Assembly (NCBI GenBank): GCA_964653435.1
Contig: CAZZFA010000003.1
Location: 9,521 to 73,520, forward strand
From: an uncultured Planctomycetales bacterium
Lineage (GTDB): Bacteria; Planctomycetota; Phycisphaerae; UBA1845; PWPN01
DNA: 64,000 nucleotides
Direction of reading: 5' to 3'
Shown: piece after piece, positions 1 through 64,000 of the stretch
Layout: each line of letters starts with the position of its first letter
How positions within the stretch are numbered: position 1 is the first letter of the stretch
Translations under genes and position numbers: made by a program
The notes under the pieces: model-generated
Told to the model about the DNA's origin: nothing
The model's input: the letters and a program-made list of their open reading frames with translations, nothing else
The model's database searches: none

Positions 1-734
1 AAGGGAACAGCGTACCGCTGCGGGGCGATCTGGTGGCGGACTTGTCCGAATGGCTGGCCGATAAGCTGGCGTCGCTCCAAGAGGCCGCAATCGCGTCGGG
101 CAGGCCCGTGCCGATGCGCGTACCGCCCGACTCGTTGCTGTTCAACGTGCCGGATGGGCTGCTACGGATCATGGATCGCGACCTTGTGACCGTCGGCATC
201 GCCCGTCGGGTGAAACGCAACGATAAGTGGCGCATCGATAAGCGCGACGAACGCGGGCGGACGATCGATGTCCATGCCCTTCGTACCACCTTCGGGACGC
301 TTCTCAGCAAGGGCGGGGTGACGCTGCGGACGGCGCAGGCCGCGATGCGGCATTCTGACCCGAAGCTGACCGCCAACGTATACACCGACCCGAAGTTGCT
401 CGACGTGGCGGGGGCGCTGGACGCACTGCCGAGCCTGCCGCTGGACGGCGGCCGTGAGGCCCAGCGGCAACGGGCGACGGGCACGACGGACGCTTCCCCG
501 CTTGTACCGCCGCTTGTACCAACTCTCGGCGAATCTGGTACAAGCGGGTCGCTCCGTGTCAGCGGCAATGGAACTGGGGGGGCTGTGAGTAACTCGGGGG
601 GCGAGGCAGAAACCAGTGAAAATGGGCCGAAAAGTCGTCGCCTGACGAACGCTGACAAGACTTCTCGCAATTGGGCGATGAGGGGCTCGAACCCCCAACC
701 TCATCCGTGTAAGGGATGCGCTCTGGCCAATTGA
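1..734 (+). CDS. Tyrosine recombinase (phage-type integrase), C-terminal catalytic portion; 5' end lies beyond the left edge
   Basis: The frame is open from nt 3 to TGA 732-734 (ORF track 33..734). Catalytic-domain motifs are IDVHALRTTFGTLL (HxxR), AQAAMRHSD (His) and ANVYTD (Tyr nucleophile). From about nt 540 third-position G+C collapses and the last 63 nt overlap the tRNA gene, so the C-terminal ~65 aa look like fortuitous read-through. Confidence 0.8.
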   Translation, partial: GNSVPLRGDLVADLSEWLADKLASLQEAAIASGRPVPMRVPPDSLLFNVPDGLLRIMDRDLVTVGIARRVKRNDKWRIDKRDERGRTIDVHALRTTFGTLLSKGGVTLRTAQAAMRHSDPKLTANVYTDPKLLDVAGALDALPSLPLDGGREAQRQRATGTTDASPLVPPLVPTLGESGTSGSLRVSGNGTGGAVSNSGGEAETSENGPKSRRLTNADKTSRNWAMRGSNPQPHPCKGCALAN

Positions 735-745
735 GCTAATCGCCC
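672..745 (-). tRNA. tRNA-Val (anticodon TAC)
   Basis: The reverse complement folds by hand into a 74-nt cloverleaf. Acceptor GGGCGAT/ATCGCCC, D arm GCTC-AATTGGCCA-GAGC, anticodon arm CATCC-CTTACAC-GGATG, 5-nt variable loop, T arm GGGGG-TTCGAGC-CCCTC, discriminator A. CCA is not encoded. Confidence 0.9.
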
Positions 746-889
746 GCTTGGACGGGTTCTCAGTATACCCGCGCCGGCGGCGATTTCCATGATGCCGAGG
801 ACGTATGAGCCGGGCGCGCCGCTGCCTGGGTCGGCGCGGAGTCGGGGGCGGCCCGGCCCGCCAGCGCGGGATGCGGCGCGGCGGCGCGC

Positions 890-931
890 AAAAAACGCGT
901 CTCCGACCCTCGTTACGAAAGCCGGAGACGC
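890..931 (-). terminator. Rho-independent terminator-like hairpin (minus strand)
   Basis: The minus strand reads GCGTCTCCG-G-CTTTCG-TAA-CGAGGG-T-CGGAGACGC followed by G TTTTTT (A6 at 890-895 on the plus strand). The outer 9-bp stem is 897-905/923-931, with an inner ~6-bp stem. Confidence 0.55.
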
Positions 932-1544
932 TGTCCCCAAATCCTCGGAACCATCCGGGCCGTTGGGAACCGGCAAATGCGTGACGCCCCGCATGACGCC
1001 CCGCATGGACTCTCTTGCCGCCGGTGACTCCGTCCGGCGGCGTGCTACTCTCCCCGGTCGTGCGACCCGCCGGCCGAATCCGGCGGACCATTCCATATCG
1101 CATGCCGCGCCGCCAGGGCGCTCCCTACCACTGCGGCGGGATGACTGCACGCCCGGGCGGCGCGGGCTTCAGGCGATTCGACGGCTTGATCAAGCCTCGT
1201 GCCCGCGGCAGGCGGCACGCGATGTTACCGGGTCGTGTCCGCGCTACCGCATTCATGCAAGTGAACCATACGAAACAAATGGCGACGGGGCAAACGAATC
1301 CCGCAGTTCCTGTGACGGTTACGCGTGCAGATGTCCAACGGCCCATAAGGAAACGGCGTGGCGAATCCGGCCTGTTCGGCGGTCTGATTGCGCTTGCGGG
1401 GCGGTAGGGGCCCGTCTTTGCGCTCGTGGATTGGCGCGCAGCCGGGGTGCCCCCGCGTGCGTGGGCTTCGGCTTCAGGACGCGGCGGGCTTGCCGCGCGA
1501 GCGGCCGGTGAGCCTGGCGCGTGGGCGGTCGTCGGCGGGGCAGC

Positions 1545-3371
1545 TCATTCCACCGTGACGCTCTTGGCGAGGTTGCGCGGCTTGTCCACATTGCAGCCGC
1601 GGAGCACGGCGGCGTGATACGCGAGCAGTTGCAGCGGCACCACCGTAAGCAGGGGTTGCAGCGGCTCTGGGCAGTCGGGAACGTAGAATACGTGGCGGGC
1701 GTGCCGGCGGATCTCGTCGTCGCCCTGCGTGGCCACGGCGATGACATGGCCGCCGCGACTCCGCACTTCCTCGATGTTGCCGATCACCTTGTCGTACTGA
1801 CTGCCGCGCGTCGCGATGAAGACGGCCGGCATCCCGTCGCTGATCAGTGCGATCGGACCGTGCTTCATCTCGGCGGCGGGCATGCCTTCGGCGTGGATAT
1901 AGCTGATTTCCTTGAGTTTCAGGGCGCCCTCGAGGGCCACCGGGTAATGATAGCCGCGCCCGAGGAACAGCCAGTTCTCCCGGCCGACCAGGTCCTCACA
2001 GACCCGGCGGATCCGGTCCGATTGATCGAGCACCTCGCTGATCTGATCGGGAATCCGGTTCAGGGCGTGGATGAGATGGGCGGCGTCGTGCTGTGACAGG
2101 AACTTCCTTCGCCCGAGGTAGATCGCCAGCATCGCGAGCACGGCCAACTGGCTCGTGAACGCCTTCGTGCTGGCAACGCCGATTTCCGGTCCGCAGTGGA
2201 GGTAGATTCCCGCGTCGGTCTCCCGTGCGATGGTGCTGCCGACCACGTTGACGATGCCCAGGGCGATTGCGCCGCGTTCGCGCGCCTCGCGCAATGCGGC
2301 GAGCGTGTCCGCCGTCTCGCCGGACTGGCTGATCGCAATGATGATGCTCCCGAACTCGATCACGGGGTTCCGGTAGCGGAACTCGCTGGCGTATTCGGTC
2401 TCGGCGGGGATTTTGGCGATGTCTTCCAGGAGGTATTCGCCCACAAGGCCGGCGTGCCACGCCGTCCCCTGGGCCGTAAAGATGAAACGGCGGGCCCGGA
2501 CCAGCTCCCGCGAGAACTTGTCGATCCCGCCCAGGTGGACGGTGCCCTCGTGCACGTCCAGCCGCCCGCGAAGCGTATTGCGCAGGGACTGGGGCTGCTC
2601 GAGGATCTCCTTCTGCATGAAGTGCTCGTGGCCGCCCAGCTCGATCTGTTCGAGCGACCATTCGACTTCCTGGACGTCCTTGGTGACGGGGACGGCATCA
2701 AGGGTGGTCGTGCGGAACCCGTCGCGCGAGACAACCGCCATCTCGCCGTCGGCGAGATAGACGACCTGAGTAGTATGTTCAATGATCGCGGAGGCATCCG
2801 AGGCGACCAGATACTCTCCGTTGCCGATGCCGATGATCAAGGGGCTTCCCTTGCGGGCCACGACGATGCGGTCGGGCTCGTCCGCACAGAGCACGGCGAT
2901 GCCGTAGGTGCCCTGGATCTCGTGCAGGGCGGAGCGCACCGCGTGTTCGATGTCGCCGCTGTAGAAGTGCCCCACGAGCTGCGCGAGCACCTCCGTGTCC
3001 GTCTCGCTGTGGAAGACGACCCCCTGCGCGTCCAGGAACTTCCGAAGCGACTGGTAGTTCTCGATAATGCCGTTGTGGACCAGCGCGATGCGTCCGTCGA
3101 GGGCCAGATGGGGATGGGCGTTGGCCTCGCTCGGCGCGCCGTGCGTCGCCCACCGGGTATGGGCGATGCCGATCGTTGCGTCGCTGTCATGGCCGGCCAG
3201 CTTGCCTTCGAGCATGCTGATGCGGCCCTTGGCGCGGGCCAGAAAGATGCGCCCGTTCTCGAGCATCGCGATGCCGGCCGAGTCATACCCGCGGTATTCA
3301 AGCCGCTTGAGGCCCTCGATCAGGATGGGCTCGGCGCGCTTGTGTCCGATATAACCGACGATCCCGCACAT
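1545..3371 (-). CDS. glmS: Glutamine--fructose-6-phosphate aminotransferase (isomerising)
   Basis: The ORF track gives 1545..3425. The real start is the ATG at 3371, giving MCGIVGYIG (Cys2 nucleophile of class-II amidotransferases). Two SIS domains and the C-terminal KPRNLAKSVTVE are typical of GlmS. Confidence 0.95.
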   Translation of the reverse strand: MCGIVGYIGHKRAEPILIEGLKRLEYRGYDSAGIAMLENGRIFLARAKGRISMLEGKLAGHDSDATIGIAHTRWATHGAPSEANAHPHLALDGRIALVHNGIIENYQSLRKFLDAQGVVFHSETDTEVLAQLVGHFYSGDIEHAVRSALHEIQGTYGIAVLCADEPDRIVVARKGSPLIIGIGNGEYLVASDASAIIEHTTQVVYLADGEMAVVSRDGFRTTTLDAVPVTKDVQEVEWSLEQIELGGHEHFMQKEILEQPQSLRNTLRGRLDVHEGTVHLGGIDKFSRELVRARRFIFTAQGTAWHAGLVGEYLLEDIAKIPAETEYASEFRYRNPVIEFGSIIIAISQSGETADTLAALREARERGAIALGIVNVVGSTIARETDAGIYLHCGPEIGVASTKAFTSQLAVLAMLAIYLGRRKFLSQHDAAHLIHALNRIPDQISEVLDQSDRIRRVCEDLVGRENWLFLGRGYHYPVALEGALKLKEISYIHAEGMPAAEMKHGPIALISDGMPAVFIATRGSQYDKVIGNIEEVRSRGGHVIAVATQGDDEIRRHARHVFYVPDCPEPLQPLLTVVPLQLLAYHAAVLRGCNVDKPRNLAKSVTVE

Positions 3372-3553
3372 AAACAGTTCTCCTGCGAACGGGCGGGGCC
3401 TGCGTGCCCGTATGCGCCTCGACACACCTGTACAGGATTATCGGTTGCCCGGAAGGACGAATCAACGAATACGGCCTGTCGCGAATGTGTGTTTTTCGAG
3501 CGGATGCGGGCTTTGCCGTTCTTTTCACAGCGGTCCGCCGGCGGCGCAGGACC

Positions 3554-4312
3554 TCAGCGGGACGGCGGAGCCACGACGGCGTGCTTGCGCAACTGGTTCA
3601 GTGCGGCGCGGAAGTCCTTCGGCAGGGGAGCTTCCCATCGCATTCGCTCGCCCGTGGAGGGGTGCTCGAACTCGATGGTCTCGGCGTGCAGGGAGAGCCG
3701 GCCGATCAGCGGGCGTTCCTCATGGCGGCGGGGTGGGTTGTAGTCGGCCTTGAACGTCGACAGCATGAGAGCCTCACTTCCGCCGTAGAGCGTGTCGACG
3801 GCAAGCGGCATGCCCGCGAGCTGCAGGTGCAGACGGATCTGGTGTTGCCGGCCGGTCAGGGGCCGGCAGCGCAGCAGCGCGTAGCCGGCGAAGCGTTCGA
3901 TCAGCTCCCATTCGGTAACGGCCGGCTTGCCGCGTTTCGGATTGACGCAGACGCGGACGACCTCGCCGCGCATCTCGCCGATCGGGGCATCGATGCGTCC
4001 GGTCGGTTCGTCGGGCGCGCCGCGGACGAGGGCGACGTAGGTCTTCGCGACCGTGCGCGCCACGAACTGTGCCGTCAGGGCGCGTTGAGCCTCGACCGTT
4101 TTCGCCACGACAAGGACGCCGCTCGTGTCGCGGTCGATCCGGTGCACGATCCGCAGCGGGCAGGCGAAGGGTTGCCGGGACGTTTCGGTGAGCCGCGAGA
4201 GGATCGTTTCGCCCGTGCCGTGCCGTTCGGGGACGCACGGAAGGCCGGCCGGCTTGTTGATCACGAGGATGTCGTCGTCTTCGTGCAGGATTGCGATGGA
4301 TTCGCGTCGCAT
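3554..4312 (-). CDS. RluA-family pseudouridine synthase
   Basis: ILHEDDDILVINKPAGL, and HRIDRDTSGVLVVAK containing the catalytic Asp motif. The ATG at 4312 (MRRESIAIL) was chosen over the ORF-track start 4630, which would overlap the upstream gene. Confidence 0.85.
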   Translation of the reverse strand: MRRESIAILHEDDDILVINKPAGLPCVPERHGTGETILSRLTETSRQPFACPLRIVHRIDRDTSGVLVVAKTVEAQRALTAQFVARTVAKTYVALVRGAPDEPTGRIDAPIGEMRGEVVRVCVNPKRGKPAVTEWELIERFAGYALLRCRPLTGRQHQIRLHLQLAGMPLAVDTLYGGSEALMLSTFKADYNPPRRHEERPLIGRLSLHAETIEFEHPSTGERMRWEAPLPKDFRAALNQLRKHAVVAPPSR

Positions 4313-4337
4313 GGGTCGGGTCGTTCCCTCCGTCGCG

Positions 4338-5351
4338 TCAGGGTTTCTCCGGTCCGGGCTGATCCAGTTGCAGCGCCTCGAGCCGCGACGAGCCTCCCGC
4401 CTGGCCGATCGTGATGATCGTATCGTGGGCCTGCAGGACGGCGTCGGCGCCCGGGTTGAAGGTCGTGCGGCCGTCGGGATGCTGGATGGCGACCACCATG
4501 ACGTTGGCGCGTTGACGAATCTGCGCCTCGCGAAGGGTCTTGCCCTGCATGGGGGAGCCGGGGGCGATGAGGTACTCGTCCATTTCCAGTTCCACGCCGC
4601 GTGCCGCCATATCGACGAAGTCGACGACATGCGGGCGGGTGAGGAGGTTGGCGATTCTCGCCGCCCCGATCGCGTGCGCGCTGAGCACGCGGTTGGCCCC
4701 GGCGCGCAGCAGCTTCGGTTCCGAGGCGCTCTGCTCGGCGCGGCTGATGATGAACAGGTCCTTTTGCAGGCCGCGAGCCGTGAGGGTCACGAAGACGTTG
4801 TCCGCGTCGTGGGGGAGCACGCAGACCAGCGCCCGGGCGCGCAGGATGCCGGCCTCCAGGAGCGTGCTCTCTTCCGAGGCGTCGCCCAGGACGTACAGCA
4901 TCTTCTCCTGCTCAATCCGGCGCGTCCGGGCGGAGTCCCTGTCGATGACGACGACGGGCGTGTGCCGCTCCCGGAGCCCCTGCGTCACGAGCGAGCCCAT
5001 ACGGCCGAAGCCGCAGACGATGACATGCCCGCTGAGCTGGCTGATTTGTGCGTGCAATTTCCGACTCCCCAGCATACGGCCGACTTCGCCGCCCACGATC
5101 ATGGCGGTCACCGTGCCGAAGGCGGCGAAGACCGTGCCGATCCCGAAGACAATGATCACTATCGTCCAGATCCGCCCTGTGCCGTGCAGGGGAAAGACCT
5201 CGCGATATCCCACCGTGGAGAGCGTGGTTGCGGTCATGAACGCCGCATCCGCGAACGACGCCCCTTCCAGCACGACATAGCCGGCCGTGCCGACCAGGAA
5301 CACCGTCAGCAGCACGAGCAGGGCAATGATGAGCCGTTTGCGTGAATCCAT
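4338..5351 (-). CDS. 2-TM potassium-channel-like protein with cytoplasmic RCK (TrkA-N/TrkA-C) domains
   Basis: TM1 is followed by a pore helix and filter TTLSTVGYRE, then TM2. The Rossmann motif VIVCGFGRMG and a TrkA-C-like C terminus follow. The filter is non-canonical (Arg in place of the second Gly). Confidence 0.8.
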   Translation of the reverse strand: MDSRKRLIIALLVLLTVFLVGTAGYVVLEGASFADAAFMTATTLSTVGYREVFPLHGTGRIWTIVIIVFGIGTVFAAFGTVTAMIVGGEVGRMLGSRKLHAQISQLSGHVIVCGFGRMGSLVTQGLRERHTPVVVIDRDSARTRRIEQEKMLYVLGDASEESTLLEAGILRARALVCVLPHDADNVFVTLTARGLQKDLFIISRAEQSASEPKLLRAGANRVLSAHAIGAARIANLLTRPHVVDFVDMAARGVELEMDEYLIAPGSPMQGKTLREAQIRQRANVMVVAIQHPDGRTTFNPGADAVLQAHDTIITIGQAGGSSRLEALQLDQPGPEKP

Positions 5352-5432
5352 AAGGCTCGGGCGCGGGATGCCGATCGCACACCGCGCAAGTCGTGCAGAG
5401 GTTCCTCCGGCCGCCCGCCGCTTGCGAGCCGT

Positions 5433-6743
5433 TCACCGTCGCCGGCGCCGGCGGGCCGGCTTGAACTTACTGCCCAGCGTCTTGGGGATGGTCGGCGCGG
5501 CGGCGGCCTCGCCGGACCCGCCGAATACGCTCTGCTCGAAGCGCGACCGCGGCGTCTCGGTCGGCGAGAGGCTCGACCAGGCCGCCTCCTCGGCAGGGGG
5601 CGGGCTGGGCTCGAAACCCTCGATCGTGTCCCGTTCCAGCATCTTGTTGATGAGCTTCTCGATCTCCGTGAGCTGCTTGCCCTGCTCCTTCGTGACGAAG
5701 GTGTACGCGCGGCCGAAGGCGCCCATGCGGGCGGTTCGCCCGATGCGGTGCACGTACACGTCCGGGTCGTCGGGGATGTCGTAGTTGATGATGTGGCTGA
5801 TCGCGTGCACGTCAATCCCGCGCGAGGCCAGGTCGGTCGCGATGAGGAGGCGAATCTGGTGTTTGCGGAACCGCGCCATCACGCGGTCGCGCTTCTGCTG
5901 CACCAGGTCGCCGTGTATCTCCTTCGCCTCGATGCCGGCCTGATGGAGCCGGTGGGCCAGCTTCCGGGCGCCGTGCTTGGTCCGGCAGAAGATGATGGCC
6001 AGCTTCGGCTGATCCCGCTTGAGCAGGGCCAGCAGGAGGCGGAACTTGTCCCACGGCTCGACGGAGAAATAGGCCTGCGACACCTCCTCCACGGTCAGCT
6101 CGTCCCGCGAGACGTTCAGCTCGAGCGGGTCGTTCGCATACTGGCTTACCAGTCGTTTGATCTCGTCCTCGATCGTCGCCGAGACGGAGATCGTCTGGTG
6201 CGGCGTGCGAATCTGCGAGAGGATGCGGCGGATGTCGTCGCGGAAGCCGATATCGAGCATCCGGTCCACCTCGTCGAGGACGGCGAAGCGGATCTCCTCG
6301 AACGAGAGCGCCCGCCGGTCGAGCAGGTCCATCAGCCGGCCGGGCGTGGCGACGACGATGTGCGGTTTGCGGCCGAGCTGGTGAAGCTGATGCCTGATCC
6401 GCTCGCCTCCGTAAACCGGTACGCAGCGCACGCGGGTAAACTCGTTGAGACGGATGATTTCGGCGGCGGCCTGCACGGCGAGTTCGCGCGTCGGCACCAG
6501 GACGATCGCCTGGAGCCGCCGATCCGGGTCGACGCGTTGCGAAACGGGCAGCCCGAAGGCGGCCGTCTTGCCGGTGCCCGTGCGGGCCTGTCCGATGACG
6601 TCCCGGCCGGCCAGAACGGGCGGAATCAACGCGCGTTGAATCTCCGTGGGCTCTCGAAAACCGATTTTCGACAGGGCCTTCAGCCAGGGCAACTCGACCC
6701 CAAGCTCAGCAAATGCGGATGGGGCCTGCGGCGGTGGGTGCAT
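5433..6743 (-). CDS. DEAD-box ATP-dependent RNA helicase
   Basis: Q motif FREPTEIQ, motif I AQARTGTGKT, Ia PTRELA, II VLDEVDRML (DEVD variant), III SAT, VI HRIGRTAR. Basic C-terminal tail KPARRRRRR. Confidence 0.9.
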   Translation of the reverse strand: MHPPPQAPSAFAELGVELPWLKALSKIGFREPTEIQRALIPPVLAGRDVIGQARTGTGKTAAFGLPVSQRVDPDRRLQAIVLVPTRELAVQAAAEIIRLNEFTRVRCVPVYGGERIRHQLHQLGRKPHIVVATPGRLMDLLDRRALSFEEIRFAVLDEVDRMLDIGFRDDIRRILSQIRTPHQTISVSATIEDEIKRLVSQYANDPLELNVSRDELTVEEVSQAYFSVEPWDKFRLLLALLKRDQPKLAIIFCRTKHGARKLAHRLHQAGIEAKEIHGDLVQQKRDRVMARFRKHQIRLLIATDLASRGIDVHAISHIINYDIPDDPDVYVHRIGRTARMGAFGRAYTFVTKEQGKQLTEIEKLINKMLERDTIEGFEPSPPPAEEAAWSSLSPTETPRSRFEQSVFGGSGEAAAAPTIPKTLGSKFKPARRRRRR

Positions 6744-6885
6744 ACCAGCTCCGTAACAACCTCAACAAAAGACCCATTATGATACCCCCGTCGAGGCCGG
6801 CATGCCAGCCCTGCGTTGCGCCGCGCCGCGGGCGAACGCCCGCGCGGGTTGTCCCCGCACGCGGCCGACGATAGATTCGGCGTGC

Positions 6886-8049
6886 ATGGTGCTACCCGAC
6901 GAGACGGTTCCCGCGGGGCCGCCCCGGGCGATAATCAGTCGCGCGGCCATCCGGCACAACCTGGACCTCGTTCGCCGGGCCGTCGGAGCCGGCGTGCGGC
7001 TTTGCCCGGCCGTCAAGGCGGACGCCTACGGACATGGTGTGGCGGCGGTATTGCCCGCACTGCGCGAGGCGGGTGTGGACATCGTGGCGGTGGCAACGTT
7101 CGCCGAGGCCGTTGAGCTTCGCTCGCTGCGCTGGACAGGCGGAATCCTGGCGTTCGGCAGGCCCGTGACGGGCGCGACAGCGCGCGAAGCGAGCGAGCTG
7201 GCCTGCGAGGCGATCCGGCACAACGTCGTCTGCACCATCGCGACCGTTGCCGAGGCGGAATCGCTGGCCGCCGCCGCCGCCCGGGCGGGGCGACCGGCGA
7301 TCGTGCACGTCAAGCTTGACAGCGGCATGAGCCGGGCGGGCCTGCTGCCGGAGGAGGCAGCAGGGTTTGTGCGGAAACTGCGATCGATGCCGGGCCTGCG
7401 GGTCGAGGGTGTCTACACGCATTTCGCGACGGCTGACGAGGCGGACCTGACGTTCACGCGGGGGCAACTCGCCGTGTTTCGGGACGCCGCCACCGGGCTC
7501 GACGTGGCGGTCCGGCACGCGGCGAACAGCGCGGCCGTCTTCCGGTTGCCGGAGTCGCACTTTGACATGGTACGGCCGGGCGTGGCGGTGTACGGCTACT
7601 GGCCCGATCCGAGCCGGCGGCCGCCGGTTCCGCTGCGGCCGTGTCTGCGACTGGTGGGGCGTCTTGCGGCGGTGAAGCGGGTTCCGAAAGGCAGCGCCGT
7701 CGGCTACGGCCGGACCTTTGTTGCGCCGCGAGAGAGTGTGCTGGGCCTCGTGCCGGTGGGGTACGGGGACGGATACCGGCGGGCATTGAGCAACCAGGCC
7801 GTGATGACGCTGCGCGCCGGAACCGATCGGCAGGCCGTCGTGCCCGTGGTCGGACGGATCAGCATGGACCAGACGATCCTCGATGTGACGGATGTGCCGG
7901 ACGTACGCGAGGGCGAGCCGGTGGTGATCATTGATGATGATCCGGACGCGCCGAACTCGGTGGCGGCGCTGGCCCGACTGATGAACACGATCCCGTACGA
8001 GGTGACGTGCGGGCTGGGGCGGAGAATCCGGCGTGTGGCGGCGGAATGA
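6886..8049 (+). CDS. alr: Alanine racemase
   Basis: PLP-lysine motif CPAVKADAYGHG and the typical C-terminal domain (GRISMDQ, IPYEV). The start at ATG 6886 is preferred over the ORF-track start 6802, but it is uncertain. Confidence 0.85.
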   Translation: MVLPDETVPAGPPRAIISRAAIRHNLDLVRRAVGAGVRLCPAVKADAYGHGVAAVLPALREAGVDIVAVATFAEAVELRSLRWTGGILAFGRPVTGATAREASELACEAIRHNVVCTIATVAEAESLAAAAARAGRPAIVHVKLDSGMSRAGLLPEEAAGFVRKLRSMPGLRVEGVYTHFATADEADLTFTRGQLAVFRDAATGLDVAVRHAANSAAVFRLPESHFDMVRPGVAVYGYWPDPSRRPPVPLRPCLRLVGRLAAVKRVPKGSAVGYGRTFVAPRESVLGLVPVGYGDGYRRALSNQAVMTLRAGTDRQAVVPVVGRISMDQTILDVTDVPDVREGEPVVIIDDDPDAPNSVAALARLMNTIPYEVTCGLGRRIRRVAAE

Positions 8050-8129
8050 GGAACTGCGGATCGTCGAGTAACCGAGTGACCGGGCGACCGGGCAACGGAC
8101 TGACGAACCGACGAAACGACGGGGTATCC

Positions 8130-8591
8130 ATGCTTCGCGAACTGTTCGAACGACAGGCGGAACTGAACCGACGGATCGGCTTCGACGCGGTAAGGCTGCG
8201 GGAGCATTTCGACCCGCAGGTCGCCGGCGAGTGGCTGAACAACTACATCGCCGCGGCGAGCAATGAGCTGGAGGAGCTTCGCAACTGCACCTACTGGAAG
8301 CACTGGTGCGCGGAGGCGAAGGCCGGCCGCCGCTTCGAGCTGCATGACCTGCAGAACGCCCGCGTCGAGGTGATCGACCTGCTCTTCTTCTGGATCAGCA
8401 TGGCCCAGTGCGTCGGCCTCGACGCCGATGACGTGATGGAGCTGTACCGCAAGAAGCTGGAGGTCAACCACCGCCGTCAGGACGCCGGCTACGCCATGGC
8501 GACCAAGACCGAGGCGGATAACCAGGGCATTCATCTCGAGGGGAAGCGACGGAACAACCGACCGACGAAGCCACGGAAAAAGACAACGTGA
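8130..8591 (+). CDS. All-alpha NTP pyrophosphohydrolase, dimeric dUTPase-like (dUTPase_2/MazG superfamily)
   Basis: MLRELFERQAELNRRIG...NELEELRNCTYWKHW...EVIDLLFFWISMA matches my recollection of the dimeric dUTPase family pattern. Start at ATG 8130 within ORF 8007..8591. Confidence 0.6.
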   Translation: MLRELFERQAELNRRIGFDAVRLREHFDPQVAGEWLNNYIAAASNELEELRNCTYWKHWCAEAKAGRRFELHDLQNARVEVIDLLFFWISMAQCVGLDADDVMELYRKKLEVNHRRQDAGYAMATKTEADNQGIHLEGKRRNNRPTKPRKKTT

Positions 8592-8826
8592 CGCCGTCTC
8601 GGCACGCACAAGAAGCCGCTCGGGCATGCGGTTCATCCCCGTTTGAGGCCCCGGCGACCGGACGGGGGCCGGCAAACCGTCGGAACCGGCCCGGCAGCCT
8701 GCCGTCCGAAGGGTATTCCATGACGAACGCTCGCTTACGAATCGCGACTTGTGAGCTCGGAGGGACGAGCCCTGCCCCCGTGCCCGTCACTTGCCTATTC
8801 CGGCCGTATTCGGAATCATAGTAGGC

Positions 8827-9501
8827 ATGGAACCAGCCCGGAATCCGCGCCGCCACCGCACCCGCACCGCACTGATGGTATTGACGGCCTTCGTGGCGGC
8901 GGCGGTGGTCGTTGTGCTCCTGAGTCGGGAGCGACTGTTTCCGAAACGGTTTGCCGTCGTCGAGCCGGGTCAGCTTTACCGCGGGGGGTACACGGAGCCC
9001 TGGCCGCTGAAGCGGCTGATCGAGGGGTACGGGGTGCGGCATATTCTCTGCCTGATGAACTTTGCCCCCGGCGACCCCCGTGAGTCCAGGGAACTGAAGG
9101 TTGCTTCGGAGACGGGCGTTACGCTCAAGGAGATCCCCATGCCCGGCAACGGCTGCGCCGACTTCGCCAGCCTGGATGCGGCGGCCGACTACATCGCCGA
9201 CCCGGCGCACCGGCCGCTGTTCGTCCACTGCGCCGCGGGGGTGCAGCGAACCGGTGCGGCCATTGCCGCCTATCGCATGAAGCACTGCGGCTGGACCTAC
9301 GATCGCGCCATTGCCGAGGCGGAGCACTACGGCCTCAGTCGCCGCGACAATGCGGAGCTGTATGAACATCTGCGGGGTTACTACGAGTCGCTTACGGGTG
9401 TGGCGACGCGGCCCGCAACGGCTGCAACCGGACGTCCTTCCGCGTCCGCTGCGTACCGGTCGGACCCCGCATTGACGCCGGCGACCGCTCCGGCTCACTG
9501 A
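8827..9501 (+). CDS. Membrane-anchored protein-tyrosine/dual-specificity phosphatase-like protein
   Basis: N-terminal TM segment LMVLTAFVAAAVVVVLL, then the CX5R active-site loop VHCAAGVQRTG. The start is ATG 8827 or the ORF-track start 8791. Confidence 0.75.
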   Translation: MEPARNPRRHRTRTALMVLTAFVAAAVVVVLLSRERLFPKRFAVVEPGQLYRGGYTEPWPLKRLIEGYGVRHILCLMNFAPGDPRESRELKVASETGVTLKEIPMPGNGCADFASLDAAADYIADPAHRPLFVHCAAGVQRTGAAIAAYRMKHCGWTYDRAIAEAEHYGLSRRDNAELYEHLRGYYESLTGVATRPATAATGRPSASAAYRSDPALTPATAPAH

Positions 9502-9672
9502 AGATCCGCAGCAGCCCGATGAGCGGCCGTTCATTCGCCGCCGGGCATATCGCCGTCGCAGGGGCTTGGCGCGGCGGCGTCATGCCGCGCGATCATCGGG
9601 TTGGCGAATCCCGGGATTTCGTGTGGCCGGCAGGTTTGCGGCGAAGGACGCATCACGGCCGGCGGCCCGGCG

Positions 9673-10065
9673 CTATCCGCCGAAAAGCCGGCGGCGGATA
9701 TACTGCAGGCGGGAGGCGCCCTCGCCTCTGCTGTCGCGAAGCCACACCGCCATCGCGCGGTCAAAGCAGTTCGCGCTCAACAGCACCACCGCCGGTTCCT
9801 TCATGCGGGCTTGCCGCGTCATTCGGATCAGCAGCAGGCGATCCCACCAGCCCAGCGAGGCGGCGCGTCCCAGTTGCCACAGCAGCCGGACGGGCTGACG
9901 GGCCCGGTCGCCTTGCGCTCTCTGCTGGAGGCGATACAGGATCGCGAGCACGAGGGGAATCGCCGCGAACAGCATCAGCACCTTGAGGAGCGTTCCCCCC
10001 GCGCCGGGGTTGTCCTGGAAAAGCTGATGGACGGCCCTGGCACGCTCTTCCGGCGTGAGGTCCAC
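9673..10065 (-). CDS. Hypothetical small membrane protein
   Basis: High third-position G+C, one hydrophobic segment (LKVLMLFAAIPLVLAILY), and a position 20 nt downstream of the HEAT-repeat gene stop. The start (GTG 10065) is tentative and no family was recognised. Confidence 0.4.
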   Translation of the reverse strand: MDLTPEERARAVHQLFQDNPGAGGTLLKVLMLFAAIPLVLAILYRLQQRAQGDRARQPVRLLWQLGRAASLGWWDRLLLIRMTRQARMKEPAVVLLSANCFDRAMAVWLRDSRGEGASRLQYIRRRLFGG

Positions 10066-10085
10066 GGGTGCCTGCAGCAGGAGAA

Positions 10086-12002
10086 TCAGCGGGCGGATCG
10101 CAGCACCTCCTCGTGCATGAGGTCCTCGTCGGCCGGCCCGGGCTCGGGGCCGAGCCCGTCGAGGACTTCGCGGGCGCGACGGCGGATCTGCGGGTCCGGG
10201 TCGCTCTGCGCGAGCTCGGCGATCCGGTGTATCAGCGGCGTCAGGCGCAACTGCCCCACGACCCACAGGCCGCTTCGCCGCTGTTCCACATCGGGGCTGC
10301 GGAGCATGGCGCACAGCGACTCGGCCGCCTCACGCACCCGGAGTTTGAGCAGTGCCTTGACGGCGTTGGCACGGGTTCGATTGTTCTCATCCTGAAGCTT
10401 CTCGTGGACGAGCGGCTCGTTCGCGGCCGCCGCGAACAGATTGAGCGATTCAATCGCGTTTGCCTGGACACGGCTGTCCGGATCGCGCAACGCACCGCGG
10501 AGCAGCAGTTCACTGGCGGGCGTCCGGATCTGCCCCAGCACCGTCATGGCGGCACTCCGCACGACGGGGTCGGCGTCGTGGGCCAGGGTGTACACCGTCT
10601 GCTCGAAGGCCGGTCCGCAACCCGCAACCGCAAGGATTCGCAGGGCCTTGATCCTCGCCGTGACGCTCTGGCTACAAAGCTTCGTCCGGGCGAACGCGTG
10701 GACGGTCTCCGGGCGGCTCAGAACCGCCAGACCCCGGTCGGCCTGCTCGCTCGGAGAAAGCGACTCGAACTCGGTCCAGTACCGTTCCATCTCCACGACG
10801 AACGGGTTGTCTTCGCAGAGCGGGCCCTTGGGCGGCTCGCTCGCCTCCAGCCGGGCGCGCCGCTTGAGTTCTCGCCGTGCGATGGCCGCGAGCTGGGGAT
10901 CGCTGCCCTCGACGACCGCTCGAAGCACCATCGACGACGCCGCGCAGCGGGTCTCGCACAAACCCCAGGTCGCGGCCCGCCGGCCGTCCGGTCCGCCGCG
11001 CAGAAGCAGCTTCCGAAACAGGCCGACCTTCGTCTCCGCCGGAAGGTTGGTCTGCGCCAGCAGCCGCACCGCGCCACACTGATCCTCCAAGGTCCACTTT
11101 TCCGCGCAGGCGAAGCTCTCCGTCAGGCGGGGCCATTGCTTTACCAGCCGAAGCGACCGGGACAGCGGCTCGGCCCGCAGCCGCCAGCTCTGGCGGATCC
11201 ATTCGGTGATGGTCGGCTCGGGCAGGTTCCCCGACAGCGCCCGTACGATGGTCGGGCGGAACTCATCGTAGGCCAGGGCCTCAATGGTGAACGGAACAAG
11301 GCGGGGTGTAAGTGTGCCCTGGATGATGTCCAGCGCGGCCCGGCGCGCGTGGCCGCCGGCCAGACGCAGGATAGACCAGAACCGCTCGCCCAGCTCATCG
11401 ACAAGCCACATCGCGGTCTCGACGACAGGGGGGTGGAGGTGCTTGTCGAAGGATTCCAGGGCGGCTCCGACGGCGTCGGCGAGTTCATGCCGGTCGAGCA
11501 GCTTTTCCCGCAGCGCCGCCTGCTTGCCGTGCAGGCATTGGGCATCCGGCGGCCCCTCGCCCCAGTCTTTCGTGAAGGCGGTCATTTCCGTGAGGAATCG
11601 GTCGACGAGCGACTGGAGCGCCGTGGCCGCGGCCTTTCGCACGCGGGGGGAGCGGTCGCGCAGAAGGCTGCTCAGCAGATACGCGAGGCGGTATCGCCGC
11701 GACTCGGTCACGATGGTCACCACGTTCAGCCGCGCCTGCACCTCGTCCATCGAGCAGCAGTCCCGCATGGCTCCGCAGAGGCGATCGACGCAGCCAAGCA
11801 CCACCTGTTGCTGCTCCTTGCTCATCCGGTGGTACCAGGCCACGAGCCCGGCCAGGCCGGCGGGCTGATTGCGCTCGAGGGCCGCCCGCATGATCGCGTC
11901 GATCGCTTCGGGTTCGGCCTCCGCCATCGCCGCAGCCAGCGCATCGTCCGCCGCGAGGTTCCTGGTTTGGATCAGCGCATCAAAAACGGCCTTCAATGGC
12001 AT
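10086..12002 (-). CDS. HEAT-repeat protein
   Basis: Repeated HEAT-like units: SPRVRKAAATALQSL, DPVVRSAAMTVLGQI, DPDSRVQANAIESL, NNRTRANAVKALLKL, DPDPQIRRRAREVL. Confidence 0.8.
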   Translation of the reverse strand: MPLKAVFDALIQTRNLAADDALAAAMAEAEPEAIDAIMRAALERNQPAGLAGLVAWYHRMSKEQQQVVLGCVDRLCGAMRDCCSMDEVQARLNVVTIVTESRRYRLAYLLSSLLRDRSPRVRKAAATALQSLVDRFLTEMTAFTKDWGEGPPDAQCLHGKQAALREKLLDRHELADAVGAALESFDKHLHPPVVETAMWLVDELGERFWSILRLAGGHARRAALDIIQGTLTPRLVPFTIEALAYDEFRPTIVRALSGNLPEPTITEWIRQSWRLRAEPLSRSLRLVKQWPRLTESFACAEKWTLEDQCGAVRLLAQTNLPAETKVGLFRKLLLRGGPDGRRAATWGLCETRCAASSMVLRAVVEGSDPQLAAIARRELKRRARLEASEPPKGPLCEDNPFVVEMERYWTEFESLSPSEQADRGLAVLSRPETVHAFARTKLCSQSVTARIKALRILAVAGCGPAFEQTVYTLAHDADPVVRSAAMTVLGQIRTPASELLLRGALRDPDSRVQANAIESLNLFAAAANEPLVHEKLQDENNRTRANAVKALLKLRVREAAESLCAMLRSPDVEQRRSGLWVVGQLRLTPLIHRIAELAQSDPDPQIRRRAREVLDGLGPEPGPADEDLMHEEVLRSAR

Positions 12003-12434
12003 AAAGCGCGCACGTCCTCCCGCTAATTATCGGCCTGGCGCCAAGCACTCGTGAATAACCTTTTTTATCGTCGGCAATCCGGTTGCCGCCCCCGCGGGAC
12101 GGTCTTGCGCACCGCGGGTGGGGGTGGCGGCGGACGCCGGCGACGTATCGAACCGGGACACGCTTTGCCGCCCCCGCGGAGCGGTAGTTTCGTTATGGCC
12201 GCCTCTTGGGGGGCTGGTCGGCCTCTGGAGAGCCCTCTCGCATGTGCGGGTGCCCCGTCGCGAACCCGGTTGCCAGGGTCGGGATGCGGGTGCGGCGGGT
12301 CGGAATGGGTTTGCGGAGCGGGGGTTGCGGTCCGCAGCCCAGACCATTCGGGGGCGGGTCTTGCCAACCCTCGGCAGCAACGCACGTTACGCGCCAGGCA
12401 CGTTGACAATCGGAGGTGGAAACCGTAGTCTCTT

Positions 12435-13112
12435 GTGGCCGCGATTCCACAAAGCAGCCTAACCTCGTTAGTTATAGCTGTGTCTATACCTGCGGAAGAG
12501 GATCGACGACCAGCGGACCGACCCGACGCCGGGCCCGAAGATGCCGAGCTTGTTCGGCGGGCACTCGGCGGCGAGGTGGCCGCTTTTGGTGCGCTTGTGG
12601 AGCGGTACCAGCGGCGGGCGGTGTCGGCGTCCTACCGTCTCGTCGGGAACATCCAGGATGCCTTGGAGGTCAGTCAAGACGCGTTCCTCCGGGCGTACCG
12701 GTCGCTGGGAAGCCTTAACGAGCCGGCGAGGTTCGGCCCGTGGTTGATGCGGATCGTCAGCAACCTGTCGTTGAACTTCCGGCGGTCGCGGCGGTCGGCA
12801 ATGCGGGTCAGCGGGCTGCCCCTCGACGACGTGTTATCCGACGAGGAGTCGGCGCCGGCAGCCCGCGAGGAGGCCATCGCCGGCGGGGAGTGGTCGGTCG
12901 ACGGGCTTGCTTCCGGCGAGGTCAGGAGTCGGATCGAGAAGGCGATCGCGGAACTGCCCGAGAAGCAACGGCTTGCCCTGATTCTTTTTGCCATCGAGGG
13001 CTGGCCGCAGCGGGATGTGGCGGAGATGCTGGGATGCAGCCTGGAGGCCGTGAAGTGGAACGTCTTTCAGGCTCGAAAGACGCTTAAGGAGAAGTTGGCG
13101 GCGTACCTGTGA
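12435..13112 (+). CDS. ECF-type RNA polymerase sigma factor
   Basis: Region 2 (FGALVERYQRRAVSASYRLVGNIQDALEVSQDAFLRAY) and region 4 (LPEKQRLALILFAIEGWPQRDVAEMLGCSLEAVKWNVFQARKTLKE). The start is uncertain; GTG 12480 is an alternative. Confidence 0.9.
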   Translation: MAAIPQSSLTSLVIAVSIPAEEDRRPADRPDAGPEDAELVRRALGGEVAAFGALVERYQRRAVSASYRLVGNIQDALEVSQDAFLRAYRSLGSLNEPARFGPWLMRIVSNLSLNFRRSRRSAMRVSGLPLDDVLSDEESAPAAREEAIAGGEWSVDGLASGEVRSRIEKAIAELPEKQRLALILFAIEGWPQRDVAEMLGCSLEAVKWNVFQARKTLKEKLAAYL

Positions 13113-13130
13113 GCCGAAAGCAGGCGGATC

Positions 13131-13739
13131 ATGAGCGAGCACTTCGATAACGAACTGGACCGGCTGCTGGCGGGCAGACTCGACGGAGATCTCAGCGCGT
13201 CCGAGGCGGCTCGGTTGGATGACCTGCTCGCCGCGAGCAAGCGGGCGAAGGACGAGGCCGCCCGACTGGAGCGCGTCGACCGCGTCGTTCGTGCCCTCGG
13301 TATCCGCGGTGCGCTGCCGGATGTGGACTGGTCGGCGTTTCATGCGGGGGTCATGGAGCAGCTCTCCCGGCAGGCGGAACGGCGATCGCGTCGCCTTGTC
13401 GTATACCGCATCTTCTCGATCGCCGCGCCCCTGGCGGCGGCCGCAGCCGTGCTCCTCGTTCTTTCGCTGCACTGGGCAAGGTCTCCGGGCGGAGGGCCGC
13501 CTGTGGCGCAGCAGCCGCCACCGGAGGTTGTGCAGGTTGTGTACTGCCGGCCGGCGGAACCCGTCCGGCCCGCTTCCGTCGCCGAGATCCAGGTGACGTA
13601 TGTCCGATCGGCCGAGCTCGAACGCAGCACCGCCGCCCGCGATGCCGCCGAGCAGGGGGCGCCGTCGCTGGCGGTTGCCAGCGGCAGCAAGGTGACGGCT
13701 CCCGCGCCCGCGATGAGCCTTGAGCCGTTTCCGCTCTGA
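13131..13739 (+). CDS. Putative anti-sigma factor (single-pass membrane protein)
   Basis: Starts 19 nt after the sigma gene. N-terminal cytoplasmic helix region, one TM (IFSIAAPLAAAAAVLLVLSL), and an extracytoplasmic tail. Assignment rests on position and topology only. Confidence 0.6.
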   Translation: MSEHFDNELDRLLAGRLDGDLSASEAARLDDLLAASKRAKDEAARLERVDRVVRALGIRGALPDVDWSAFHAGVMEQLSRQAERRSRRLVVYRIFSIAAPLAAAAAVLLVLSLHWARSPGGGPPVAQQPPPEVVQVVYCRPAEPVRPASVAEIQVTYVRSAELERSTAARDAAEQGAPSLAVASGSKVTAPAPAMSLEPFPL

Positions 13740-13824
13740 TGGATTGAACCACCGACCGGCCGTTTCCTGCCGTGTGGAGCGGTCGAGTCCTTGAACGAGG
13801 CCTGCGAAGGAGAACCCGTATCCC

Positions 13825-15027
13825 ATGAGCCGTGAGAACACCGCGAGCAAGGCCCCCCGCCGCACCGCGTGGAGAATCCCGGGAGCCTTGTGCATCCTTA
13901 CCCTGGTCCTTGCACCTCCGGCCGTTTCGGCACAGGTCGCAACCCCTCCGACCGCCACCGCTCCCGCCGCGAGCAACCTCGATGTGGCCGTCGAGCAGGC
14001 GCTGGACGAGAAGACCGACATTGATATCCGTGACGAGAACATCCTCGCCGCATTCGACGACCTCACCCGGCAGACGGGCGTGCGGCTCGTCATCGACGAA
14101 GGCACGTTGGATCGGCTGCCGTACGGCGAGCAGACCAAGCTTACCGCCCGGATCAAGGGGGCGACGCTTCGTGACGGGCTTACGGCCCTGCTGCGGCCGA
14201 TCGGGCTGGTGTTCGAGGTTCGCAACGGGGCCGTGTATGTGTCGGCCCAACCCGCGCTGCAGCGGATCGTCCGACGGGCGAGCTGGGACGAGCTGGACCT
14301 GCTCCGGCGGCTGAACGAAACCCCCTGGTCGGAGTCGCTGTGGAACGAGCTGCCGGTGCAGTTCCGGGACGCCGGCTCGGATGAGAAGGTGAGCAGGGAG
14401 ACCCTCGCGCGGCTCGCGAAGGCCGTGGGCGCGGGTTCGGCCGCCGAGGTGCTCGATCATGCCTGTGAGCAAGTGGGGTGGACGTGGTATCCGTCGGGGA
14501 AAAAGATCGTGGTTCTGAGCCGCACGAGCCAGACCAGACGCCAGCTCGATCGCCGGGTTTCGCTGCGGTTCTTCCGGACGCCGTTGAGCGATGTGCTGAT
14601 GGACCTCGGGCGCGAAGCCAACGTGCTCGTGAAGATCGATCCGGGCGTCCTCGCGTCGCTGCCGGCGCAGGTCGCTCAGAGCTTTTCGCTGACGGTTGAC
14701 AACACGAGCGTGCGACAGGCCCTCGAGGTGATTTCCGGGACGACGGGACTGGGCTTTTTCATCGAGAACGACGGGATCCGGGTTACGGCCAACCCGATTG
14801 CGGCCGAGTCGCCGGGCGCCGGCAGCACGGCGCAGGCGCCGTCGTCCAACCCGGTGGTTGGCATGGTTACGATCAAGGGGGAGAACGGCGCCCCGGATGT
14901 GAGCTTCTTCGTCCGGGAGAGCGACCTCGGGCCGGAGCTCAACGCCGCCCGCAAGGGGAAGGTGGAGGAGGCCGTCAACGCGATCCGCAAGGTCCTTCGC
15001 ACGGAGAAAGTTGCCGGCGCCAAGTAG
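13825..15027 (+). CDS. Secreted protein with two STN-like (secretin/TonB N-terminal short) domains
   Basis: Signal peptide ...LVLAPPAVSAQV. There is an internal duplication: IDIRDENILAAFDDLTRQTGVRLVIDEG...ATLRDGLTALLRPIGLVFEVRNGAVYVS versus LRFFRTPLSDVLMDLGREANVLVKIDPG...TSVRQALEVISGTTGLGFFIENDGIRVT. Confidence 0.7.
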   Translation: MSRENTASKAPRRTAWRIPGALCILTLVLAPPAVSAQVATPPTATAPAASNLDVAVEQALDEKTDIDIRDENILAAFDDLTRQTGVRLVIDEGTLDRLPYGEQTKLTARIKGATLRDGLTALLRPIGLVFEVRNGAVYVSAQPALQRIVRRASWDELDLLRRLNETPWSESLWNELPVQFRDAGSDEKVSRETLARLAKAVGAGSAAEVLDHACEQVGWTWYPSGKKIVVLSRTSQTRRQLDRRVSLRFFRTPLSDVLMDLGREANVLVKIDPGVLASLPAQVAQSFSLTVDNTSVRQALEVISGTTGLGFFIENDGIRVTANPIAAESPGAGSTAQAPSSNPVVGMVTIKGENGAPDVSFFVRESDLGPELNAARKGKVEEAVNAIRKVLRTEKVAGAK

Positions 15028-15730
15028 CCGACGGCCGGCACGGCCTCCCCGTTGCTTCTCTGCGTGTCGTCGCGTGACACCGGGACACGTGTTCATGCTT
15101 GCGGCACGCGGGATCGAGGGGCCGGTTTCGATACGCCGTCCCCGGCCATGCCCTTCCGGCTCGCCAGAAGGCTCCCGTTTTGAAAGCGGGCCATCCCGCT
15201 TCGCCGCCTTCGGCCGGGCCGGCCGCCGGCACGCCGGCGGGGCGGCGACTGCCGGAAACATCGGATCTTACCGACGGCGCTTCTCTGGTTTGAGACGGTG
15301 CTTTTCCCTTTCGGGCACTGGAGACCCGCGCGCCGAGGCGTTATAATGAGACGGGTGCGGGGGGAACCGGCAAGGGGCCAACGGGGGTCGCACGGCCTGA
15401 CGAAGGTCGTGGTCGTCGTCTCTGCCGGAACCCGAGGGTGCGCCGCATCGCTCGGGAGCGAGAGAGCCGCAAGGTTCGCCCCTGCGCTTGCGGCCTTGCC
15501 GTGTTGTGTTTCGTCGTCCGTCTTTCTTAACGGAAAAGGGTGCAGCCTTGAGTACGACGCAGGCCGATGCCGTGCGGTCCTCTGCACACGGGACACTGGC
15601 TTCGCCGCGCCTGCCCGGGGACGAAGCCGCCGGTGCGGGCGATCCTCTCGCGGTCGGCGTGGGCGTGCCCGCGCAGTCGGGTGACTGGGCGCGTCCGGCC
15701 GTAACGACTCGGAATGTTGCCCGCGTCCGC

Positions 15731-17362
15731 ATGCGGCGTGCGACGGTCGTCCTGGCCGTGGGCGCGGTGGTCGTCGCCGGCTATCTGGGTTTCAGCCGGT
15801 TGCGGGCCTCGGCTCCGACGGAGGATGTCCAGCTCTTCAAGGTGACGAAGCGGAGTTTTCCGATCATCCTTCAGGAGAAGGGCGAGCTGAAGGCGGCCAG
15901 CTCGATCGAGGTGAAGTGCGAGCTGGAGGGCCGCTCGACGATCATCCAACTGGTTCCCGAGGGCTCGCACGTGAAGAAGGGGGATCTGCTCGTCGAGCTG
16001 GCCAGCGATCAGATCGATGACAAGATCCGCGACGCGGAGATCGAGGTGACGCTGGCCCAGGCGGCGTACGATTCGGCGGTCAAGGAGCTCGAGATCCTCC
16101 GGGACGACAACGCCAGCAAGATCCGCAAGGCCGACCTGAAGCGGACGCTGGCGGAGCTGAAGGTCGAAGAGTACAAGCAGGGTCAGGCCGCGCAGCTCGA
16201 GCAGGACACCGAACTGGCGCTCAAGAAGGCCGAGTACCTGCTCCGGCAGGCCGTGGACAAGCTCAAGGACTCCGAGGAGCTCTACCAGCAGGAGTACATC
16301 ACGAAGCTCGACGTGGAGGCCGACCGTTTCGCGAAATACCAGGCGGAGATCGAGCTCAAGACGGCCCAGCTCAAGCGCAAGGTGGCCATGGAGTACACGA
16401 TCCCGATCGGACTCAAGCAGGTGCTGTCCGACCTTCAGGACGCCGAGAAGGACCTCGAGCGGGAGAAGAAGGCGGCAGTGGCGTCCGAGGCGAAGACGGT
16501 TGCCGACGTGGAGGCCAAGAAGGGCAAGCTGGAGCTGAACAAGGACAAGCTCGCGAAGCTGAAGGACCAGAAGCGCAAAGCGAAGATCTTCGCCGAGGCG
16601 GAGGGGATGGTGGTATACGGTGGCGCGGAAGACGATCATCACTGGGGCCGATCGGAGAACCAGATCGAACTGGGCGCCGAGGTCCGCGAGCAGCAGACGA
16701 TCCTTCAGTTGCCCGACACGTCTTCGATGAAGGTCAAGATCCGCGTGCACGAGGCCAAGACCGAGCGCCTGAAGGTCGGCCTGCCCGCGACGGTCGAGAT
16801 CGAGGGCTTCAGCGGTCAGGTTTTCACCGGCAGGGTGTCGAAGATCGCCGTTCTGGCCGACTCGTCCAACCGCTGGCTCAATCCGAACCTCAAGGAGTAC
16901 GAGACGGAGATCCTGCTCGACGGCAAGTTCACGCAGCTCAAACCGAATGTGACGGCCTACGTGCGGATTCTGGTTACGGAACTGAAGGATGTGCTGGCCG
17001 TGCCGGTCCAGGCCGTCTTCGGCAAGGGCGACTCCTATTACGTTTTCGTCGACGAGCGGGGCGAGGCCAGGCCCGTCAAGGTGAAGGTGGGCCTCTCGAG
17101 CAACGAGTACGCCGAGATCAAGGAAGGGCTGCAGGAGGGGCAGTTGGTCCGGATGGTGATCACCGACGAGATGAAACTGAAGCTTCCGGAAGAAAGCGGC
17201 GAGCCGAAGGAGGCGGTACATCCGATGCCGGCGCCGTCGGCGGAACCGTCGTCGCCGGGCGCGGAGCGTACCGCACGCCCGGAGGGGCGTTCGGGAGGGC
17301 GTTCGGCGCCGGGTCAGAAGCCCAGGCGCGATCGTGGTCTCACAACACGGCCGGGGGCCTGA
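15731..17362 (+). CDS. Efflux adaptor (HlyD/MacA-type membrane fusion protein)
   Basis: N-terminal TM (VVLAVGAVVVAGYLGF), a long coiled-coil hairpin, and C-terminal beta-barrel domains (GMVVYGG, FTGRVSKIAVLADS). Alternative upstream starts TTG 15548 and ORF-track 15488 are possible. Confidence 0.85.
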   Translation: MRRATVVLAVGAVVVAGYLGFSRLRASAPTEDVQLFKVTKRSFPIILQEKGELKAASSIEVKCELEGRSTIIQLVPEGSHVKKGDLLVELASDQIDDKIRDAEIEVTLAQAAYDSAVKELEILRDDNASKIRKADLKRTLAELKVEEYKQGQAAQLEQDTELALKKAEYLLRQAVDKLKDSEELYQQEYITKLDVEADRFAKYQAEIELKTAQLKRKVAMEYTIPIGLKQVLSDLQDAEKDLEREKKAAVASEAKTVADVEAKKGKLELNKDKLAKLKDQKRKAKIFAEAEGMVVYGGAEDDHHWGRSENQIELGAEVREQQTILQLPDTSSMKVKIRVHEAKTERLKVGLPATVEIEGFSGQVFTGRVSKIAVLADSSNRWLNPNLKEYETEILLDGKFTQLKPNVTAYVRILVTELKDVLAVPVQAVFGKGDSYYVFVDERGEARPVKVKVGLSSNEYAEIKEGLQEGQLVRMVITDEMKLKLPEESGEPKEAVHPMPAPSAEPSSPGAERTARPEGRSGGRSAPGQKPRRDRGLTTRPGA

Positions 17363-17445
17363 CGATGGCGACCCTCGGTATCCCTTCGAGCCAGGCTGCT
17401 CCCGGGCAGCATCCGGGCGCCTCCGCGGCGGGGCCGCGGCGCCCC

Positions 17446-18129
17446 ATGGCCCGTCTGATCCGCCTCGTGAAGATCTATGGCAAGCCGGGGACGAACATCG
17501 AGGTCGTCGCCGTGCGGGGGGTGACGCTCACCTTCCACGAGGGGGAGTATGTGGCGATCTGCGGGCACAGCGGCTCGGGCAAGAGCACGCTGCTGAATCT
17601 CCTCGGGTGCCTGGATCGGCCCACGTCCGGCCAGTATATCCTGGGCGACGACGACGTGTCGCAGTTGGACGACGACGCGCTGTCGGAGATCCGCAGCCAG
17701 CGTCTGGGCTTCGTCTTTCAGAACTTCAATCTGATCCCGCAGTTGACGGTATTGGAGAACCTGGAGGTTCCGCTGTTCTATCAGGGCATATTGCCGAAGG
17801 AGCGTCGGGAGCGGGCGCTGCAACTGCTCGACCGGGTGGGCCTGATCGAGAGGATTCACCACCGGCCGATGGAGTTGTCCGGCGGGCAGCAGCAGCGCGT
17901 GGCGATTGCCCGGGCGCTGATCAACGACCCGCTCCTGATCCTGGCGGACGAACCGACAGGGAACCTGGACACAGCGACGGGGGACGTGATCCTGGACCTG
18001 TTCGATCAGTTGCACGCGGAGGGCAAGACGATCCTGATGGTGACGCACGAGGAGAGCGTGGCGGCCCGGTGCAGGCGGATCGTGACGCTTCGCGACGGGC
18101 GGGTCGTCAGTGATGTCATGAACGGGTAA
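17446..18129 (+). CDS. ABC transporter ATP-binding protein (MacB/LolD type)
   Basis: Walker [11 protein letters not shown]-loop, signature [15 protein letters not shown], Walker [14 protein letters not shown]-loop VTHE. The start is ATG 17446 or ORF-track 17365. Confidence 0.9.
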
Positions 18130-18228
18130 GTGTCGGCGGATCGCCGCCGGCGGGTTGCCGGCGACGAACCGATCGACGGATCGAGCGACCGGGCAACCGG
18201 GCGAGGGGCGGACGGAAGAGCGTCGCGT

Positions 18229-19521
18229 ATGTACACGGGTCTGGGTTTTGCGACCGTTCGGCTTGGCATCAAGAACATCACGCTGCACAAGCTGCGCTCC
18301 TTCCTGACGACGCTGGGGATCATCTGCGGCGTGGCCGCGGTGATCTGCATGCTCTCGATCAGCGAGGGGGCGTCCGAGGCGGAGATGGCGCTGATCCGGC
18401 TGCTGGGCACGCAGAATGTGATCATCCAGTCGGCCCAGCCGGAGGCGGGCGGCGACGTCTCGCAGCAGGTTTCGCGGCTGCTCGAATACGGCCTGACGCG
18501 GGCGGACTACGACTTGATTGCCGGGACCATTCCGCACGTCAAGGGCATTGTTCCGCTGCGGGAGGTTGCGTTCGAGGCGTCGTACGGTCCCACGGTGTAC
18601 CCGGCTACGGTCGTCGGAACGCGGCCGGAGTTCTTCAGCACGATTCACGTGACCGTCGCCGAAGGCCGGCCGCTTCAGGTCGTCGATCAGGCCAACATGG
18701 CAAAGGTCTGCGTGATCGGGGACGAGGTTCGCAGGAAGCTTTTCGCCTACGAGGATCCGATCGGCAAGGTCCTTACGGTCAGCACCGCGGCCTCCGGCGT
18801 GATTCCGTTCGAGGTGGTCGGCGTTCTGAGCCGGGTCGAGACGGCCGGGCTTCCGGCCAAAGGAGTGGCGGAGCGGAACCTCAACGCGGACGTTTTCATT
18901 CCGCTTTCCACGGCGGACGCCCGCTACGGCGACCTTCGGATCAAGGTCGGCAGCGGCACGCGGGAGTACAGCCGGTGCGAATACAGCGACTTCTATGTGC
19001 AGGTGGATTCGCTCGCCTATGTCCTGCCGGTGTCGGAGATGCTCAAGCAGGCGCTGGCTCACAAGCACAAGCGGGTGGACTACGTGGTCAAGGTTCCGCT
19101 GGAACGTCTGCGGATCTTCGAAGCCGAAAAGCGGCGCCGCCAGGTGACGCTGGGCTCCATCGCGGGCATCTCGCTGCTCGTGGGCGGGATCGGCATCATG
19201 AACATCATGCTGGCGACGGTGACCGAACGGACGCGTGAGATCGGCATCCGCCGCGCCCTGGGAGCGAAGCGCCGCCACATTACGGCCCAGTTTCTCATCG
19301 AATCGCTGATGCTGAGCAGCGCCGGGGGCCTGATCGGCGTGGTCTGCGGCGCGAGCGGCGCATTTGCGATCACGCAATGGGTCGGCTGGCCGACGGTCAT
19401 CCACCAGTGGACGATCTTCGTCAGCCTGGCCCTGGCCCTGGCGGTGGGCGTCTTCTTCGGCATCTACCCCGCCGCCGCGGCGGCACGGCTCGATCCGATC
19501 GAGGCGCTGCGGCATTCCTGA
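18229..19521 (+). CDS. ABC transporter permease (MacB periplasmic domain + FtsX fold)
   Basis: N-terminal KNITLHKLRSFLTTLGIICGVAAVI, a large periplasmic domain, and a C-terminal FtsX-type 3-TM bundle with TERTREIGIRRALGAKRRHI. Start ATG 18229 within ORF 18130..19521. Confidence 0.9.
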   Translation: MYTGLGFATVRLGIKNITLHKLRSFLTTLGIICGVAAVICMLSISEGASEAEMALIRLLGTQNVIIQSAQPEAGGDVSQQVSRLLEYGLTRADYDLIAGTIPHVKGIVPLREVAFEASYGPTVYPATVVGTRPEFFSTIHVTVAEGRPLQVVDQANMAKVCVIGDEVRRKLFAYEDPIGKVLTVSTAASGVIPFEVVGVLSRVETAGLPAKGVAERNLNADVFIPLSTADARYGDLRIKVGSGTREYSRCEYSDFYVQVDSLAYVLPVSEMLKQALAHKHKRVDYVVKVPLERLRIFEAEKRRRQVTLGSIAGISLLVGGIGIMNIMLATVTERTREIGIRRALGAKRRHITAQFLIESLMLSSAGGLIGVVCGASGAFAITQWVGWPTVIHQWTIFVSLALALAVGVFFGIYPAAAAARLDPIEALRHS

Positions 19522-19685
19522 CCTTCGCAAGTCACGCGCGCAGCGGTTTTCGCTCGGCCGCGTGTCGCGTACAATGCCGTTGATGGTGAGCGGGGACGGA
19601 GGCAGGGCAAGAGTCACAGCTCATCGGGTGGATCAATATCCCCGGGAAGAGTTGTGGCAAAGGTTTCCAGCGGAGGACGCCACCC

Positions 19686-20759
19686 ATGTTCCAGGCGTTT
19701 CAGGTGAAGAATTTTCGATGCTTCCGGCATCTGAAGCTCGATTCGCTCGAGCGTGTTAACCTTGTTACCGGAAAGAACAACGCCGGCAAGACGGCCCTGT
19801 TGGAGGCGATTTTTCTTCATCTCGGCGCGATCAATCCGGAACTGTCCACCCTTCGTTTGAATGCTTTCCGAGGGTTCGAGGTGCCGCTTGCTGAAGCGTT
19901 GGAGACTTGGGGATGGCTGTTTCGCGATCGCGAAACCGGCGGTGAGATTGAGTCGACTTCGACTGATGAGCACGGTGTCAAGCGCAGGCTTGTGATCCGT
20001 CTTGGCGTAGCCGAAACGTCCGAGGTGCCTCTGGCAGAGAAGGGTCATCGGGGCGGCGGCGGGTCATCACACGCACTGGTGAGCCGACCGGTTCCGCAGG
20101 AGCTGCGCCTTGAATTCGACGATGGCAGCGGCCACGTCGTTCGGAGCAGCAGTGTAATTGCTGAAGATCACGTCGAGTTTCGGGCCCCTGCGTCAGCGGC
20201 TTTTCCGCTCAGCTGCTTCTTCAGTACCCGGCTTCGCAGCAAGGACGAGGACGTGGATCGATTCAGCAAGCTTGATGAGGTGGGACGGCAAGACGAGTTG
20301 CTGGCGATCCTCAAGCTTGTCGAGCCCAAGTTGCAGCGGCTTGCCGTGCACACCGTTCGCGGGGTGACTTCCATTCGCGGTGACGTTGGAATGGGAAGGA
20401 TGGTTCCGCTCGCGCTCATGGGCGAGGGACTCGTTCGTCTTCTGTCGATCAGTACAGCCATACTATCCTGTAAAGATGGTGCCGTCCTTGTGGATGAGAT
20501 CGAGAACGGTCTTCACCACGAGGTTCTCCCGTCCGTCTGGGCCGGGGTCGCCGAGGCGGCTCGCAAGTCAAATGTGCAGGTCTTTGCCACGACGCACAGC
20601 CGCGAGTGCGTTGAGGCGGCTCATCGTGCGTTCAGCGAAAGTCTGCACTACGATCTGCGTGTGATTCGCTTGGAGCGGGAGGAGAAGGAGATCTGCGCGA
20701 TCCCCTACACGAAGGATACGCTGGACACCTCGTTTGAGATGAGCCTGGAGGTTCGGTGA
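19686..20759 (+). CDS. SMC/RecF/OLD-style ABC ATPase (AAA_21/AAA_15-like), component A of a candidate two-gene system
   Basis: FQVKNFRCFRHLKL...LVTGKNNAGKT (Walker A), a ~200-aa insertion, signature-like LMGEGLVRLLSI, Walker B AVLVDEIE, H-loop ATTHS. GGAGGA lies 9 nt upstream of the ATG. G+C is visibly lower than in neighbouring genes. Confidence 0.85.
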   Translation: MFQAFQVKNFRCFRHLKLDSLERVNLVTGKNNAGKTALLEAIFLHLGAINPELSTLRLNAFRGFEVPLAEALETWGWLFRDRETGGEIESTSTDEHGVKRRLVIRLGVAETSEVPLAEKGHRGGGGSSHALVSRPVPQELRLEFDDGSGHVVRSSSVIAEDHVEFRAPASAAFPLSCFFSTRLRSKDEDVDRFSKLDEVGRQDELLAILKLVEPKLQRLAVHTVRGVTSIRGDVGMGRMVPLALMGEGLVRLLSISTAILSCKDGAVLVDEIENGLHHEVLPSVWAGVAEAARKSNVQVFATTHSRECVEAAHRAFSESLHYDLRVIRLEREEKEICAIPYTKDTLDTSFEMSLEVR

Positions 20760-21370
20760 TGACGTCTTCCTATCTGAGGATCGCCGGGCCGAAGTTGCTC
20801 ATCGGCGAAGGCGTGGAGGAGAAGAGGTTCTTCGCTGCGCTGCTTAGACATCTCGACAGAACGGATGTGCAGGTCGAGGAGTATGGCGGAAAGGACGGTC
20901 TTTCCCGTTTCCTGGAGGCGCTGCCAAAGATCCCGGGGTATTCCGGCCTGGCTGTGCTGGGCATCACTCGTGATGCGGATAAGTCGCGGAGGGATGCGAA
21001 CGAGAGCGTTCGCGAAGCAATACGAAGGGCAAAGCTTGAAGACCCGGACTTGCCGGAGGGCAGCAGGATCAAGCGTCTTCGGATCCACGTGTTCATTCTG
21101 CCGGATGACGCAACGGACGGGATGCTCGAAGATCTATGCCTCCAGTCAGTCGGAGACGACGCGGCGATGCCGTGTGTGGACGAGTTCCTGCATTGCGTCA
21201 GGCAACGGGCAAAGCGGTACCCATCCAATGAGGCCAAGGCTCGCGTTCACGCCTGGCTATCGTCGCAACGGGTTCCGGACAAGCGATTGGGCGAAGCGGC
21301 CGAGGCTGGCTACTGGCGCTTCGACCACCCGGCGTTCGATGCGTTGAAGAGCTTCATACGATCGCTTTAA
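20756..21370 (+). CDS. Small TOPRIM-like protein (DUF3226-like), component B of the candidate two-gene system
   Basis: The start overlaps the stop of gene A (GTG 20756 or ATG 20759 versus TGA 20757-20759). Motifs are KLLIGEGVEE, GITRDAD (DxD), ILPDDATDGMLEDL and ...KARVHAWLSSQ...LGEAAEAGYW. This matches my memory of DUF3226-type proteins that accompany AAA ATPases. Confidence 0.75.
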   Translation: MMTSSYLRIAGPKLLIGEGVEEKRFFAALLRHLDRTDVQVEEYGGKDGLSRFLEALPKIPGYSGLAVLGITRDADKSRRDANESVREAIRRAKLEDPDLPEGSRIKRLRIHVFILPDDATDGMLEDLCLQSVGDDAAMPCVDEFLHCVRQRAKRYPSNEAKARVHAWLSSQRVPDKRLGEAAEAGYWRFDHPAFDALKSFIRSL

Positions 21371-21485
21371 TCTACCGGTGTCTTGCTGTCCTATGCGGTA
21401 ACGCCGGCTGACGGGCGATCATTGGCGCGGTTTCGGGCGATGGGGATGAGTCCGCTCCTTGCTGCCCCGCCGGTGCGGATACAGC

Positions 21486-23141
21486 TCACTCGGTGCCGAG
21501 TGGTCGGTAGTTCACGTCCAGTGCGTCGAGCCGCTTGAGGTCCGCGCGCAGTCGATCGAGGAATCGCCCGTAGTCGCGCTGTTGTTTCGGCGACCAGACG
21601 ATCTCCGCCAGCGCTGCCGCCCGCGGGAACGCCATGTACTCGACGTGCCGCGTGTCCGGCATGTACTCCGCCCACAGTTGCCCCTGTGAGCCGAGGATGT
21701 GTCTGGCCTCCTCGTCGCTCAGGACGCTCGGGATCGGTTCGTACTGATAGACCTTTTCCAGCGGCAGGTCGCCGCCGATTGCCAAAGGCTCCTTTTCGCG
21801 CGGGCCCTGGCAGTAGTCGAAGTAGGTGTGCGTCGTCGGGGCCATGACGACGTCGTGGCCCGCACGGGCCGCCGTGATCCCGCCCTGCTCGCCCCGCCAG
21901 GACATCACCACCGCGCCGGGCGCCAGGCCGCCCTCGAGGATCTCGTCCCAGCCCACCAGCCGCCGTCCGTGCTTCGTCAGGAACGTATCCATCTGGCGGA
22001 TGAACCAGCTCTGCATCTCGGCCTCGTCTTTCAGGCCGAGTTCCCGGATACGCGCCTGCACGGCCGGGCTGGCCTTCCACTGGTCCTTGATCGCCTCGTC
22101 GCCCCCGACGTGGATGTACGGGCTCGGGAACAGCTCCAGCACCTCGGTGAGCACATCCTGCAGAAAGGCGATGGTCCTGTCCGTCGGGGCGAAGATGTCG
22201 GGGCAGACGCCCCACACGGTCCACGGCCGCAACGGTTTGTCGGGGTGGCATCCGAGCTCCGGGTACGCCGCGATGGCGGCGCGGGCGTGGCCGGGCATCT
22301 CGATCTCCGGGACCACGTTGATATGCCGGTCCGCCGCGTAGCGCACGATCTCGCGGATGTCGTCCTGCGTGTAGAAGCCGCCGTGCCGCCGGCCGTCGAA
22401 CTTCCACGGCTTCTCGCGAGGATGGCCGATCAGCGTTTCGTCGCGCCAGGCGCCGATCTCGGTGAGCTTCGGATACTTCCGGATCTCGATCCGCCATCCC
22501 TGGTCGTCGGTCAGGTGGAGTTGGAGGCTGTTGAGCTTGTGCAGCGCCATTACGTCGAGCAGCTTGAGCACGAACGATTTCGGCATGAAATGACGCGCCG
22601 TGTCGAGCAGCAGGCCGCGCCAGGCGAATCGCGGATAGTCCGTGATCGAGACACACGGCACGGTCCAGCGGACGCCGCCGACGGCCGCTTTGCGGAAGAT
22701 CGCCGCCGGCAGAAGCTGCCGGACCGACTGCGCGCCGTAAAACAACCCCGCCGGCGTCGCCGCACGGATGACGACCCGCTCGGGCGTCACATCGAGGCTG
22801 TATCCCTCGCTGCCGAGTTGGGCGTGAAGGTCGTCGATCTGCAGCGCGATGACATTGGCGTGCGGCGCGTTGCCTTGGGCGAGGGGCAATCGGAATCCCA
22901 TTGCAGGCGCGAGGCAGTCGATCAGCTTCTGCGCCTCAATCGCCGCGGCACCGCTCGCCGCCACCGTCGTCTCCGGCGAGATGACAAACACGCCCGGCAG
23001 CGTCCTCATCCGCACCGGCTCCGGGATGACCGACGTTCTGCCGGCAGCCGCCGTGGCCGGAGGTCCGCCGTCGGAAGCCGCGGCCACACCCAGACACATG
23101 AGAAACGACGGAAACGACGCGTGGAACATGTCGGACTCCAT
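21486..23141 (-). CDS. Beta-N-acetylhexosaminidase (GH20), secreted
   Basis: Signal peptide, then HLHLTDDQGWRIEI, the catalytic region HVGGDE, and a typical GH20 TIM-barrel layout. Confidence 0.9.
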   Translation of the reverse strand: MESDMFHASFPSFLMCLGVAAASDGGPPATAAAGRTSVIPEPVRMRTLPGVFVISPETTVAASGAAAIEAQKLIDCLAPAMGFRLPLAQGNAPHANVIALQIDDLHAQLGSEGYSLDVTPERVVIRAATPAGLFYGAQSVRQLLPAAIFRKAAVGGVRWTVPCVSITDYPRFAWRGLLLDTARHFMPKSFVLKLLDVMALHKLNSLQLHLTDDQGWRIEIRKYPKLTEIGAWRDETLIGHPREKPWKFDGRRHGGFYTQDDIREIVRYAADRHINVVPEIEMPGHARAAIAAYPELGCHPDKPLRPWTVWGVCPDIFAPTDRTIAFLQDVLTEVLELFPSPYIHVGGDEAIKDQWKASPAVQARIRELGLKDEAEMQSWFIRQMDTFLTKHGRRLVGWDEILEGGLAPGAVVMSWRGEQGGITAARAGHDVVMAPTTHTYFDYCQGPREKEPLAIGGDLPLEKVYQYEPIPSVLSDEEARHILGSQGQLWAEYMPDTRHVEYMAFPRAAALAEIVWSPKQQRDYGRFLDRLRADLKRLDALDVNYRPLGTE

Positions 23142-23235
23142 ACGGCACGACGCTTTCGTTCAGCCGATCGGTCGCATCCTACCGTGAAAACGGGCCGAGG
23201 TACACGTCCGCCCGCCGGGCGGATCGTTTTGCGTC

Positions 23236-23246
23236 GGGGGGGGGGG
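23236..23246. repeat. G11 homopolymer tract in a divergent intergenic region
   Basis: Eleven consecutive G (gcgtcGGGGGGGGGGGcggc) between the GH20 start (23141, minus) and the M16 peptidase start (23432, plus). Confidence 0.9.
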
Positions 23247-23431
23247 CGGCCCGCGCGTTTTCCGCGTTTTCTCGTCTCTTTCGCCTCCGCGCGGTGCGGG
23301 GTTGCATCGACGGGCCCCTTTCCCGTGTTGCGGCAAGACGCGGCGCGGGGTACCTTCTTGCCTGCGGGGTGCCGGGCGGCTGGCTTTGCCATGTGAATTG
23401 ACCCGCGTCGGAACACAGAGGACCGGGAACG

Positions 23432-26323
23432 ATGAGGATGCAGAGACGTTGGGCCGTTTTCGTCGCAGTCATATCGCTGGCGCCCGCCGCCGGCGCGCCG
23501 GCGGCCGAGCGGCCGTTGCCGCGGGATTCTCGCATCCTGACCGGCACGCTCGACAACCGGGTGACCTGGGTGTACCGCAGGCATGACAACCCGCCGGGCA
23601 GAATGGCCGTGATGATGCATGTGCGGACAGGCTCGCTGAACGAGACCGATTCGCAGCGCGGCCTGGCGCACTTCATGGAACACATGATGTTCAACGGCAC
23701 GGAGCATTTCCCCCCGGGCAGGCTGATCCCCTGCCTGGAAAGCCTCGGGATGAAGTTCGGCGGCGACGTGAACGCCAGCACCAGCTTCGATCGGACGGTG
23801 TTCATGCTTTTCCTGCCGAGCGCCGACCTCGATATGATCGACAAAGCGCTCATGGTGATGAGCGACTACGCATTCCGGGCGTCGCTCGACGAGAAGGAGA
23901 TCGACAAGGAACGTGGCGTGATTCTGGAAGAGGCCCGTTCCCGCAAGAACGCCGAGCAGCGGATCCGCGATGCCCTCTGGCCCGAGCTGTACGCGGGCTC
24001 GCGTTTCCCGACGCGCTTGCCGATCGGCATTCCCGAGGTGATCGAGAAGGCCCCCCGCCGCGAGTTCGTGGAGTATTACCGCACGTGGTATCGCCCGGAG
24101 AACGTCACCCTCGTGCTCGTCGGGGATGCCGATCCCGAGCCGATCATTCCGCGGATCCGCAAATGGTTCGGCGACTACCGGCCGGATGTACCTCCGCGCA
24201 AGCCTCTGCGGGCCGACGTCAAGCCGTTCAGCGAATCCCGCGCCTTCGTCGTCACCGATCCGGAAATCACGACGTGCCGCGTGCAGATGCTCAACGTGCT
24301 GCCGGGCCGGCCCCCGGCGCTGACGGTCGAGCAGTGGCGCACGGAACTCGTCGAGGACCTCGCGGAGCGAATCCTCGCCCGCCGCTTCGACGACCGGGTC
24401 AAGAAGGGGCAGGCCCGCTACCGCTCCGCGAACACGAGCGTGAGCCGCCTGTTCAAGGAGGCCCTTTCCGTCAGCGGCTCGGCGACCGGCGAGCCCGCCG
24501 ACTGGGCGACGATGCTCGAGGAGCTCATCCTCGAAATCTGCCGCGCCCGCGAGTACGGCTTCACCGATCGGGAGATGACTCTGGTCCGCCGGGAACTCCT
24601 GGCCGCGTGCGAGCGGGCCGTGCGGACGGAATCCACCCGCAACGCCCGCAGCGTGATCCAGGAGATCGTCAGCGCCATCGACGAGGGCGTACCCGTGCTT
24701 TCGGCGCAGCAGGAACTTGATCTGGTGCGCGAGCTGCTGCCGACCGTCTCGACGTCCGAAGTCAGTACGGCGTTTCGAAAGCAATTCGCGCCGGGCCCGT
24801 TTGCCTACGTGGTCCTTCTGCCGCAGAAGGAGGGCGTCGCCGTGCCGTCGAAGGACGACGTACTGGCGGCCGCCCGCGCCGCTCTGGCCCGCAAGGTCGA
24901 GCCGCCGCAGGAGGACAGGACGCCCGACGACATCCTGACGGTTCTGCCGGCGCCGGGCCGGATCGTCGAGAGCACGGTGGATGAGGCTCTCGGCATCACC
25001 AGCGCGTGGATGGAGAACGGGGCCCGCGTCCATCACCGCTTCATGGACTACAAGAAGGACTCGGTGGCGGTAAGCATCAGCTTTGCCGGCGGCGGAATCG
25101 AGGAGACGCCGGAGAATCTCGGCATCACGTCCCTGGCGGGCCTGGTGTTCAGCAACGCGGCGACGAACCGGCTCGACTCGGGAGCCGTGCGCGACCTGAT
25201 GCTCGGCAGGAATATCCGCGTCAGCGGGGGGCCCGGCGGTGACGACGCCTTTGTGGTCGGCGTCAGCGGGTCGCCGAAGGACCTTGAGGCCGGCCTGAAG
25301 CTGGCATACGCCCTCATCACGGACGGGAAGATCGAGGAAACCGCCTTCCGCAACTGGAAGTCGCTCGCCCTTCGCGAGATCGAACGAAACCAGACCGACG
25401 TGAGTTTCAAGGCGGGCGAGGCCCTGAGCGACCTGCTCAGCGGCGGCGACCCGCGCCGCCTGCCGGTCAGCCGCGAGAACATCGAGGCGCTTACGATCCC
25501 CGCCGCCCAGGCGTGGCTGGCACGCCTGGGCCGCGAGGCGCCCGTGGAGGTGGCGGTCGTCGGCGACATTCGATGGGACGAGGTCAGGCCGCTGATCGAG
25601 CGTTACGTGGGTTCGTTGCCGAAACGGAGCCGCTCGGCGGAGCATCTCGACACGCTTCGCATCCTTCGTCGTCCGGCCGGGCCGCTCTCGCGCCGGGTCG
25701 AGGTGGGCACGGTGACGCCCGCCGCCGTGGCGTACACGGGCTTTGCTGGCTGCGAGGGGCGACGCACGGATGATCGACGGGCGCTGAGCATGGCCGCGAG
25801 CATCCTGACCAGCCGTCTGATCCGACGTGTCCGCGAGGATCTATCGCTCGTCTACGGTATCAGCGTCGAGAGCACGCCGTCATGGATCTACCGGGATGCC
25901 GGGCGCTTCTCGGCGGGGGCCAAGTGCAAACCGGAGAACGCCGACCGCGTCGTGGAGGAGGTTCGAAGGGCCTTCGACGAATTCGCCGCATCGGGTCCCA
26001 CGGCCGAAGAACTCGAGCGCGCGCGAAAGCAGATCCTCAACCAGCTCGACACCGGCATGAAAGAGCCCTCATACTGGCTGGATCTGCTCGAGCATCTTGA
26101 TTTGCGGGGCCGCAGCCTTGAGGACGTCAAGACGGTCAAGGCGTGGTACTCCGGCGTCACGGGCAAGCAGGTGCAGGCGGCGTTTCGCGAGTATTACACG
26201 CCGGCCCGCTGCTTCACCGTTACGGCGATTCCGGTGGTCCCGCCGACCGCCCCGGCCGGGGGGCGGCCGCACACGCCGGCTACGAAGAAGGCGGAACCGG
26301 CAGGCGTGTCGGCGGCGCCCTGA
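23432..26323 (+). CDS. M16-family (pitrilysin/insulinase-like) zinc peptidase, double-length, secreted
   Basis: Signal peptide, inverted zinc motif GLAHFMEHMMFNGT (HxxEH), and two tandem M16 active/inactive halves (963 aa). Confidence 0.9.
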   Translation: MRMQRRWAVFVAVISLAPAAGAPAAERPLPRDSRILTGTLDNRVTWVYRRHDNPPGRMAVMMHVRTGSLNETDSQRGLAHFMEHMMFNGTEHFPPGRLIPCLESLGMKFGGDVNASTSFDRTVFMLFLPSADLDMIDKALMVMSDYAFRASLDEKEIDKERGVILEEARSRKNAEQRIRDALWPELYAGSRFPTRLPIGIPEVIEKAPRREFVEYYRTWYRPENVTLVLVGDADPEPIIPRIRKWFGDYRPDVPPRKPLRADVKPFSESRAFVVTDPEITTCRVQMLNVLPGRPPALTVEQWRTELVEDLAERILARRFDDRVKKGQARYRSANTSVSRLFKEALSVSGSATGEPADWATMLEELILEICRAREYGFTDREMTLVRRELLAACERAVRTESTRNARSVIQEIVSAIDEGVPVLSAQQELDLVRELLPTVSTSEVSTAFRKQFAPGPFAYVVLLPQKEGVAVPSKDDVLAAARAALARKVEPPQEDRTPDDILTVLPAPGRIVESTVDEALGITSAWMENGARVHHRFMDYKKDSVAVSISFAGGGIEETPENLGITSLAGLVFSNAATNRLDSGAVRDLMLGRNIRVSGGPGGDDAFVVGVSGSPKDLEAGLKLAYALITDGKIEETAFRNWKSLALREIERNQTDVSFKAGEALSDLLSGGDPRRLPVSRENIEALTIPAAQAWLARLGREAPVEVAVVGDIRWDEVRPLIERYVGSLPKRSRSAEHLDTLRILRRPAGPLSRRVEVGTVTPAAVAYTGFAGCEGRRTDDRRALSMAASILTSRLIRRVREDLSLVYGISVESTPSWIYRDAGRFSAGAKCKPENADRVVEEVRRAFDEFAASGPTAEELERARKQILNQLDTGMKEPSYWLDLLEHLDLRGRSLEDVKTVKAWYSGVTGKQVQAAFREYYTPARCFTVTAIPVVPPTAPAGGRPHTPATKKAEPAGVSAAP

Positions 26324-26478
26324 GAAGTGTTTCGCCCGGCCGTTCGCGTCGTTCTTTGCCGGCGTGCCGAGGCGCGCGAGCCGTGGCCGGGCTTTGCGGC
26401 AGGTTTCGGGGCCCGCGATTGCGTCAGAGCGGCGCGGCGCGCCGTGCCGGATGTGTGCAGGGCGCGCGGTGCGTTCGT

Positions 26479-29397
<2,919 letters not shown>

Positions 29398-29504
29398 GGC
29401 CGACGCAAGCCGCGCCGGACGGGCGAGCCGATCCGTCGCTCCGGTTCGGGCCCGTTTGTAACCCGCGCCCCGGACGGGTATGATGCCGGCCGCTGGGAAA
29501 CGAT

Positions 29505-29966
29505 TTGCCTATGAAACTCTCGGAAATCCTTGATCCTTCCTGCGTGAAGGTTCCCTTGGCGGCGAAGGCAAAAGAGGCGGCCATCGAGGAACTTGTCGAT
29601 CTTCTGGCCCAGAGCGGGCGTATCGGCGATCGGGATGCGCTGCTTGCGGCCGTGTCCGCCCGGGAGCAGGTGCGCTCAACCGGCATCGGGCGCGGGCTCG
29701 CGGTGCCCCACGGCAAGGCGGCCGGCTGCGACCGGCTGGTCATGGCGATCGGCAAGCCGGCCGAGCCCATCGACTTCGCGAGCATCGACGGCCAGCCTGT
29801 GAGCGTGATTGTGCTGCTGGCCAGCCCGCCGGAACAGAGCGGTCCGCATGTGCAGGCCCTCGCGCGGATCAGCCGTCTCATGCTGATGGAGCCCTTCCGT
29901 CAGGCCATCCTCGCGGCGAAGACGGCGAAGGAACTCTACACGGTAATCGTCGAACACGACCGCTGA
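29505..29966 (+). CDS. ptsN: PTS IIA-like nitrogen-regulatory protein (PtsN/EIIA-Ntr type)
   Basis: MKLSEILDPSCV..., and the phosphorylatable His context STGIGRGLAVPHGK. Size (153 aa) is typical of EIIA-Ntr. Confidence 0.75.
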   Translation: MPMKLSEILDPSCVKVPLAAKAKEAAIEELVDLLAQSGRIGDRDALLAAVSAREQVRSTGIGRGLAVPHGKAAGCDRLVMAIGKPAEPIDFASIDGQPVSVIVLLASPPEQSGPHVQALARISRLMLMEPFRQAILAAKTAKELYTVIVEHDR

Positions 29967-30086
29967 TTTGAATGCGGACCTGGGATCGGTCTGTACGGCG
30001 CCGCTGCGCCGCAACCCCTTCCGGTAATTCTTCGCGCGGGATACCCGCCCCGGCTCCGCGATCTGCAACCCGGAATCGAAGACGTT

Positions 30087-30401
30087 TCAGCCTACGATCT
30101 GCTTGATGGTGACTTCCAGGTGGCGCTGGCGATGGCCGCGCTTGATGTTCACCCGTTTGCGGCGGCGAAAGAGCACGCCCAGGACCTTTTCGCCCTTGAC
30201 TTCCTTGCCGATCTCAGCGACGACCTTGGCCCCCTCGACGTAGGGTTGTCCGATCTTCGCGTCAGCGCCCTCACCGAGCATCAGCACCTGGTTGAACTCC
30301 ACCTGTCGCTGCCCTTCGGCGAGATCCTTGAGGTCCACGCGGATGGTGTCGCCTTCCTGCACCCGGTATTGCCGACCGCCGTCTTCAAAGATTGCGTACA
30401 C
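30087..30401 (-). CDS. rplU: 50S ribosomal protein L21
   Basis: (V)YAIFEDGGRQYRVQEGDTIRVD...RRRKRVNIKRGHRQ. GTG start at 30401, preceded by GGAG. ORF-track start 30467 rejected. Confidence 0.9.
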   Translation of the reverse strand: MYAIFEDGGRQYRVQEGDTIRVDLKDLAEGQRQVEFNQVLMLGEGADAKIGQPYVEGAKVVAEIGKEVKGEKVLGVLFRRRKRVNIKRGHRQRHLEVTIKQIVG

Positions 30402-30983
30402 GTTCAAGCTCCAGCCTCGGGGTAATGCAAAGACCAGCATTATGACGGCTGCGTGCCTCTCGGTCAAGCCCCGCTCTGCCGGCGTCGCCGCAAGCCGATG
30501 CTTCGCTTAGGCGCCCGTTCACAAACCGCCTTACCACGAGTTAGCGCCGTCATCGCCGCGGCTGGCCGATGCTCGCCGGCACACGGGTCTGCCATGTCCG
30601 CGGTCGTATGCTGTAACGTCTTGCAATCGCGAGGTTTAGGCTTGGTCGCTCGGGGCGATGGGCGCTGCGGAAACCGCGGAGTGTGAACACCCGCGCCCGC
30701 CCTGGCCGCGGCCGTACCACGGCGAAGGGCCGGGTGCGAGGGGAAACGGAGTTCGTGGCTCATCCCACGGTCTGCTCCGAAAGATGCGGCTCTCGCCCCG
30801 AACCCGACGCCGGTCGTCGCGAAGCGCTGCGTTGCTCCTGCCTGGGGGCACAGCCCTCACCACGGCGGGGTATCTCACAAAGGGCTGCGCTTCGTGATGC
30901 ATTGGGGTTGCCGAGGCGCCGGCCGAACGGTCGTTGTCTCGCGCTGGCGCGGTGTGTCGCACAACAACCTTCCCGACGCTACC

Positions 30984-31670
30984 ATGTTCGGCATGGATCA
31001 GGGCGATGCGAACATCCTGACGGCCCGCGGCATCCGCAAGAGCTTCCGGAGCGACTCGGTCGTCACGGAGGTCCTTCACGGCCTGGATCTGCAGATCCGC
31101 CGTGGCGAGTTCGTCACGGTCATGGGGCCTTCCGGTTGCGGCAAGAGCACGCTGCTGCACATCCTCGGGTTGATGATGGCTCCGACGCGGGCCGACGACC
31201 TCATCATCGACGGGACGTCGGCGCTGGGCCTGAGTGACAGTCGTCGCACGCAGGTGCGGCGCGAGAAGATCGGTTTCGTCTTCCAGCGGTTCAACCTGCT
31301 GCCGGTGCTTTCGGCGGAGCAGAACGTCCGCCTGGCCCTGCGGTTGCGGGGCATCGAGGCCGACGGTCGCATCGACTCCATCCTCGCGGCGGTCGGCCTG
31401 GAGGATTCACGGCGGAAGAAGCCCGGCCAGCTCTCCATCGGCCAGCAGCAGCGCGTAGCCATTGCTCGCGCCCTCGTGACGCGCCCGCCGCTGCTTCTGG
31501 CCGACGAGCCCACCGGAAACCTCGATTCCGACAATGCCACCCGCATCCTCGATCTGCTCCGCGGCTTCCGCGATCGCGACGGGCAGACGATCCTCATGAT
31601 CACGCACAACCCGCAGTGTGCCGACTGGGCCGACCGTGTCCTGCACATGAGGGACGGACGCTTTGAGTGA
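30984..31670 (+). CDS. ABC transporter ATP-binding protein (LolD/MacB/FtsE type)
   Basis: Walker A GPSGCGKST, signature variant [15 protein letters not shown], Walker [14 protein letters not shown]-loop ITHN. Start ATG 30984 within ORF 30894..31670. Confidence 0.9.
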   Translation: MFGMDQGDANILTARGIRKSFRSDSVVTEVLHGLDLQIRRGEFVTVMGPSGCGKSTLLHILGLMMAPTRADDLIIDGTSALGLSDSRRTQVRREKIGFVFQRFNLLPVLSAEQNVRLALRLRGIEADGRIDSILAAVGLEDSRRKKPGQLSIGQQQRVAIARALVTRPPLLLADEPTGNLDSDNATRILDLLRGFRDRDGQTILMITHNPQCADWADRVLHMRDGRFE

Positions 31671-32460
31671 CACCCTTTCGACAGGCGGCGGTGCACCGGC
31701 AATGCCCGGGTCCGACGCACGTCCGGGGACGGCCGGCGCGCCGCCGGAACAGCCGTCTTCTCCGGATATGGTCCCGGACGACCGGATCGATCTTCGTCGC
31801 TGGTTCGATCTCTTCCTGGTCTGGATGGTCGTCCTGGCGGTCCTCGTCTATGCCGGCCGCATCTACGCCGAGGGCGGCCATCGCGCCGGGCTTGTCGTTA
31901 CAGTGCTTGCCGCCTACGCGTTTTATCTTTCGCTGTGCAATACGTTCTTCCCCGCGCCGACCACTTGGGCCGTGATGCTGGTGGCGGGCAACCAGCTTGC
32001 CCTGATCGGCTCGCCGGCGCTTCGCATCGTCGTGGTTTCGCTGCTCGGGGCAGTGGCCACGGCGATGGCCAACCTGAACGAGTATCACGTCTTCACGTTC
32101 CTGCTGCGCCACGGGCGGATCGGGCGCGTCCGCGAGACGCGCTTGTACCACTGGGCGGCCGGCTGGTTCGCCGTCTCGCCGTTCACGATCATTATGCTCT
32201 TCTCGTTCATCCCGATCCCGGTTGACGTCGTCCGCTGGCTGGCGATCGCGTCCCGATATTCGCGGTCCCGTTTCTTTGCCGCCTATGTCGTCGGGCGTTC
32301 GCTTCGATACGCGGTCTGGGCGATCTCCGCCGTGTCGCTGAATCTTTCGATGCGACAGATCGCAATCCTCCAGGGCGTGCTGATCGTCGTCGCCCTGGCG
32401 AAGGTGACGACCAGCGCCGTCCGCCGTCGTCGCGTCGCGTCGGCGTCCTCGCCGACTTGA
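31663..32460 (+). CDS. Polytopic membrane protein, possibly VTT/DedA-like
   Basis: It overlaps the ABC ATPase stop (TTG 31663; alternative ATG 31702). There are about 5-6 hydrophobic segments, and FFPAPTTWAVMLVAGNQL resembles the VTT-domain re-entrant motif. Family assignment is tentative. Confidence 0.6.
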   Translation: MSDTLSTGGGAPAMPGSDARPGTAGAPPEQPSSPDMVPDDRIDLRRWFDLFLVWMVVLAVLVYAGRIYAEGGHRAGLVVTVLAAYAFYLSLCNTFFPAPTTWAVMLVAGNQLALIGSPALRIVVVSLLGAVATAMANLNEYHVFTFLLRHGRIGRVRETRLYHWAAGWFAVSPFTIIMLFSFIPIPVDVVRWLAIASRYSRSRFFAAYVVGRSLRYAVWAISAVSLNLSMRQIAILQGVLIVVALAKVTTSAVRRRRVASASSPT

Positions 32461-32532
32461 GCGATCGCGGGGCAGGGCGTACCGTATGGGCGGATATCGG
32501 GTTGCGGCCAACGAGCGAAGGAGCGTTCCAGC

Positions 32533-33411
32533 ATGGTGAGAGGACTTGCATCGGTCGTCGCGGTTGTTGCAGGGGCGGCGCTTGCCGGCGAAGTCCCGGC
32601 CCGGTCGGGGGCCGGGGGTGGTGCGACGGCGGCTTCGGCGGCGGCGAGCCGTCCGACATCCGCGCCGGCCACGGCGCCCGCCGCGCCGATCGACCCGGAA
32701 CTCGAGGGCATCCTCGACCGGCTCGAGAGGCGTGGCGACACGGTCAGCGATCTGTCGTGCAAAGTGCGTCAGGAGATGAAGGGATTGACGGTGGGCGAGC
32801 TGATCACCAAGGAGGGCGAACTCCGCTACCTCCGCGGCACCGAGGGGAACAATCCGCGCTTCTACATTCATTTCACGAAGATCACGCAGGATGACTTCCC
32901 CATCAAACCCGAGTGGTATGTCTTCGACGGCCGGTGGTTCATCGAGGCCAAGGAATCGACCCGGAACGTGATCCGCCGCGAGATCGTCCGGCCCGGCGAG
33001 AAGCTCAACCTGTTCAGCGTCGAGAACAGCCCTTTTCCGCTGCCGTTCGGCCAGAAGAAGGCCGAGATCCTCCGCAACTTCGACGTGAAGCTCGTGGCCC
33101 CCGAACCGAAGGACCCGCCCGATTCCCGCCACCTGATGTGCATCCCCAAACCGGGCACGCCCAAGGAGCAGGAGTACAAGGAGATCGACTTCTACATCGA
33201 TCCGAAGCTCGACCTGCCGGTCAAGATCGTCGCCTACCGCAAGACGGGCGAGAAGGTCTCGGAGATTCACACCGTCACGTTTCCCGGTCTGGACAACAAG
33301 TGCATCAACAAGGGGCTGCCCGCCAGCGACTTCGAGTACAGGGTGCCTGCCGGGTGGTCGGTCTCGGAAGAACGGCTGGAGGCGGGCGAATCGGCCGCGC
33401 CACGGCCATGA
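32533..33411 (+). CDS. Secreted LolA-like / lipoprotein-sorting-like protein (tentative)
   Basis: Signal peptide followed by an Ala/Ser-rich linker. The all-beta pattern (LSCKVRQEM...GELRYLRG...RFYIHF...WYVFDGRWFIEAK...) resembles LolA-fold proteins. Function is not verified. Confidence 0.55.
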   Translation: MVRGLASVVAVVAGAALAGEVPARSGAGGGATAASAAASRPTSAPATAPAAPIDPELEGILDRLERRGDTVSDLSCKVRQEMKGLTVGELITKEGELRYLRGTEGNNPRFYIHFTKITQDDFPIKPEWYVFDGRWFIEAKESTRNVIRREIVRPGEKLNLFSVENSPFPLPFGQKKAEILRNFDVKLVAPEPKDPPDSRHLMCIPKPGTPKEQEYKEIDFYIDPKLDLPVKIVAYRKTGEKVSEIHTVTFPGLDNKCINKGLPASDFEYRVPAGWSVSEERLEAGESAAPRP

Positions 33412-33438
33412 ACGCGGACAGCACGGGAGGAAACGAGC

Positions 33439-35499
33439 GTGCAAAGAGGATTCTCTCGCGGACGACGGATCGGTCCCTGGGGGCCGGCTTTGCTGGCCTG
33501 TCTCGTCCTGGCCCGCGGAGGTCTCGCCGAGGAGCCGTCGGCCGGAACTGCGGCGAAACACGGCACGTCGGCGGCGGGCCACGACCTTCGCAGGACGGGG
33601 CCGGCGCCGATGCAGATTTCCTACGAACGCTACCTCGACCAGGTCCTCGGCGGCTGGATCGGCAAGTCCGTCGGGGGCGCGGTCGGTGCGCGGTTCGAAG
33701 GCTACAAGGGCTGGGTCGAAGTCAGCCCCGACAAGATGTTTCCCGAGAAGCTGCCGCCGAACGACGACCTCGACTTGCAGGTCGTCTGGCTCAAGGTGCT
33801 CGAGGAGAAGGGTGCCGGCACAAGGGCGGACGATCTCGCCGCGGCGTGGCTCGAGGGCTGCTGGTATCCGTTCAACGAGTACGGCATCTTCCGTCGCAAC
33901 TGGCGGCTGGGCATTCATCCGCCGACCTCCGGCCGCTTCACGAACCAGTTCTGGGAGAGCGGTATGGGCTGCCCGATCCGCTCGGAAATCTGGGGCTATG
34001 TCTTTCCCGGCGCCCCCGATCTTGCCGCCCGCTACGCGGCCATGGACGGCTCGCTCGATCACACCGCCCAGTCCGTCGGCGCCGAACAGATGTTCGCTGC
34101 GATGGAGTCGATGGCCTTCTTCGTCCCCGACGTGCGTACGCTCGCCCGCATGTTCATGCACTACCTCCCGGAGAATACGCCTATCGCCCGTATGACCCGC
34201 ATGGCGTTCCAGTGCCATGAGGAGGGTCTTTCGCTGCGTGACGCCCGCGACCGCATCATGGTCACGGCGGGCTTCCCCGAGGCGTGCGACGCGCAGGCGA
34301 ACGTCCCGTTCACGTTTCTCGGCCTGCTGTACGGCGGAGGCGATCTGCAGAAGACGATCCTCGCCGCGCTTTCGTGCGGCTACGACACGGACTGCACCGC
34401 CGCGACCTCGGGCGCGATCATCGGCCAGATTCTCGGCGCGAGCCGCATTCCGGCCGCGATCCGGCAGCGCATCGGCGATGAGCTTGTCATGGGTATCGAG
34501 TACTCGCGCAAGGAGATGACTCTTTCCGCGCTCGCCCGCGACACCGCCCGGATCGGCCTGCTCCTGGCGAAGGAGTGCGGCACCGGCGTCGCGTTCAGCG
34601 GTGCCCCGGCCGTCGCGCCGCTGCCGCCGGCGGCACGTTCGTCGGAACTGCGGATCACGACCGAGTACGCCGGCCTGCCTGCGGCCGCGCCGGGGGAGTC
34701 GGTTGGCGTCTCCGTGCATGTCGAAGGCCGGATTCCCGAAGGCGCCCGCCTGACGGTGGAGGGGCCGCCGGGCTGGACGGTCGCCCCCGCGGCCGCGCGC
34801 CTGGATGATCTCCGGCGGACGGTCCCGCTCGTTCTGAGCGCCCCGGCCGACGTTACCGAGTGGCCGATGCGGAATCTCTTCACGGTCCGCGTCGACACGA
34901 CCCCGCCGGTCTCCTACACCTTCGGCGTGGCCGGCGCCGGTCTGTGGCGACTGCTCGGCGTCTACTACGATCCGTTGCCCGACGAGAAGAACCCCGTCCA
35001 GGCCTCGCGGCGGTTCAACCAGCACTTCGTCTCACTCGGGAAGGCGTACATTCCCGAGCCCGACCCGGACGTGGACAACCTCTTCAGGACGTGGTCCCGC
35101 AAGCTCGGCCGCCCGGCCGTGATCCCCTCGTATGAGCACGAGATCGACCTTTCGCGCCTCATCGGCCTGCGCGGCCCGTATTGCGCCTACCTCGCCCGGA
35201 CGATCATCTCGCCCGACGACCGGCCCGTCTTCATCGTGGTCGGCAACAACGACGGCTATCGGCTGTACCTCAACGGCCAGAAGGTCGGCGAGAGGGACGA
35301 GAGCACCTGGTGGGCCCCGTTCAATAACGCACATCGCGTCAGACTGCGTGCCGGGGCCAATCAGCTCCTCGTGAAGCTCCTCAAACGCGGCGACGAGCTG
35401 AAGTTCACGCTTGGCATCCGTGAAGACAGGAACCGCCGCCACCCCGGCAGCTTCAACTGCGAGGACTGGGCCGTAGACCTCGCGGACGCCGTCCCGTGA
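33439..35499 (+). CDS. Secreted ADP-ribosylglycohydrolase-family protein with ~300-aa C-terminal beta-rich extension
   Basis: Signal peptide, then ARH-fold motifs YLDQVLGGWIGKSVGGAVGARFEG and LSCGYDTDCTAATSGAIIGQILG. The C-terminal part (FIVVGNNDGYRLYLNGQKVG...LLVKLLK) looks like a carbohydrate-binding or beta-sandwich module. Confidence 0.75.
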   Translation: MQRGFSRGRRIGPWGPALLACLVLARGGLAEEPSAGTAAKHGTSAAGHDLRRTGPAPMQISYERYLDQVLGGWIGKSVGGAVGARFEGYKGWVEVSPDKMFPEKLPPNDDLDLQVVWLKVLEEKGAGTRADDLAAAWLEGCWYPFNEYGIFRRNWRLGIHPPTSGRFTNQFWESGMGCPIRSEIWGYVFPGAPDLAARYAAMDGSLDHTAQSVGAEQMFAAMESMAFFVPDVRTLARMFMHYLPENTPIARMTRMAFQCHEEGLSLRDARDRIMVTAGFPEACDAQANVPFTFLGLLYGGGDLQKTILAALSCGYDTDCTAATSGAIIGQILGASRIPAAIRQRIGDELVMGIEYSRKEMTLSALARDTARIGLLLAKECGTGVAFSGAPAVAPLPPAARSSELRITTEYAGLPAAAPGESVGVSVHVEGRIPEGARLTVEGPPGWTVAPAAARLDDLRRTVPLVLSAPADVTEWPMRNLFTVRVDTTPPVSYTFGVAGAGLWRLLGVYYDPLPDEKNPVQASRRFNQHFVSLGKAYIPEPDPDVDNLFRTWSRKLGRPAVIPSYEHEIDLSRLIGLRGPYCAYLARTIISPDDRPVFIVVGNNDGYRLYLNGQKVGERDESTWWAPFNNAHRVRLRAGANQLLVKLLKRGDELKFTLGIREDRNRRHPGSFNCEDWAVDLADAVP

Positions 35500-35511
35500 C
35501 TCAACGACCGG

Positions 35512-36507
35512 TCATCGCTTTGTCGCACGGACGATCGAGTCCATCCCCTCGCCGCGCCGCAGCAAGGTCGCCTCGCCGAATCCGCTCGCCTCAAGGTCCT
35601 CGCGCAGCTCGTTGAACGTGTACGTCCCCCCGAGCGGCGTGGACACGAGCATGTTGATCGCGAACAGCGCCCCGACGGCCGGATGCACGTGCGAGTCGTC
35701 CATCACGATGTCGCGGATCAGCACCGTCCCGCCCGGCGTCAGTGCCGCCCGGACTTTCGCGAAGAGTTCGCGGTTCTGCTCGCGTGAGTTCTGATGCACG
35801 ATCGCGCTGATCCAGGCCAGGTCGCACCCGCCCGGCAGCGGGTCCGCGTAGAAATCGCCCGGCACCAGCGTGACCCGGTCGGCCAGGGCTGCCTCCGTCA
35901 GCCGCCGGCGCGCCATCGGGATCACCCCGGGCAGGTCGAACAGTGTCGCTTTCGCCTGCGGCGCCGCCCGCAGAAACGCTATCGTCCACGTCCCCGATGC
36001 CCCGCCGATATCCAGCAACCGGTCGAATCGCAGCGGCTGCAGCGCCTCGATCACCTTTTCCACGAGCGGCCCGGACACGTTGTGCATCGCGCCGATGAAC
36101 GCGGCCTCGTCCGCCGCCTCGCCCCGGATGCTCGCCGTCCGCTCGGCCGGCTTGCCGGTCTGCACCACCTGCGGCAACTGCACCCATCGGCGCAGGCAAT
36201 TGGCCTGATGACGTGCCATGTTCACGACGCTGTGCGCTCCGGCATCCGTGAGCAGGTCCGCCACCTCCGGCGGAACGCTGTAGCGGCCGGCCTGTTTGTT
36301 GAGCAGTTCCATCGCCGTCAGGGCGTCAAGCAGCACGGTAGTCGCCCGCGGGTCCGTTCGCATCGCCTCGGCCGTCGCGCCGGCCGTCAGGGGTCCGGCA
36401 CGCAGCACCCCGAACACATCGAGGTCTACCGCCGCCGCCAGAACGCAAGCCGGCTGAAAGCCCCTGGCCATTTCAAGCACGTCTTCTGCAGTCCAGGATC
36501 GATTCAT
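35512..36507 (-). CDS. SAM-dependent O-methyltransferase (dimerisation domain + Methyltransf_2 type)
   Basis: N-terminal winged-helix dimerisation region, SAM motif LLDIGGASGTWTIAFL, and a C-terminal O-MT fold. Confidence 0.8.
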   Translation of the reverse strand: MNRSWTAEDVLEMARGFQPACVLAAAVDLDVFGVLRAGPLTAGATAEAMRTDPRATTVLLDALTAMELLNKQAGRYSVPPEVADLLTDAGAHSVVNMARHQANCLRRWVQLPQVVQTGKPAERTASIRGEAADEAAFIGAMHNVSGPLVEKVIEALQPLRFDRLLDIGGASGTWTIAFLRAAPQAKATLFDLPGVIPMARRRLTEAALADRVTLVPGDFYADPLPGGCDLAWISAIVHQNSREQNRELFAKVRAALTPGGTVLIRDIVMDDSHVHPAVGALFAINMLVSTPLGGTYTFNELREDLEASGFGEATLLRRGEGMDSIVRATKR

Positions 36508-36678
36508 GAGTCAACCATCCGGCTTGTTCCGCCACCGGTTTTGTCGGTAGGCCGGTTACGCGTCTCGGCAGGCGGACTTGCGGCCCGGCTCCCGGCGGGC
36601 GCGACGCCACCCCCATCCCCGCCGCCGCCCGACGACCGGAACACGCCGAACGAACAGCGAGCGACGGACCGCTGACAA

Positions 36679-38031
36679 TTACTCCAGCCTCCACGGCGGC
36701 CGATATTCGTAGGAGAGCAGGTCGTTTGCCTTCTCGTCGTTGGTGACCCGCTCCGCCTTCGCATCCCATTCGATTCGCCGCTTTCGATCATAGGCCACGT
36801 TGCCCAGCAGGGTCGCGCTGGTGGAACGATGCCCGGTCTCGATGGGGCAGGCGCACTCCTTGCGGCTCTTGATGCAGTCCAGGAAGTTTCGCGCATGATC
36901 GGCCTCCGTCACGCGGCCGCGGCCCTGCCGCGCGGTGGCCGCCTCCTTCGTCGGTGCGTAGGCTTCCCGGTTCTCCACCCGCCGCAGCGGATCATTGCCG
37001 GGGATCGGGATCGTGTGGTGGCGCTCGGGCACGAGCTCATACGAGCCTCCCGAGATGTAAAGCGTTCCGTCGGTTCCCCGGAACTCGACGGCGTCGCCGC
37101 GTGCGTTGCCCGGCGCCGCGTTCGCGTTGACCTGCGTGAACTCCACCAGCGTGCCGCCGGGGTATTCCCAGACGACCTTGAGGGTGTCGGGGATCTCCCG
37201 ATCGTCTTTCATCACGTATTTGCCGCCCATGGCGGTCACGGCGAGGGGCGCGTCCTGGCCGATCGCCCACTGGATCATGTCGAGGTAGTGCGTGCCCATG
37301 TTCGTGAGCTGCCCGCCGGAATAGCTGCGGAACCAGCGGAACTTGTACAGGCAGCGGTTCGGGTTGTACGGGACCTTCGGCGCCGGTCCCAGCCACAGGT
37401 CCCAGTCCAGCTCCTTCGGCGGGTCGCAGTCGGGCGGATTGCCGATGCCGTGCGGATATTCGTTCACGATGTGGTAGCACTGGGCGAGCGTCACGTGCCC
37501 GATCGCGCCCGAGCGGATCAGCTCGATCGCCTCCTGGATGAACTTGGCCGACCGCCGCTGGATGCCGACCTGGACCACGCGCTTCGTGCGCGCCGCCGCC
37601 TCGACCATGCGACGTCCTTCGCGGATGACAAGCGACAGCGGCTTCTCCACATATACGTCCTTGCCCGCGTTGCAGGCGTCGACGCACTGCAGCGCGTGCC
37701 AGTGGTCGGGTGTCGCGATGATGACGGCGTCGATGTCCTTGCGTTCGAGCATCTTGCGGTAGTCGCGGTACGTGTCGGGCTTGCCGTCCAGCCCGGCCCT
37801 GGCGGCCGCCAGATACGGCTCGAACACGTCGCACAGCGCGACGATTTCCGCGTCTTTGTGTACCTTGAACCCGGCGATCACCTGATCTCCGCGATTGCCC
37901 GTTCCGATGACGCCGATCCGAATTCGCTCGTTCGCGCCGAGCGCGCCCAACGTCGCCGTCCGTGTAACCAGCCCCGCGCCGACCGCCGCGGCGCCGAGTG
38001 TGAACTGCCTTCGGGTAATGGTCTGTGACAT
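36679..38031 (-). CDS. Gfo/Idh/MocA-family oxidoreductase with Tat signal
   Basis: MSQTITRRQFTLGAAAVGAGL (twin-arginine), then the Rossmann motif IRIGVIGTGNRG. Start ATG 38031 within ORF 36679..38172. Confidence 0.9.
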   Translation of the reverse strand: MSQTITRRQFTLGAAAVGAGLVTRTATLGALGANERIRIGVIGTGNRGDQVIAGFKVHKDAEIVALCDVFEPYLAAARAGLDGKPDTYRDYRKMLERKDIDAVIIATPDHWHALQCVDACNAGKDVYVEKPLSLVIREGRRMVEAAARTKRVVQVGIQRRSAKFIQEAIELIRSGAIGHVTLAQCYHIVNEYPHGIGNPPDCDPPKELDWDLWLGPAPKVPYNPNRCLYKFRWFRSYSGGQLTNMGTHYLDMIQWAIGQDAPLAVTAMGGKYVMKDDREIPDTLKVVWEYPGGTLVEFTQVNANAAPGNARGDAVEFRGTDGTLYISGGSYELVPERHHTIPIPGNDPLRRVENREAYAPTKEAATARQGRGRVTEADHARNFLDCIKSRKECACPIETGHRSTSATLLGNVAYDRKRRIEWDAKAERVTNDEKANDLLSYEYRPPWRLE

Positions 38032-38228
38032 CTCCGTGTTCCTCCGTTGCCGACGAATGCGTTTTCGGCGAGCGGGTTGTTCCGCCCGGGGCGGGCGCCC
38101 TCGCACAACTGCCCGGCCGAAAACGGCATAAGCACCCCTTGTAATCGCAAGCGCGGGTCGTTGTCCACCCACGCCGGCGCCCGGAGCGCTCTCTTGACGG
38201 AACGGGAATCTGCCGGTGTCATGCGGCC

Positions 38229-39371
38229 ATGCAGTATCGTCGTTTCGGCAGGACGGGGCTCCGCACGTCGGTCTTCACGCTCGGTCTGATGCGCTACATG
38301 TCCGACGACCGCGACCGCAGCGCCGAGGTCGTTCACCGCGCGGTCTCGCTCGGTATCAATCACCTGGAGACGGCGCACGCCTACGGCACGAGCGAGGAAC
38401 TCCTCGGCTACGCCCTCCGGGGCCTCGACCGGAGCCGACTGATCCTCACCACGAAGGGCGCTCCCCGGAAGACCTACGATGAATTCATGCGGTCCTTCGA
38501 CGAGTCCCTGGCGAAGCTCGGCGTGGATTACCTCGACAACTTCGACATCCACGGGATCAACAACGCCGAAAAACTCCGCCTTGCCGTCGACGAGAAGCAC
38601 ACATGGCGAGCCGTCCGCCGGCTGATGGACGCCGGCACGATCCGCCACATCGGGTTCTCCACGCACGGCGAGCTTGACGTGATCCTCGATGCGATCAACA
38701 CGCGGCTGTTCGAATCGGTCAATCTCCATTACTACTGGTTCTTCCAGCGCAACGCCCCGGCCGTGCAGCGCGCCGCGGAACTGGACATGGGCGTCTTCAT
38801 CATCTCGCCCAACGAGAAAGGCGGCATGCTCTTCCGGCCGAGCGAGACGCTCGTCGAGCTCTCGCGGCCGTTTCACCCGATGAACCTTGCTCAGCGCTGG
38901 CTGCTCGCGCAGCCGGAGGTCCACACCCTTTCGCTCGGCGCTGCGGTCCCGTCGGATCTGGATCAGCACCTGCTCGTGGCCGATCAGGTCGGTCCGCTGA
39001 CGGCGGCGGAACGCGAGGCCCTGGATCGGTGGTCCCGACGGTTTCAGGAGGTCCTGCAGGTTCCGGCGGTTCCGAGGAACGAATACTGCACCGTCTGCCA
39101 CCGGTGCCTGCCGTGTCCGCAGCGGGTGAACATCCCGGAGGTGCTGCGGCTGCGAAACGTGGCGCGGGCGTTCGACATGAAGGAGTACGCGGCGTTCCGC
39201 TACAACCTGCTCGACGGCGGCGACGACTGGTTCCACGGCCATCCGGGCGACCGCTGCACGGAGTGCGGCGAGTGCCTGCCGAGATGCCCGGAACGGCTGG
39301 AGATTCCGCGGCTGCTCTTCGATGCGCACGACCTGCTGAAGGCCAGGCCCGGGCGGCGGCTGTGGGGCTGA
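38229..39371 (+). CDS. Aldo/keto reductase with C-terminal 4Fe-4S ferredoxin-like cysteine clusters
   Basis: MQYRRFGRTGLRTSVFTLGLM and the AKR core. C-terminal CTVCHRCLPCP and CTECGECLPRCP. Confidence 0.85.
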   Translation: MQYRRFGRTGLRTSVFTLGLMRYMSDDRDRSAEVVHRAVSLGINHLETAHAYGTSEELLGYALRGLDRSRLILTTKGAPRKTYDEFMRSFDESLAKLGVDYLDNFDIHGINNAEKLRLAVDEKHTWRAVRRLMDAGTIRHIGFSTHGELDVILDAINTRLFESVNLHYYWFFQRNAPAVQRAAELDMGVFIISPNEKGGMLFRPSETLVELSRPFHPMNLAQRWLLAQPEVHTLSLGAAVPSDLDQHLLVADQVGPLTAAEREALDRWSRRFQEVLQVPAVPRNEYCTVCHRCLPCPQRVNIPEVLRLRNVARAFDMKEYAAFRYNLLDGGDDWFHGHPGDRCTECGECLPRCPERLEIPRLLFDAHDLLKARPGRRLWG

Positions 39372-39415
39372 GCGGCGCCGACGACGAGCGACAATCGGTG
39401 CGCAGGCGGCACCCG

Positions 39416-40156
39416 ATGGATACCGACAGCGAACGACCTGGGCCGACTCGCGGGTGGTTCATCACCGGCACGGACTACGGCGTCGGCAAGACGGTGATCG
39501 GCGGCGCGATCGCATGGCTGCTGCGCGAGGCGGGCCGGCGCGCGGGAGTGTTCAAGCCGATCGCGGTCGCCTGCCGTCGCGATGTCCGGCTGGGGCTGGT
39601 CAGCAGCGACGCGGAGTTTCTCGCCCACTGTGCCGATTCGCCGGACGACCTCGCAACGATCAACCCGGTTCGGTTTTCGCAGGAACTCGACCCGATGGTC
39701 GCGGCGGAGCGCCTGCGTCGGCCGATCGACTTCGATGCGATCCGCGGATCGTTCGAGCGCATCGCTTCGCACAGCGACGCGATGGTCGTCGAAGGCGTCG
39801 GCGGCCTGCTCACACCGCTGGACCGCAAGACGGCCGTCGCCGAGCTGGCGGTCGAGTTCGGCCTGCCGCTGGTCGTGGTCGCGCGGGCGGGGCTGGGGGC
39901 GATCGGCCAGGTGATGCTGACGGTGGAGGCGGCGCGGTCGCGCGGCCTGACTGTTGACGCGGTCGTGCTCAACCACTACGAGTCGATGCAGCCCACGCTG
40001 GCCGAGGAACTCAATCCCGAAGCGATTGCGCGGCTCGCCCGCGTGCCGATGCCGATCGTCGTGCCGTTTGATGAGCACGTGGACCCGGCGCGGGGCGTGA
40101 TGCCCGGATCGATCCTGTTTCCGCTTCGATCGTTCGTCCGCCGTGCCCTGTTGTGA
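39416..40156 (+). CDS. bioD: Dethiobiotin synthase
   Basis: WFITGTDYGVGKTVIGGAIAWLL (GTDTxVGKT P-loop), and VVEGVGGLLTPL. Start ATG 39416 within ORF 39029..40156. Confidence 0.85.
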   Translation: MDTDSERPGPTRGWFITGTDYGVGKTVIGGAIAWLLREAGRRAGVFKPIAVACRRDVRLGLVSSDAEFLAHCADSPDDLATINPVRFSQELDPMVAAERLRRPIDFDAIRGSFERIASHSDAMVVEGVGGLLTPLDRKTAVAELAVEFGLPLVVVARAGLGAIGQVMLTVEAARSRGLTVDAVVLNHYESMQPTLAEELNPEAIARLARVPMPIVVPFDEHVDPARGVMPGSILFPLRSFVRRALL

Positions 40157-40348
40157 GCGCCGCCGTCGGATCGGCTCGCAACGGCGCCCCCTGCCCGGCT
40201 CCTTCCGGTGTTCGGCCGAAGGATCGCCGCGCAGGGATCGTTCAAGGGGTGGATGTGTGAGAGTCCTGTGGCCGGATGCCGGACCGGGTCGCGCGGGGGG
40301 CGTTCCGTTGTGCGGGCGCGCCGCCGGTGCGACAATGCGCCGCCGATC

Positions 40349-40915
40349 ATGGACCAGGCAGCGACGGACGCAACGTTGATGGCCCGGGTGGCCGCGGGGG
40401 ACCGGGACGCATTTGCTGCGCTGATCGAGCGACACCGCGAATACGTGCACAAGCTCGCGTACCGGTTCGTCGGCCGGTGGGACGTGGCCGACGACCTCAC
40501 GCAGGACACCTTTCTTCGCGTCTATCGTGCGGCGGCGACGTACGAACCGACGGCGGCGTTCTCGACATGGCTCTATCGGCTCGTGCTGAACCTGTGCCGC
40601 GACTGGCGCAAGGGGCAATCGTATCGGCAACATGCGCCGCTCAGCGATGGCTTGCCCGGGGCGGACGGGGCCGCAGATGCCGTCGAGCGGCAGGAACTGG
40701 CCGAGGCGGTCCGCCGGGCGGTCGAGGCCCTGCCGGATCATCAGCGCGAGGCCCTGATCCTGCACCGGTTTGCCGGGCTTTCGCACCGGGAGATCGCGGC
40801 GGTCATGGAGAAGTCGGAATCTGCCGTAGAGTCTTACATTACAAGGGGTTACGCGAGTCTTCGTTCGATCCTGGCCGCGCAAGGCCGCTGGCGAGGTCGA
40901 TCGCAGGATGGCTGA
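40349..40915 (+). CDS. ECF-type RNA polymerase sigma factor
   Basis: LMARVAAGDRDAFAALIERHREYVHKLAYRFVGRWDVADDLTQDTFLRVY (region 2) and LPDHQREALILHRFAGLSHREIAAVMEKSESAVESYITRG (region 4). Start ATG 40349. Confidence 0.9.
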   Translation: MDQAATDATLMARVAAGDRDAFAALIERHREYVHKLAYRFVGRWDVADDLTQDTFLRVYRAAATYEPTAAFSTWLYRLVLNLCRDWRKGQSYRQHAPLSDGLPGADGAADAVERQELAEAVRRAVEALPDHQREALILHRFAGLSHREIAAVMEKSESAVESYITRGYASLRSILAAQGRWRGRSQDG

Positions 40916-40946
40916 GTCCGGGTCGTTGAATATCGGGAGACGTTTG

Positions 40947-41441
40947 ATGCAACACCTGACGGACAGTGAGGTGATTCGGCTCGTTGCGGGCGAGTTGTCG
41001 CCGGCGCAGGCCGCTGCGGCTCGCGCTCATGTGGGGTCGTGCGGGGAGTGTGCCGCCCGGGTGCGCGAGCAGGAATCGCTCTGGGCGCTGCTGGGTACGT
41101 GGGATGCGACGCGGGCAGTGCCGGACCTGACTGCCGAAGTGCTGGCGCGGCTCGAGGAAGAACCGGCGGAGCGGTCGCGGGTGCTGACGTACTTCGCCGG
41201 GTGGCGGGCGCGGTGGGCGCAGGTCGGCCGCATCGCGGCGGCGATGCTGATCGCGGCGGGTGCGGGGCATGCCGTGGGGCGATGGAAGGCTCCGCGTGGG
41301 GGGGCGGACGCGAACGTGCCCGTCGCCGTTCTCGCTGCGGACGTCGTGGAGTCGGTGGGGCTGGATGCGTTCGCGCTGGCGCCGGCGGGGCTTGGTGATC
41401 TGCTCGATGATCAGCCCGACCAGGCGGAGAGGGTACAGTGA
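40947..41441 (+). CDS. Anti-sigma factor, zf-HC2 type
   Basis: N-terminal HVGSCGECAARV (H-x3-C-x2-C), one TM (IAAAMLIAAGAGHAVG), and a position immediately after the sigma gene. The start is ATG 40947 or ORF-track 40908. Confidence 0.8.
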   Translation: MQHLTDSEVIRLVAGELSPAQAAAARAHVGSCGECAARVREQESLWALLGTWDATRAVPDLTAEVLARLEEEPAERSRVLTYFAGWRARWAQVGRIAAAMLIAAGAGHAVGRWKAPRGGADANVPVAVLAADVVESVGLDAFALAPAGLGDLLDDQPDQAERVQ

Positions 41442-42028
41442 TGATTGCCAAAGCGGGCATCGGGATCGGGCTGGTTGCCCTTCTGGTCGGCGTGGGGTCG
41501 TATGTGGCGACGGTCTCACGCGCCGCGCGCACCGACACACGGCCGGCGGCGGAGTGTCCGCGGGGGCTGGCTCGCTGGCTTTCGCTGACGCCCGAGCAGC
41601 AGCGCAAGGTGGAAGCGGCCGATCCGACATTTGCCGCCGAAAGCCGCACGCTGCGCGACGAATCGGACGCGGCACGGGCGGCCTTGGCCGAGACACTGAC
41701 GAGGGACTCGGCCTCGGATGCGGATGTGCTGGCGGCAACCGAGCGCGCGATCGAAGCGCACGCTCGGCTGGAGCGGCGCGTGGCCAGGTACCTGCTGAAC
41801 GTGCGGACGATCCTGACGCCGGAGCAGCGGCGGAGGTTGTTCGAATTGTCGGCGGAGCAGGTTCGTCAGGGTTGCTGTCGGGGACGGGGTTTCGGCGGTC
41901 CGCCGGAAGGGCGGGGGGGACCGGACCGCGGACGGGGTCACGAGTCCGGTGCGGGCGAGCCGGGTGGCGGCCGGCGGGGCAGCCACGGGCAGGGCCCGCC
42001 ATGGCGTGAGAAGGACACACGGAGATAA
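41438..42028 (+). CDS. Periplasmic Spy/CpxP/ZraP-family (LTXXQ) protein
   Basis: It overlaps the anti-sigma stop (GTGATG). It has an N-terminal TM/signal and two LTXXQ motifs (LSLTPEQQRKV, ILTPEQRRRLFEL). Confidence 0.8.
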   Translation: MMIAKAGIGIGLVALLVGVGSYVATVSRAARTDTRPAAECPRGLARWLSLTPEQQRKVEAADPTFAAESRTLRDESDAARAALAETLTRDSASDADVLAATERAIEAHARLERRVARYLLNVRTILTPEQRRRLFELSAEQVRQGCCRGRGFGGPPEGRGGPDRGRGHESGAGEPGGGRRGSHGQGPPWREKDTRR

Positions 42029-42030
42029 TC

Positions 42031-42657
42031 ATGAGCAGCAGAGGACTGATGATTGCGGTGGCCGGTGTGCTCGCGGCGGCCGAACTTGCCGCGGCGCAGG
42101 GCTTCGGCGGCGGGATACGCGAACGGCGGCGCGACGGGTCGTGCGTCGCCGAAGGGCAGGGCCCGCCGTGGTGCGTCATGAACGCCCCCGATGCGAAGCC
42201 CGAATCACGGCGGGATCAGGACATCGACAAGCCGCGAGACACGGGCAAGGCAGGGGAGCGCGAGCGGGTATCCCGGCCGGGGGCCGGGCCGCAGCGGCCG
42301 GGGAGTCCACGGGCCTATGAGCCGGGGATGGGCCGCGGGCAGGGGCGTTGGCCGTCAAGGCCGTTCGCTTCACCGAGAGACGGTGGTTGGGGCCGGCGTG
42401 GCGGTCGCGGCGTATGGGCCGACCGCGGGCCGGATCGCTGGGCGCCGCACGCCCGTGGCTTCGGCCGGTGGGACGGCTGGGGCTGCGGCGGCAGGGCCTA
42501 CGGGTACGGTTGGCGGGCCGAGGCAGGTCTGTGCCGGGCGGGTCGGGGCGCGGGCGCTGGCTGGCGGGCACAGGCGCGGCCGTGCTGCCCGTGCTGCGGG
42601 TACGGCGGGCCGGGGATGGGCCCCCGCGTGGGTCGTGGCTGTCGGGGCGGCTGGTAG
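42031..42657 (+). CDS. Secreted Gly/Arg/Trp/Cys-rich low-complexity protein
   Basis: Starts 3 nt after the preceding stop. Signal peptide MSSRGLMIAVAGVLAAAELAAAQG. The remainder is dominated by G, R, W and P, with GRWDGWGCGGRAYGYGWR and CCPCCGYGGPGMGP. High GC3 supports coding. Confidence 0.55.
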   Translation: MSSRGLMIAVAGVLAAAELAAAQGFGGGIRERRRDGSCVAEGQGPPWCVMNAPDAKPESRRDQDIDKPRDTGKAGERERVSRPGAGPQRPGSPRAYEPGMGRGQGRWPSRPFASPRDGGWGRRGGRGVWADRGPDRWAPHARGFGRWDGWGCGGRAYGYGWRAEAGLCRAGRGAGAGWRAQARPCCPCCGYGGPGMGPRVGRGCRGGW

Positions 42658-42723
42658 CCGAATCGGCATGCAACGGCATGCCTCAGTTGACTTCTTGGCT
42701 TCCCGGCCGTGTGGCTTGGCCGT

Positions 42724-43962
42724 TCATTCCCGCGAAGGCTTCTCCAGGCGCTGGTAATTGACCGCCTCGCCGCGGTCGATCTCGAAGCCTTCGAGACCCT
42801 GGATCCACTGCTGGACGTCGGCCGGGTCGAGCCGGCAGTAGACGGCGGGGCGGACGAACTCCGGATCGCCGCTTGTCCATCGCCGCTCGTTCGGGTCCTC
42901 GCGGATCTGCATGGCCAGCGGCGCCGCCGGGTAGATGCGGAATCGCGTGGTGATTCCGACGTGGTCGGGCCGTGCCCGGTCGAAGGCGGCGATCATCAGT
43001 TTGGCCGTATCGAGCGATTCGCCGGGCAGGCCGCAGGAGAGATCGACGGCCACCTTGAGCCCCTCGTTCTTGAGCAGCCGTACGCAGCGGGTTGCGCCGT
43101 CGGGGTCGTCGGTGGCGCTGTTGATCGTGACTGTAGCGAGTTCGCAGCCGCTGCGCCGCAGGGCTTCGGCGAGCGCGGCATCCATCGGTTTATAACGCAG
43201 ATAGGTCATCCAGGAGGCGCCGGTCGTGGTCAGCGCCTGGCAGAGTGCGAGGGCGTGGGGATAGGAAACGTTCATCTCCGCGTCGCACAGGTGCATCCGC
43301 TTCCAGCCCTTCGAGACGAGCAGGCGGACCTCGGCGGCGACGGCGGCCGGGTCCCGTGTGAGAAGCGTCGTGCGGGCCTCGATGCAGAACGGGCACCTGG
43401 ATCGGCATCCGTAGGACGACGTGAACCCCGCGACGCCGCCGGCGGCGTAATAGGCGGAGTAATCCACATCGACGCCGCGATCCGGCACGACGGTAGCGTC
43501 GATCAAGGTGTTGAAGCCGTTGACGACCTGGGGCAGGCGGGCGCCGGCTGCCATGGCCTCGAGGATACGAAGCGAGGCGCTCTCCGCCGGCCCGACGACG
43601 CCCGTGTCCGCGCCGAGGTACTGCACGATTTCTCTCGGCATCGCGGGCATCCCCGCGCCGCCGACGACGAGGGGCACGCCTGCCGCCGTGATGCGCCGGG
43701 CGAACTCGCGATGCTCATCGAGGAAGAAGTGCTGTGCGGCGTTGATGACGCTGTCCACGTTGCGGATGCTCAGGAATGCGACGTCGGGCCGGAAGTCGGC
43801 GAGGAAGGCGTCCAGGCGCCGGGCGGCGTCGTCGGCGAAGCAGAGGTCCAGCAGGGCAACGTCGTATCGGGCGGTGCGGAGGGCGTGCGCGACGTATTCC
43901 AGGCCGATCGGGATGACCGGCGGGTTGCGCAGGCGGTTGGGGTTGATCAGTGCGACCTTCAC
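42724..43962 (-). CDS. B12-binding-domain radical SAM protein
   Basis: GTG start 43962 gives VKVALINPN...PIGLEYVAHAL (B12-binding-like N domain). Radical-SAM cluster motif YGCRSRCPFC (CxxxCxxC). ORF-track start 44202 rejected. Confidence 0.8.
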   Translation of the reverse strand: MKVALINPNRLRNPPVIPIGLEYVAHALRTARYDVALLDLCFADDAARRLDAFLADFRPDVAFLSIRNVDSVINAAQHFFLDEHREFARRITAAGVPLVVGGAGMPAMPREIVQYLGADTGVVGPAESASLRILEAMAAGARLPQVVNGFNTLIDATVVPDRGVDVDYSAYYAAGGVAGFTSSYGCRSRCPFCIEARTTLLTRDPAAVAAEVRLLVSKGWKRMHLCDAEMNVSYPHALALCQALTTTGASWMTYLRYKPMDAALAEALRRSGCELATVTINSATDDPDGATRCVRLLKNEGLKVAVDLSCGLPGESLDTAKLMIAAFDRARPDHVGITTRFRIYPAAPLAMQIREDPNERRWTSGDPEFVRPAVYCRLDPADVQQWIQGLEGFEIDRGEAVNYQRLEKPSRE

Positions 43963-44168
43963 GAAAAGTATGCTTCGCCTTTCTGTTCGCAGGGTACGCG
44001 AAGTCCGCGCGAGTCTGCAACCTGGCCGCGGCGCGGGGGCGGCGGGTTTCGGCACGCGGCTGACGGAGAGCCGTAACCGGATCGTTGTCCGTCGGGTCGG
44101 ACGCCCGGGCGGGCCGTGGGTTTTGACCGGCGGAGACCGGCCCGATAGAGTCCCGTCGTGCGCACCGC

Positions 44169-44996
44169 GTGATGCCGGGAAGTCTGATGACCGCCTTTTC
44201 ACTGGATCTGCTCTGGCTGGTGCCCGTCGGGCTGGTTGCCGGCGGCCTGGGGGGGATGCTGGGCATCGGCGGGAGTATCCTGATGATCCCGGCGATGATG
44301 CTCCTGTACGGGCCGGACCTGCACGTCTACCAGGGCGCGGCGATGATCGTGAACTTTTTCGTGGTCGTGCCCGCGACGCTGCATCACATCCGGCATGGCG
44401 CGGTGATGCCGGAGATCGTGCGGGTCACCATTCCCACGGCGGCGGCGACGGTGCTGCTGGGGGTGTGGGTCAGCGAGAGCGCCTGGTTCCGGGGGCCGAA
44501 CGAGATCCACCTCTCGCGGCTGTTCGGGGCGTTTCTCTGGTACGAGGCGGCGTTCAATCTCCGGCGGGCAATCGTGCCGGCCGGGCGATGGACACGCGAG
44601 CCGGGGCCGGCCGGTCCGCCCGCCGCGTGGCGAGTCGCGGCGCTGGTGGGCCTGCCGACGGGCTTTGTCGGGGGGCTGCTCGGGGTCGGCGGCGGAATCC
44701 TGGCGGTGCCGACACAACAGCTCTTCCTGCGGGTGCCCGTCCGCCATGCCATCGCCAACTCGGCGGCTACGATCATCTGCCTCAGCGCGATCGGCGCCGT
44801 CTTCAAGAACATCATGCTCGCACGGCAGGGGATGTCGCCCGCCCGGACGCTGGTGCTGGCGGGCCTGCTGATTCCGACGGCGATGATCGGCGGCTACCTC
44901 GGGGCCTGGCTCACGCACAGAATGCCGCTGCGGTTTCTGCGACTGTGCCTGGTGGGGTTGATGGCGTACGCGGGATGGAAGCTGATCGCCCGCTGA
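44169..44996 (+). CDS. TauE/SafE-family (sulfite exporter-like) membrane protein
   Basis: Polytopic protein with duplicated glycine-rich motifs GGLGGMLGIGGSILMIP and GGLLGVGGGILAVP. Confidence 0.85.
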   Translation: MMPGSLMTAFSLDLLWLVPVGLVAGGLGGMLGIGGSILMIPAMMLLYGPDLHVYQGAAMIVNFFVVVPATLHHIRHGAVMPEIVRVTIPTAAATVLLGVWVSESAWFRGPNEIHLSRLFGAFLWYEAAFNLRRAIVPAGRWTREPGPAGPPAAWRVAALVGLPTGFVGGLLGVGGGILAVPTQQLFLRVPVRHAIANSAATIICLSAIGAVFKNIMLARQGMSPARTLVLAGLLIPTAMIGGYLGAWLTHRMPLRFLRLCLVGLMAYAGWKLIAR

Positions 44997-45198
44997 GCCG
45001 GTCCGCCTCGGGCGTGCGGCGTGAGTTCCTCGCGGAGCGCAACAATTGCGCGGCATCCGCGGGCACTGCGTATCCGGTCTCCCAGGTCGGCATTCTTGGC
45101 GTCAAGCCTGCGGCAGACTCCGGCCGATATCGCATCCATGAGCGGCCGCGGGGGTCGTCATCCGGCGGCCCTGTTTGCCCGGCGAAGGAGTCGCGCCA

Positions 45199-45441
45199 AT
45201 GGTTTTCAATCGCATGGGACGGTGGGGGCAACGGGTGATCCTGACGCTGGCGGCGGCATCGATCGGGACGACGTTCGAGAGCTGCACGTCGGAAGATGCG
45301 TGGCGGATCTTTCGGGACTCGGCCAGCCCGTCGATCGGCGAGGGGATCAAGACGGTCTTCGGGGGCGTGGTGGACGGGATCGTTGCCGTGGTGGATCCGT
45401 CGGGCCACTCCGGCAGCTCGAGTTCGTCGGGCTCGAAGTAG
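45199..45441 (+). CDS. Hypothetical small secreted protein or lipoprotein
   Basis: MVFNRMGRWGQRVILTLAAASIGTTFESC (signal with Cys), strongly GC3-biased codons, and a Ser-rich tail. No family recognised. Confidence 0.45.
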   Translation: MVFNRMGRWGQRVILTLAAASIGTTFESCTSEDAWRIFRDSASPSIGEGIKTVFGGVVDGIVAVVDPSGHSGSSSSSGSK

Positions 45442-45522
45442 GTCCGCTTCACACCGGCTGCGCCCGTTTTCGGGCGGGGGCGATTTCGCCGAATCTCTCC
45501 GTGCGGCAAAAACGCGCAAGAC

Positions 45523-46152
45523 CTACCCCTGGCAGCGCAAAGGCTGCGCGGCGGTCTCGCGGCGGAATTCGTATTCGTGGCGGTCGATGGACATGTAGAG
45601 CATCCGGTACTGGCCCGCGCGGGTGGCGAAGCGGCGGAAGACCTCGCCGTGCTCCGAAAACCCGGCCCTCCGGTAGCAGCGGATCGCGCCGAAGTTGTCG
45701 GGGAAGACGACGAGGCTGACCGTGTGGGCGTTGCGTCGGCAGAACGCTTCGTCCAGCACCAGATCGATCATGCGGAGGCCGACGCCCTTGCCGCGCCGGT
45801 GCGGGGCTACCAGACAATGCCCGAGCCACCACTGCGCCCTGCCGGTCGGCAGCCGGTTGAGTTCGACATAGCCGCACGGGTCCGTTTCTCCGCCGTCGAA
45901 GTACAGCATGGGGTATCCGTCCTCGCGCTGCCAGCCAATGACCTTTCGCGCACTCAACGGCGGGAAGGTTCGCGGGGCCAGCGCAAAGAGTTCGTCGTCC
46001 GACTGCACCCACCGGGCCACCCGCTTGGCGTGCGCGGGGTCGAACGGCGCAAGGCCGGGGCGGGCGCACCCCGGAGACGCCTGGTACGCGGGCGCGCACC
46101 CCGGTGCGCAGGCACCCACCCTGCGGGCTCTGAACCATGCGATCAGCGACAT
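45523..46152 (-). CDS. GNAT-family N-acetyltransferase
   Basis: Acetyl-CoA binding motif VAPHRRGKGVGLRMIDLVLDEAF, and a C-terminal NFGAIRCYRRAGF. Start ATG 46152 within ORF 45523..46413. Confidence 0.8.
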   Translation of the reverse strand: MSLIAWFRARRVGACAPGCAPAYQASPGCARPGLAPFDPAHAKRVARWVQSDDELFALAPRTFPPLSARKVIGWQREDGYPMLYFDGGETDPCGYVELNRLPTGRAQWWLGHCLVAPHRRGKGVGLRMIDLVLDEAFCRRNAHTVSLVVFPDNFGAIRCYRRAGFSEHGEVFRRFATRAGQYRMLYMSIDRHEYEFRRETAAQPLRCQG

Positions 46153-46200
46153 CGGCGTATATGATATCGGAAGGAACGGTGCTGCGTACAGAGGCGAAGA

Positions 46201-46875
46201 ATGGCGACGGACGAGTTTGCGGCATATCCGGTACGCCGGGAGAGCTGGACGGTTGCGGGGGAGCGGTTCGACCTCATCTGGCCGGCGGACATGGATGCGC
46301 TGCTCGACGATCCTCGTACGCGGGAGCGATTTGCCCGCGAGGAGTACATGCCGTACTGGGCGGTGCCGTGGCCCAGTGCCATGCTTCTGGCGGAATACGT
46401 GTTGACCCGGCACCGCGGGTGCGGGGGGCGGGCGATTGAGCTCGGATGTGGCGTGGGGCTGGTCTCGGTGGCGGCGGCACGGGCCGGCTGGAGCGTCACC
46501 GCGACGGACTGGGACGCCGATGCGCTGAAGTTCGCGGCGGAGAATGCGCGGGCGAACGGCGTATCGCTGGCCGGCACCGCGGTGCTGAACTGGTATGAGC
46601 CGTACGGCGGCCCGCCCTTTGAGCTGATTCTGGCCAGCGATGTGTTGTATGAACGGCGGAATGTCGGACCACTGGCGCGGTGGATTCGTGCAGCGCTGGC
46701 GGACGGCGGGACGGCGCTCGTGTCCGACTCAAATCGCAGCTCGGCGGACGGCTTTGCGGCGGCGGCCGGGGAGGCGGGACTGAGCGTCGAGAAGTTGGCG
46801 CGCGAGATCACGCCGCCGTACGGGCTGTTGATCCGCGGGACAATCTATCGGCTTCGAAGGCCCGTAATCCCGTGA
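46201..46875 (+). CDS. Class I SAM-dependent methyltransferase (Methyltransf_16/lysine-MTase-like)
   Basis: YWAVPWPSAMLLAEY..., and SAM motif AIELGCGVGLVSVAAARAG..VTATDWD. Confidence 0.75.
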   Translation: MATDEFAAYPVRRESWTVAGERFDLIWPADMDALLDDPRTRERFAREEYMPYWAVPWPSAMLLAEYVLTRHRGCGGRAIELGCGVGLVSVAAARAGWSVTATDWDADALKFAAENARANGVSLAGTAVLNWYEPYGGPPFELILASDVLYERRNVGPLARWIRAALADGGTALVSDSNRSSADGFAAAAGEAGLSVEKLAREITPPYGLLIRGTIYRLRRPVIP

Positions 46876-47100
46876 AACGCTGTCTCCCGGGAGACGAAAA
46901 GCGGGACAGAGACGACAAGCGCGCGACAGGTTCATTATCGACGATTCGCGAGACCGTGGTAACGCGCCGCGGATGCGCCCCGATCGGCGTGCAGCGGTTG
47001 CTCGTCACGGGCCGAACGCCCCGAGCGGTCTACAACCTTACAGGGTCACGCTCGGACGGGCCCCGGCCGTGCAGCAAGCACAGGCACCTCACCCGGCACG

Positions 47101-48723
47101 CTATGGGCGGAACTGGAACGCATACACGTCCGTATCGCGAAATACGATGCGGAGGCGCACCGGCTTGCCCGCGAGGGCGGAGAGGTCGGTCTTGCCGTTC
47201 CAGCTTACCCGCCGGTCAAGCTCGTTCGTCGTGTGGATGAGGTCGCACTGATCGAGCCGGTAGCCTTCGATCGGCCCGCCCTGCTCGTTGAGCAGCTCGC
47301 AGCGGAGCAGACCGGCGGCGGAGGTGTCCACGTTCAGGACCAGCTCACGGCCGGCGAACCTGAGCGGCGGTGTGGTGAACTCGCCGCCCGCATAGGCGGC
47401 GCGGGCGGAGACGAAGCCGTCGCGGCGCGAAACGAGGCGACTGATGATGCTCGTGTTCGCCGTCGGTGCCAGGCCCGCGGCGGTCAGCAGCCGTCTGCTC
47501 CGCTCGGCGCGGGCGCGTTCGTTCGGCGGCTGGCCCGGATGGTCCTCGGCCCAGCCGTGCAGCACGTCGCTGCCGAGGTAATACAGGTACATCTCCCGGC
47601 CGTCGACGGAGGGGACCAGCCCGTAGAACACGCGGGCGCATTTGCTGTCGAAGTCGCCCTTCATGCCGAGGCGGACGAACGGGCGGCGGTCGAAGCGGTT
47701 CCACGCGATACCGTCGCGGCTGGCGGCGAAGCGGGTGTCCAGCGGGCCGGAGTTGGCGGGGCAGTCCTTGGGAAACTCGGCCAGGTAGCGCGGGGTGTAG
47801 TGGAAGTACGCCTGCGGGAACATGTAGTAGGCGTCCTGCGCCCAGGGATACTTGATGACGCCGCTTGTGTAATAGTCCATCACGTTGGCGTCGCCCAGTT
47901 TCGCGTCCTGCTCGTCCGGGCCGAGGATGATCGGCGCGTCCTGGGCCTCCGCGAAGCCGCCGAGGTGGTCCGACTCGCTGCGGGCCACCGTTCGCAGCCG
48001 CGGCCCCGTCTTCCTGATATTGCGCCGCATGTACGCCACGTACTTGCCAATGCGGTCGTCCCAGAAGATCACGTTCTGCGAGTCGAGGTGATTGGGCTTC
48101 TGCGGGGCCGTGAAGGTCAACACGTGCTCGTGCGTGAGCTTCCAGTGGATGCCGTCGGGCGAGGAGAAGACCACCGTGTCCTTCAATTCATCGGAGATCC
48201 GCACGGCGTAGCGGAATCGCTGATCCTCCGGGGCGGTCGGGTCGATGAAGACCATCCCTTCCGAGCCGCATTTGTCGAGGCCCGCGGCCCCGCCGCCAAT
48301 GACGATGTTGTTGTCGCGGCTGCCCTTGTACTCGGCGAGGCCGAGGCTGGGTTTCTCCCAGTGAATGCCGTCTTTCGATCGCGCGTAGCAGATCCCGGGA
48401 CTTGCGGGATACCAGAGGTGATAGACTTCACCGACCTTGTGCACGCAGCAGTAGACGCCGATGTGGCCGCCTTCCCACGGACGGTCGGCCACGAGGGTGT
48501 GCTCGCCCGTCTTTCGCGGCGGATGGACGACGAGTTCGACGTCGTGCGAGGCGGCGAAGAATCGCTCGTCGATGAAGACCTGCCGCCGGTCACCGATATC
48601 CAGGACGGCGTCCGCGTCGCTCGGGCGGGTGGCCGTCGCGGCCAGGCCGGCCGATGCAATCTGCGAGAAGACGATAAACGCACAACCCACGTGATTCGAT
48701 CGCTGGTGGAGGCCTCGAAACAT
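47101..48723 (-). CDS. Secreted hypothetical protein, probably beta-propeller glycoside-hydrolase-like
   Basis: Signal peptide after ATG 48723 (MFRGLHQRSNHVGCAFIVFSQIASAGLAA). The pattern FIDERFF...PWEGGHIGVYCCVHKVGEVYHLWY...SKDGIHWEKP...SSPDGIHWK recalls GH32/43/sialidase-like propellers. Family not verified. Confidence 0.7.
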   Translation of the reverse strand: MFRGLHQRSNHVGCAFIVFSQIASAGLAATATRPSDADAVLDIGDRRQVFIDERFFAASHDVELVVHPPRKTGEHTLVADRPWEGGHIGVYCCVHKVGEVYHLWYPASPGICYARSKDGIHWEKPSLGLAEYKGSRDNNIVIGGGAAGLDKCGSEGMVFIDPTAPEDQRFRYAVRISDELKDTVVFSSPDGIHWKLTHEHVLTFTAPQKPNHLDSQNVIFWDDRIGKYVAYMRRNIRKTGPRLRTVARSESDHLGGFAEAQDAPIILGPDEQDAKLGDANVMDYYTSGVIKYPWAQDAYYMFPQAYFHYTPRYLAEFPKDCPANSGPLDTRFAASRDGIAWNRFDRRPFVRLGMKGDFDSKCARVFYGLVPSVDGREMYLYYLGSDVLHGWAEDHPGQPPNERARAERSRRLLTAAGLAPTANTSIISRLVSRRDGFVSARAAYAGGEFTTPPLRFAGRELVLNVDTSAAGLLRCELLNEQGGPIEGYRLDQCDLIHTTNELDRRVSWNGKTDLSALAGKPVRLRIVFRDTDVYAFQFRP

Positions 48724-48881
48724 GAACGGTTTTTCCCTCTGAAGACGTCCAGGTCCGGCGCATGGCACACGATGTGCCCGCAGCCCGGCCCGTTTCCGAC
48801 GCGGCATGCTACCCCGGAGACGGCTCGCCGCCAAACGGGCCGCGCCGTCTCTGCCGCCGGGCGACGCCGCTGATCGGGGCG

Positions 48882-50828
48882 TCAGCCCGGTCGGCTCGTG
48901 GCCTGACGCAGGGCGCGAAGGAATTCGTCGGCGATTTCCCCGCCGAGCCGGCGGCAGTGGTGAACGTCCCGCCACGCGGCATCCCATTCCTTCAGCTTGT
49001 AGTACGCAGCGGCGCGGCGGCGGTAGGCTTCAGGGAAATCCGGTTTGATTTCGATGAAACGCGTCAGGTCGCCGACGGCTCCGCGGAAATCCCCCCGGTC
49101 ACTGAGGATCATGGCGCGGTTGAAGTAGCTGCCCGGGTAGTCCGGTCGCAGCTCGATGGCCCTGTCGTAGTCCCGCATCGCCCGTTCGATGTCGCCGATG
49201 GCCGCATACGCAAGGCCGCGATTGCTGTACGCCTGCGCGAGGTCCGGCCGGATCTGCAGCGCCTTCGTGTAGTCGCGGATCGCGGCATCGTACTGACGCA
49301 ACATGCCGTATGCGTTCGCACGGTTGTTATAGGCCTCGGCGTAGTCGGGGTTCAGCTCGATGGCTCGCGTCGCGTCGCGGATCGCCAGATCGTAGTTGCC
49401 GATCCGCCGGTACGTGGCGGCTCGGTTGCAGTAGGCCTCGGCAAATCGCGGCTCCAGCTCGATTGCCCGGCTGTAGTACGCGATGGCCTGCTGGTAGTCG
49501 CCCCTGGCGTCGAGGACCATGCCGCAATCGCTGTGAAGCCGCCCGGAGCCGGGGGCGAGGCGCAGCATGTAGAACTTGTGCCGTTCATCCGTCTGCCATT
49601 GCTCGATGTAATGGCGCGTGCCCACGGCCAGCAGGACCGCAGCCGCCAGCACCCCCGCCGCCGGCAGAGCCGGGCGCCAGAACGGTCGGCCGGCGGTCGG
49701 CTCGCCCGCCACGGCAATGATTGCCCACGCCAGCACGATCACCAGCCCGCAAGCCGGCAGGTAGGCGTACTTGTCCGCCGCGATCACATTCGTGAACCCG
49801 ATGCCGCCCATGGTCGGAAAGATGACGACGAAGAAGAACAGCCAGCCCGACAGCAGGGCCCGCGTCCATCGCAGGCTCAACAGCAGCACAGCCAGCAGCA
49901 CCGCCGTGCCGATCGCGCCGGCCAGAACGGCCGGATGGCTCAGCGCCATCGGCTCCGGCTTCGGATAAAACGATGAGAGGTGCAGCGGCAGGATGATCTT
50001 GCGCAAATAGAAGACGACGTTGTGGCACACGCCGAGCAGGATGGCGGTGCGCGATGTCGGGTCGGGCACGGCTACGCCGGCCGTGCGCGCCTGCGAGATC
50101 ATCGTAATGATCGCCGAGGCGCACGAGAGGGCGAACAGCGGCGTCTTCTCGACCACGGCCCGCACGCTCAGCCGCTTCAGAGGCCAGAAGTCCAGCACCA
50201 GAAGGCCCATCGGCAGCAGCGTCGTGGTAGGCTTGGCCATCAGGGCGAGGCCCAGCAGCAGGAAGCACAGGGCATAGGCTCGTCGGGAACGGGTGCGGAC
50301 GAAACGGAGATACGCATGCAGGCAGCCCAGGGCGAACAGAGATGCCAGCACCGTCTTGCGGTCGCCGACCCAGGCGATGGGCTCGACCGTCAGCGGATGC
50401 AGACCGAACAGCAGGGCTGCGCCAAAGGCCGCCCATGGCCTGCGGAAGAGGCGATACAGCAGCAGAAAAACGAGGGCCGTGTTCGCCGTGTGCAGGATCA
50501 GGCTGGTGCGATGAAAAGGCCGAAGGTTTTCCGGTGAACCGCCGAGGGCGCAGTCCAGCATGAGCGAGATCATGGCCAGCGGCTGATAATAGCCCCTGAC
50601 CGTGGCAGGCGCGAGGACCTCGGTCAGAAACTGTGCGGCCCCTTTCCAGCTCGGATTCCGCACCCGGTCGTTGTCGGTGAGATACTCCTGGTCGTCGAAG
50701 GTGAGGGCCTGGCATGTCAGCACGGGCCGATGAACGGCGATAACCGTGACGACGAGAAGGAGCCCCGCTATCGTCACCGTCAGCGGCGCGGGAAGCGACC
50801 GTCGAGGAGTTGCCGACGCGGCGGTCAT
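48882..50828 (-). CDS. Polytopic membrane protein with C-terminal TPR array (TMTC/PMT-like GT-C glycosyltransferase family, tentative)
   Basis: About 10 TM segments are followed by at least 6 canonical TPR units (AEAYCNRAATYRRIGNYDLAIRDATRAIELNPDYAEAYNNRANAY...). The start is uncertain: ATG 50828, 50906 or 50918. ORF-track 51377 is unlikely. Confidence 0.75.
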   Translation of the reverse strand: MTAASATPRRSLPAPLTVTIAGLLLVVTVIAVHRPVLTCQALTFDDQEYLTDNDRVRNPSWKGAAQFLTEVLAPATVRGYYQPLAMISLMLDCALGGSPENLRPFHRTSLILHTANTALVFLLLYRLFRRPWAAFGAALLFGLHPLTVEPIAWVGDRKTVLASLFALGCLHAYLRFVRTRSRRAYALCFLLLGLALMAKPTTTLLPMGLLVLDFWPLKRLSVRAVVEKTPLFALSCASAIITMISQARTAGVAVPDPTSRTAILLGVCHNVVFYLRKIILPLHLSSFYPKPEPMALSHPAVLAGAIGTAVLLAVLLLSLRWTRALLSGWLFFFVVIFPTMGGIGFTNVIAADKYAYLPACGLVIVLAWAIIAVAGEPTAGRPFWRPALPAAGVLAAAVLLAVGTRHYIEQWQTDERHKFYMLRLAPGSGRLHSDCGMVLDARGDYQQAIAYYSRAIELEPRFAEAYCNRAATYRRIGNYDLAIRDATRAIELNPDYAEAYNNRANAYGMLRQYDAAIRDYTKALQIRPDLAQAYSNRGLAYAAIGDIERAMRDYDRAIELRPDYPGSYFNRAMILSDRGDFRGAVGDLTRFIEIKPDFPEAYRRRAAAYYKLKEWDAAWRDVHHCRRLGGEIADEFLRALRQATSRPG

Positions 50829-51196
50829 GGGACGGTGGCCGGGTCGTTCCACGGCGTCCGCGGCCGCATGTCGTGCCCGCCCGCGAATTCCCCAACGCCT
50901 TTTCATCGCACGCCACATGCCTTCTTCTCGTCCGTTCCCGCGGCGAAGGACATGATCCGCCCGGGTTCCGGCTACCTCGCCGTGGAACGTACCGGCGCGA
51001 GCGTATTCCGTCATAGCGAGGGCGTCAAGAATCCTGCGACACCACGCTTTCTGTCCGTGCCCGACGAAAACAGCGGCCCGGCGTCGGGGAGGTTCATTCT
51101 TTCCGGGTTTTCGTTGACCTTGCGGCGCCGGCGGGGATAATGGGTACGTGCGAGTCGTATTGGTGACGATTCGGTAACCCAACCGGGGATTTCGAA

Positions 51197-52297
51197 ATGA
51201 CAAGTCCAGCGAGGATGTGGATGGGGTTTGTGTTGATCGCTCTGAGCGCCTTCGTTGCCGGCCAAGGCGGCGGCTCCTGCGGCTCAGTGGCATTCGACAA
51301 CGGCGGAGGGGCAGGCGGCGGATCGGACGCCTCCGGGGTCGATCCGCTGGCGCCGTTGACGCCCGAGCCCGATCCACTGGCGCCGTTGACGCCCGAGCCT
51401 GATCCGCTGGCGCCGCTGGTCAATACTCCTCGCGGGGCATGCGGCCTCTGGGTCGGGACGCTCACCGGCACCCGGCACTGGGTAAAGACGGTGCATTATG
51501 AGTGCCCCTGGCAGAGCGGCGGCCACGACACAACGGACAGCAAAGACGATACGACGCACACGTCGAGCATCGACATGATGTTCCCCGATGCGTTCGGCGG
51601 GGCCGACAAGTGGGGCACGGGGATAAGCTGTGCTCCGTCCGGCTCGAGCTCCAGGGCCCTCAGCACCAGCGGTACGGTTACGTACACGCGACACTGGTAT
51701 GAGAATTACGATTACGGCGACGAATGCGGCCGGTTCCACGGGGACGCCATCGACGAGACGTTCTCGTTCGGCGTGAAGGCCGAGGATGTGCAGATGTGGG
51801 TGACGGTCCACGCCTCCACCTACACGGAGCAGCAGGCGATCATCGCGGAGCGGCCGTGCCGCACGGAGTACCCCGTCGAGGTCACGATCATGGTCAGTCC
51901 GCCGTCCTCGGGCGGCTCGGGCAACTATGTTTCGACGGAAACGAGCAAGCCGTGCGATTTGCCGAAGACGACCACCACGAAAGAGCACGCCGTCACCGAG
52001 AACTCCGCGGCTTCCTACATCGCGATTCTCTACGGCACGTATCACATCGCGGCGAACGGATCCGACACGATCGAGGCGAGCCGCGACACCACGAACCCGG
52101 TGAATCCCGATTCGGCTGCGGGGTGTCCCGGCGTCAACGATTCCTGCACGTGCCAGTCCGGCGAGACGCTTACCGAGCAGTACACGCTGAGCCTGACGCG
52201 CTTCCCCGAGGGGGATCGCGACATGGACGGCGAATGCGACAGCGTGGACCCGTGCCCGGATGCGGCATTCGAGAATGAATGCGACGGCACGCCGTGA
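51197..52297 (+). CDS. Secreted hypothetical protein with DPLAPLTPEP repeats and a Cys/Asp-rich C terminus
   Basis: Signal peptide MTSPARMWMGFVLIALSAFVAG, a Gly-rich linker, 2.7 copies of DPLAPLTPEP, a ~280-aa body with no recognisable motifs, and a C-terminal GDRDMDGECDSVDPCPD (thrombospondin-type-3-like Ca-binding motif). Confidence 0.7.
   Translation: MTSPARMWMGFVLIALSAFVAGQGGGSCGSVAFDNGGGAGGGSDASGVDPLAPLTPEPDPLAPLTPEPDPLAPLVNTPRGACGLWVGTLTGTRHWVKTVHYECPWQSGGHDTTDSKDDTTHTSSIDMMFPDAFGGADKWGTGISCAPSGSSSRALSTSGTVTYTRHWYENYDYGDECGRFHGDAIDETFSFGVKAEDVQMWVTVHASTYTEQQAIIAERPCRTEYPVEVTIMVSPPSSGGSGNYVSTETSKPCDLPKTTTTKEHAVTENSAASYIAILYGTYHIAANGSDTIEASRDTTNPVNPDSAAGCPGVNDSCTCQSGETLTEQYTLSLTRFPEGDRDMDGECDSVDPCPDAAFENECDGTP
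51341..51420 (+). repeat. 30-bp in-frame tandem repeat (2.7 copies) inside CDS 51197..52297
   Basis: gatccgctggcgccgttgacgcccgagccc / gatccactggcgccgttgacgcccgagcct / gatccgctggcgccgctggt. Confidence 0.9.
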
Positions 52298-52351
52298 GGG
52301 TGAAGTCGGGCTCTGGAGATGCCGAGCGAAGTCGGGCTCCGCAAAGCCCTC

Positions 52352-53377
52352 CTACCGGGTGGTGATTCCCGTTCGGGCGGTCTCGACCAGGGCGGCGAGG
52401 TTTGCCGCGGGCGTGCCGGGGGGGATGTCGCATCCGCTGCTGAGGATCCATCGCGATCCGGCGGCGGCACGGCATACGGCGGCGGTCTCGCGGCGCACCT
52501 CGTCGGGCGTTCCGAGAAAGAGCAATGCCGACGGGTTCAGGTTGCCACGCATCGCGACCCGCCCGGCGACGAGCCGCACCGCTTCGTCCGCGGGGACCTG
52601 ATAGTCCACGTCGAGGAAGTCGACGCCGGTCGCGATCAGCCCGTCGAGGATCGGTGTGATGCCGCCGCATACGTGCAGGCCGGCAAAACGCCAGCCCATC
52701 GTCTTGACGGCGGCGATGAGCCGGACGTGGCACGGCTGGACCTGCTGCAGGTACATGGCCGGCGAGATGAAGTTCGGCGAACACGTCGCCTCGCCGAAGA
52801 CCAGGCCGTCGGCCCCGCTGGCGAGCGAGCCGCGCGAGACGGCGATCGCGACGTCCGTGGTGAACTCCAGGATTTCGCGGGCATAGTCCGGCCGCTCGAG
52901 CATGTCGATGAGGATGTTCTCCACGCCGCACAACTGCGAGGCGATGTTGAGCGGTCCGCGCAGCGTGGAGAGGACGAACGCATGGCGCCCGATGCGGTCG
53001 GCCACCTGGCGGACGGCGGCCTGGTACATCGGCATCCGCCCGCCGGCAGCCGGGTCGATCCGCCGCAGGTCGTCGAGGCTCGCGCCGCCGGCGAGCAGAT
53101 GCTGGCGCACGATCGGCCCGGCGTCCGGCGGCTGATCCACGCGGGCGCCGAGCGCCTCGACCTCGCCGGCGACGCCCAGCGTGAGCTGCACGCCGTCGAA
53201 ACCGAATCGCTCGTAGCCGCGGACGATCACGTCGGCCATGACATCGGCGTCAGTGAAGTAACGCCCGAGGGGCACGTCGGCATAGCGGGTGAGCGCGGTA
53301 TGGACGATCGGCATGACCGGGGGGCGCTCGGCCGGCTCGCCTGAGAGCACGCGGATGATGGATTCCTTGCCGGTCAT
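52352..53377 (-). CDS. Uroporphyrinogen-decarboxylase-family protein (URO-D / MtaA-CmuA-like)
   Basis: MTGKESIIRVLSGEPAERPPVMPIV..., and a TIM-barrel URO-D-like layout through ...GCDIPPGTPAANLAALVE. Confidence 0.75.
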   Translation of the reverse strand: MTGKESIIRVLSGEPAERPPVMPIVHTALTRYADVPLGRYFTDADVMADVIVRGYERFGFDGVQLTLGVAGEVEALGARVDQPPDAGPIVRQHLLAGGASLDDLRRIDPAAGGRMPMYQAAVRQVADRIGRHAFVLSTLRGPLNIASQLCGVENILIDMLERPDYAREILEFTTDVAIAVSRGSLASGADGLVFGEATCSPNFISPAMYLQQVQPCHVRLIAAVKTMGWRFAGLHVCGGITPILDGLIATGVDFLDVDYQVPADEAVRLVAGRVAMRGNLNPSALLFLGTPDEVRRETAAVCRAAAGSRWILSSGCDIPPGTPAANLAALVETARTGITTR

Positions 53378-53506
53378 GCGGGCATCTTCTTATGTAATGG
53401 GCGGGTCGGCAGCCGCCTGGCTACTCCCGATCCGGCCTCGCTTGAATCACGAGTCGCATACTGCAAGCACGCGGCCCCCGTGAAGCCTTTGCACGCGGGG
53501 TCTTGG

Positions 53507-53831
53507 GCGCTCGCTTGCGCTTCGCGTTCTGTCGGCCGGCGCACGTCCCGCCCGGTGGTCGTCAAGCCACGCGCTGCCGGGCGCTCGCTTGCGCTTCGCG
53601 TTCTGTCGGTCGGCGCGCGTCCCGCCCGGTGGTCGTCAAGACACGCGCTGCCGGGCGCTCGCTTGCGCTTCGCGTTCTGTCGGCCGGCGCGCGTCCCGCC
53701 CGGTGGTCGTCAAGACACGCGCTGCCGGGCGCTCGCTTGCGCTTCGCGTTCTGTCGGCCGGCGCGCGGCCCGCCCGGTGGTCGTCAAGACACGCGCTGCC
53801 GGGTGCCCGCTTGCGCTCCGCGTCCGGTCGG
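53507..53831. repeat. Intergenic tandem array: 74-bp unit x 4 plus a degenerate partial fifth copy
   Basis: Unit GCGCTCGCTTGCGCTTCGCGTTCTGTCGGCCGGCGCGCGTCCCGCCCGGTGGTCGTCAAGACACGCGCTGCCGG at 53507, 53581, 53655 and 53729, with 1-3 substitutions per copy. A degenerate copy starts at 53803. There are no spacers, and the period is not a multiple of 3. Confidence 0.9.
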
Positions 53832-53853
53832 GGCTACCGGTTTGCAGACGGCT

Positions 53854-54645
53854 TCAGAGCCGCAGCCCCTTCGCTCGCGCGGCATCCTGCAGGCAGCGGG
53901 CCATGATCTCATAGCCGGCGTAGTGCGGGTGCAGGCCGTCGCGCGAGAGGTCCTTGCGGAGGGCGCCGGTCGCATCGGCAACGTGCGAGGCGTAATCCAC
54001 GTAGATGCAGCCCTTGGTCTGGCAGGCCGCCTTGAGCTGCGCGTTGATCTTCGGCAGGATGCGGGCCTTGCCCTCGTGATTCTTCGTGTCGCTGTTCGTC
54101 GGCAGGATCGAGCAGACGAACGTGTGGATCCCCGCCGCGCGGGCGTCGTCCATCATCGAACCGATGGCGGCCGTCACGGCGCGGATGATCTCCTCGTCGC
54201 TCTGGTTTGCGCTGAGCATCCGCGAGACGTCGTTCGTCCCGGCGAGGATCACGACATTTCGCGGGCGCAACTGGATCACGTCCGCCGCGAATCGCCGGGC
54301 CATGTGCGTGGCGATGTCGCCGCCGATGCCGCGGTTGAGGATGACGCCGTCGCTGGGGGCGAAGTACGCGTCGAGCTGCCACAGCTCCGTGATCGAGTCG
54401 CCCATGAAGACGGTACCGACGGCCACATCCTCGCGAATGATTTCCTCATTCCAGAAGTCGAAGCGGCCGCGAAGCCGGTCGGCCGGGGCGTTGTCGCCGA
54501 ACAACCCCGGCTTGATCAACTGCTGCCGCGCCTCCGTCGTGCGGCCGGCCCGCCGGATGGCCGGGCCCTGCTGGCATCCCATGACGGCCGCGAGGGTCAG
54601 AATCCCGAACGTCGTCATCCACGCCCGTTGAAGTGGTCGATTCAC
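53854..54645 (-). CDS. SGNH/GDSL-family hydrolase, lipoprotein-type signal
   Basis: Signal/lipobox LTLAAVMGC, block I FMGDSITE (Ser nucleophile), and block III/V LAGTND ... DGLHP. Confidence 0.85.
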   Translation of the reverse strand: MNRPLQRAWMTTFGILTLAAVMGCQQGPAIRRAGRTTEARQQLIKPGLFGDNAPADRLRGRFDFWNEEIIREDVAVGTVFMGDSITELWQLDAYFAPSDGVILNRGIGGDIATHMARRFAADVIQLRPRNVVILAGTNDVSRMLSANQSDEEIIRAVTAAIGSMMDDARAAGIHTFVCSILPTNSDTKNHEGKARILPKINAQLKAACQTKGCIYVDYASHVADATGALRKDLSRDGLHPHYAGYEIMARCLQDAARAKGLRL

Positions 54646-54750
54646 CGATTGCCTCCTTTATGCGTCAAGCTCCGCAGGGCGGTCCATTGACCGCCAGATT
54701 ACCCGCCGCGCGGCCTTCAGCGGCAGCCGAACACGGCCGCGCCAGCGGCC

Positions 54751-54830
54751 GTCATGCTGAGCGAAGCGAAGCATCCGGCTCCTTTGCGCCAATCAGCCGG
54801 ATTCTTCGTCGCTGCGCTCCTCAGAATGAC
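54751..54830. repeat. REP-like imperfect inverted repeat (hairpin element)
   Basis: The left arm gtcatgctgagcgaagcgaagcatccgg (54751-54778) pairs with the right arm ccggattcttcgtcgctgcgctcctcagaatgac (54797-54830) around an 18-nt loop. It is intergenic, between two minus-strand genes. Confidence 0.8.
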
Positions 54831-54896
54831 GGGTAGCGCTACCGCCGCAGCGCGATAGCATGCGCGCAGGGCGCGCAAAAGGTGCGACGCCAGACT

Positions 54897-55934
54897 TTAG
54901 TCCTCCGCGAACGCCGCGTCGAACGCGCGCGCCGACGGCGCGAAATCCAGTTTCCGGACGAACTCGCACGCCTCCGCCGCCCCGTGCTCACGGTCCATGC
55001 CGCCGTCTTCCCACTCGACGGAGAGCGGGCCCTGATAGTTGATCTCGTTCAATGCGCGAATGATCGCCTCGAAGTCCACGCATCCGCGGCCGAGCGAGCG
55101 GAAGTCCCAGTACCGGTCCGGGTGGCCGAAGTTCAGGTGGCCGCCGAAGACCCCGGCGCGGGTCGGCCGCGAGGACCAGTACACATCCTTCATGTGCGTG
55201 TGGAAGATCCGGTCGCGGAACTGCCGGATGAAGGCGACGTAGTCCACACCCTGGTAGCCGAGGTGGCTCGGGTCGAAGTTGAAGCCGAACCGCGGGTGCC
55301 CCTTGATCTCCTCGACGGCACGGGCGGCCGACGAGATGTCGAACGCGATCTCCGTGGGGTGCACCTCGAGGGCGAAGTAGACGTCTTCCTTCTCGAACAC
55401 GTCGAGGATCGGTTTGAACCGCTTGGCGAAGTCCTTGTAGCCGTTGTCGATCTGATCGGGGAAGTTCGGCGGGAACGAGTAGAGCAGCGGCCAGATGCTG
55501 CTGCCGGTGAAGCCGTTCACGACGACGCGTTTGAGTTCCTTCCTGACGGCCGGCGGTGCGGCGTCGAAGAACTTGCGGGCGGCGCGGGCCGTGTCCATCA
55601 GTTCCTGGGCGGCACGCTGGCGGACGCCCTCGGGCTTGCCGTCGCCCCAGACGTAATCCGGGAGGATCGACTTGTGCCGCGGGTCGATGTTGTCGCAGAC
55701 CGCCTGCCCGACCAGGTGCGCGCTGATGGCGAAGCACTTGAGCCCGGCCTTCGTCAGGACCTCCCACTTCTTCTTGCAGTAGGATGCGTCCTTCAGGGCC
55801 GCCTGGACCTCGAAGTGATCACCCCAGCAGGCCAGCTCCAGGCCGTCGTATCCGAACTTCTTCGCCTTCTTGCACAGGTCAACCAGCTTCAGATCGGCCC
55901 ATTGGCCGGTGAACAACGTGACGGGTCGTGCCAT
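54897..55934 (-). CDS. Sugar phosphate isomerase/epimerase (xylose-isomerase-like TIM barrel)
   Basis: [41 protein letters not shown]... Start ATG 55934. The ORF-track 54897..56708 fuses it to upstream non-coding and other-gene sequence. Confidence 0.85.
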
Positions 55935-56165
55935 ATTTCGCCTTCCTTTTTCTCTGCAGGGCTCGTCGGCTGGGACGCAACCACACGTTGCGCTGGACCG
56001 CGCCGCGCCTCGAAAAGCGCTCTGAATCGTACCACGGAGCCGCGGGCTCGGCAATGCGGGAGAGGAGCCCGCAGCCCCTCGAAACGAGGAGGCCGGCAGC
56101 AACAGGGCAGGCCGGCGCCCTCGGGGAACGGGCGCCCCGCCGTCTCGTGGCGTGCAGGATGTACG

Positions 56166-56176
56166 CCCCCCCCCCC
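56166..56176. repeat. C11 homopolymer tract (G11 on the minus strand)
   Basis: Eleven consecutive C (gtacgCCCCCCCCCCCgacg), 7 nt downstream of the purC stop and ~230 nt upstream of the sugar isomerase start, both on the minus strand. Confidence 0.9.
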
Positions 56177-56182
56177 GACGTT

Positions 56183-57076
56183 CTACGCCAGCTTCGTGCC
56201 CGTCAGGCGTTCGTAGGCTTCGAGGTACTTCGCCGAGGTCTTTGCCACGACGTCGTCCGGCAGCACCGGGCCGGGCGGCTGCTTGTTGAAGTGAATGGAT
56301 TCCAGATAGTTCCGCACGAACTGCTTGTCGTAGCTCGGTTGGTCGTGGCCGGGTTCGTACTGGTCCGCCGGCCAGAATCGCGACGAGTCGGGCGTGAGCA
56401 CCTCGTCGATGAGGATAAGGTCGCTGCCTGCGCGGCCCCACTCGAACTTCGTGTCGGCGATGATCACCCCGCGTTCGCGGGCGTACTCCGCCGCGTGCAC
56501 ATAGAGGGCGATGCTGCGGTCGCGGATGGCCGTCATCACGTCGCGCCCGACGAGGCGGGCCGCCTCCTCGAAGGATACATTCCGGTCGTGGCCGCTCTCT
56601 TCCTTGGTCGCCGGCGTGAAGATCGGCTCCGGCAACGGATCGCACTGTTTCAGGCCCGGCGGCAACGCCACCCCGCACACGTGCCCCGTTTCCTGATACT
56701 CCTTCCACCCGCTGCCGGCAAGATACCCGCGGACGACCGCCTCGATCGGCACCACCTGCGTCTTGCGGACGACCATCGACCGCCCCCGGAGCTGGTCGAT
56801 GTACGGCTCGAAGCCCTTCGGCGCCCGGTCGCCGACGGCCTCGATCAGGTGGTGCGGCGTGATCGATCCGAGCCGCCCGAACCAGAACAGCGAAAGCCCC
56901 GTGAGCACCCGACCCTTGTCCGGGATGCCGTTGGCCATCACCACGTCGAACGCGCTGATCCGGTCCGTTGCGACGATCAGCAGCCGCTCGCCGAGGTCGA
57001 AGATGTCGCGAACCTTGCCCCGGCGGACGGGTCGCCCGGGGATGTCCGTCCGAAGAAGAACGGGACCTTGCCGCAT
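56183..57076 (-). CDS. purC: Phosphoribosylaminoimidazole-succinocarboxamide (SAICAR) synthase
   Basis: [29 protein letters not shown]...IPDKGRVLT...[10 protein letters not shown]. Start ATG 57076 within ORF 56183..57427. Confidence 0.9.
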
Positions 57077-57093
57077 GATCTTGCCTCGCTTTG

Positions 57094-58146
57094 TTACTGA
57101 ACGCCGTAACCCGCGGTGGATCGCCGGATGACGTGCTCGAGTTCGTTGCCGCGCCCCGACGATTGCGAACGCTGCCGCGGTTGTCGCTGCTGCTCCTGCC
57201 GCTGCTTCCTTTCTTCCTGCATCTTGCGCATCCGCTCCGCGCGCTCCCGCTGGGCGGGCGTCATGTGCGCCGCGGTGATGACCGTCCGGCGAAGCTCCTC
57301 CAGATTCTTCTTGTCGGCCAGCAGCTTCGTCTTCTCCTCCTTGTTCGTCCGGAGCGTCGCGTCGAGCCGCATCCTCGCGTCGAGCAGGCTGATTGCGTAG
57401 GAAACGTGCTTGGCGAACGCCGTGCATTCGTCCGGCCTGTGGTCGCGGTCGGCAAAGGACTTGGGATTGTTCATGAACTCGCTGATCTTGATCCCCGTCG
57501 CGTTTTCGCCGCCGCCTGGGCCTCCGGCCGGCTCGGCCGGCGCGGGCTCCCGGTCATCCTCGGCCTTGCCCGGTTCGTTGCGGTGCAGACGCCGGTCAAC
57601 GTTGCGAAGCGCGTCGCCTTCTCTGCCTTCCGCTCGCGGTTCGCCACGGGTCGTTTTGCCCGCGGGTCGCGACGTCGGCGGCGGCGTGCACGGCTCCTCG
57701 AGCGCCTTCTTGTAGGCCTCGTCGATTCTCTTCACGAGCGGCTCGTTCTCGTACGCGGTTACGTACTGCAGGCGGATCGCGCCCGTTCTGGACTGCTCCT
57801 TCGCGTTCTCGAAATGGACGTCCGCGGCAAGGTCCGCCAGCGGCATCTGCGCTTCCTTCTCGGCCTCGGCGGAGAGCGTTTCGAGTTCGTCCTTCTTCGA
57901 GCTGTTGATCAGCCGCGTGAGGTTGACGCTCGCCTTGCGGTATTCCTTGTTCCGCCACTGCTCGATCGCCTCGCGGAGAACCTTCGGCTTGTCCTCGGCG
58001 CTGACGGGTTTGCTCACATCATCCTCGGCGCTGCGATCCGGCTGGCTGGCGGGGGCCTTGGCCTCCCCGTCTGCCGCCCGCGCCGGCCCTGCCATCGCCG
58101 CCGCCAGCAGCGCGCATACAACCGCACCATGTACTCGTCGAATCAT
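57094..58146 (-). CDS. Secreted hypothetical protein (charged, coiled-coil-like)
   Basis: Signal peptide [27 protein letters not shown], balanced composition, and a Lys/Glu/Arg-rich C terminus. The antisense ORF 57091..58185 is Leu/Arg-rich junk. Confidence 0.7.
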
Positions 58147-58300
58147 GGAACGTCCTCCGGTATTCGCCGGTCACCACCGGTGTGACCCGGCTCCGCATTA
58201 TACATCGGATGCCGTCCGCGGCGGAAGCGCGCAACACACCCGGCTTCCGACGGCGGCGGCGCGGCCCTATACTGGCCCGGCGCAACGAACGAGGGCGGTT

Positions 58301-59314
58301 ATGGCCTGGAATGTGTACGTAACACGGCGAATCCCGGACGCGGCGCTTGATCTCCTCCGGCAGGAGTGCGGCGGCTTCGACCTGAATCCCCAGGATCGCG
58401 CCGCGACGCGTACGGAGCTTCTGGACGCCGTAAAGGGCCGCGACGGCGTGCTGTGCCTCCTCACCGACACGATCGACGACGAGGTGATGGCGGCGGCCGG
58501 TCCGCGCTGCCGGGTGTTCGCGAACATGGCCGTGGGGTATGACAACATCGACCTGGCCGCGGCCACACGGCGCGGCATCCTCGTCACCAATACGCCGGGC
58601 GTGCTGACCGAGACGACCGCCGACCTGGCCTGGGCGCTGCTCTTTGCCGTGGCCCGCTGGATCGTCGAGGCCGACCGGTATTTTCGCGCCGGGCAATGGA
58701 CGGGGTGGGGCCCCATGCAGTTCCTCGGCCACGATATCCACGGCGCCACGCTCGGCGTGATCGGCGCCGGGCGGATCGGCGTCGCCGTCGCTCGGCGGAG
58801 CGTCGGCTTCCGCATGCGGGTTCTCTATACCGACCCGCAGGAGAGCGCCGAGCTTGCCCGCCTCGGCGCGAGCCGTGTACCGCTCGATACCCTGCTTCGG
58901 GAGAGTGACTTCGTCACGATCCACGTCCCGCTGGTTCCGGCGACGCGCCATCTGATCGGCGCGCGGGAGTTGTCGCGGATGAAGCCGACGGCGTACCTGA
59001 TCAACACGTCCCGCGGGCCGGTCGTCGATGAGGCGGCACTGGTGGCCGCGCTGAAGGAAAGACGCATCGCCGGCGCCGGCCTCGACGTGTATGAAAACGA
59101 ACCGGCGCCCGCGCCGGGCCTCGTCGAGCTGGAGAACGTCGTGTGCATTCCGCACCTCGGCTCGGCGACCCTGGCGACGCGCAGCCGGATGGCTGTGATG
59201 GCGGCGGAAAACCTCGTGGCGGCGCTGCGTGGCGAGCGGCCGCCGAATCTCGTGAACCCCGAAGTGTTGCCGGCCGCCCCGGCCGGTGACCGCGACGCGG
59301 AGGCGGGGCGTTGA
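58301..59314 (+). CDS. D-isomer-specific 2-hydroxyacid dehydrogenase (glyoxylate/hydroxypyruvate reductase-like)
   Basis: MAWNVYVTRRIP..., NAD motif GVIGAGRIGVAVARR, and a catalytic region ...NTSRGPVVDE...PHLGSAT. Start ATG 58301. Confidence 0.85.
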   Translation: MAWNVYVTRRIPDAALDLLRQECGGFDLNPQDRAATRTELLDAVKGRDGVLCLLTDTIDDEVMAAAGPRCRVFANMAVGYDNIDLAAATRRGILVTNTPGVLTETTADLAWALLFAVARWIVEADRYFRAGQWTGWGPMQFLGHDIHGATLGVIGAGRIGVAVARRSVGFRMRVLYTDPQESAELARLGASRVPLDTLLRESDFVTIHVPLVPATRHLIGARELSRMKPTAYLINTSRGPVVDEAALVAALKERRIAGAGLDVYENEPAPAPGLVELENVVCIPHLGSATLATRSRMAVMAAENLVAALRGERPPNLVNPEVLPAAPAGDRDAEAGR

Positions 59315-59323
59315 GGTCGCGGC

Positions 59324-60481
59324 TCACGCCCCGACGTATCGCGCATAGATGCTCCGGGCCTCCTCCGGTTTGTTCGTGCCCTTGATGATGGCCCGGCCGT
59401 CCGTGAAGACCGTGATCTGATATCGGTCGATGCCCACCCGCAGCAGGAACGCGTTGAACACCGGCGGGCTTGCCGCAACGGGCCGCAGCTTCGCCGCCAG
59501 CGCGGCAAAGTCGATCGCCGTGGCGTCCGGTGTGCCCCCGGATGGCGAGATCTGAACCGCGTCATGCCCGCAGAGGTGTACGGCGCTGCTGCCGAGAAGG
59601 CCGTCGAGATAGTCGAATCTGCCCTGCCGGCAGCAGGGGCAGTTGCCGTCGTCATACGCCTTCTGCATGTTGAGCTGCGCGACACGCCCCCTCCACGCGT
59701 CGAAATGCACCATGCAGCGATTCACGGCATCGAGCCGGCCCGTCAGGATCTTGAGTGCCTCCATCGCCTGATGGCTCGCCACCATTGTCACAACCGGGCC
59801 GAGCACGCCGACCGTGTCGCACGTCGGGGTCATCTCCGGCGGAGGCGCCTGCTCGAAGACGCATCGCAGGCAGGGGCCGACGCGCGGGAGAATCGGCATC
59901 GCCAGCCCCGTCGCGGCGACGCACGCGCCGTAGATCCACGGGATGCCGTGCTTCACCGCCGTGTCGTTGATGAGGAACCGCGTCTCGAAGTTGTCCGTGC
60001 CGTCAAGCAGCAGATCGGCGCCGGCGGCGAACGTCTCGATGGTGTGCCGGTTCGCGTCCGCGACGACGGCCTCGACGGCCACTTGCGAATTGATGCGGGC
60101 CAGCTTGCGGCGGGCGGCTTCGGCCTTCGGCAGATTCTCGGCGATGTCCTGTTCGTCGAAGAGGTTCTGCCGGGCGAGATTGTTCAACTCGATGTAGTCG
60201 CGGTCCACGATCCGTACGAATCCGACGCCCGCCCGCACCATGGCGTTGGCCAGCGTTGTGCCGAGGGCGCCGCAGCCGATGATCGTCACCCGCCCGGCGA
60301 GCAGGCGGCGCTGGCCCGCCTCGCCGATCGGCTCGAAGAGGATCTGCCGCGAGTAGCGTTCAAGGAACGAATCCTCCGCCGGTCGGGCCGATTCGTTCCC
60401 GGGACTCCGGTTCTGCGCGCCCCACGGAAGGCGCGGCTCGTTGCTTACCTGCCGATCGTCAGGGGGGCCGCTTCGCGTCAC
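59324..60481 (-). CDS. ThiF/MoeB-family (E1-like) adenylyltransferase
   Basis: FLERYSRQILF..., dinucleotide fold VTIIGCGALGTTLANAMVRAGVG, and zinc cysteines CLRC and CPCC. The C-terminal segment ...ITVFTDGRAIIKGT resembles Bacillus-type ThiF. The GTG start 60481 overlaps the upstream stop (GTGA) and is tentative. Confidence 0.8.
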   Translation of the reverse strand: MTRSGPPDDRQVSNEPRLPWGAQNRSPGNESARPAEDSFLERYSRQILFEPIGEAGQRRLLAGRVTIIGCGALGTTLANAMVRAGVGFVRIVDRDYIELNNLARQNLFDEQDIAENLPKAEAARRKLARINSQVAVEAVVADANRHTIETFAAGADLLLDGTDNFETRFLINDTAVKHGIPWIYGACVAATGLAMPILPRVGPCLRCVFEQAPPPEMTPTCDTVGVLGPVVTMVASHQAMEALKILTGRLDAVNRCMVHFDAWRGRVAQLNMQKAYDDGNCPCCRQGRFDYLDGLLGSSAVHLCGHDAVQISPSGGTPDATAIDFAALAAKLRPVAASPPVFNAFLLRVGIDRYQITVFTDGRAIIKGTNKPEEARSIYARYVGA

Positions 60482-61179
60482 GTCCTGCGTTCCTTGCTCT
60501 CGCGTGCCAGTTCCGCCAGAAAGCCACCCGGCGGTTCCACTTCGGCGGCCGGAGGCGGCGGGGTCGCTGCCGCCCCGTGTGGTGTCTCCTCGCTCGGCGG
60601 CGCTTGAGGATCCGGGCACGCTGACGAGCCGGGTGCCGCCTCGCCCTGTCGTCGCCTGCGAATCATCTCCGCGAGCGAGCGGCTGCCCGCGTCGGGCGTA
60701 TGCGGTCCTTGGCCGACGGGGCCGACCCCGCTGCCTTCCTCCCGCAAATGTGCTTCCATCGCACGCGGGCGGCTGACGAACGAGTTCCATGATTGCCGGC
60801 CGGCCGTCCCGAACAGCAGCGCGAAAACCAGCGATAACAGACCGTTCACGTCTCCATTACCCAGGAACACCGCCCCGCAAAGGGCCAGCAGGACAGCGAT
60901 CACGCTGCACGCGACGGCGTCCAGCAGCAACGCCGGTCCCCATCCCGTCAGGCAAAGGGCGGCAATCGCGAGCATCGCCCCGCCGCCGATCCGGAGTGTC
61001 CAGATATACGTGTGTGCAGCCGCGGTATAGCGGGGCGAGATCGTCGGGACGATCCATTCGCCCAGGCCGAAATAGAGCATCAGCCCGCCGCCGACGGCCG
61101 CCCACAACGCCGTGCTGCGAACCTGCTGTCGAAAAGCGACCTGGCCCGTTTCGTCTGTCGGGCCGCGATTGGCTGCCAT
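60478..61179 (-). CDS. Hypothetical 4-TM membrane protein with disordered Pro/Ala-rich C-terminal tail
   Basis: Four hydrophobic segments (ALWAAVGGGLMLYFG, IGGGAMLAIAALCLTGW, LLLDAVACSVIAVLLALCGAVFL, LLSLVFALLFG). The stop overlaps the ThiF-like start. Confidence 0.6.
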   Translation of the reverse strand: MAANRGPTDETGQVAFRQQVRSTALWAAVGGGLMLYFGLGEWIVPTISPRYTAAAHTYIWTLRIGGGAMLAIAALCLTGWGPALLLDAVACSVIAVLLALCGAVFLGNGDVNGLLSLVFALLFGTAGRQSWNSFVSRPRAMEAHLREEGSGVGPVGQGPHTPDAGSRSLAEMIRRRRQGEAAPGSSACPDPQAPPSEETPHGAAATPPPPAAEVEPPGGFLAELARESKERRT

Positions 61180-61570
61180 AGAGGCTCCGTGCCGCTTGCG
61201 CGGGCGATGCGGACGGTTGAATCGGCCTCATTTTACCACGGGCCTCACGGCGGCGGTACAGCAGGGCACGCCGTCGCGTGCCGACTCGTCTTGAGCCCGG
61301 CTCAGCCGTGCGAACGGCTCGGTATGGCGGCGGCCGGCGCCCCGTGTCCGGTTGCGGCCGAAGGCTGCGTCAGGCGATCGCTGCGCGGGCGCACGTCTGG
61401 CTGGGCAGCCATCCGGGCATCGAGTGAACTTCCGGCCGGCCGGCGTGACGTAACGGGGGCAAGAGCGTATGGTAGCGCATGGGAAGCAGGGCGCGTCGTT
61501 GCGTGCTGCTTGTCCCGGACTCCCGGCTGATGCGCAGAGTACATAGTGTCGACTGCTCCGAGGGCCTCGC

Positions 61571-62575
61571 TTGAATCCTCGTCGCGTCCGTCTCGCCGGT
61601 CCCGCCGCATGGAACCCCCGTGACACCTCCATCCGGGCGGCGCGCCGCCGCGCATTCACGCTGATCGAGTTGCTTGTCGTCGCGGCGATTATCGCGATCC
61701 TGGTGGCGATCCTGCTGCCGGCCCTGTCCAAAGCGAGGGACCAGGTCCGCAGCATAAGCTGCCGCTCGAACCTGAAGCAGCTTATGACGGCCATGTTCGC
61801 CTATGTCGGCGAACAGAACGTCCTGCCGGGCACGCACGGCCTGTTCTGGATGCAGCTCCTCTTCGACAAGGAGTGGCCTCGGCCGGCCGGCGTCACATGG
61901 GACGGCGCCCGCGACCGGCAGCGGGGCCTTGCGTACACCCCCGCGTATCGCCAGCCGTATCACCTCGATCCCGAGTTCGTCGCAGATGTGCCGGCCAGGG
62001 GCACGCTCTTCCGCTACATCCGCCAGGAGGCGGTCTACCTGTGTCCCTCCGACAAGCCGGGTCCGGCCGACGACACCTCCCTCGGCGGCGGCGGCAACGG
62101 CAGGCTGAGCTACTCGATGAACGCCTACATCGGTTATCGCGCCCCGGAGAGCATTCAGGGCTTTACGTACGTTGCCGACTCGCTCAACAACGCGCTGCCC
62201 GGCGGCCGCCGGAGAGTCTCGTTCCGGGCCGGGCAGCGGGTTACGTTTTCTTCCTCGCGTTTCATGACGATGTTCGAGGATCACCCCTCCTATCACACGA
62301 ACAGCAGTTACCCCGACGGAAGCTTCAACTGCATCGACCGCATCGCGACGCGTCACATGCTCCGCATTGCCCCGAACGGCGGCGCCGATGAGGGTCGATC
62401 GAGCATGGCCTTTCTGGACGGTCACGCGGAGGCCCGCCGGTACCCCGCCAAGACCCTGGGACGCGAACTGTTCGCTGAGATGGGCGAGCCGATCTTCTGG
62501 CGCGAATCCGGCCTGCCCGACCGCCTGAACATGTCCGCCTTCATCAGGAGACTTCCGGGCCCTTGCCCCTGGTGA
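61571..62575 (+). CDS. DUF1559-type protein with prepilin N-terminal cleavage/methylation domain
   Basis: [46 protein letters not shown], and a C-terminal ...FLDGHAE. This family is typical of Planctomycetota. The start (TTG 61571) is uncertain. Confidence 0.85.
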
Positions 62576-62692
62576 TTCTCCGCGGCGGCGGGCGGGTCAT
62601 CCGCGCATCCGGCGGGGGCTTCGGCTCTCATTCGCCGTTCCCGACGCGAGACCAGCCTCGCACATCGGCCTCGCGGGGCGCTGTCGCGACGA

Positions 62693-64000
62693 CTACGGCC
62701 GGCGGATGAGGTCCTTGCCGCTGATGTTCTTCGATTCGACGCTCCAGCCGGCCGGCACCTCGATCCGCCAGGTGATCGTGTCGCCGTCCCGTCGCCATCG
62801 CATCGCGACGGCGCCGTCGGGCGTCGGGATTCGCCCCTCGCACCACGCGAGCGGCAGATCGGCGAAGCGAAGCTGCACGATCCGTTTGACCGCATCCACG
62901 CGGTACACGCCGAGTACGTCGCGGTAGAGCGTGTGGACGATGTGCGACGCGAAACCGTGGTCGCAGCTTGCGTATGCGCCGACGTTTTCCCATAGCGTGC
63001 CGGTCCGGTCGGCCATGTAGAGCAGGTACGCAACCGCCTCGTCGAGGATCTGCCGGCCCTCGCCGTAGCGGGAGAGGATCTCCAGTCGCAGCATGTTTCC
63101 GATGAACGAGTTGGACTCCGGCACGTCGGGGAAGGCCTTTGTCTGTCTGCGCCGCGGGCCGAACTGTTCGCGCAGCGTCTTCCACAATTCCGCGTGGGTC
63201 TCGGGCGAGGCGACGTCGAAGAAGAAGGCGTAGTACTGGCACGTTTCCGTGTGGTCGGGCCGGACGTCGAGCCTGCCGTTCGCCCGCACGGCATGATCGC
63301 GGAAGAACCGGCCGTCCCACGACTGCTTCCGGATCACCGCTCGGATCCGTTCGGCCTCCGACAGCAGCTCGGGCGCTTCGTACAGCCGGCCCGCGGCCGC
63401 CAGCGCGCCGGCGTAGAGCATGTTCGTCGGGTAATTCACGTCCTGCACGAACGAATTGGCCGCCGACCACTCCACGAAGACCCAGCTTTCCAGTTTTTCG
63501 AGGAGACCCTCGTCGTTCCGGAACCTTCGGAAGTAGTCGAAGAGCCTGAAAACCCTCGGCTTCAGCGCGGCGACGAGTTCCCGGTCGCCGCTCCGCGCGG
63601 CGTACTCCTCCAACTGGACGACGAACCAGAGCGCCCAGTTCGGAATGAAGACGCCGTCGTTGTGGTCCGCCGGGTAGCACATCGGCAGCATGCCCTCCGG
63701 CAGAAATGCGAAGCGCGCCGGCAGCGCGAAGTTCTCCAGAAAACTCCTCTCGACGGCTGTATTCCCCGCGAGGTCGCAGGCCACGCGCGAGGTGAAGAAG
63801 CTGTCGCACAGCCAGCCCGCGCGCTCGCGCGACGGGCAGTCCATGAAGAGGTCGACGGCGTTCTGCGCGTAGGTCTCGCGCCCGGCGGCGAAGAGCCGGT
63901 TGAGCCGCTCGTCGTCGCACGCGAAGTGCGCCCGCCATACGTCGGGATTGGTGTATTCCCGGATGAAAAAGCGCGAAACGGCGCACTGTCCGTCAAGGAC
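62693..64000 (-). CDS. GH78-like alpha-L-rhamnosidase family protein, C-terminal part (5' end beyond the right edge)
   Basis: The frame stays open from 63844 to nt 64000 (…NAVDLFMDCPSRERAGWLCDSFF). DCPxRE(R)xGW is the hallmark of the six-hairpin catalytic domain of bacterial rhamnosidases. Confidence 0.7.
   Translation of the reverse strand, partial: VLDGQCAVSRFFIREYTNPDVWRAHFACDDERLNRLFAAGRETYAQNAVDLFMDCPSRERAGWLCDSFFTSRVACDLAGNTAVERSFLENFALPARFAFLPEGMLPMCYPADHNDGVFIPNWALWFVVQLEEYAARSGDRELVAALKPRVFRLFDYFRRFRNDEGLLEKLESWVFVEWSAANSFVQDVNYPTNMLYAGALAAAGRLYEAPELLSEAERIRAVIRKQSWDGRFFRDHAVRANGRLDVRPDHTETCQYYAFFFDVASPETHAELWKTLREQFGPRRRQTKAFPDVPESNSFIGNMLRLEILSRYGEGRQILDEAVAYLLYMADRTGTLWENVGAYASCDHGFASHIVHTLYRDVLGVYRVDAVKRIVQLRFADLPLAWCEGRIPTPDGAVAMRWRRDGDTITWRIEVPAGWSVESKNISGKDLIRRP

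Follow-up and report, generated by a model that had tools for sequence, protein, structure and literature searches.

The 64,000-nt stretch of planctomycete DNA analysed here (the window) contains a small reading frame, B, directly behind an ATPase gene, A, which raises the question of what B encodes and whether its product works together with that of A. The answer that we favour, with reasonable rather than strong confidence, is that the ABC ATPase A and B, an OLD-type TOPRIM nuclease, form a two-gene module that is self-contained and horizontally mobile, with B as its nuclease subunit.

The plus-strand ORF at 20756..21370, where a preliminary description had placed gene B, is present in the sequence. 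The peptides quoted there and the residues E18, E21, E22, D73, D75, D117, D118, D121 and E125, with 55 residues from E18 to D73, are correct in the numbering of a 204-aa product initiated at GTG. The translation matched Pfam DUF3226 (PF11536) at E=3.2e-34, with 119 bits against a gathering cutoff of 27, and the match was full length (residues 13-204 on model positions 2-206 of 208). At E<=1e-3, the B family was matched by 2,724 representative clusters (50% identity). Given this full-length match and the number of matching clusters, homology identifies B as a genuine gene and not a chance ORF. Conservation was counted in an alignment of 95 representatives with 35-53% identity, all of which also matched DUF3226; by profile, B is an ordinary member of this family. 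Two minus-strand ORFs overlapping gene B (20705-21088 and 20770-21237) were rejected as high-GC artefacts because homologues were found for the plus frame only.

The stop codon of gene A and an ATG in the B frame overlap within TGATG, a GGAGG element lies upstream, and a database protein of 203 aa (P0001), which begins at this ATG, is 100% identical to B. The start of gene B is therefore most likely the ATG at 20759 (Table 1). Residue numbers of B follow the 203-aa product from here on and are lower by one than those of the preliminary description. The TGATG arrangement is typical of translational coupling. A scan of 19400-21700 for sigma-70 promoters and intrinsic terminators, uninformative for a planctomycete-like genome, returned none.

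Table 1. Coordinates of the A+B cassette and of the features assigned to it (window positions; B residues in 203-aa numbering).
Feature	Position	Strand	Description	Basis
Two-gene cassette	19500..21450		compositionally foreign	GC and GC3 contrast
Gene A	19686..20759	+	357-aa ABC-type ATPase (AAA_15/AAA_21), partner of B	Pfam, PADLOC
GGAGG	20747..20751	+	Shine-Dalgarno-like, 7 nt 5' of the gene B ATG, within the 3' end of gene A	sequence
TGATG	20757..20761	+	gene A stop (TGA, 20757-59) and gene B start (ATG, 20759-61), overlap of 1 base	sequence
Gene B	20759..21370	+	203-aa DUF3226 protein, ATG start; alternative GTG start at 20756 gives 204 aa	
TOPRIM core	20792..21106	+	residues 12-116, predicted	DSSP on AF2 model, Foldseek, weak Pfam, hhalign
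Motif I, E17-G18-V19-E20-E21	20807..20821	+	TOPRIM Glu and Glu at +4	alignment, Bp OLD spacing
G44	20888..20890	+	TOPRIM glycine after β2, kept in 91/95	position from AF2 model
DxD motif, D72-A73-D74	20972..20980	+	directly after β3	alignment and Bp OLD offset
C-terminal helical domain	21119..21367	+	residues 121-203, five helices, predicted	AF2/DSSP, Foldseek
E124 in G121-M-L-E124	21128..21130	+	N-terminus of the first helix of the helical domain	alignment
C127, C139, C146	21137..21196	+	clade-specific cysteines, helices 123-130 and 137-151	alignment
K160	21236..21238	+	near-invariant lysine, K in 93/95 and R in 2/95	alignment

The pair as a whole is catalogued, which the preliminary description had not recognised. 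The PADLOC model PDC-M38B matched B (E=3.9e-13) and PDC-M38A matched A (E=9.6e-53), the two genes being adjacent and co-oriented; these are profile matches, taken without PADLOC's own system rules and thresholds. By these profiles A+B is a match to the candidate PDC-M38, from which it shows no structural difference; PDC-M38 is an ABC ATPase and TOPRIM pair related to AbiL, PARIS and OLD. The PDC systems are 145 candidates, predicted from their location within BREX, DISARM or type I RM loci ('guilt by embedding'; 10.1101/2024.01.29.577857). PDC-M38 was thus predicted from its embedding in defence loci, whereas the window copy and its close relatives sit outside such loci. Literature searches for 'DUF3226' and for 'PDC-M38' returned no paper naming either. 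Among PDB sequences the B family profile matched a structural-genomics protein, PH0156 (PDB 2P62; E=1.8e-4), and the single B sequence gave no match. PH0156 is also matched by lactococcal PARIS-ii, for which its structure is the top HHpred match reported (PMC11381338). No relatives were found by tblastn in 50,697 phage records, and a Foldseek comparison with predicted viral structures yielded no significant match, an RloB-like protein standing at rank 37 (TM 0.41).

The AF2 model of B (pLDDT 95, pTM 0.90) is TOPRIM-like. Its predicted elements follow the β-α-β-α-β-α-β order along the chain, with β1 at residues 12-16, a helix at 19-31, β2 at 37-41, a helix at 47-57, β3 at 66-71, a helix at 77-90 and β4 at 108-113. 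The C-terminal third is modelled as helical, as the preliminary description had noticed, with helices at 123-130, 137-151, 158-168, 177-182 and 191-202. In Foldseek searches of the PDB, the five best matches were C-terminal catalytic regions of class 2 OLD proteins (prob 0.85-1.0, four of them at least 0.99; TM 0.33-0.50), with the Burkholderia pseudomallei and Xanthomonas campestris structures 6NJX, 6NK8 and 6NJV on top (prob 0.99-1.0). The sixth was a TOPRIM-containing retron Eco2 effector. The alignments with the OLD regions ran over 218-230 columns, that is, the whole protein, at 10-15% identity; no Foldseek match reached E<=1e-3. B had been taken for a minimal TOPRIM protein, but it consists of the TOPRIM core plus a helical domain of about 80 residues, and its full length best matches the class 2 OLD catalytic region. 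Pfam OLD-like_TOPRIM (PF20469) aligned with B residues 13-56 below threshold (13.3 bits against a gathering score of 23.2, E=0.12). The same model was matched at E<=0.01 by 28/95 relatives, the best at 5.6e-6, and one (P0214) exceeded the gathering score. The profile evidence therefore indicates remote homology to OLD-like_TOPRIM rather than membership. An hhalign comparison of the B family with the single sequence of P2 Old aligned motifs I and II only, onto residues 391-436 (E=0.0018, probability 15%).

TOPRIM domains are marked by a Glu after β1, a Gly after β2 and a DxD after β3 (PMC6755086). B keeps all three motifs (E17, G44 and D72xD74) together with E21, E124 and K160. The metal-binding Glu and DxD set that had been read from the single sequence is intact across the family: E17 is present in 95/95 relatives, D72 in 94/95 and D74 in 80/95, with Glu in a further 11; G18 and A73 are kept in 94/95 and 93/95, and position 21 is Glu or Asp in 84/95. 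The 'atypical GEG' of motif I, on the other hand, is no anomaly. E-G is canonical, and the residue before the invariant E17 is a family polymorphism (V in 56/95, G in 35/95), so that GEG is a minority but common variant of hhhVEG. The proposed third acidic cluster was borne out in one residue, E125 (here E124), which is invariant (95/95) and follows a nearly invariant G121 (94/95); D116 is Asp in 45/95, D117 in 14/95, and D120 is not conserved. The three aspartates put forward as extra ligands (D117, D118 and D121 in 204-aa numbering) thus give way to E21, E124 and K160 as the conserved additional residues, of which the lysine had been overlooked in the preliminary description.

The two-metal site of Bp OLD comprises the ligands E400, E404, D455, D457, T506 and E508 and the catalytic K562 (PMC6755086). 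Conserved counterparts at the same spacing exist in B for 5/6 ligand positions: E17, E21, D72, D74 and E124 are offset from E400, E404, D455, D457 and E508 by 383, 383, 383, 383 and 384, the distance from D74 to E124 being 50 residues and that from D457 to E508 being 51. The position equivalent to T506 is M122, which is not conserved. K160 is a candidate counterpart of K562, although the spacing differs. The whole set E17/E21/D72/D74/E124/K160 is also kept in a 28%-identical homologue from Klebsiella plasmids, where the lysine lies within NEKKAK. C127, C139 and C146, found in 83/95, 95/95 and 95/95 relatives, are missing from this homologue; since it has all the acidic residues and none of the cysteines, the latter were rejected as catalytic or metal-B ligands.

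Gene A encodes an ATPase by profile (Pfam AAA_15, E=1e-20; AAA_21, E=1e-19) and, along its whole length, matched the PADLOC model for AbiLi (E=2.4e-57); AriA models were matched at 1e-24. A putative Walker A lysine (K35) and putative Walker B residues (D270/E271) can be read from its sequence. By sequence, the solved structures nearest to A are those of PtuA (8EE4), Ts OLD (6P74), Rad50, RecF and GajA, with PtuA in first place (1.8e-11, residues 3-309); AriA was not found among them at E<=1e-3. In 80/80 genome loci from Cyanobacteriota, Chloroflexota, Planctomycetota, Acidobacteriota and others, the gene directly preceding B encodes an A homologue, and in the window as in each of these loci the ATPase and the TOPRIM protein are encoded separately. 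The identity matrices of A and B correlate (r=0.74; Mantel, 0/999), and B is co-inherited with A. By the Pfam results B lacks an ATPase domain, as the preliminary description had stated, and by the 80 loci its obligate partner is the ABC ATPase encoded upstream. The further argument, that B has no DNA-binding domain and must take its specificity from A, does not follow, since in vitro the matching C-terminal region of class 2 OLD can cut DNA when the ATPase is absent (PMC6755086). By analogy, regulation of B by A is likely. We agree with the preliminary description that the substrate of B is not readable from sequence.

The cassette is compositionally foreign in the window, with a GC content of 0.58-0.61 against 0.64-0.69 in the flanks and a GC3 of 0.67 in A and 0.71 in B against 0.85-0.91 in neighbouring genes. 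It is flanked by efflux, GH20, M16 peptidase and UvrA genes, the gene downstream of B being a GH20 hexosaminidase on the opposite strand. A plain tally of crude ORF calls gave no defence-island signal in the window or in 275 flanking ORFs at 69/80 loci; those ORFs came mostly from housekeeping families that did not recur, and included a few methyltransferases and DUF559 proteins. The neighbourhood of A+B differs in nearly every genome, and decayed copies occur. In 138 records of 4.2-kb ColE1-type Klebsiella plasmids, A+B is the only cargo besides rop and an HTH gene. A search for flanking repeats or att sites around the cassette returned short imperfect pairs only; a 15-nt repeat of 80% identity at 19616/21481 is consistent with chance.

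Class 2 OLD and B have in common a TOPRIM domain followed by a helical domain with a conserved Lys, and the same spacing of Glu, Glu at +4, DxD and a further Glu where the helical domain starts. They differ in the T506 equivalent, in the spacing of the Lys and in overall sequence (10-15% identity). In class 2 OLD the ATPase is fused N-terminally, whereas in A+B it is a separate gene, and the UvrD/GajB-like helicase gene of class 2 OLD and Gabija is absent downstream of B. The split layout, in which the gene for a small TOPRIM effector follows that for the ATPase, is that of PARIS ('class 4 OLD'), where AriA releases AriB, a tRNase of the two-metal TOPRIM type (PMC11464382, PMC12409363). By analogy, the working of the A+B pair is probably best modelled on PARIS. 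The proteins themselves differ: AriB carries DUF4435 (PF14491), while for B Pfam returned no DUF4435 match at E<=1, nor did PADLOC return an AriB match; AriB is 35 kDa, B being about 100 residues shorter, and AriA is 55 kDa compared with 357 aa for A. AbiL, classed as an ABC ATPase and TOPRIM/OLD system (PMC13064643, PMC11464382), shares with A+B the bicistronic operon and the match of A to AbiLi, but the AbiLii model matched B only at E=0.0096 and only in the C-terminal part (residues 97-201). No lactococcal plasmid was retrieved by tblastn of plasmids with A or B. AbiLii of F. nucleatum is toxic in E. coli (PMC3985639).

An AAA_15/21 ABC ATPase, presumed to be the sensor, also stands beside a nuclease in Septu (PtuA/PtuB), Gabija (GajA), HEC-01 and MADS (mad3/mad4). 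The Septu effector is an HNH nuclease, unlike the TOPRIM protein B, and GajA is a fused ATPase-TOPRIM protein with a helicase partner, unlike the split A+B. The HEC-01 and mad4 models did not match B; the Klebsiella homologue matched mad4 weakly (7e-4). HEC-01, an analogous ATPase and TOPRIM candidate, gave no defence in its authors' assay (10.1101/2024.01.29.577857).

[quoted passage not shown] Metal A would be held by E17 and D72, with D74 acting via water, and metal B by E124, with E21 acting via water; K160 may stabilise the transition state or the leaving group. On the pattern of PARIS, Septu, Gabija and OLD, A would bind B and keep it inactive or untargeted, sense an invader-derived cue through ATP binding or hydrolysis, and then release or activate B. 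Cleavage of DNA or of tRNA/RNA by B could then lead to arrest of the infected cell (abortive infection) or to destruction of the invader.

Some features of the cassette would also suit a mainly selfish addiction or plasmid-maintenance module, in which A neutralises the toxic nuclease B, loss of the pair kills the cell and there is no dedicated anti-phage role. A+B is essentially the sole cargo of small non-mobilizable ColE1-type Klebsiella plasmids, it is a solitary insertion among housekeeping genes without defence-island context, decayed copies exist, and a review likens the behaviour of PARIS to that of a type II TA pair (PMC13064643). We nevertheless think such a role rather unlikely, as the only recorded test of AbiL saw no neutralisation of the toxic AbiLii by AbiLi in trans (PMC3985639) and all ABC-ATPase+TOPRIM pairs characterised to date are anti-phage. 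The TA-like and abortive-infection readings of A+B are not mutually exclusive.

Two further explanations would take B out of genetic conflict or out of catalysis. A+B could be a housekeeping nucleic-acid module, either a RecF/RecR-like repair pair or an RNase M5-like RNA maturation enzyme with an ATPase cofactor: the N-terminus of A matches RecF, Rad50 and SMC heads, small TOPRIM proteins include RecR and RNase M5, the latter of which shares its active site with OLD (PMC6755086), and UvrA is among the window neighbours. Such a function is improbable for a cassette that is foreign by GC3 (0.67-0.71 against 0.85-0.91), changes its neighbourhood in nearly every genome and is carried on small plasmids. 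Moreover, A fits AbiLi (2e-57) far better than RecF (39 bits, cutoff 172), and neither RNase M5 nor RecR structures were among the top 50 Foldseek matches of B. B might instead be catalytically dead and serve as a TOPRIM-like adaptor that acts as a scaffold or binds nucleic acid, with effector activity residing in A or in another host factor. Some TOPRIM proteins, RecR for example, are not nucleases, and the structural likeness of B to OLD is moderate (TM 0.33-0.50). The metal-ligand positions, however, are invariant or nearly so in 95 representatives down to 35% identity and in the 28%-identical homologue, a signature of selection on catalysis, and the Pfam scan of A revealed no nuclease domain; we consider a dead adaptor very improbable.

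Returning to the reading of A+B as an ATPase-nuclease module, the locus is already in the databases as a DUF3226 protein beside its usual ATPase and adds nothing further to that record. The main yield is the corrected set of candidate residues, E17, E21, D72, D74, E124 and K160, with the caveat that the defence-island association was not seen in the window clade. If active, A+B would be the smallest OLD-type nuclease module known and a tractable 23-kDa model of how an ABC ATPase gates TOPRIM effectors. The pair is abundant in cyanobacteria, Chloroflexota and Planctomycetota. Because of this abundance and its carriage on very common small Klebsiella plasmids, its activity, if real, could affect phage susceptibility and plasmid biology.

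A wider proposal, unlikely as a whole, would make the ATPase and DUF3226 pair a fifth, very widespread split OLD-like branch (2,724 clusters at 50% identity) that holds the smallest known whole two-metal site in a 200-residue nuclease. Its members, located outside defence islands, would be conflict modules in their own right and would differ in trigger or substrate from PARIS (tRNA-Lys) and from OLD and Gabija (DNA), and C127, C139 and C146 might serve as a metal or redox switch in the window clade.

The open reading frame of gene B, the small protein under study, is present in the window, and the peptides and residue numbers quoted for it in the preliminary description are all right when counted from the GTG (204 aa). 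The stop codon of gene A overlaps the ATG that begins at 20759 and is preceded, at 7 nt, by a GGAGG, and the database protein 100% identical to B has 203 aa, so that B most likely starts there; this stop-start layout is typical for translational coupling to A. B matches Pfam DUF3226 (PF11536) over its full length (E=3.2e-34), and an exhaustive HMMER scan retrieved 2,724 representative clusters at E<=1e-3, of which 242 reach E<=1e-30. Given this match and the thousands of clusters, B is far from being a chance ORF. Close relatives come from Phycisphaerae MAGs. The antisense ORFs over B are high-GC by-products, homologues being found for the plus-strand frame only.

Coordinates and conservation of features (B residues in 203-aa numbering; counts from 95 representatives of 35-53% identity; window positions unless a locus is named)
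Feature	Position	Strand	Remark
Gene A	19686-20759	+	terminal TGA overlaps ATG of B (TGATG)
Gene B, ORF from GTG	20756-21370	+
A-B cassette	19500-21450
Antisense ORFs, 127 or 155 aa	20705-21088 and 20770-21237	-	overlap B
Imperfect 15-nt direct repeat	19616-19630 / 21481-21495		80% identical, flanks cassette
E17			95/95
G18			94/95
Position 21			E/D 84/95
G44			91/95
D72			94/95
D74			80 D, 11 E
E124			95/95
K160			93 K, 2 R
C127	21137-21139		83/95
C139	21173-21175		95/95
C146	21194-21196		95/95
A homologue in L039	802-1869 of locus		two in-frame stops
A homologues in L015, L031, L041, L053	5' of 6001 in locus		single-frame alignment begins only at about residue 158-226
Overlapping ATPase (371 aa) and DUF3226 (210 aa) genes, plasmid L081 (NZ_CP024435.1, 4167 bp)	437-2184 of plasmid

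The confident AlphaFold2 model of B (alignment of 95 diverse relatives; pLDDT 95, pTM 0.90) consists of b1(12-16)-a-b2(37-41)-a-b3(66-71)-a-b4(108-113) followed by five helices. The top five Foldseek matches in the PDB were C-terminal catalytic regions of class 2 OLD nucleases from Xanthomonas and Burkholderia (among them 6NJX, 6NK8, 6NJV and 6NJW; probability 0.85-1.0, TM 0.33-0.50), with alignments of 218-234 columns that cover all of B; a TOPRIM-bearing retron Eco2 effector ranked next, and beyond it only generic Rossmann-like folds. No PDB match reached E<=1e-3, so OLD is the best available structural match, yet not an overwhelming one. Sequence comparison closes the gap left by this moderate match. 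Pfam OLD-like_TOPRIM was detected at E<=0.01 in 28 of the 95 family members (best 5.6e-6, one above the gathering score), although B itself scored only 13.3 bits; hhalign placed motifs I and II onto residues 391-436 of phage P2 Old, and with the family profile PH0156 (2P62), a protein solved by structural genomics, was reached at E=1.8e-4. The same structure was reported as the top HHpred match of a lactococcal AriB (PMC11381338). With five helices after the core and an OLD match along its whole length, B is not the 'minimal' TOPRIM protein first described, nor was the claim that A must supply DNA binding borne out.

In the Burkholderia pseudomallei (Bp) OLD nuclease, metal A is bound by E400 and D455 and, through water, by D457, metal B by E508, located where the helical domain begins, and, through water, by E404 and T506, and K562 completes the site (Schiltz et al., PMC6755086). 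E17, E21, D72, D74 and E124 of B lie at offsets of 383, 383, 383, 383 and 384 from E400, E404, D455, D457 and E508; T506 differs, its counterpart M122 not being conserved. Of the basic residues in the helical domain K160 alone is near-invariant, which makes it a candidate for the role of K562; the equivalence is inferred, given that the spacing differs from Bp OLD. E17 is preceded by V in 56 representatives and by G in 35, so the GEG motif called atypical belongs to the normal variation of the canonical VEG. Of the proposed third acidic cluster, E124 (E125 in GTG numbering) alone is conserved; position 116 carries D in 45/95, whereas positions 117 and 120 vary (these three are D117, D118 and D121 there). 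The Klebsiella-plasmid homologue of B, 28% identical, keeps the E, the D/E at +4, DAD, the GxxE glutamate and the lysine. Three cysteines, C127, C139 and C146, sit on two adjacent helices of the helical domain and are replaced in this homologue, in which all catalytic residues are kept; they are particular to the clade of B and may form a metal or redox site or serve to pack the core.

Gene A encodes an AAA_15/AAA_21 ABC ATPase that matches the PADLOC AbiLi profile over its full length (2.4e-57) and PDC-M38A, from a candidate ATPase and DUF3226 pair (1e-52); for B, the PDC-M38B profile gave 3.9e-13 and AbiLii only 0.0096. Among solved structures, Septu PtuA, Ts OLD, Rad50, RecF and GajA come closest to A in sequence. 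A homologue of A lies immediately 5' of B on the same strand in 80/80 genome loci from many phyla, and pairwise identities of A and B are correlated (r=0.74, Mantel 0/999). None of the 150 best representatives showed an ATPase-DUF3226 fusion. Some of the cassettes related to A-B seem to have decayed; AAA_15 matches in ORFs just 5' of the four truncated A homologues suggest separate N-terminal A fragments.

The cassette is foreign in composition and looks horizontally acquired, since GC3 is 0.67 in A and 0.71 in B and 0.85-0.91 across all neighbouring genes. No integrase, transposase or tRNA adjoins it in the window, and the direct repeat around it is probably due to chance. It is flanked by an HlyD-MacB efflux operon, a GH20 hexosaminidase, an M16 peptidase and UvrA. 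Among 275 flanking ORFs of related loci (first to third neighbours; crude ORF calling, without background control), most belonged to non-recurrent housekeeping families, including HisB, ClpB, ROK and glycosyltransferases; DNA methyltransferases and DUF559 were few, and four seeming AAA_15 neighbours probably represent A genes that have been split. These crudely called flanks give no defence-island signal in the clade of B, which weakens the inference of defence and was counted as evidence against it. In several MAGs of Chloroflexota the cassette adjoins genes of hisB/hisD type, in several cyanobacteria clpB, and in nearly every other genome the neighbours differ; this variety suggests that it has entered housekeeping regions repeatedly and independently, and not defence islands. 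In 4.2-kb ColE1-type plasmids (138 Klebsiella records in a plasmid collection) A and B are the sole cargo apart from rop and an HTH gene. Plasmids of this type, such as L081, are small and non-mobilizable and are hosted by Klebsiella pneumoniae; both L081 proteins score as AbiLi/PDC-M38. No relatives of the pair were found in the phage collection.

We favour, with somewhat better than even confidence, a mobile and autonomous conflict module made up of ATPase and nuclease, in which B is the effector, a two-metal nuclease that depends on Mg2+. A would act as its ATP-driven sensor or gatekeeper, and the target of B could be DNA or tRNA/RNA. The core of the preliminary description, in which B is a nuclease-like TOPRIM effector that depends on A, is upheld as a prediction. 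ABC ATPases are paired with TOPRIM proteins in OLD, Gabija, PARIS, AbiL and MADS3-4 (PMC11464382, PMC10568477, PMC13064643); in PARIS, AriA holds AriB until a phage trigger releases it to dimerise and cleave tRNA-Lys by a two-metal mechanism (PMC11464382, PMC12409363). A catalytically dead adaptor, with the metal-site residues near-invariant across the family, receives the lowest probability. A housekeeping pair of RecF/RecR or RNase M5 type is quite improbable for a cassette with such varied neighbours. That A and B form a pure addiction module is unlikely, if less remote: AbiLii from Fusobacterium nucleatum was toxic to E. coli, and AbiLi in trans had no neutralising effect (PMC3985639).

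The family is catalogued already as DUF3226/PDC-M38, with B one more member. PDC-M38 belongs to a set of 145 candidates, explicitly untested, that were derived from their 'guilt by embedding' within BREX, DISARM and type I RM loci; HEC-01, a comparable ATPase and TOPRIM candidate, gave no protection in the same study (10.1101/2024.01.29.577857). Our literature search found no mention of DUF3226 or PDC-M38. One family protein, P0154 (443 aa), contains two DUF3226 stretches, so that the TOPRIM protein is duplicated in tandem within one polypeptide.
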